A stretch of 59,765 bases of DNA, counting the filler, from Bipalium vagum (taxonomy: Eukaryota), in NCBI GenBank assembly GCA_037834085.1. It is 3 parts of 3 records of this genome, joined end to end, with 100 filler letters (N's around TTAATTAATTAA, not from the genome) between each part and the next. Parts side by side here need not be neighbours in the genome. Positions count along the whole stretch, not along the records: positions 23,974 to 41,380 come from JBBMKC010066728.1; 2 more parts are not named here. One strand, written 5' to 3'. This document shows positions 1 to 59,765 of the stretch, piece by piece (the first letter of the stretch is position 1; each line of letters starts with the position of its first letter). The position numbers were made by a program, and so were the translations under genes. Below the pieces are notes generated by a model, which saw only the letters and a list, made by a program, of their open reading frames with translations, was not told the origin of the DNA and made no database searches.

Positions 1-67
1 ATTTTATTTTATTATTTTATTATTTTATTATTTTATTATTTTATTATTTTATTATTTTATTATTATT
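1..67. repeat. (ATTTTATT)n simple tandem repeat
   Basis: 8-nt unit repeated about 8 times at the window start. Confidence 0.9.
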
Positions 68-360
68 GTTAATTTACAATTCAAAATAGTTAATTATACT
101 TATAAAATTGCAGTGTACCCAAATTAGTTATATTTGAAATTTTATATAAAAAATAAATGATATTATTTATATTATACTACTTATGATTATTAATATTAAT
201 ATTATTATATTATATTATGTTATATTCATAATAAACTTACTCTTAAAATTATAATTGCACATTTATATTCTTCATTTTATTTTTCATTTATAATGAACTT
301 ATAATTTATTCAAATATATTTGTAACTTTTCTAAACTTATATTTAGAAATTATAATATTT

Positions 361-985
361 GGGAGTAATCACAAAAGATGGGGAAAAGCGCTTCGGGCAG
401 CTCAATGGTTAGCTAGCTTTACTCAGAGTTTGCGGCTATTCCTAGACATTCTTTTCCGGTATCCTCACGAAAATAGTTCATCAAATAAACCTTTGTCGTA
501 AGTACAATGATTTGAATTGAATAAAAAGCTTAAAAGTTCTAATTGGTAAGCTGATGAGCTGCCGAGCAAATTATTCAATTTGACAAATATTCTACTGTGA
601 TTAAAACAAATTCTATAATATGTTCTTTGAAACGAACTCAAAAATTGGATTTACTACTAATCACCATTTGCATATTTTATACAAGTGATTTCAATATTTC
701 GAAGCTTATTCTCATATTTTCTTAATTGGACCGTTGTACTAAAAGCACAAAAATTGACATATCTTTCCTTAAATATCTTCCAGAATTCCAATTATTATTA
801 TATCTTTTGAAATGTATCAAAAGATTGGAGAAGACCGGACCTTTTTCAAGTACCGATTTAATCTAGTATTCAGCTCACACATATCTTGGGAAATATAAGA
901 TAACAGTAAAAGCAAGTGACATTTCTTTATCAAATGTTAAACTATTCACAAAAAGTATTTTGACGAAACATTATATGTAAAAGAA
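361..985 (-). mobile_element. Heavily decayed Penelope-like retroelement 3' part (RT thumb/linker and GIY-YIG endonuclease, pLTR-like tail)
   Basis: Minus-strand fragments TFDKEMSL, YISKDI, KIFKERYVNFCAFST, YEITC..IC and VRFKEH occur in the order typical of PLE C-termini. Many stops and frameshifts. Confidence 0.35.
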
Positions 986-3900
986 ACAAATTATAAAATA
1001 AATTGGTATTAATCAATACATTATTTATATATTTTATTTTATTGCGTACTGGGAACGTTTTGATCAATCATTCTAATATTTCTAATGTACAAAAAATATT
1101 TGAAATATAATTATTTGTTTTAATTTTATTGTGAATACAAAATTAATTTTCCTTTTAATAAAATGATGCATTATTTTTGTACATTTTTAATGAAAAATAA
1201 TTCGAAATACTTTTGCTTATATTTAATAGTATTATAAATTACTTCACTACATTTCTAGTATTTAATATAAATATAAACAAAATATTATAATATAAAATAA
1301 TTTACATAAAACATTTATGTACATTGAAAAAATAATGATATTATATTTTATTTTAATATGCTTAATTTTGAATAGGGCTGTTATCGATTAAAATTCTTTA
1401 TATTTATCTTTATGAAAATGAACGATTAATTATCAGTTAACTTTCACAATGAAAATCAAAACAGAATTATAACTAATTAACATTTATTTAAAACAACGCT
1501 GTTATTACTTACATACCATCAGAAAACCGATTACTAAAATAAACTAGCAAGTTAACGAATTAGGTTCGAGTGATGAGGTTCAAGTCTTGTTAACTTAATA
1601 TTATTTGTAGAAGCCGTTTTAAATTTTTGATATAGTCTGGATTATTTTCACGTAAGATATTAATGACGAAATGCAACTAAAGGTTTAATATTTATCACCA
1701 CCAAACAATACCGTAGCCTGGTGGAATATATTTAGAATTCTTAATCATTATAACTGCTGTGTGACTTGCAGACAATTTAGTAACATTTTTTTTAAAAAAA
1801 AAGTTAATTTAATTTGGATTAAATTCTGTTCAAGAAAAAAAAAGACTTAGATGTATCAAAACAACCCAAAACGACAGTTCCTTTACGAAGGCGCCCTTAC
1901 AACTATTTTATTTGTCGTTTAAATATCGTTTTTATCTTATGAAACATAAAAATCAATAAGAAAAAATATATTCAAAATCAAATAGAAATAAATTTGTTTA
2001 AATAAAGACTTTAGCACGTTTTGATTTAAATTAAATAAAATTATCTTTTGATATGAATTAATGAACTTAACTGGAAATTGTAAATAAATAAAATTAATTG
2101 TAAACAAATGAATAAATCTGGTAAAGATGAATTCAGGTTATTTAAACAAGATATGATTTTCGAAATAAATTTCAAATTAAAATTGCAATTATTCTGGCTA
2201 TCATATTTATTGTTAATAATAATCAATATTCAACATAAGTTTTAGAAAGCCTTCCTTTATCGATTTCACCTGAAGAAAATATTTTAATTAACACTAAAAA
2301 TCGATTTTTCTAGCGATTTTTAAAATATTCGTAATTTTGTTAATGTATTTCTTCATTTTTCTTATTGACTTTGGAATAAAAATAATAAATAATTTATTTA
2401 AAATTATTAATACGTACATCGACAAATAATATACATAACGCAATTTCCAATTCCTATTACCAGAAATAATTTCTGTTGTGGTTAGGTGCTAATTTCGATT
2501 AATTGGTTATTAATAAAAAATATATATATTAATTAATTATATGAATTAGTCTATTTTCTCATTTATTTTTTTTTAAATTACCTGTAAAATATCACTTGTA
2601 ATTTTTCGATTTCATAAAATGCAAGATTTAAAAGAATAAAAAATATATAAATTTATTGTCTTTTAAAAAAAACTAATAAATTATAAATATTAAAAAAATT
2701 TTGTAAAAAATATTAAAATCGATAATTGAAATAAATGAAATATCTAAATAATTATTTTTTTTTCATTCAGATTATAATTTGCAATTATAAAACAATTACG
2801 ATTTCTTAGAATTTTTTATATTTAATTAAAAGAAACCTTTAATATCTGTAGTCTCTGATTTATCAAAAAAATATAAATTATATTCTTAAAATATCACTAG
2901 AAAAATAATTTCATTTTTATTTTTTTTTATAAATTATTAAATCTAAAATATTTTTTCTTAATATATATATGTAGATATATTACATAAATTTCAATTCTTT
3001 ATAAATAAATTGCTCATAATCAATAATTATAATTAATATTATTTATTTATTTATTGTTATTATTGTTATTATTTTTTTATTAAATTTTAATATTATCTAA
3101 AGATGAATTATATAACTGAAATATAAAAGAAACATAATGCTCGTATATAATACGTTATAAAAACCAAATATAAATGTTGCCGATTTTAATATATCTCTTA
3201 ATGTATAATAGATAAAGTACATGTTAAATGAATTTATTTATATTTATATTTCAAAATTTTCTAAAAAAATGAGATTTAATAAGAGAAACGGTAAAATATT
3301 AATGTTAATTAAATTGGACAATAATAAAAGTTTTTGTAAAATATAAGTATATATTATATTATATTGTATTATAAGTATATATATTTTATTATAAATATAT
3401 AAAATGTTTTATTATTTTTTATTGAACATACCGGTGACTTATTACTGAATTGATTATTTATATTTATCTAAAGAAAGATAAACCTATAAGATAAATTGAT
3501 ATCGGAAAATAGTTTTCTCTAATAAATTTTTATTAAATAAATAAATAAAATTATTTAAAATTTATTTTTTTACAATTTACAATCTGAATTGAAAAATCGG
3601 AGGATTTGTATAATTTTATAAATCATTTAATGTAGATTAATATGACACTTTAATGTAAATTAAAATCCTAATACCATTAAAATAATAAAAAAAATCCTAT
3701 CATTTTTAATTTAATATTTTAATAAATTTCAACATTATCCACAGTTTTATTTATGGTAATTATGTGAATAAAATTTTTAAAAAATTAAATAAATTTTTCA
3801 AATTATTCAAAGAAAAATTAATAAATTATTAAAAATATTTTTATATATTTCAATGCTGTCATAAAATATATTTCCTTTGGAACGTATTATTTTCCTATTT

Positions 3901-4199
3901 TACAGATCATTATTTATTGTTGAATGGTAAAAATTTACTTATGGTTGTCATATAAAATAGCATCAGGTTTTATGAACCATAATTTATTATACTTCACAAG
4001 AATTGAATGTTAAGAATAATAGAATATTATTTAATAAATTATTGTTTAAATAAAAGATTAGGGAAATACAAATTTCCAATCTATCAATCAAACAGTTAAA
4101 CAAATTTCATCATTTATAATAAAAAAATATTTTTAAAATTAGTTTTTCATTTTAATAAAATTGTAATATTTTCATTTTAAACAGTGCAATAAAGTTGCA

Positions 4200-4900
4200 A
4201 TAGTGTTCTCACAATTCAATACATTTAGTCCAGTTTTTTTCCAATAATTCTGTTATGCATGAAGTGCATCCTCGGAAAAAGTGATTTAGGTTTCTGAAAA
4301 GAAAGATGTCTCTTGGAGCCAAATTTGGCGTATAACGTTGTTGTTTTAGTAAATAATAATTTATTCCTTTGATTTTTCCAATTCGCAAAATACTTGTGAG
4401 ACCACATCTATTTTTTAAATTAAAAACAATGTTTTTCCTTTAGTAAATAGGATCTTTTTCATCTTTGGTGTACAGAAAGGATTCCAATAAATTTTTTATC
4501 ATTAGTTTTTTCTTCAGGTTCTTTGGAAATGAAAACCAGCTTTAATCTGCTGTATGTGTTCTCGTTTCAGTTTAAGATTATGGTGATAAGACATGTTTTG
4601 TCTATAGTTATAAATGACGCATAAAATCAATTTTATTTTTGTTAAAAAGATCAAAATCTTATTCACAAAGCTGCATCCTAAAAAGCTTTTGTTGAATTGG
4701 TAAAGAATGCGGTACTCCTTTTCCAACTACTTGTCCCATAATCAAAACTTTTAAAATATGATCGACTAGTTTATCTGACATGATCAAGGTCTCGGAATGT
4801 TCACATCATTCTCTCGAACACTTCTCTCCTGGAAATTGCACCATATAGAAATCTGCTCATTTTAACGTTTTATGAATTGATCCTTTGACTACTCTTTTTT
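4200..4900 (-). mobile_element. Decayed mariner transposase (irritans/Himar1-like)
   Basis: Minus-strand fragments GKGVPHSLPIQQKLFRMQLCE (WVPHxL motif), IDFMRH..TIDKT, YTPNLAPRD (YSPDLAPxD) and WTKCIEL*EHY. Confidence 0.6.
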
Positions 4901-5559
4901 TCTTGTGTAGTGGTTTTAAATATCCATAATCACCATAAGTCCCCATTAATAAATTTCCATTTGTGTTTCATATGTATGAAGCAACAGCTTGTTGCTTTTC
5001 TACCTACGAGTGTACCTGGTTTAATATAATATTTTTTGATAAGATGTATAAAGATTATTTTGTTATTTTTTATATATTTTTCAGAGAAATATTTCTATAT
5101 TTAAAAAAATCATTATTGAGAGAAACAAAGAAGGAAAACTTTATTAAACAGAAAATAAATAATAAAATGACATTATTTATTTACATAATGTTTACTCTGC
5201 AGACAGGTCTCAGTATAAATCAATAAAAAAAATTTTAAGTTTTCGTACAGCATTCGAAGTTAATAAAAAGCATTTATTTTAAAAAATCTATAAAAAATTT
5301 ACTCTCACATGAAAATAAAATTTTTTGAAAGCGGTTAAAATAATTAAGACCAATTTAATATGTGATTCTTAAATAACATCTTACCTGTTTTTTCATGCTT
5401 TTTCTGGACCCTATGTGTATTTTAAGCTACTAATCCTTACCAAGCTACCAGCTTATTAAATTTTCTAGACCTGCTCAAATTTGAGTTATCTTTCTGCAGT
5501 GAACATTAGAAGTCCATAAAGCTACCGGCGTCTAACCAAAAAATGGTAGTTGTTTTAAA

Positions 5560-6130
5560 TGTTATGCTCTAAGATTTTATAGATGAAAAAACAAATCTCG
5601 AAAGACATTACTGATAAGATGATAATGAAAAGCATATGTCTTTCATTTCAAACTATTGATACATGGAACAAGCATTGAAGATTACCTATCATATTTTTTG
5701 ATTTAAAAATGGATAAAAAAGATTCTAAAGTGGATTTGTGGTATATATCTGATACGAAACCCATGTCAACAGTTAAAATATCATATGAAAATTTTTCTGG
5801 AAAGGATATTGCATTGCTCAACAATAGGGTAAAATCTACTTTAAAGAAAATTCTTATATTTTAAATGATGCATAAATAAAACTGAAAAAGTTTATCTGGA
5901 CTGAAGCTAGACGCCTCATGACAACATCCAATCTCATGACACAAAAATCATTCATTTTAATCATTAAATATGACTCGGTAGGATTAACACTTGTTTCGAT
6001 CAATGGTATATAGTTTATCGAACAAATGTTCAAGAATTAAGAAGCTGTCAGAAATTAATATATGATTGGATAACCTCGAAAAAGTCAATTCTCCATTGAT
6101 GGAATTCATAATATGGCAAAATTTTGTTAT
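5560..6130 (+). mobile_element. Decayed mariner transposase
   Basis: Fragments NFSGKDIAL, HDNIQSH (HDNARPH) and WITSKK...DGIHNM. Confidence 0.4.
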
Positions 6131-8049
6131 TAATCACTGTAATTATTTTTAATATACAAATAACAACGGAATCACACTTAGACATCTGATTTTAAGAAAT
6201 AATACTTAAATTTATTAATAAAAATTGTCCTAAAAATTATCTTAATCTTCCCTCCATGCTTATCAATTAAGATTTTGTTTATTATTATGTATGTCCGGCA
6301 AATATAGACTGGTCCGATTTTGGATAGCGAATTTGATGAGAAATTGAAATTTACATTACCTGTATAATTCTTTCACTATAAAACTAAGCTAATTTAAAAT
6401 ATCATATTATGTTGTCAAGGTAAAATTAGGTGTTTTAATTAATTCCAACGTTGATAATAAAGAGCGCTATTTACAAATTAATATATTCTTGAAAAGTAAA
6501 ACTTAAACTATGTTACATATTTATCGTATTTAATTAAAAATAAAAACAAAAATGGAATTTTCGATCTATTTTTAGCAAATTTCAGTTGAAAAATACAGAA
6601 CGCGTTAAACAATACGTTCGATTATTTGAAAGAAAATATTTTCCTTTTTTCAATCCTCATTTTAAACTGATTTTGTTAAATATCATATAAAAATAGTGCA
6701 GAAATTTTCTTCATTTAACATTCGTTAATTTTCAGATTTAAAATATATTAAAAGAATAAAATAAAAATGATTCGATTTCATCTTTTATTCCTTTGAATTT
6801 AAAGTTAATATAAACATCAAAAGATCAAAGTTACTCAAAATTAATATAGTTATACTTCATCATAATAAGAAAATTAAATTTTCCATTTCAAAATTATTTT
6901 AATTAAAGATGATTTTATAATACGTAAAAACTTTTGTGATAATATTTTTTTACCTTTTTAAAATATTGACTTTTTATTTTATCTTGGGAGTGGATTTTCC
7001 TTTAACGAGTATTATCGTTTTATTTTAATTATTACCCATTTTAACATTTCCTCACTGTTGTGGCGAATGCTTAAAATAAATATCAAATATCAAACACTTT
7101 TTTTTTAATTTACAAAATTATTTTTATATTTATAAATTTCAATCTTCTTTTATATATATTTATAATTATTAAACATATGTATAAAGAAGGTGGAAATTAT
7201 AATTATAATTAATCCTTTATAATATTATTTATTTTTTTTAATAAAATTTCATTTTAATTTTATATTAATTTTTCATTTTTTCATAATAAATTAATAATTT
7301 TAATTTTTTGTTTAAATTGAAAATCTTTGGCAAACAGTTAAAACAAAATTTAAAAATTTTTTTTAATAATGATTTCAATAAGATTACAGTTTCATATGAA
7401 TCTTGTAAAGTTTTGTAGAAATATTTTTTATGGACTCTTCAGCTAAAAATAAAATTAGAAACATTTTTTAGGATTCCGATGAATTAAAAGAAAATCCATG
7501 AACTCGTATTAGTTTTTGGATCATTTAATTAATCTTATTTACTTGAATTATCAGTGTCATACTTTTAGCAGTAAAAGTGATTTTGGGGGAAAATATTTCT
7601 AAAAATATACTTTTATAATTAAATCAAAGTTCAGAAACAAAAAATGTTATTCCAGATTCAGGTTTGACAAATAATACATCTCAATATGAAAATTAAGTTT
7701 TAGCAATTATCTTTGTTTTACTTTTTGTTTACCATAATCTTCCTATTAAACAATTAAAGACTTAAACTAAAGAATTTTCTCAAATTCTAGAATAAAGTTA
7801 ATTTGAGGACTACTTTTCTTGGACAAATATCAGTAAAGAGAAATCTAGCAAACGAGGATGAATTATTTTTAGTATCAATAAATGGATAAGAATTCCATTT
7901 AATCCATGTCAAGCTGTAATTGGTAGAAAGATTACGAACAAAACATCCATATGATTTTGTACTAAATTTATATGTTAGAAATTTTCATGTGAAACAGTCA
8001 ACCCACAGTTATTAAAATCGAACTGAATTAAGAACAAACAACAAATATT

Positions 8050-8500
8050 TATTCAATGAAGTAGTCTCCATTTGAATCAATTTTTTGCTACTTATTTTTA
8101 CTGACTGAAAGATCTAGAATTCAAAAATGGCAGATTCTTAGTTGATGTTTTGGTTTGGTAGGGGTAAGAGAAGTTTCAGATTTCTTCAACTAGTATCTTC
8201 CTCGATTGCGACTATCATAAATGATTTTTTTTTCATTGGGCATTATTTTGAGATTTCAAATATCTGATCAAAATTAAAATGTGAAGCTTATTTTATCTTA
8301 TTAGTGCAAAAATGTAAGGGTTTCAGAAACCAGTCCAAAATTGTATTATGTTTGTTGGAAAATCCCATAATGAAATGTACTTTCAGATTTTTCTTAGAAA
8401 ATTTTTTCCTAACAATTTTTTCCTTTCAAGTTGCATTGGATTCTAAGATCACTTAGAAGTAGAATTCATTCAGCACAAATATTCATAAAACATTTTAGTT
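8050..8500 (-). mobile_element. Decayed mariner fragment
   Basis: Minus-strand IYDSRNRGRY..KSETSLTPTKP and terminal DSNGDYFI. Confidence 0.35.
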
Positions 8501-8644
8501 CCTAAGAAACTAAAAGATATTTATTTAAGTCAGTTAGTTGACGTTTTTAATATGATCCTTAAGGGTAATAAAAATTTATTTTCGAAAACCTGAAAATCTA
8601 TGATGAAATATGGATTGATTATAATACGGATCAGGGTAAAATAA

Positions 8645-9123
8645 TAATGATCAGGCTCGGTAATTCAACCCAAACAAAATCAAAAACTTAGTTTTGCTAA
8701 AAATATTATATTATCAGCATGGTTGGTTTACTTTGGCATACCATTGTTATCGAGGTCTTATTACCCAACCGAGCAAATGATTTCAATCTATACTACCAGT
8801 AACTACCAAAATTAAACAATTGCTTGCAGAAGACGCGTCCAGAGTTGTCAGTCAGATTCTATCACATCCATAATCCACTCGTGAAATTTCACCAACATCT
8901 CCGTTTCTTTCTATGCAATACTATTTTAACTCTCGATACAAAAGAAATAAATAAGATTTTATTGGTGGACAAACACAAACTTTTACATACATGGAATAAT
9001 GAAATTACCGGAGTGGTGGCAAATTATTGCTAATCAGCAATGGTGAATATAAGTCATAAAATTGTTTCTTTACACAAAACACTTTTTATAATACAAAAAT
9101 TACGATTATCTGGGAAACCCTGT
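8645..9123 (+). mobile_element. Decayed, internally deleted mariner 3' half with TIR-like end
   Basis: AKNIILSAW, EVLLPNRANDFNLYYQ*LPKLNNCLQKTRPEL and HGIMKLPEWWQII; ends ...GGGAAACCCTG-TA. Confidence 0.55.
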
Positions 9124-9244
9124 ATATATGATAAAATGAAGTCCAATGTTTTATTATTATTATTATTATTATCATTGTTAATAATATATTATTTATTATT
9201 AATAATATGAGCAGATCATAAAATCATATTGTTTCATGCAAAAA

Positions 9245-9545
9245 ATGTCAAGAAAGTTGAATATCACAAGATCTCACCTGATATTGGACCAGCCAGCCCA
9301 GAAAATCTGTCAATTGCACAAGGTCCAAGGGACAATTGACCTGGAGCAATTTTCACAAACATTGACAGCTCATTAAATTGGTTCAACAAGAAAATCGAAC
9401 AGCAATTACGGATTTTGAAAGACATCAATATTTCAAAACGGTCTATTTGGAACTTTTCATGTAAAGGTCGACAAAAAATTCTCAATGTGTCCTTCACATT
9501 TTCATAACAGAAATGTAAGCGGTCAAGTGACATGTGGCCTATACC
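9245..9545 (+). mobile_element. Decayed mariner N-terminal (HTH) fragment
   Basis: LVQQENRTAIT, DINISKRSIW and SQCVLHIFITEM (resembling SKWVPHxLT). The antisense strand is exon-like (see findings). Confidence 0.4.
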
Positions 9546-10584
9546 TGTAAAACAAAATAAATATATTGTTGTACAAATATATTTTAATAAATAAATAAAA
9601 TAAATAAGTTTTTTCAAATTTTAAGATTTTCTTATTTAGCTGGTATAATTGACATCAAATATTAAATTCGTTTTCGTATTTTATAAATTATTAATTGCTA
9701 ATATATAGTTTTTTAATAAAATATTAATTTACAAATTATTTTCAGTAAATAAAATTTATCAATATCTAATTTTGTGATATTATTGGGAAAAATAGGAAAC
9801 GAGACAATGATTATTGATTAGGCTAATAACAAAATTATATGGTAAATGCAAAAATTTTATGAACCACAAAACAAAAATAATTATATTTCTGAATTAAATT
9901 TGACTTTTTATTGTTTTATGGAAAAATCAATAATTTCAGATTTGAAATCTCCGAAATAGAGTCAATCAATTTTTTTTTCTTTCACAGAAAAATAATAAAA
10001 TTAAAAATAGAAAAAACAAAATAATTTTTATTTGGTCTCAGTCAGCTTCCTGGTATTATTATTCTTTCTTTTCGACAAAATATATTTTTAATTAATAATT
10101 AATAATTTATTTTTATAATAAGACTGTCCAAGAAGGATTGACAGATATCAAATCTCCTTTTATTAAAAAGTTCTAATTTTTTGTTTTACGCATGCAAATC
10201 TGATATAATATTACTATGAAATATAAATCAAAATTATTTATTTTATATTTCATCAAAGGTTATATTATAAAATATTATTATTTTTAATTATTATTTTATC
10301 TGTTTCTCTTTCAACAAGTCTAACAGAAATTAATTTAAGGAAGGATATTTAACAGAAAACTTTACAATATTATTGAAAAAAATAATAATATTATTAATAA
10401 TAATAAAGATTTCTAAAAAATATTTATGTAATGCAAGAAAAAGATTTTCATGAGAATGTTTCATTTTCCGAAACAATCAGCTACATTTGGAGTATATACT
10501 CTTGCGTCTTATCATTAATTTTAGTTATAAAATTAATTTGTGAGTGAAAATAATTATTTTTCTATTCTGAATTTAAACAAAACA

Positions 10585-10760
10585 ATCAACTAAAGTTAAA
10601 GACATTCTTCTTCCGGCAAGAAACCTCATAAAATATATAAATTCATTTTTTAAATCATAGTACTTTTTAATGTTAACTGGTATTATAAAGCACTTCATAT
10701 CTCCAAAATTTCTGGTAGATGCTCTGTAATTGATAAATATTATACAAAGCTTTAGGTGCA
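10585..10760 (-). mobile_element. Possible BEL/Pao pol relic
   Basis: YQKFWRYE...KVL*FKK*IYIFYEVSCRKK resembles the BEL/Pao 'KFW.LE...F...I...RYEVSLPWK' segment. Confidence 0.3.
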
Positions 10761-10909
10761 ATATTATTAATTGTTTTATTAAAATTGCTTAGATACTAAC
10801 ACAGTTTAAAAAAATTAATTTTCTTTTCATTCTTGACTAATTATCGTTAGGCTGTTGTTCCAAATACTGTATCAAACATTTGCATGTATTTTTGTATTTT
10901 GTATTTGCA

Positions 10910-11131
10910 TGTTTCACTTCTGAGGAAGAGTTGAAAAATGGCATGTTGGAGTTCTTCGCCTCGGAATCACCAGAGTGGTACCGTCGTGGCATTGAACAAT
11001 TGACTCAAATGTGGCTCCAAGTAACTGAAAATGATGGATTGTACTTTGAGGAATGATTGTAATTTTTTTTGTTATTCTTGTAATTGAATATATTGAATAA
11101 AAACGCTAATGACTTTTGACTCAACCTGGTA
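10910..11131 (+). mobile_element. Mariner C-terminus and 3' TIR
   Basis: FTSEEELKNGMLEFFASESPEWYRRGIEQLTQMWLQVTENDGLYFEE*, then AAAACGCTAATGACTTTTGACTCAACCTGG-TA. Confidence 0.8.
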
Positions 11132-11389
11132 ATGATTCTAATTGAGGATTTTTTCATTTATTTTTATATCTGAAGATCATTATCTTCATTTTCACTTCAT
11201 TCCATGTCCTTGTAATAAATATAATAAATTAAACTATTATGGTTTGAGTATTGATCTATTAATTGATCTAACCAAAACTAAATATAAAAAGATCTTTATT
11301 TTATGTTTATTGATTTCATTATTCACGTATCTAATGATTGAAGTCTTAATATAAAATTTTAATACATTTAAAGCAAAAAAAATTAGATG

Positions 11390-11990
11390 TATGATAGGTC
11401 GCATTATCCATTATTATCTTTCAGTTTTTTTCTTCCATAAATCTGTTTCTTAGCTATAGTTTTACTTGATTCCAAGTGGTAAGAGACTGGTTTCACCGAT
11501 ATTATAAATTTCGTTTACTGAGTAACGTGATAATATTTGATGTAGAATTGACAAATTTATTTCAATGATACTCTGATTAAAAGAATAGGACTAATATAGT
11601 TCGTTTCTTTATATCAGGACATTTTATAAATTCTCTTGTTATTTTTTCTGATTCGGACAGTAGGTTTTCAATATTTGCAAATCTTGTTGTTTGTTCTATC
11701 AATATAGCCTTAGTAATTATTATCTTTGTTTCATTTTTAACAATCCAGTAATACAATTTTTATTCATCTAACTTGAATGTTTTATTGCTGCACCTTTTCT
11801 TTTGTATCGAAGATTTCTCAGCATTTTCCAATACATTTTCTGCACATTTCAAAATTGTTGAAGTTGCTGTTCTGTCAATTGTTTTTAGGAATTCCTTAGA
11901 TACCTACTTGATCAAATCTTCTTGTGTATTCTTCAACTGTTTCACAAACCTGGTTTTTTTAAAACTGTTTGAGAAAGCATTTATTCTGAG
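11390..11990 (-). mobile_element. Decayed pogo/Tigger (CENP-B-like) transposase
   Basis: NTQEDLIK*VSKEFLKTIDRTATSTILK (HTH), LYYWIVKM..IITKAILIEQTTRFAN (CENP-B HTH), YSVNEIYNIGETSL (resembling NADETGL) and KIIMDNATYH. Confidence 0.55.
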
Positions 11991-12358
11991 ATTTTTTTAA
12001 ATGTAAAATATGCTAAACCTTTTTTTATTTAAATAAAAAATTAACTTAAAAATTTTTAAATTTCAAAATCACCTTATAATTGTAAAGTTATAAATTCTTT
12101 TGGAACTAGAAAAAATCGTGAAATTATAAATTTTGTGAAGTTTTTGATGATAAAGCTATAGTTGAATTAATAATTATTATGTAAATTATGTTTTTAAAGT
12201 GATACTTAATCTTTCAGATATTATTCACAAAGTCATTTATTAACATTGAAAAATCAAAACTGGATCTAAATTATTTTATTTATTAAGTTTCACAAAAAAT
12301 TATTGGATATACAAAGTGGGCTCGATAAATTGAAAAAAGATTTAAAAATTAATAGTTA

Positions 12359-24407: not shown

Positions 24408-27400
24408 TGAAATGCCAGTTTTCTTCGCAGTGTGTCGTGTACCCAGTAACCGTGTCGCTGATAAATTTTGTGTCATCATCATGCCATTCCTTTCAAAAAT
24501 GGTTCGATAGTTAAAACGCGTACGATTTCTTGTTTTTTTTATATTTCTTTGGTATGTCTTGATTGATTTGAATTGTGCTTTTGCGACCTCTCTTCTCTCT
24601 ATATCATTCTTTACAACCTATGAATATCTTTGTTTCTATCTCTGGGTGCCTGTTTTCGTGCGTGGGTGTGTCTTTAGTTTTGTTGATTGCAGTACTTCAA
24701 AAGTGGGAGGTTGGGGTGGGGGTGGTAGAGGGGGAGGGTGCAGCATTATAATAACGAAAAAAATCTTTAATCATGGCAGAATTATGCTATTTTTATTTAT
24801 TGATTTTTTTTATAATATTGATTGATAATATTTTGATTGTTCGATAATATTTATTGATATACATATTGATTTGACAGTGAAATGTACTTTGTCATTGCTT
24901 GTGTCCTTGAAAATATTCAAAAAATTGGTCATTATTATATTATTATCATCATCATTTTCCCATCGATTTTCAATGGAAAAATAAAGAATGAAATAAAAGT
25001 GAGAGGGAAGTAAAAGTTGTAATTGTTCTTTATCTTTTTAATCTATTGATGTCGTTTCTGATCGATTGTGGTGTGACAAATATATAAATAAAATATTTGG
25101 TATGATAATAACATTGACCTTTATCGATTTAGATTTTTATTCTGAACCTTATTTTGATCTGTTTATTGTGTGGTAATATTGATCGTTTTTTCTGTCTTTG
25201 CTGTTGTTGCTGTTGTTCTTAAGACAGTAGAAAGAAATGTGGTGGGAACACATTGTTCGATTTATGTTTTTGTAATGTGTACCTCTTAATTTTAACGAAA
25301 TCGAATTGTTAAATATTAAAGATTATTGAAGTAATCTCTAAAATATTGATTTTAAACTTTAATCAATAATGTTTTTAAATAATAGTTTTCTCTTTCATTT
25401 GTTGTAAATTCTTGGAACTCTTTCCTTTCTCAAGGAAATTTATAGAAAAAAAATATTTAAAACAAGGAATTATCGGTTTTGTGTATCGTGCCTTGGTGAG
25501 TTGACTCTGAGTAATGAACTTTATTCCGCAGACAAATTTCAAAATGTTTTGAACCTATTTGAATATTATTTTGTGGTTCTAACAATTCCAATTATTTATA
25601 AGTAAATTATTCTTTGAAAATTTTAATAATTTCAAAAATAAGTTGTCAAAATATCATTAGCAGGATAATATTTAAAAATTAGTTATATTAAAGTACTCGT
25701 TTGTTTTGTGTTACGAATTAGGAATTTGGTTAGATTTTATTAAATATCATCTACAAAGTATTTTAACTCTACTGAATAAAAATGGTATGAATTTCATAAA
25801 TGTGTAGGTTCCAAAAGAGTTTATTGTAAAATTATTCGTATTTGTGGAATTTATTCTCTAAGTTGTCAGCTTTTAATAACAGTTAAATGTTTCTGCTAAA
25901 CAAGAATGAGTACTATCAATTCGAATTCTGCTTGTTTTATATTTATGAACATTTATGTTTTTAGAATTTTTCTCACAAAGTAGTTCGACAGTGGTAATAT
26001 TATTTATCATTATTCTAAAAATACATTTTAATAATGATTCTGAATTTAATAAAATTAATAACTTTAATTACTGAGGTCAACAATTTTCAAATAAAATTAT
26101 AATAGATTATTATCTTTGGATTACAAAGTTTTAATGGCCACTCAATTATCTTGATTGGTTAATTTAAAAAATCCTTACACTTGTTGGGTTTACCAATGAA
26201 AAAGTACAAAATATTCTTATCTTAAAATGCGACAACAGCCCTTAGAAAGTTATTTTATTTTATAAGGGGTAATTTTAAAATAATAATAGTAATTATAAAA
26301 GAAAGATAAAAGGGAAAATGGAAATTTTGAGGAACTGTAGGGCTTTTGAAGATGTTTTTAGAATTTTGAGATTATTTTTTTTGAAAGATTTTGAAAAGTT
26401 TTTATTAATGAATATTTTTCAGAGTTTATACTAACGACGATTTTGAAGAGTTTTAAGGATTATTGACGAAGAGTTCCTCTACTGAAGATTTATAGTCAAG
26501 TATTATTAACGAAGTATTTTCATTTAATGTCAATAAAATTGTTCCCGGGATTATGTTTAAGTTCCCTACCAGAGCAATCTCTGAACAACTGTAAAGGATC
26601 AGTTGGTAGTTTAGGAAGTGTAAACAAAGACAAACTGTATGATTCTTATTTATTAATTTTCCTTAACGTTTAAATGATTCCTATTTATTATTTGGTAATT
26701 ATTATTTTAGTATAATTAATTGATCTTTTAAATTAAAAGCTAATTCACAATCCAAGTGAATTTAAATGTAATATTTTTATATTTATTTTTATTTGGTATT
26801 TGATATGGTAGAAGCTGTATTATTATAAACTTCAAAAACTAATTTTGTTACATTTTTAATTTCTACCAATAGTAAACAATGGTAAAATCCATTAGTTTTA
26901 TGAAAACAAAAATTTATTTTATGGAAATTTATTAAAAAAATTAAATAGATGTAATAGGAAATAAATTATCATAATTACTGAAATTAGAAGTATAATTCAA
27001 ATATTATTATACAATATTAATGCAATAAAGTAGTCATAATAAAACTGTTATATGGAGAAAAAAAAATATTGAAAAATAGAAAATTTTAAATTGGATTTAA
27101 ATTAGAGTTATTGGAGATTGATTATATTTTTCCACTTTAGGATTCACAAAAGGTTGGTTTAATTTTCTCATAATGAAATTGATTAAAGTTTAATATTTCG
27201 TAAAATAAAAAATGTACAACAAAAAATTTCAATTATATATTTCAAAATTCTGATTGGTTGTTTATTATATAAAATAATTATTAAAGACGAAAGTATGTTA
27301 TTTCTAAATTTAAGTGAATTTATTGTCTTCATTAAAGAAAATATTTTATGATGACTCTTGAATAATTGTTCACAGTTATTGTATAAGAAAATAAATTAGT

Positions 27401-28109
27401 AAAGCAAATTTTGTGACTACAGATCTTTAAAAACTTTTAAAAAGTAAGTTGTAATTGATTGTTTAAATTAAGTATTAATTAAAACTGATTTTATGATTTA
27501 TAGATTAAAAAGAACTTCTTTGTTTTTATTTTCAAACAATTTCCGTGATAATTGACTACTATTCTTTAATCGAATATTTCCGCTTACACAATTAATATTA
27601 TTTTATAAAAATTTCCTCGATTTAATTTTTTGATAATTATTAATTTATTTAATAAATTTACATTTACAAAGTGATACATAATAACTTAATGTTCGTCAAA
27701 AAAGTATGAATTTTAGATTTCAATACTCTAAATTATATTCTTCAAATGACTTGTTTTATTATTAAAATTAGATCTTCATAAATGATACTAATGTTTAGTT
27801 AAAAAACGAAGGTTTTGAAGAAAAAGCCGTTTCCGGTCTGATTTTAAAGAGTTTATCACAATAATTACACATAAAAACAAATTTTAATTAATGTGTCCTG
27901 AACAATTGATAAATTTCAAAACTATTTACTTGATACATAGAAAAACGGGCTTGAATTATTATTGCTTAATTTGGTGAAATATGATTATAAATATTTGGTA
28001 AGAATATGGCAATAATTAGGGGTATTACTAAATTATTATTGACAAGTTACTGGATTGATAGTAATACTAAGTAATAAATTCACTAGAACTCTCAAAATCA
28101 TTTAATTAC

Positions 28110-28600
28110 CAGGTAGTAAGATCACCTTGAGAACCTGAAATTAACGTACAAAATGACATAAATATGAGTACTATTAAAATTATTTGACATTGAAGCAAAG
28201 GTTTAACCATAATCGATTGTGATGAGGGTTGAACTAAATGTAGAAAAGATATATTGTTATTAAATGCTTGAGGATAATACAAGTTTGCATAAGCGGAATC
28301 CTATTATAATTATGGTCAAGATGATTGTAAGCGTCAGTCACCGTAAGAACCCGGGGTAATTTGACGAGAACACAAGTTGAAATAAAGTTAATGTCTCCAA
28401 ATTCTTATTAGTTTTTAATTAAGACTTGACTTAGAAAGAAACTTTGTTATGGGTAATGCTTTACTAGTTTTAATAAAATAAAATGCGCGTACAATCTGAT
28501 TAGCAAATGTTCCTAATAATAAAGTTTTTTCGTCTCCAACTAAAGTTCCATTTTTGCTTGCTATTTTATTAGCAACGCTAAGGTAGTTTATTGAAGGTCA
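28110..28600 (-). mobile_element. Old Gypsy-type integrase relic
   Basis: PRVLTVTDAYNHL (resembling YxLTxxDxF) and STLITIDYG*TFASM (resembling FGxPxxIxxDxGxxFxS). Confidence 0.4.
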
Positions 28601-28798
28601 AATATTTTAATCAATTTCGAAATAGGAAAGTGACTTTAGGCCACTTTTAATAACTATTTAAAAAATTTATCAAAAGAAACATGCTAATGTGATACTTATT
28701 CTGTTTAAATATGTTACTATTTCCTCAATTGAAATACGTAACTTTAGCTCAAAATTTTTCTAACTTCTCACTTCGTTACTGTTAGTTGAAAATTATTC

Positions 28799-28836
28799 GG
28801 AGATACCGGGATTCGAACCCGGGACCTTCACATGCG
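28799..28836 (-). pseudogene. 3' half of a tRNA-Ala(CGC) gene or tRNA-Ala-derived element
   Basis: The minus strand reads CGC AT GTGA AGGT C CCGGG TTCGAAT CCCGG TATCTCC: a perfect T arm and B box, acceptor 3' strand with U70 (Ala G3:U70), no CCA, and TTTT shortly downstream. The 5' half is absent. Confidence 0.7.
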
Positions 28837-28869
28837 CATGGACTGCTCTGCTACATGCTTCTGACCATA

Positions 28870-29433
28870 TCAGTTTGCGCTCGTACTTGCGCACAGTGCC
28901 TCTAAGGCTCTGGCCTTCTTCGAATAATTGAAGATGAATCTCCTGTAATAGTTACAAATACTCAGGAAACTCCTGAGGTTCTTCACACATTTTGGTCTTT
29001 CGAATTTTTGGATTGCTTCTATTTTTTCTGGATCTGCTCTGATTCCTTTCTTATCTATGATGTGCCTCAGAAATTTCACTTCCGATCGTAACAAGTGACA
29101 GTTTTCTGGATTTATTCGTAATTCAGCGTTTTGCACTTTCTCCAAAACCGCGCTCAGTATTTCGTAATGTTGCTCCTCATCCTTTGAGAATATCAATATA
29201 TCGTCCATGTAAACCATAGTTCTTTTTAAGCATCTTAAAACATTTGCTATCAGTTCCTGGAAGGTCCCTGGTGCCGCTGCTATATCAAAGGGCACCCTCT
29301 TAAAACAAAATTGTCCATTTTTTGTGGAGAATGCTGTTTTCTCCAGAGAGTCTGGATGTAGTGGCACTTGATAATAGGCATTTCCGAGATCAATGGTACT
29401 CATGTATTCAGTTCTGTATAAGTTGTCTAGCAT
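28870..29433 (-). pseudogene. Gypsy reverse transcriptase (core and thumb)
   Basis: KTAFST, YMDD and LRSFLSICNYYRRFI; continues by frameshift as KLIWSEACSRAV to about 28840. Confidence 0.9.
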
Positions 29434-29436
29434 CTC

Positions 29437-30160
29437 TCACACATTCGGCATCGGGAATGCTTGACTCTCCGTTATGGCATTTAATTTCTTGAAATCTAAA
29501 CATAATCTTACGTCTTTCCTTTCCTTCTTCCATACGCATATTAGCGGTGAATTCCATGGTAAGTTGCACTTTCTGATGATGAAGTTATCGAATAAATTTT
29601 TTATTGCTTCGTCAATCCTTTTCTCCAAATGGATAGGCTGTCTCCATGGTTTGACGTTTATTGGTTCTCCTTTGGCGATTATTTTATGCTCTGCCATTTT
29701 TGTTTTACCGATATCCCAATTATCTGCCATGAATAATCTTTTATTTGTGTTTATGATTTGTTCCAAAATTTTGTTGGGTGTCGGAAATAGAATTTTTAGT
29801 GCTCTCTGTAATTGTTCTTCATCGCTTGTTTTCCCGAATTTCGCTTCTATGTTGCATAATTGTTCATTATATCTGTCTTTCATCGCTTTTCTTTTTAGAG
29901 CAAACCCGAACTGTCTTTGTAATGCAATCCCACCAATCAATCCTGACTGTATCTCTTCTACTACTATAAATCTGACTTTGTATCGTGTGTTCCATATACA
30001 TACGTCCACGTTTATTACACTCATCGTTTCAAGTGGACTATTGTTAGCACATTTCAGATTTTCTTCGCCATCTCTTAATTCAATGACCTTTAATCCTTCG
30101 AAAATCTTCCAGCTCATCACATTGATACAGCCCCTGTATCTAATAAATATTCGAATTGGT
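29437..30160 (-). pseudogene. Gypsy aspartic protease and RT N-terminus
   Basis: YLLDTGA (frameshifted), LIGGI, MADNWDIGKT..EHKI, PINVKPWRQP and RLCLDFKKLN. Confidence 0.85.
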
Positions 30161-30414
30161 ATCCTTAAATATGAACTGCTACACTCGGTCTGCCTTTCAT
30201 CTTATCATAGTTGATCTGTTGTCCTCTTTCTTCTATTAGCAGTATCTCGTTTCCTTGTTCTGTGCTGCTCGTTCTGTCTGCATCAATATTCAATTCCTCC
30301 ATTTTTATAAATCTGTACACTTTTTCCATTGCATCATCAATTTTGTATATCTATTTTGTATATTTATTAAATTACTTCTATTATACATATAAATATCGCG
30401 ATAGTTGACTTCAT

Positions 30415-31448
30415 CTAGTTCATTACTTCGATCAACTCGACTTCGTGTAAAGCGTTCACGTTTGAGTGTTCTTCTCTAAATGTGTCTGATTCTCTATCGT
30501 AACAGTACAATTTATCTCCTCTCCAAATGAAGTCCATATCCTCGTCTTCTGATATTCCATTAACGTACTTTGTGTCTGGCTTTTGCTTATTTTCTCCAAT
30601 GTTGCGCCGCCAAGTTTGATAAAAGTTTGAATTTCTTACCGTGTATGTTGCTCGTCGTCCTGCGTATTTCTCCTTTCCGTTGTAAGAAAATTTCTCAAGA
30701 TTTATGTAGCATTCTTCCACTTGATGTCCGTTTCTGTGGCATCTCGAGCATTTGGTTTTATTGCAGTCTTTCCTTAAGTGGTGTTCCGAACCGCAGGTAA
30801 AGCATTGTCTTCTATTTTCTGGGCATTGTCTACTGATATGTCCAATCTTATTGCATATCCAGCATACTATTTCTCTCGGGTCATTATTTGCTCTTTCCTG
30901 TCTTCTTTTCTCTGGTGTTGCTCGTAAAACATAACTCGTAAAACTTCTTACTGTATTTACGTTTTCTACCTTTGTCTCTTCTTCCTGGATGTCTTCCTAT
31001 TCTTTTATAATCACGAACATATAATTTATCTTTTTAATCTTTTCACTTTTGATTTTCTGCTTCACTTTTTTGTCTTCGCAACTATTCATCATTAGATCCT
31101 TCATTAATTGTTCTTTTTCCCATTTGTGCACCAGTAATTTTTCTTCTAGTTCCTCTTTTATTTTTGTAGACATTGATGTGATCTCCTTTCCGTCGGTAAC
31201 TCAGAGCCTCTTCAATGTCCTTCATCATCGACATTGGTTTATGGAAGACCTTTCAAAGTCTGTCATCGAAACCAAGAGAGCTGTCTTCATTTTCGTATAC
31301 ATCTCTGATTTCTTTGTCTAAAAGGCTACTGTGAGGATGCTTCGCATATTCTTCTTCACTCCAGCACCATCAAAGTATCTGGTTCATCTTTTGATAAATT
31401 TTTCAACATCTTCTCCTTTTTTGAAGATCCAAAGGTGAATTGCTTCAT
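30415..31448 (-). pseudogene. Gypsy gag with three zinc knuckles
   Basis: CWICNKIGHISRQC, CFTCGSEHHLRKDC and CSRCHRNGHQVEEC in one frame (about 30710-30866); frameshifts upstream. Confidence 0.8.
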
Positions 31449-32079
31449 GCAGTAGGTCCAAAGAGTTGTTTTTATTGATTAAAACTATTACCAAAATCTA
31501 TACTCGATTGAATCAAAATAATCACAATAAAATCTTTATCTCGGTTCGCAACGAAAGTGAATCAAAACAATCAGGAAAAAAACAGGAAAACTGTATTAAA
31601 ATTATAACAATTTACAATAACACAATCAACAATCACAGGAAATCACAATACATGTCTGAGATTCACAACAATTCAACTAAAACACTAAAGAAGTAATCAA
31701 ATATCACTTGAATCAAATATCTGAACGTCAATCAAATGTTAATAAAATAAGTTAAAATGTTAAACTAATAATTAAATTAAAACAAAAACAAAAATACGCA
31801 ATAAAGAATTCTCTCACCATGAGCGGCAGTGGGTCCCCGAGTCATCCTGTAGGTCCTGTTCGGTCTCCTAGGAATCCCCAAAGTCTATGAACCTCACTGT
31901 TAAATCCTGTTTCAAAGATGTCATAACAATAAGAATATTTACTAAAATGTCTTCGGACTGATGAACGTATATCTGAAACAAAAAAATCTTCATATCCACA
32001 CAGCTTCCAAAAAAAATATAATCTTCTTCCAACTGATTTCTCAGAATAAATAAACACAATTTTTTCTGCTCAATTATAA

Positions 32080-32930
32080 TCTCAAAGACAGGGAACCTCA
32101 GGTCAACCAAAAAAAATTAAAGATGCAGAATTAGAAGACCTATTAGCCCAGGATAATATGCAAACCCCAAAACAACTTGCTACCAACTTGATATGTCTCA
32201 ACACGCCATTTCCAATCAACTACACGGTATGGGAAAGATTCAATTCGAAGGGAATTGAATGAAATGAGTATGGAAAAACGAAAAAAACATGAAAATTTAA
32301 AGGAAAGATACCGAAAAAAGTCGTTTCTGCATTGTATTGCTACAAACGATAAAAAATGGATTTATTTTTATAATCAAAAACGCAAGAAATCATGGGCTGA
32401 TCTAGGCCAACTATTAATTTCGACTACCAAGAAAAATATTCAATATACACAGAAGGCTTTGTTGTGTATCTGATGGGAACAGAAAGATTTCGTCTTCTAT
32501 GAGTTATTAAATAATGGTGAAACGGTCAACGCCAATTGTTATGAACAACAATTGATTCAAATGAACATGGCATTGAAGCAGAAATGACCAGAATGTGACA
32601 AGAGGCATGGAAAAATTATTCTGTTAAATGACAGTGCTCGACAAAATGTAGCCAATTCAGTCAAGGATACGTATAAAGAAATTGGATGGGAAGTCCTACC
32701 TCATCCGCCATATTCACTAGACATACATGTAGCACCATCTGATTTCCATTTGTTCAGCTCATTGGAAAATGGACTATCAGAACGGCACTTTTGCAAATAT
32801 GACGAAATCATATTTTGGCTCGATGAATGGATTTTGTCTAAAGAAGAAAATTTCTTTTACAATGTCATTCACAAGTTACCAGAAAATTGAACCAATATTA
32901 CAGCTAAAGATGGGAAATATGTATAATATA
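32080..32930 (+). mobile_element. Mariner (mauritiana/Mos1-like) transposase pseudogene
   Basis: GQPKKIKDAELEDLLAQD, MGKIQ, KKSFLHCIATNDKKWIYFYNQKRKKSW, YELLNNGETVNANCYEQQL and LDWEVLPHPPYS...APSDFHLF. Confidence 0.9.
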
Positions 32931-34085
32931 ATTATTATTTGTCGTGTCTTTAAAATAAATGCATTTTGTTTTTTAAAAAATTCTTTAGAATTAACGGCTG
33001 CACAAATTCTTAAGTATTTTTTTATGAAACAGTCTTCTTTTACACAAAATTATAAAATGCCAGAATTCAAAAATTAAAAATTATCGAAACATTGAAAATA
33101 AAAATTAAAAAAAATATTCATTGAATAAAAATATTAAAAAATGAAAACGAAGACAAAGCGAAAACTCCGTTGCTACCAAAACGGTCAGTCAATCTTTTCA
33201 ATAGACCAAATGAGGACAAACGTGATAAAATTCCAAGTTATAATGGATTTAATAAGAACGTTCTGATTAATTCTGATTCTGTGACAGAGCCCGGATTTAG
33301 AAGAACAAGAAAATCCTATTTGCAGAACAATTGAAATCGTCTTCTTTGTTATTTCGTACTGTGATTAACGATTTGACTGAAATTTAATATTCAGAAAATA
33401 TTATTGGAAATTTATCACATAGGAAACTGACATTGCGATGTGAAAAGAGAAACCTGAACGAACCACTTGATTAAAACAAAAATCAATACATAAAAATTTG
33501 TCAAAAAGGAAAGTTAGCAAAATACATTTTCGGATTTTTAATTAAATTTTATGTTTAAACGTATTTATTTTATTAACGGTGGAGCAAATAAGAAACAGTC
33601 CACGTTCCAATAATGATTTCGTTATTGAGCTACATGAGAAGGTGCATGAGAAGGGTGCTACCACGCATAATTCAAAATGTTCCTCGTCGATGGATGGCTT
33701 TCACATTTTGTAACAGCTCAATGAAACGATGAAAATTAATATTTTCGTCTTATTCGACCATTTGAAAATATGTTAATAGCAACAGTTCATTGGTACACTA
33801 CCTATAATGCTTTTTCGTCTTTGTTTGGGTTTATTTTCACCAGGATTCACTCACACGTAAGGCAGCTGAGCATATGTGTCAGATATATTTAAATTAGCCA
33901 CTGATACCCGGTTGATCGTATTATTTATTCGCATTGATCTCTTCCGTATGTAGTATTATTAAATGAAAAAAATAAAATACTGTATAGGTTTAAGCATATT
34001 AATTTAAAAATCTCATAAGTCTTTTAATTATTTTTTTGAATTTTTTAAAAATTAATTTTATTTAAATTATTATTTTTCTATTATT

Positions 34086-34110
34086 TATTAATATTAATAT
34101 TAATATTAAT

Positions 34111-34164
<54 letters not shown>
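34086..34164. repeat. (TATTAA)n followed by (AAT)n microsatellite
   Basis: Direct reading of the sequence. Confidence 0.95.
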
Positions 34165-36784
34165 TAAAATTTTATTTTTTTGAATTTATGTTTTAATATT
34201 AGTTAAATATTTTACAAATTTACTTAATTTTTTCATTTTTTGGTTTGAAATGTATACTGAACTTCAAATGTATACTGACGTGTATCGCATTAATATTATA
34301 TCTTATTATTAAGTTATTCTATTCAGTGCTTTTATGTTTAAGAAAAGGCCTGAAATCTGCTTTACTTCATATCTCATCAAAAATAGAAGAGAACGAACGC
34401 AGTTTTCACAAAATGATGAAGAGGATAAGCCTTTAAACTAATCCTCAAAGTGTCTTTCGTTATATTACAGACCATTATATTTTCCAACCGTGAAATAAAT
34501 TCATATTTGATCAGCACTGTTCAATTGGATTAATCTATAAATATATAATATAATGAGCCTTGTTCAAACGATGATTGAGTTTATGAAATAAAAATGAGAC
34601 AAAATTAATTATTTCAGTTGAAAACTGCAATCATCTGTGGAGATCTGTTTGAAATTGCTTTTCGAAAATATCATAGATGTACTTATCATTTATACTTTTC
34701 TTTAATTTTTCTGTCTTCAGAAATGCATTTGATTTACGTATTTATCGAAAAAAGAACTATNNNNNNNNNNNNNNNNNNNNNNNNNNNNNNNNNNNNNNNN
34801 NNNNNNNNNNNNNNNNNNNNNNNNNNNNNNNNNNNNNNNNNNNNNNNNNNNNNNNNNNNNNNNNNNNNNNNNNNNNNNNNNNNNNNNNAAACTTTAAACC
34901 AGATTATAAAAACCTTAAATTTTTCATACAAAACATACATATAGTATATTCAAAAACTATAGTTTATTAAATTCAAAAGTCGAAAATGGAGAGATTAATA
35001 ATAATAATAATAATAAAAATAAATAAATAAATAAATAAAATAAAAAAAAAGAAATTTTAAAAACTGCAGTACTTCAATATATTTTTTACACAGCTTCATT
35101 TTTATTAAATCGATAAAATTAATTTTTCATAACTGTATTTAAACTGAAAAAACGTTATAAAATTGATTTATAATAACAGTAATTATAATAATTATTATTA
35201 GTATTTGGCAAGTTACTCAGTAAACTAGCATATAAGGTCATAAATAAAAGATATTCTAATAAAATATTATTATTAACAGAATAAAAATAAAATTATAATC
35301 TTTTTAACAAGTTCAATTTGAATAAAATGTTTACTAAAATGATAATATTTAGTAAATGGATAACTTTAATAAAATATATTTGGAATAATTATAATTAATT
35401 AATATTAATAGAATATGGTTTGCTGCATCAAACTTTTTTACGATATGAAAGAATTTTTTTTGGTTTTATGATGATAAAGAACATACATTTTTTAATTATT
35501 AAAATTATGAAGCACTTTCTGACAGCTTTACAGTAATTTGATAAATAATTAATTCAAACAAATTATCTAACTTTTTTCAATTTCAGGCCATCTAAAATTA
35601 TTATAAAATTAATTTTTGGGTATCATTTTATCAATAAAATATTTTGTTCCTTCAATTTTATATATTGATCTGATCATACCAGATCCAAGTATTTTTTTAA
35701 CAAGATTTTTTTGTTAATAAATTTTTTTACTGAATTTTCCCTTTTAAAATTTAAATTTTGAATATTACACTTATGTTTAAAACAAAGTTTGTTAAATTTG
35801 CATTAAAATCACCAGATTTCTTTTTAAATCACCACTTTTCTTTTTGGTATGTGATATACTGGCCACCCTGTATATAAATAGCACTCCTCTTATTATGTTT
35901 ATTTGTAGTAATAACATGTCAAATATTTATACATGTATATGTAACAGGTCTTTTAAAAATATAAGGTATTAAAAATAAGTCTTAAAAATATTGAATTTTT
36001 GTTTAAATCACCGAATAAATATCATTAAAAAATATTAATTAATTAATTGTTGCTTTTAGTAAATTAACAATTTTTACTATACATTAGTGAATATTCCCCA
36101 TATTCTCAAATATATTCTCAATTTTTCATTTTAGAAAACTGGAAAGAAAATATTTTTTCTTAGTGAGATCCCATATGCAGACCCGTATTGATGCCAGCCT
36201 TGAAACCAGTCACAGAACAGAAGAAAGTCTTTAACTTCACCGTTGTACTATTCAGAATGGAAGTGAATTAGACACCTGAATAGGCAGCTCTAATGTGAAA
36301 TTGAATCCGTCCCTGTTGGAGTTTATTATATTTTAGTATGGTTATAATTAACGCATTGCCTGTTTTTATGTTCTCATGTCTATCGTAGGTGGTAGTACAC
36401 TTATTAAGTCAATATTTAAGTATAAAGTTTCATTCATTTATATAATTTCCAAAATATATTTTAAAAAATTTTATATTTGCGAAATTAATAATTTAATAAA
36501 TTTTCTTATATAGTCCGGTAAGATTTTATTTAATTAATTTAATAATTTAAACTTTATTAAATTATTAATATATTTTTGATTTATATTCATTAAAACAAAT
36601 AAATAAAATATTAAAAATTCATTTTTTTCACACTGGAAAAAATAGGTCATTTTTAACACATGGGATAAAATAGGTCATTTTTAGCACATTGCATAAATTA
36701 AACTTATATTAAGATTATTTAATACAATAATTAATTTATGCACATATTTTGCACAAAAAATATATTTTGATAAAAATCCTTTCT

Positions 36785-37110
36785 TGTTAGGTAGTCCAAA
36801 TAAAATAGTTCAGATTGAATAAATGATGTTAAACCACAAGGGTAAAGCTCATCGACCAAGGTGCCTATCTAACTAATGCTGGGCCTTAGTAATAGCAGAT
36901 TGAAGCTACAAGCCTGAGAAATTTGAACCAAAACTTATATATTTTATGAAACAGAATAGTTAGACAATTCACTGATGAGGCACATGAATCGATTTGTTAT
37001 AAATATCAGTTTGTTGATTATTACCGCAATGACCAGACTCTGAACGTCGAAAGCTGCAACAACAAGATCAAAGAACTGCTGAAAGAGTTGATTTTCTTCA
37101 AGAATTTATG
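36785..37110 (+). mobile_element. Merlin (IS1016/ISXO2-like) transposase relic
   Basis: LGSPNKIVQIE*MMLNHKGKAHR (resembling GGPG.IVQIDET), FTDEAH and CYKYQFVD...QTLNVESCNNKIK (resembling HK..FVD...HTQ.IES). Confidence 0.65.
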
Positions 37111-48590: not shown

Positions 48591-51500
48591 TCATTGAATG
48601 GATACTAAATCATTAAATGAAACCTCATTGTGATTCTCTTCATCAGTACTGGTACTCAAATTGAATTTAGAGGAATATTCAACTGAAGACGAAGTTGGAG
48701 ATTCCGAGGAATGACAATGATTTCTATACAATGGTTTGGACGATAACAACAGTCGCTCCTCATCACCAGTGCTGCTACTGCTCAGATAACTGCTTGACGA
48801 ATTGTTGTTGGAGTTGATTAAATCTTGAGCCTCCAATAATCGAACAATTTCCAAAATCGATTCCTCTCCAGACTTTCCCATGCCGCTCGTCAAAGATAGA
48901 ATACTGACAAATTTCGCTAGAACAAATGCCAATAATCGGAATCTTCCCGATGGTAAATGTTTCCGAATCCTTTCCATGAACCGACCACTACCTTTGATAA
49001 GGCATCCCAGTAGCAAAGCTGAAACCATAACGATATAATTATATATATTTGCATTTCACCAAATAGTTCAAACACTACTAATATCTCTAAATAGAGAACA
49101 TTTTTTGAACAAATCTTGATTTTCATTAAATAGATAAAATACACAATATTTAATTATTTAATCAATAGAAATAATAATAATTTAATTAATTAATAAAACT
49201 TAAAATAGAAATTGGTTATTATCGACTTACCTGTGTAAGCGGATACTACCGAATCTTGCATATGCTGTCCGGCAGCACTGAGTTTCTTTTGCAGTTCTTC
49301 TTCCTCTTCTTTGCTGTTGATTAAGAACTCCACGTCTGCACCTTCATCACTACTTGCATCGTCTTCAGACTCACTGAACTCCATTCCATAAATATTCTTT
49401 TCCTTACTAATTTTAGCTATCAAATTAAAAAATGAAATCAATATAAAATCAATATTGTATTGTATTTTACTCGTTTTATTTCTTCTCATTAAACTTTTGT
49501 CGGCAACCAATCTCCATTTCGGATCGTTTCCGGTTTCATCAATTTCCTCATTGTTACCAACACCTTCAGCCTCACCTTCAATCAAAACATTGTTTTTAGC
49601 TCGATCATCGTGCCTCAAAAACAACTGAAAGCAAATAAAAATTAATTTCAATTAGCATTCAATAACTTTAACTTAAAACAATTAATATAAACTAAAAATT
49701 CAAAAAAATCGTGATATATATTATCAATATCAATTAAATAAAATTTAATAAATAAAAATGTCTAAAATCTATAATTATTAATAAAATATATTTAAAAATT
49801 TCAAACAGAATTTATTATTATCTCTGCTATTATTTAATAATTATTATTAATATCATTAGATATAATGATTTTTCTTCATATCATTAATAAAAATATAATT
49901 ATTTTAGATAGCTTTTAATCGATAGCTTTTAAATAAACAAAGAAAAGAAATATCCAGGAATTCGAAATATAAAACCAAAAAAAAATGAAATCTATCAATA
50001 ATAAATTTTTCTGTAAACAAAATTTATCATATATTTACTCAAGAGTAAAAAATGATTTTTTAAATAGAAAATTTTCCCCATTTTATAAAACTGAAATATA
50101 AATACTGGAAAGAATAGTCAAAAATTTTAATAGATTTAAATATATTTCAGTTAACGTAGTACAGAGAGAAATATGAACTTATTTTTTTAATGCACACACG
50201 CACATATCCACACAGACAAACAAATACACACACTACACTGAAAATGTTGAAGAGTTGATTTTAAACATATCAGTTCCGTTTTATCTCTCTATCACTTTCT
50301 GTCTTTATACTATGCTTTATCCCTGATTCTCTGTGTCAGTGCGTCTATCACAGAAAATCATTGGACCACACAACAGAACTCTAAAAATTGGCAACCAGTG
50401 CCATTCTAAAATGATCACTGTATGCGATATAGAAACACACACAAATACGAAGGCACACCCGCTCAAATAATTTCAATTCACAATTCAATTATATCTCTCT
50501 CTCTTTCTCTGTGTCTCTATCTCTTATAGACACATTAATTTGCAATTATTGATTTTTTATTTATTTTCTAGTCTTGTAAGTTTAAAACTAATATATGTAT
50601 TTTTGAATGTTCGCTCGTGTGTGTGTGTGTGTGTGTATCAATGTTATGTGAAACACTGAAAATTAAATCAAACGTAATTTTAAATTTGTCCTTTGAAAAA
50701 AACTTACCTTGACAAGAGCTTCCAAAACATTTATTTTTACATCGGAAGATTCACAGTCGATATTCAACATGTTACCAGAATCTTCATCATCTTCATCATC
50801 ATCTTCCAAATCCATATCCTCTTCATCTATTTCATCATCAAATGAAAAACCCATAGATTTGCTTTCTTTTACATTTACAGCGTCATCGAGGTCAGTCGAT
50901 ATTTGACCACTTTTTCCCAGACATGCGACTCGCTTACGAGAAATTGAAACGTGGCCCATTCTTAATCGATTTTCTGAGCAATGCTCTGCCAGGTTGATGA
51001 GCAAAGCCAAAGCCAGTACGGAAAGATCAAATCGTTTACCGCTACTCATAAATCGCGGAAGATGCAACAAACATGAGAAAATCAATTTCAACAATCCAGT
51101 ACAATTGCCTAATTGATTACTTGTCCACTCTATTAACAAGAGATAGATAAAAAGATGTTTCAAATGAATAAAACATAGATTTCTTAAAGTTTATAGATTT
51201 TCATTTTAAAAATATTTCCAAAATTAAATTAAAAAAGGAAAAAATATTAATTTGAATACCATATATATATAACTGAAAAATATTGTTTTTAATTCAATCA
51301 ATAACCAATAATCTTTCCTTAAATTATTGAAAATTTTTTTGAAATTCTGACTTCGTTTAAATGATTCCTCATCTAAGCAGTTAGACAGAGAGAGATTCTT
51401 TGTTATGGCAAGAAAATTCCAGTGAAAAGAAGAAAAAGCAACAAAAATCATATCCCGAGATGCAAATAACATTTTATCTCTACAGTTTTGTAAAGTATAT

Positions 51501-54500
51501 ATTTTTTTGTCAGATAAGCTCAAAAAAATTATTAAATTAATAAAATAAAAATAAATAAAAGATCATTCAGAATCAATTATTAAAATAATAATAATAATTT
51601 TAACATAGTTTGAGAAAAATAAATAATTTTCTCAAAGAAAATTTTAATATTTCAATTGTCATTGTTGATCGCTTTGAATAGAAATTAAATTAGTAATAAT
51701 CTATATTTTATTTTCACGGTAAAAATCGATTAAATTAAAGATTTCTCATAAGTCGATAATTGAGAAGAATTGTTGAATGTACTAATCAATATATTGAAAA
51801 ATCTCTTTCCAATGAAAGTTATTAATAAAAAATAATTCTCAATTTATTCCAAATACATTTATATACATTTGAAAAAATGTATATATAAATTAATAATTAT
51901 TTTCATATTTTGAGTTACCCACATTAAAAAAAATAAAACATGTGTTTAACTGACCATCAATGAATGATTAATGTTCAAATTAATATCTTATTGATTTCAA
52001 CATGAATTTAAATAAATTTTTTTTGAAAGTGATTTGAATATACGAATATTAATAATTTTATATTAAATAAAAATTATTGTTTTTAAAAAAAAATTATGTA
52101 AGTGAAAATTAATAATATAATCATAATTATTATTATTTAATTATCATAATTATGAAATGCTTTTTGTATTGAATAAATGTTGATAATGTCAAATATTTAT
52201 TATAAAAAAATTGAAATTATTTATAAAAAAATCAATACTAGACAATAAGGGTAAAAAAAAGACACTTGTTTCATAATCGAATTTTTCCAGTTCCACGCTT
52301 CTTAATGTCTAGTTGACATTTTCGAAATCGAAAGTAAACATCAACAATGTTATCGATTGACTATTTCACCACACATCAAAAAGCTTTTGAGGAAAATATT
52401 GAAAATTTACCGATATGATATGTTTTCAAAATTCGTTTATTAACAAAACCAATAGCCTGATTAATTGATTAAATAGTAATTATTTAAAAATCTTTTATTT
52501 ACTTTGTTAAATGTTTACATGCAAAATAATATTAATATTAATTATTATTATTATGATTATTATTGACTAGGTGCAATACAATATTCAAAAAGACTTGAAT
52601 ATGAAAAGTGAATCGATAATTGTTAGAAATTGCTATTTTATTATGTAAATAAATTTATATTGGTTTGCACATGGTCTGTGTGTATGTGTGTCCCTTAGTC
52701 GTGTACGTTACAAAAATAGTTAGTGTGTGGTTATCATGGGAACTGGCATGAATACAAAACACAAATCCGATTTCTCATGTTTGAATTTTTTATTGATTTT
52801 TCTTAGTTCCATGTTCAATATTTTAATTTTATAATAACATTAATATTAATAATTATAAACAAAAAAATATATTCACCGTTGTCGTGAGAAATATTTGCCA
52901 GCAACCCCAGAATGGCTAAAAGACAGGCTTGGATTAGAGTTTTTTCTTGACTACCTTGAATTTGATATGAAAGATTTGCAGCGCAAAGTTTTAGACATCT
53001 CCAAAAATGATTTATTAAGATTGTATCATTATAATCAATCAGGTACGATTGATTATCGCGATTCTGAAAAGTCATCTGGAAAAAGTTTTGAAATAAAGTT
53101 CCGTTGACAAAAAACAAAATGTGTGCAAAACAAACGTACATTTTCAAGAAATCGCATATAATTAAATAATCGATACAACCGATCCATTACAAATTCGTCG
53201 AGATTCTGTGGTCCGAGGTCTTCACCAAGATAGTCTATGGAAGCCGTAACCTGCTCGCAAATCAAATCCAATCCACGTAGCTTACGCATTTGATTTTTGA
53301 ACCAATCAACACATTTCCTGGATGATAATTGCAGAAGACATTCCACCACCAAATCTTCCGTCTGAATCAAAGCAAAAAAATCAAAACCAACGTAACCAAT
53401 ATTTACAATAGCTCTAAAAATATCACTATCTTTCTCATTTTTGCATAAAAATCGTTTCATAAAAGAAACGTGAGATTTACTAAGTGTTATTGATTATTTT
53501 CAATCGCAACGATTTTAAGTTTTTTAAAATTCGTTTTATGGTCATTGAATAAGTTACAATAAGTATTAATATAGAAAGAATTTGAAATTTAATAAAGAAC
53601 TCATAAATTTATTTTTTTTATTTGGTGAATATAAATTGATTTCATTTAAAAATTTATAACAATAAAAAGATCAAATACTTTAAAAACAATTGGAATGTAA
53701 ACTTCGTTATATCTATGGATTTGATGCAATTAAAATCAATTTTTCGAATTAAAGAAATATTGAAAGTTTTCTTGAAAGAACATAAAAAACGAAACAGTGA
53801 ATTTTGTTTCCTTTATTGAGATATATTAATAAAAAGAAAATTTCATCTTTTTCTGTGCGTGATAAATGAGAGAGAGAGAAAGAAAGAGGGGAAAGATTGA
53901 TACAGACTGGTAGAAAATGAGATTTTCTTTGAAAATTACTACTGTGAGGTCGTCATGTTCAACGGGACAGTTCTTAATTTTTATCGAAATGAGACATGTA
54001 CAATTTGAGTGAATAATCCATAACTATAATTATTGATGTATCGTTCACTGTTGGAGAACTGTAACAGAAAATGTAAATTGATTTTTCATTATTCACAAAG
54101 GAATCATTCATGTGAATAAATAATTAATAATAACAAGAATTTTAATCAATCACGAGAATTATTAAATATCGATATTAAAATATTTAATCAATCAAATTAA
54201 TTTAGATAAGGATTTTATTATGATTTTTTTAAAAATTAGTTTAAAATCATTCAATAATAATAATAATCAAATAATTAAGCAAAATGCTGAAATTTTTTTT
54301 CTAAATTCTCTAAATCATATCACTAATTTGATATGAAAGAATGCGTGTTTTTTTAAAAAATCACTTCCATTTTCAACTTTTCCTGCAGAATTACGACTAT
54401 AACTTAAGTCATTTGAAGGTAAGCAAATTCCAGTTAGGTATGAAACCACTGTTATGGTATAATTTTAAATAGAATAAATTAGCACCACATTCATTAATCT

Positions 54501-57500
54501 TGCTTATCTTAGTTTATCATCGATTTTAATTTGAATTTTCTTTCATAAAAAATATCCTTTAGAAATTATTTATTAATAACTTTTCTCAATCAAAAATCGA
54601 AAATTTTAATTTAATTTTTTCATTTTGGAAAGAAAATTGGTAATAATAGTAAACAATATAAATCTTAAAAAGAGGCCTTTTGAAAAATTTAAAAACATCA
54701 GCAATATGAAAGTTATGGTTTAAACTTAAAATGAAATATGAGACCTACACAAATTATACAGATCAATCACAAGAAAATCAACAAAGGGGTAATATTTAAA
54801 AAATCAATAGTGTTACCGTTATATTACTATTCAATTTCAGATGTCGGCAGCAAACGCAAGATCTTTGAAAAACAAAAGAAGACGAAGAAACATTTTGAGG
54901 TTTGCCTTCTTTTTCACGACTCCTCAAGCTGTCAGTACTGTTTGAATGATGCAATTTATCGAGAACCAATCTGATCTTGTCACGAATTCGTTCATTTTCT
55001 TTACTGAACTTCGTTTGATCTGAAATAAATAAGGAAACGTTTTAATCCGTTATTAATAGATTTCATAAACTTGTGCTTTAATCAATAAAAATAATGGTTA
55101 ACAATAATCGATGTTTTCAATTTTTCATTGAGTTTTTGGAAAATTTTTATCATACTAAAATTATTAGTTTCTGTTTTAGAAAGTTAAAAAAACAAATCAA
55201 TAATTTCTATATTTTATTTAACATTTTTAACTGTCAATCATAATACAAATCAGATAGGTTTATACGAAAAAACATCAAATTTCGGTCGTAAAAATTGCTG
55301 ATATTTTCCAGTTTTCGTAATATTAACTTATTATCGTAATCAATGAAAAATCAAAATTCAAATAAATGAAAAGTTCGACGACGAAAAGAAAAGACCGGTT
55401 TTATTTAAAATATTTCAATAGTTTGTTATACAAGGATTACGTTAAAAAGTTTACAGTTTGAAACTTTCCTTTCTTAGTCACACTTGTATTAAAATTAAAT
55501 GTAAGTGTTAAAAGATTGTATTCATTTTTATGACCACGATATGAAAATTATCATTTGTTAAATAAAACAAATCAATAATGAAAAAATCAATATTTAAATG
55601 TAATTATCATTGATTATTCAATATTAATTATATTCTTATAATAAAAATAATAACTTTAACGATTTTCTTTATTTTCATTTTTACAATTTTATAAATTCAC
55701 AGTGAACCATGATAATTTTTTTATAAAAAAAACTATATATGAATCAATTAAAATAAATTCTCTTGACATATGAAATATGCAAAATAACTCATTTACAATT
55801 TTGAGAGGGAGAATGAATTTACAATTCCCATCCTTAATTTTTATAGTTATTTAATCATAGATTACAGTGAAACAATTACAATCGTTTAATGTTAATACAA
55901 ATTTTTATGAGAATAAATCAGACTATAGAAAATTATCTGAGTTTAAGTGGCTATTCACAGAAGGAAATGGCATGCTTTTTATCTCAGTTGTTTTTAAATG
56001 CCCCATCTGTTAAAAACGGTTTTCAAAGTTAAATTAACGTCACTGTTTATTTTCCATTTGTGATCAATGATATTATTTACTATAACCAAATAATGGAACA
56101 TCGGATAGAATAATCTCTTTTCTATTTGTAAATTTTACATCCTAATCTATCTATTCATTAATTGTTATCCTAGGCCAGAATAAATCTTACATATCAGGAA
56201 TATAGGCAATTAAATGATTCTATTTATACTCAATAATTTTAAAAAGTCAATAGTCCATATAATTAAATCATTTTTTACTAATATACAAGAATATTTTTTA
56301 TTAAAATTTTTATCTAAATTGTTTAAAAAGAAAACATTGATAATTTCCGGTATTATTTTATAAGAATTATTTTGGAAAAATACTTAAAGAATTTGAGATA
56401 ATTACCAAAAATTTCTCTAATTGACATCTTATTTTAATCAATAATTAAAAACTTTTTTGTTGCATCAAATTTTCTCAAAATATTTTAAAATTGTCCATTA
56501 TATCAATAATATTTTTCCAATAATTGAAATTTCTGGGTCACCAATAATTTTGTGATTGTAGATATTTCAAGGACAAAAAATTGTGATAAAGGACTAATAA
56601 CTTTTTGTGAGAATAAATTATGTGATCAATATTAATAAATGACGAAAATGGTTCTTATGGTGATGTGAAAAAAGTATTTATTGATATTATTTTTAAATCA
56701 ATTAAAATACAAAGAAATAATTTTGCATACATTAAGTAATTTGAGACGCGATTCCGAGAACTGAGATTTTATCATTTTTTCAAAACAATAATAATTAACT
56801 CTCACACTGTCGTTTTCAATAAATTTTCATTCAAATAATTTACAAAATTTTGATTCAATTCCAATTGATATTAACAAATTATTTCTTATTTTTATCACCT
56901 ATTGGAAGAGGGGCTGACGTTAAGAAAAATTTAACAACATATCGATTTTCCAAATGATATATTCCAATAATATTTTTAGACTTTTCAGTTTCATATTGGC
57001 AAATGATCACTTTATCGATTTTTCTTTATTATCACAAATCACACTGAAATAATCGAAAACCAGTGGGGAAAATATTAATTATGTTTGAAAAAATTAACTT
57101 CTTGTTCTCCCCTCTCGCCAATAGCAACAGATAAACTTTTAAGCTAAAAATATTACGGATTTATAAATTTCCTCTTTCGTGACAAATTCTTCCCATTTAA
57201 AATTCTTAATCGATTTAAAAAATTCCTCAACAGACGAAAAATCTCATAAAGCAGACTGAAAATGTCACATGACTCTGTTTATTACAAAGTTTCGATGACA
57301 AGTGTGTCATATTTCCCTGTGCCACAGAAAGAGGCACATTATTTTATTTCACAGCTTTGTATAAAAAAGTAACAAGAAAAATATTTAATCAACTTTATAA
57401 AAGATTGGTTTTACTTGTTTTTTATATTGTATTATTATTAAAGAAAATATTTAAATAAAATCTAAAATTAAAATGTGCTGCTCAATAATTTGAAATCGAC

Positions 57501-59695
57501 AATTTTTTTTGGATCATTGTTAATGGGAAAACAAGCGAAAACAAAAATTATTATTTGATTAAATTTTACAATGACAACATATTTACTTTTGCTAATTTGA
57601 GGTAATTTTAGTAACAACTCCAGTGACTCGTCATCGAAAAGTCTAGGTTGCTTATCACGGGCAAACACGAGAAACAAAGCAGCTGTACACATGGCTACGG
57701 ACTGAAGAAAAAAGGGGAAATTGAGAAATGAAAGCAGAAATATTTACACACCTCGTCTTTGTGTGCATCATCAAGATACTGGAATATTTTTCCCACGAGA
57801 CCATGTGCTTTCAATAACTCTTTGAAAGATCGCGACAAGCATTTACTGGTCAATGTAATGATGCTACAAAAAACCACCAGTACCATTACGATACATTCAT
57901 CAACCAATATAAAAATAAAAAATTTTACCTAAGAGTTCTTGTAGATGATTGCAGATTACTTTTCAGTCCCTCAATCAAGTATTCCACGTCATCCAACAAA
58001 TCCTGTGTTTCGCCAGTTTCCTGGCATTCGTGAGCTTCCTTCACATTTTTCAATATTGCAAATTTCTGAATATTAAATTAAAATGTTTATCGAAATATAT
58101 TTTTTTCATTTTTAGTTCTTGTTATATATATTTTTTAAAAGCCAACCAATATTAAAAAAAGACGAGAAAAAATCAATATTCTCTGAAATTAAAACAGAAA
58201 TAATACAATTACGTAATAATTCTTAGTATCTTCCTCTAATTAGTTTATGGGACAAAAAATTACAATAAAAAACTGAGAGAAAAATCATTTTTCAAATTGA
58301 TTTTCGAATTTCTAAATTAATTAGGTAAAAAATCAATCCAATTATTCATAATATCAATAAATTATCAATATTTTCTGATTTTTTCAAGAAAAAAATTTTC
58401 AGGTTTCTTATAATGTTTAGATTGAAAAAACATGATCCGCGTTAAATCATGTACACATTTTTATGATTTTCTTTTTAAATTTATCAATAAATAAAGACAA
58501 CAGAACAGTTTCTCTGAAGAAGAAATTAATAAATAATGAGAAATCTGAATATTTTTAAAATAAAACATCTTTGACATGATCTGAAAGGTCAAGCGTTTTT
58601 AAATACCCATTGTTTCATTAATTCAAGCAAGTGATTTCCGACTTGTTATATCGGCGCTTAACTGTCACTTTTAAAAGTAGAATATATAAATCAATGTGAA
58701 ATCTGTGATTAGAAAAAAACAATTCTAAAAGCATTGTGATTTTAAACAATATTTTCTTTCTTAAACAAATATTGGATTGGATCTATCTTCATTGTTATAC
58801 TAAATTAAATGTTTAGTAAACAATTCAAATATTAAATCATTTTCATTTAAAATATATAATTTATCACATGTGTCTATAAAAAGTAACACATAAGAAAAAA
58901 AATCTTTTTTTTCGATTTTCTATTTTATTGAACGATTTAACAATAAAATCACAAATATCTGAAAAATCATTTTAAAATCTATTATTCGAGAAAATGGTCA
59001 ATATATATCATATACAGTAAAGGAAATTATCGATTAAAATTTCAATAATTATCTATCATATTAACACATTTACCAGACACAATTCATAAATTTGTACTTT
59101 CCCCATACTACGGACTTAATTTAAGGACTTGTAAGTCAACAAAGATTCTAATAAATTTGAAAAATAATTCCCGTTTTTTAAGCAATTGAAAATGGCTGTA
59201 AGTTTAAAGTTTCAAAAAATATTTCATTAAGACATCAATTGAATAAGTTCATTGGGGTTTCAGAACAAAATCCATGCAGAAATGCCATATCAAGCAGAAT
59301 ATGGACTGATAAATCAATTATAAAAATATATCGTAATTTTATGCATTAAATATGCAAAAATTTAGGTTTTAGTATAACTTTTAATATTATCATAAAAATA
59401 AGGTTCATTCTTACAATACAATTTTAAAAAGATTACGACCAATACGTCAAATAAAGACCTCTTTGTTGTCAATCTTTCTCGTGGAGGCACCATTTGTGGT
59501 AGACGTGGGATACTGTTTGACAATATTGTACAAATTATCGTTTAAGTAGGGTTTGTCCGCTAAATCCTTTGATTTGCTTAATTTATTGTCAATCTCATCA
59601 CTTAGACCTGGATAGTCTCGATCTTCATAGTCGTAATCAAAGCAATCCAAGTCTGGTGCGACCTCCAATGAGTCGTTTGATTGATAAATGATATT
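48591..59695 (-). CDS. WAPL: Wings apart-like (WAPL) cohesin release factor, multi-exon, 5' part outside the window
   Basis: Phase-consistent GT-AG exons: 59695-59459, 58065-57929, 57863-57752, 57701-57587, 55019-54817, 53361-53140, 53075-52877, 51129-50708, 49624-49471 plus 49416-49231 (split by a 54-nt in-frame intron), and 49018-48591. Motifs NVKEAHECQETGETQDLLDDVEYLIEGL, LKAHG, CTAAL, DWFKNQMRKLRGLD, NQSYLI, RFDLSVLALALLINLAEHCSENR and AGQHMQDSVVSAYTALLLGCL match the WAPL HEAT domain. Confidence 0.93.
50617..50636. repeat. (GT)n microsatellite in a WAPL intron
   Basis: Direct reading of the sequence. Confidence 0.9.
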
Positions 59696-59765
59696 CTTAA
59701 AAGAAAAAAATAGTCTGTAAAAAACAGTGTAGATAATCACCAAAAAGTAAAGATAGCTTATATAT

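What the first reader, a model, noticed from the sequence alone, without database searches (positions are those of the whole stretch)
31813..32036. Conserved, covarying leader RNA structure and splice donor shared by two diverged Gypsy elements (copy A)
Seen on the element's sense (minus) strand in both this copy and 46921-47083, in the same order: an Inr-like AGTTGGAAGAA; ACAGGA; a ~75-nt rod-like hairpin whose sequence differs while pairing is kept (A: CAGUGAGGUUC/GGACCCACUG and CCUAG/CUACAGG; B: ACUAUGGGUCC/GGACCCAUAGU, UAGGG/CCCUA and CUGAG/CUCAG) with a shared apical ACCGAA; then GGUGAGA (a 5' splice-site consensus), a U-rich spacer and the gag start. In copy A several non-Watson-Crick positions are G-U pairs only on the minus strand. 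ACAGGA recurs three times in A and twice in B. No clean tRNA primer-binding site is evident; the stem's 5' arm only loosely resembles a Gln-type TGGAGGTYC. Inference: a possibly undescribed cis-acting retrotransposon RNA module (packaging or dimerisation signal, priming structure, or splicing switch).
Basis: partly seen in the sequence, partly recalled or inferred. Interest (0 to 1): 0.7.

Follow-up and report, generated by a model that had tools for sequence, protein, structure and literature searches.

The report
Conserved hairpin in flatworm Gypsy LTR
Two diverged end-repeats (LTRs) of an abundant jumping gene in a likely flatworm share a real, pairing-conserved hairpin followed by a splice-donor-like site ahead of a likely poly(A) signal, which likely serves as an RNA handle for the element's own proteins and a guard against premature transcript ending, a familiar kind of retroelement signal in an uncatalogued form.

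Summary
The hairpin is real. B's own predicted fold, laid on a sequence-only alignment, keeps 21 of 25 pairs in A, and 5 of 5 double changes still pair. Contigs of one run show a highly repeated family whose depth peaks on the hairpin. A compensation predicted from one arm appeared at its partner (unphased). The framing needs correcting. B has no gag or pol and is an LTR of about 800 bp. The module lies inside the LTR, 170-220 nt upstream of a likely poly(A) signal and over 230 nt from any primer-binding site. AGTTGGAAGAA is not colinear, the ACAGGA repeats are not shared, and ACCGAA varies. Best reading (0.45): an R-region module whose hairpin likely binds Gag for packaging and whose donor likely recruits U1 to block 5'-LTR polyadenylation, as in foamy viruses. 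The transcription start, splicing and U1 binding are untested; no RNA run was listed. This scan noted a like hairpin-plus-donor on other DNA of this genome (e1-9560333), which gave me the foamy-virus lead.

The parts
31827..31899 (-). Copy A rod hairpin: outer stem 31899-31889/31836-31827 with a 1-nt bulge, middle and inner stems, 2-bp cap and 5-nt loop
31905..31910 (-). ACAGGA just 5' of the stem; the only ACAGGA shared in position with B (47023-47018)
31812..31818 (-). GGTGAGA, 5' splice-site-like (GT at 31817), likely a U1 site; also in B at 46926-46920 and in loose ends of 29 contigs
   Evidence: use as a donor untested
31500..31811 (-). U-rich 3' part of LTR A, homologous to B 46920-46700
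   Evidence: 0 and 2 of 300 shuffles
31592..31597 (-). AATACA, poly(A)-signal-like, colinear with B's hexamer at 46752-46747 and followed by a GT-rich tract
31476..31500 (-). Inferred LTR 3' end and PBS zone of A; no clean PBS; relatives put the LTR end, PBS and gag start at the place matching 31476
30415..31476 (-). Decayed gag with zinc knuckles (frameshifts and stops)
28870..30332 (-). Decayed pol (protease, RT), cut off near the start of RNase H
32024..32034 (-). AGTTGGAAGAA of the finding; not colinear with B's copy, so probably not part of the module
32192..33077 (+). Mariner-like transposase fragment abutting LTR A; likely cuts off its 5' part
   Evidence: read from the ORF text; no Pfam hit
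46937..47013 (-). Copy B rod hairpin; depth peak of the repeat family at about 46956-47000
46920..46926 (-). Copy B donor-like GGTGAGA
46747..46752 (-). Copy B poly(A)-signal position: a one-off hexamer in B; 98% of laid depth differs from B at 46752
46705..47505 (-). Copy B: LTR of about 800 bp without coding sequence; TGTT start inferred at 47505, AACA end at 46705 (alternatives near 46666 and 46636); no target-site duplication found (only the 46636 end was tested)

Best explanation
This is a conserved hairpin plus a splice-donor-like site inside the LTR of an abundant Gypsy-type retrotransposon, likely in the R region, where the hairpin likely serves as the handle that Gag uses to select the RNA and the donor likely binds U1 snRNP to stop the 5' LTR's poly(A) signal from firing. 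Shown: homology of A and B, kept pairing, position upstream of a poly(A)-like hexamer and of the LTR end, adjacency of A to gag, high copy number. Inferred: that transcription starts just upstream of ACAGGA, where subfamilies part, so the module lies in R; that a start at least 270 nt ahead of a poly(A) signal needs active suppression; and that a donor kept inside R is bound rather than routinely spliced within R, since a spliced-out piece of R would be lost from progeny. The 14 related loci with a visible junction start gag at the LTR end, leaving no PBS-to-gag leader to hold a packaging signal. How the 3' LTR escapes suppression is unknown.
For: Pairing: 21 of 25 pairs kept and 5 of 5 double changes ((4/9)^5 = 0.017). 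At pair 47011/46939, 94% of depth (98 contigs) and 79% of depth (6 contigs) differ from B by letters that pair with each other: a third pair type, predicted. In the outer 3' arm 4 of 5 places where a transition leaves G-U on the sense strand vary, against 0 of 4 where it would break the pair (Fisher p 0.04). At 46955 and 46979 the common letter pairs better than B's. Depth peaks at 85,000-135,000 on the core, against at most about 26,000 elsewhere in the LTR and 15-37 for single contigs. Loose ends start at 47029-47036 in 37, 19 and 35 contigs, marking the module's 5' edge. The donor motif stands in A, B and the loose ends of 29 contigs although the linker before it differs. Donor-to-hexamer distance is 220 nt in A and 173 nt in B. 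Precedent: PMC3694450 (abstract, sections 3 and 11 read).
Against: No RNA data: start site, poly(A) site, splicing and U1 binding are untested. Only two full sequences; contig variants are unphased and from one run; 31 of 500 shuffles is not below 0.05. A alone folds weakly (z -1.64; 0.09 for the wider stretch). One pair of B's middle helix is broken in 99.8% of depth (46949), and three single-contig variants at 46941-46943 break pairs. In the high-depth zone only 2 stem transitions from Watson-Crick pairs pass 2%, too few to test. Related Gypsy LTRs (157-440 nt) lack the hairpin (0 hits in 30 loci), so the clade can do without it. Predicted donor accessibility gives no clear switch between shorter and longer 5' contexts. 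Depth is no copy number and GC-rich stretches align more easily.
Confidence: 0.45

Rival explanations
1. The donor is a working splice site, used for a spliced pol or subgenomic RNA or for a short intron in the U-rich tract, and the hairpin gates it.
For: G|GTGAGA consensus; pyrimidine tracts ending in AG follow (B near 46813, A near 31684); pol lies in a separate frame overlapping gag by 55-73 nt in 8 of 9 junction rows of relatives.
Against: None of the joints shown (15 of 79, 10) skips donor to acceptor; splicing within R would delete the piece from progeny; relatives with the same gag-pol layout lack the module.
Confidence: 0.2
2. [quoted passage not shown] GGTGAG may be a relic of the TGTRAG that starts the short LTRs of relatives, whose length matches the stretch from the donor to the LTR end.
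For: All 10 resolved LTR starts in 9 related loci read TGTRAG, and those LTRs are 157-440 nt; the donor-to-end stretch is 220-340 nt; the start site is unmapped.
Against: No polypurine tract precedes the donor in A or B; the family continues about 580 nt upstream of the donor; subfamilies diverge just upstream of ACAGGA, as expected at a U3/R border.
Confidence: 0.2
3. An independent small RNA or ribozyme carried in the LTR (self-cleaving RNA, SL-RNA-like, tRNA-derived).
For: Conserved internal loops and cap; A has ATG directly before the GT, as flatworm SL RNAs do (PMC12582326, passages read); tRNA-bearing LTRs were noted in this genome by earlier agents.
Against: No Rfam match on either copy at E up to 5; no tRNA; B lacks the AUG; no match to one recalled Sm-like motif after either donor; the fold is an unbranched rod.
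Confidence: 0.07
4. It is the U5-IR/PBS stem or a self-priming structure.
For: A lacks the clean PBS that relatives carry at the matching place.
Against: The hairpin is over 230 nt (B) and over 320 nt (A) upstream of the nearest candidate LTR end; pairing of A's PBS-position stretch with five LTR segments is not above shuffles (35-217 of 300); folds around the LTR ends are not above shuffles.
Confidence: 0.04
5. Chance likeness, or a neutral GC-rich inverted repeat.
For: Core identity is only 56 of 116 columns; strict scoring of the core is not significant.
Against: The downstream homology, the 5 of 5 double changes, the predicted third pair type and the G-U bias.
Confidence: 0.04

Closest known systems
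Foamy virus R region (major splice donor upstream of the poly(A) signal; Schrom et al. 2013, PMC3694450; abstract and sections 3 and 11 read)
   Same: A 5' splice site among stem-loops inside the LTR, upstream of the poly(A) signal, in a long R; there U1 binding suppresses 5'-LTR polyadenylation.
   Different: Here the host element is a Gypsy retrotransposon, the donor follows a 75-nt rod, no 5'/3' structural switch was predicted and nothing is tested in RNA. No homology is claimed.
General Metaviridae/retroviral LTR anatomy (Benachenhou et al. 2013, PMC3601003; passages read)
   Same: TGTT...AACA ends, a poly(A) hexamer with a GT-rich tract, and residual conservation in long R regions linked to stem-loops.
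   Different: The word 'splice' does not occur in that paper (0 hits); this rod matches no Rfam family.
Ty1/Ty3 packaging determinants (PMC4974528; 4 passages read)
   Same: Structured 5' RNA elements implicated in selecting and dimerising the genome of LTR retrotransposons.
   Different: The passages say splicing was not detected in Ty1/Ty3 and that R is dispensable for Ty1 retrosome localisation; the Ty1 element is a pseudoknot reaching beyond the 5' UTR.
Unnamed Gypsy clade in metagenome contigs (L020-L046)
   Same: RT 52-70% identical (top 69 of 88 hits); gag start colinear with A.
   Different: Short AT-rich LTRs (157-440 nt), a TGGCGAC-type PBS overlapping the gag ATG in 14 of 30 loci, no hairpin.

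Membership tests
Ty3/Gypsy (Metaviridae), element A | gag with zinc knuckles followed by protease and RT of Gypsy type | tested here: met
   zf-CCHC and RVT_1; nearest proteins carry RT, RNase H and integrase families
Ty3/Gypsy (Metaviridae), element A | Integrase after RNase H, and a second LTR | tested here: inconclusive
   A is cut off at about 28870; no integrase and no 3' LTR in the window
Ty3/Gypsy (Metaviridae), element B | gag/pol adjoining the LTR | tested here: not met
   No hits near B; gag stub not above shuffles
LTR | TG...CA ends with short inverted repeats | tested here: inconclusive
   B: TGTT at 47505 and AACA at 46705 fit the depth breaks; other 3' ends possible; A's 5' end lost
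LTR | Poly(A) hexamer with a downstream GT-rich tract | tested here: met
   Colinear one-off hexamers at 31597 and 46752; laid contigs support the position
LTR | PBS directly after the 5' LTR, or a target-site duplication around a solo LTR | tested here: inconclusive
   No clean PBS in A or B; no duplication within 1 mismatch for the 46636 end, the only end tested
Foamy-type U1/poly(A) control | Donor upstream of the poly(A) signal within the LTR | tested here: met
   220 nt and 173 nt upstream
Foamy-type U1/poly(A) control | Donor lies in R (downstream of the transcription start) | not testable with these tools
   No RNA holder listed
Foamy-type U1/poly(A) control | Different donor exposure in the 5' and 3' LTR contexts; dependence on U1 | tested here: inconclusive
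   Folding with three 5' extents gave no clear switch; U1 dependence needs experiment
U5-IR/PBS stem or self-priming | Stem adjoins or includes the PBS, or the PBS pairs with the RNA 5' end | tested here: not met
   Over 230 nt away; pairing not above shuffles
Rfam ribozymes and structured RNAs | Match to a covariance model | tested here: not met
   2 matches at E up to 5 in the window, neither on A or B
Flatworm SL RNA | AUG before the GU donor, donor in the first hairpin, Sm-like motif | tested here: not met
   AUG only in A; donor outside the rod; no match to one recalled Sm-like motif nearby
tRNA-bearing LTR (Helenus-type; name from earlier notes) | tRNA-derived sequence in the LTR | tested here: not met
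   ARAGORN 0 genes; no Rfam tRNA hit on A or B

The most novel reading that the evidence does not exclude
A flatworm Gypsy lineage lengthened its LTR with a new RNA module and independently arrived at the foamy-virus solution: a U1 site upstream of the poly(A) signal, gated by a covarying hairpin, that lets one sequence be read through at the 5' LTR and end the RNA at the 3' LTR. Its many scattered LTRs would then seed structure-gated U1 sites across the host genome.
Probability: 0.2. Interest if true: 0.6.

Novelty: new member of a known kind. Interest (0 to 1): 0.33.

Why it matters
Cis-acting RNA signals of animal Gypsy elements are poorly mapped. A highly repeated LTR family offers a ready natural alignment for a firm covariation test, and a direct test of whether U1 protection of the 5' poly(A) site is used by retrotransposons. 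The searches listed no paper on such a module in a flatworm or Gypsy LTR (listings only; the library lacks most subscription papers and I saw no supplements or repeat libraries). The kind of signal is familiar, which limits the surprise.

Tried and rejected
No whole genome is held. No RNA holder listed; this says nothing about expression. The motif pattern in viral contigs gave 19 loci, all GC-rich and none with the rod by inspection, so taken as chance. The pol alignment found no relative in viral contigs. A model built from A and B found no third copy in the window (next best E 0.29) and none in 30 related loci. Rfam and ARAGORN were blank for both copies. Self-priming or U5-IR pairing was not above shuffles. 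A gag stub in B was not supported (1 of 33 frame-protein comparisons passed and I did not inspect it). An alternative fold pairing ACAGGA with the 5' arm is possible in B (-34.9 against -36.7 kcal/mol, pair probability 0.03) but not in A, so it is no shared switch. TGGTGAGAG as a PBS was rejected because A-B homology runs 220 nt or more past it and only A has CA before it. An HDV-like topology was checked by eye from recalled features and did not fit. I first read B as a solo LTR ending at 46636; the depth fall from about 24,700 (46736) to 738 (46711) to 80-100 (46679-46692) moved the likely end to about 46705. Reads were laid on B only, so A's subfamily was not profiled. One planarian genome paper could not be read.

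Full report
Setting. The window is AT-rich animal DNA. A PDE1 frame at 37870-39084 has a flatworm as best named hit at 49% and WAPL pieces lie at 48591-53493. A flatworm host is likely, not shown. No whole genome is held.

Element A. Downstream of the finding on the minus strand lie a decayed gag with zinc knuckles and a pol that stops near the start of RNase H. The top 69 of 88 RT hits are 52-70% identical, unnamed Gypsy-type proteins. A pol alignment fetched 30 metagenome loci. In 14 of them an LTR end, a TGGCGAC-type PBS and the gag ATG overlap; the 10 resolved LTRs (9 loci) are 157-440 nt and AT-rich. A's gag is colinear with these from 31458, but A has no clean PBS there. A mariner-like fragment abuts A upstream.

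Copy B. No gag or pol lies near B, and a possible stub was not above shuffles. One run held the stretch. Of its contigs 1927 were laid on 46300-47700. Depth stands far above the 15-37 of single contigs over most of 46705-47505, falls to 59 beyond 47522, and drops from about 24,700 at 46736 to 738 at 46711 and 80-100 at 46679-46692. B is therefore best read as an LTR of about 800 bp with TGTT and AACA ends. The 3' end could also be near 46666 or 46636, and no target-site duplication was found for the one end tested. A and B are homologous over the hairpin (1 of 300 shuffles lenient, 54 of 300 strict) and the U-rich tail (0 and 2 of 300), but not upstream. The finding is thus inside the LTR.

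The hairpin. Both copies fold as one rod: z -3.67 for B, -1.64 for A. B's own structure laid on a sequence-only alignment keeps 21 of 25 lettered pairs in A; two of the four misses come from a 1-nt bulge that the aligner ignored. All 5 double changes pair; 31 of 500 shuffles did as well, and slid partners pair 15-48% against 92%. From, 94% of depth differed from B at 47011; I predicted a matching change at its partner 46939, and (607 contigs laid) showed it in 79% of depth (6 contigs). With A this gives three pair types at one pair, though the two sides are unphased. Of 13 variant rows in stem positions, 9 keep or improve pairing, 3 break it (single contigs of equal depth, probably one misaligned record), and 1 breaks the end pair of the middle helix in 99.8% of depth. 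In the outer 3' arm, transitions that leave G-U on the minus strand were seen at 4 of 5 places and pair-breaking ones at 0 of 4 (p 0.04). This points to selection on the sense strand as a single strand, most simply RNA. Depth peaks on the core (85,000-135,000), and many contigs turn unlike B at 47029-47036, just before ACAGGA.

Motifs. Only the first ACAGGA is shared in position. ACCGAA differs from B at its fifth base in 98% of depth. AGTTGGAAGAA sits 124 nt before ACAGGA in A and 60 nt in B, and B's copy aligns elsewhere in A. The donor-like GGTGAGA stands in A, in B and in the loose ends of 29 contigs, while the linker before it differs; it occurs 3 times in the window. One-off poly(A) hexamers lie colinearly at 31597 and 46752, 220 and 173 nt after the donor, ahead of a GT-rich tract; the laid contigs support that position.

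Mechanism. I infer that transcription starts near ACAGGA, so hairpin, donor and poly(A) signal all lie in R. A poly(A) signal that far from the start would need suppressing at the 5' LTR. A donor inside R cannot be spliced routinely within R without losing that piece from progeny, and none of the joints shown skips donor to acceptor (15 of 79; 10). Because gag starts at the LTR end in this clade, a packaging handle has no leader to sit in, so the rod with its conserved loops likely serves that role. Neither step is tested. Folding gave no clear 5'/3' switch, relatives lack the module, and no RNA holder was listed.

Rivals. True splicing and a U3 location each keep about 0.2. All 10 resolved LTR starts of relatives read TGTRAG, so the donor may descend from an old LTR end, but no polypurine tract precedes it here. 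A priming stem, a ribozyme, SL RNA or tRNA and chance are unlikely.

Literature. Read in part: PMC3694450 (abstract, sections 3 and 11), PMC3601003, PMC4974528, PMC12582326 and PMC11410931 (passages), PMC4558846 (passages, section 19). The listings showed no description of this module. Supplements and repeat libraries were not seen and could hold the family. The names Inr, U1 consensus, Sm-like motif and the HDV features are recalled.

Verdict. A real, likely selected LTR hairpin with an adjoining donor-like site: a new member of a known kind of retroelement signal, with a testable foamy-like mechanism. Interest 0.33.

Noticed in passing
L023, L025, L026, L029, L032, L033, L036, L039, L040 (LTR starts): All 10 resolved LTR starts read TGTRAG, a donor-like GTRAG at position 2, while most 3' ends read back as TGTTAG; possibly a selected 5' splice site right after pol.
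   Followed up: partly
14 of 30 loci L020-L049: The gag ATG is formed by the last base of the LTR and the first two of the PBS; several contigs show pol-LTR-PBS-gag junctions (tandem units or assembly cycles; L029 holds two units).
   Followed up: partly
L022-L035 gag-pol junctions: pol lies in the -1 frame overlapping gag by 55-73 nt in 8 of 9 rows, with no evident slippery run by eye; how pol is made is open.
   Followed up: no
window 28790-28870 (-): A tRNA T-arm-like stretch (28806-28823, weak tmRNA hit) lies where A's pol breaks off; it may be one of the tRNA-bearing LTR relics noted elsewhere in this genome.
   Followed up: no
window 41512-42864 (-): Integrase core plus a PLA2-like frame (both below Pfam cut-off); looks like a Maverick/Polinton-type fragment (label recalled).
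   Followed up: no
window 37870-39084 (+): PDE1 in one open frame of 404 codons; nearest protein 84% identical and unnamed.
   Followed up: partly
window 46636-47505 against 48591-53493 (-): LTR B lies about 1.1 kb downstream of the WAPL-region frames on the same strand and could offer a donor or poly(A) signal to read-through RNA.
   Followed up: no
window 31500-31575 (-): A holds the TTTTGATTCA block twice, about 50 nt apart, where B has one: a possible short duplication near the LTR end.
   Followed up: no
window 47016-47023 and 46927-46934 (-): An 8-nt direct repeat flanks the hairpin in B only; the 5' copy can form an alternative stem 1.8 kcal/mol above the best fold.
   Followed up: yes
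window 45017-46384: Tc1-like and mariner transposase fragments lie just beyond B's 3' end.
   Followed up: no
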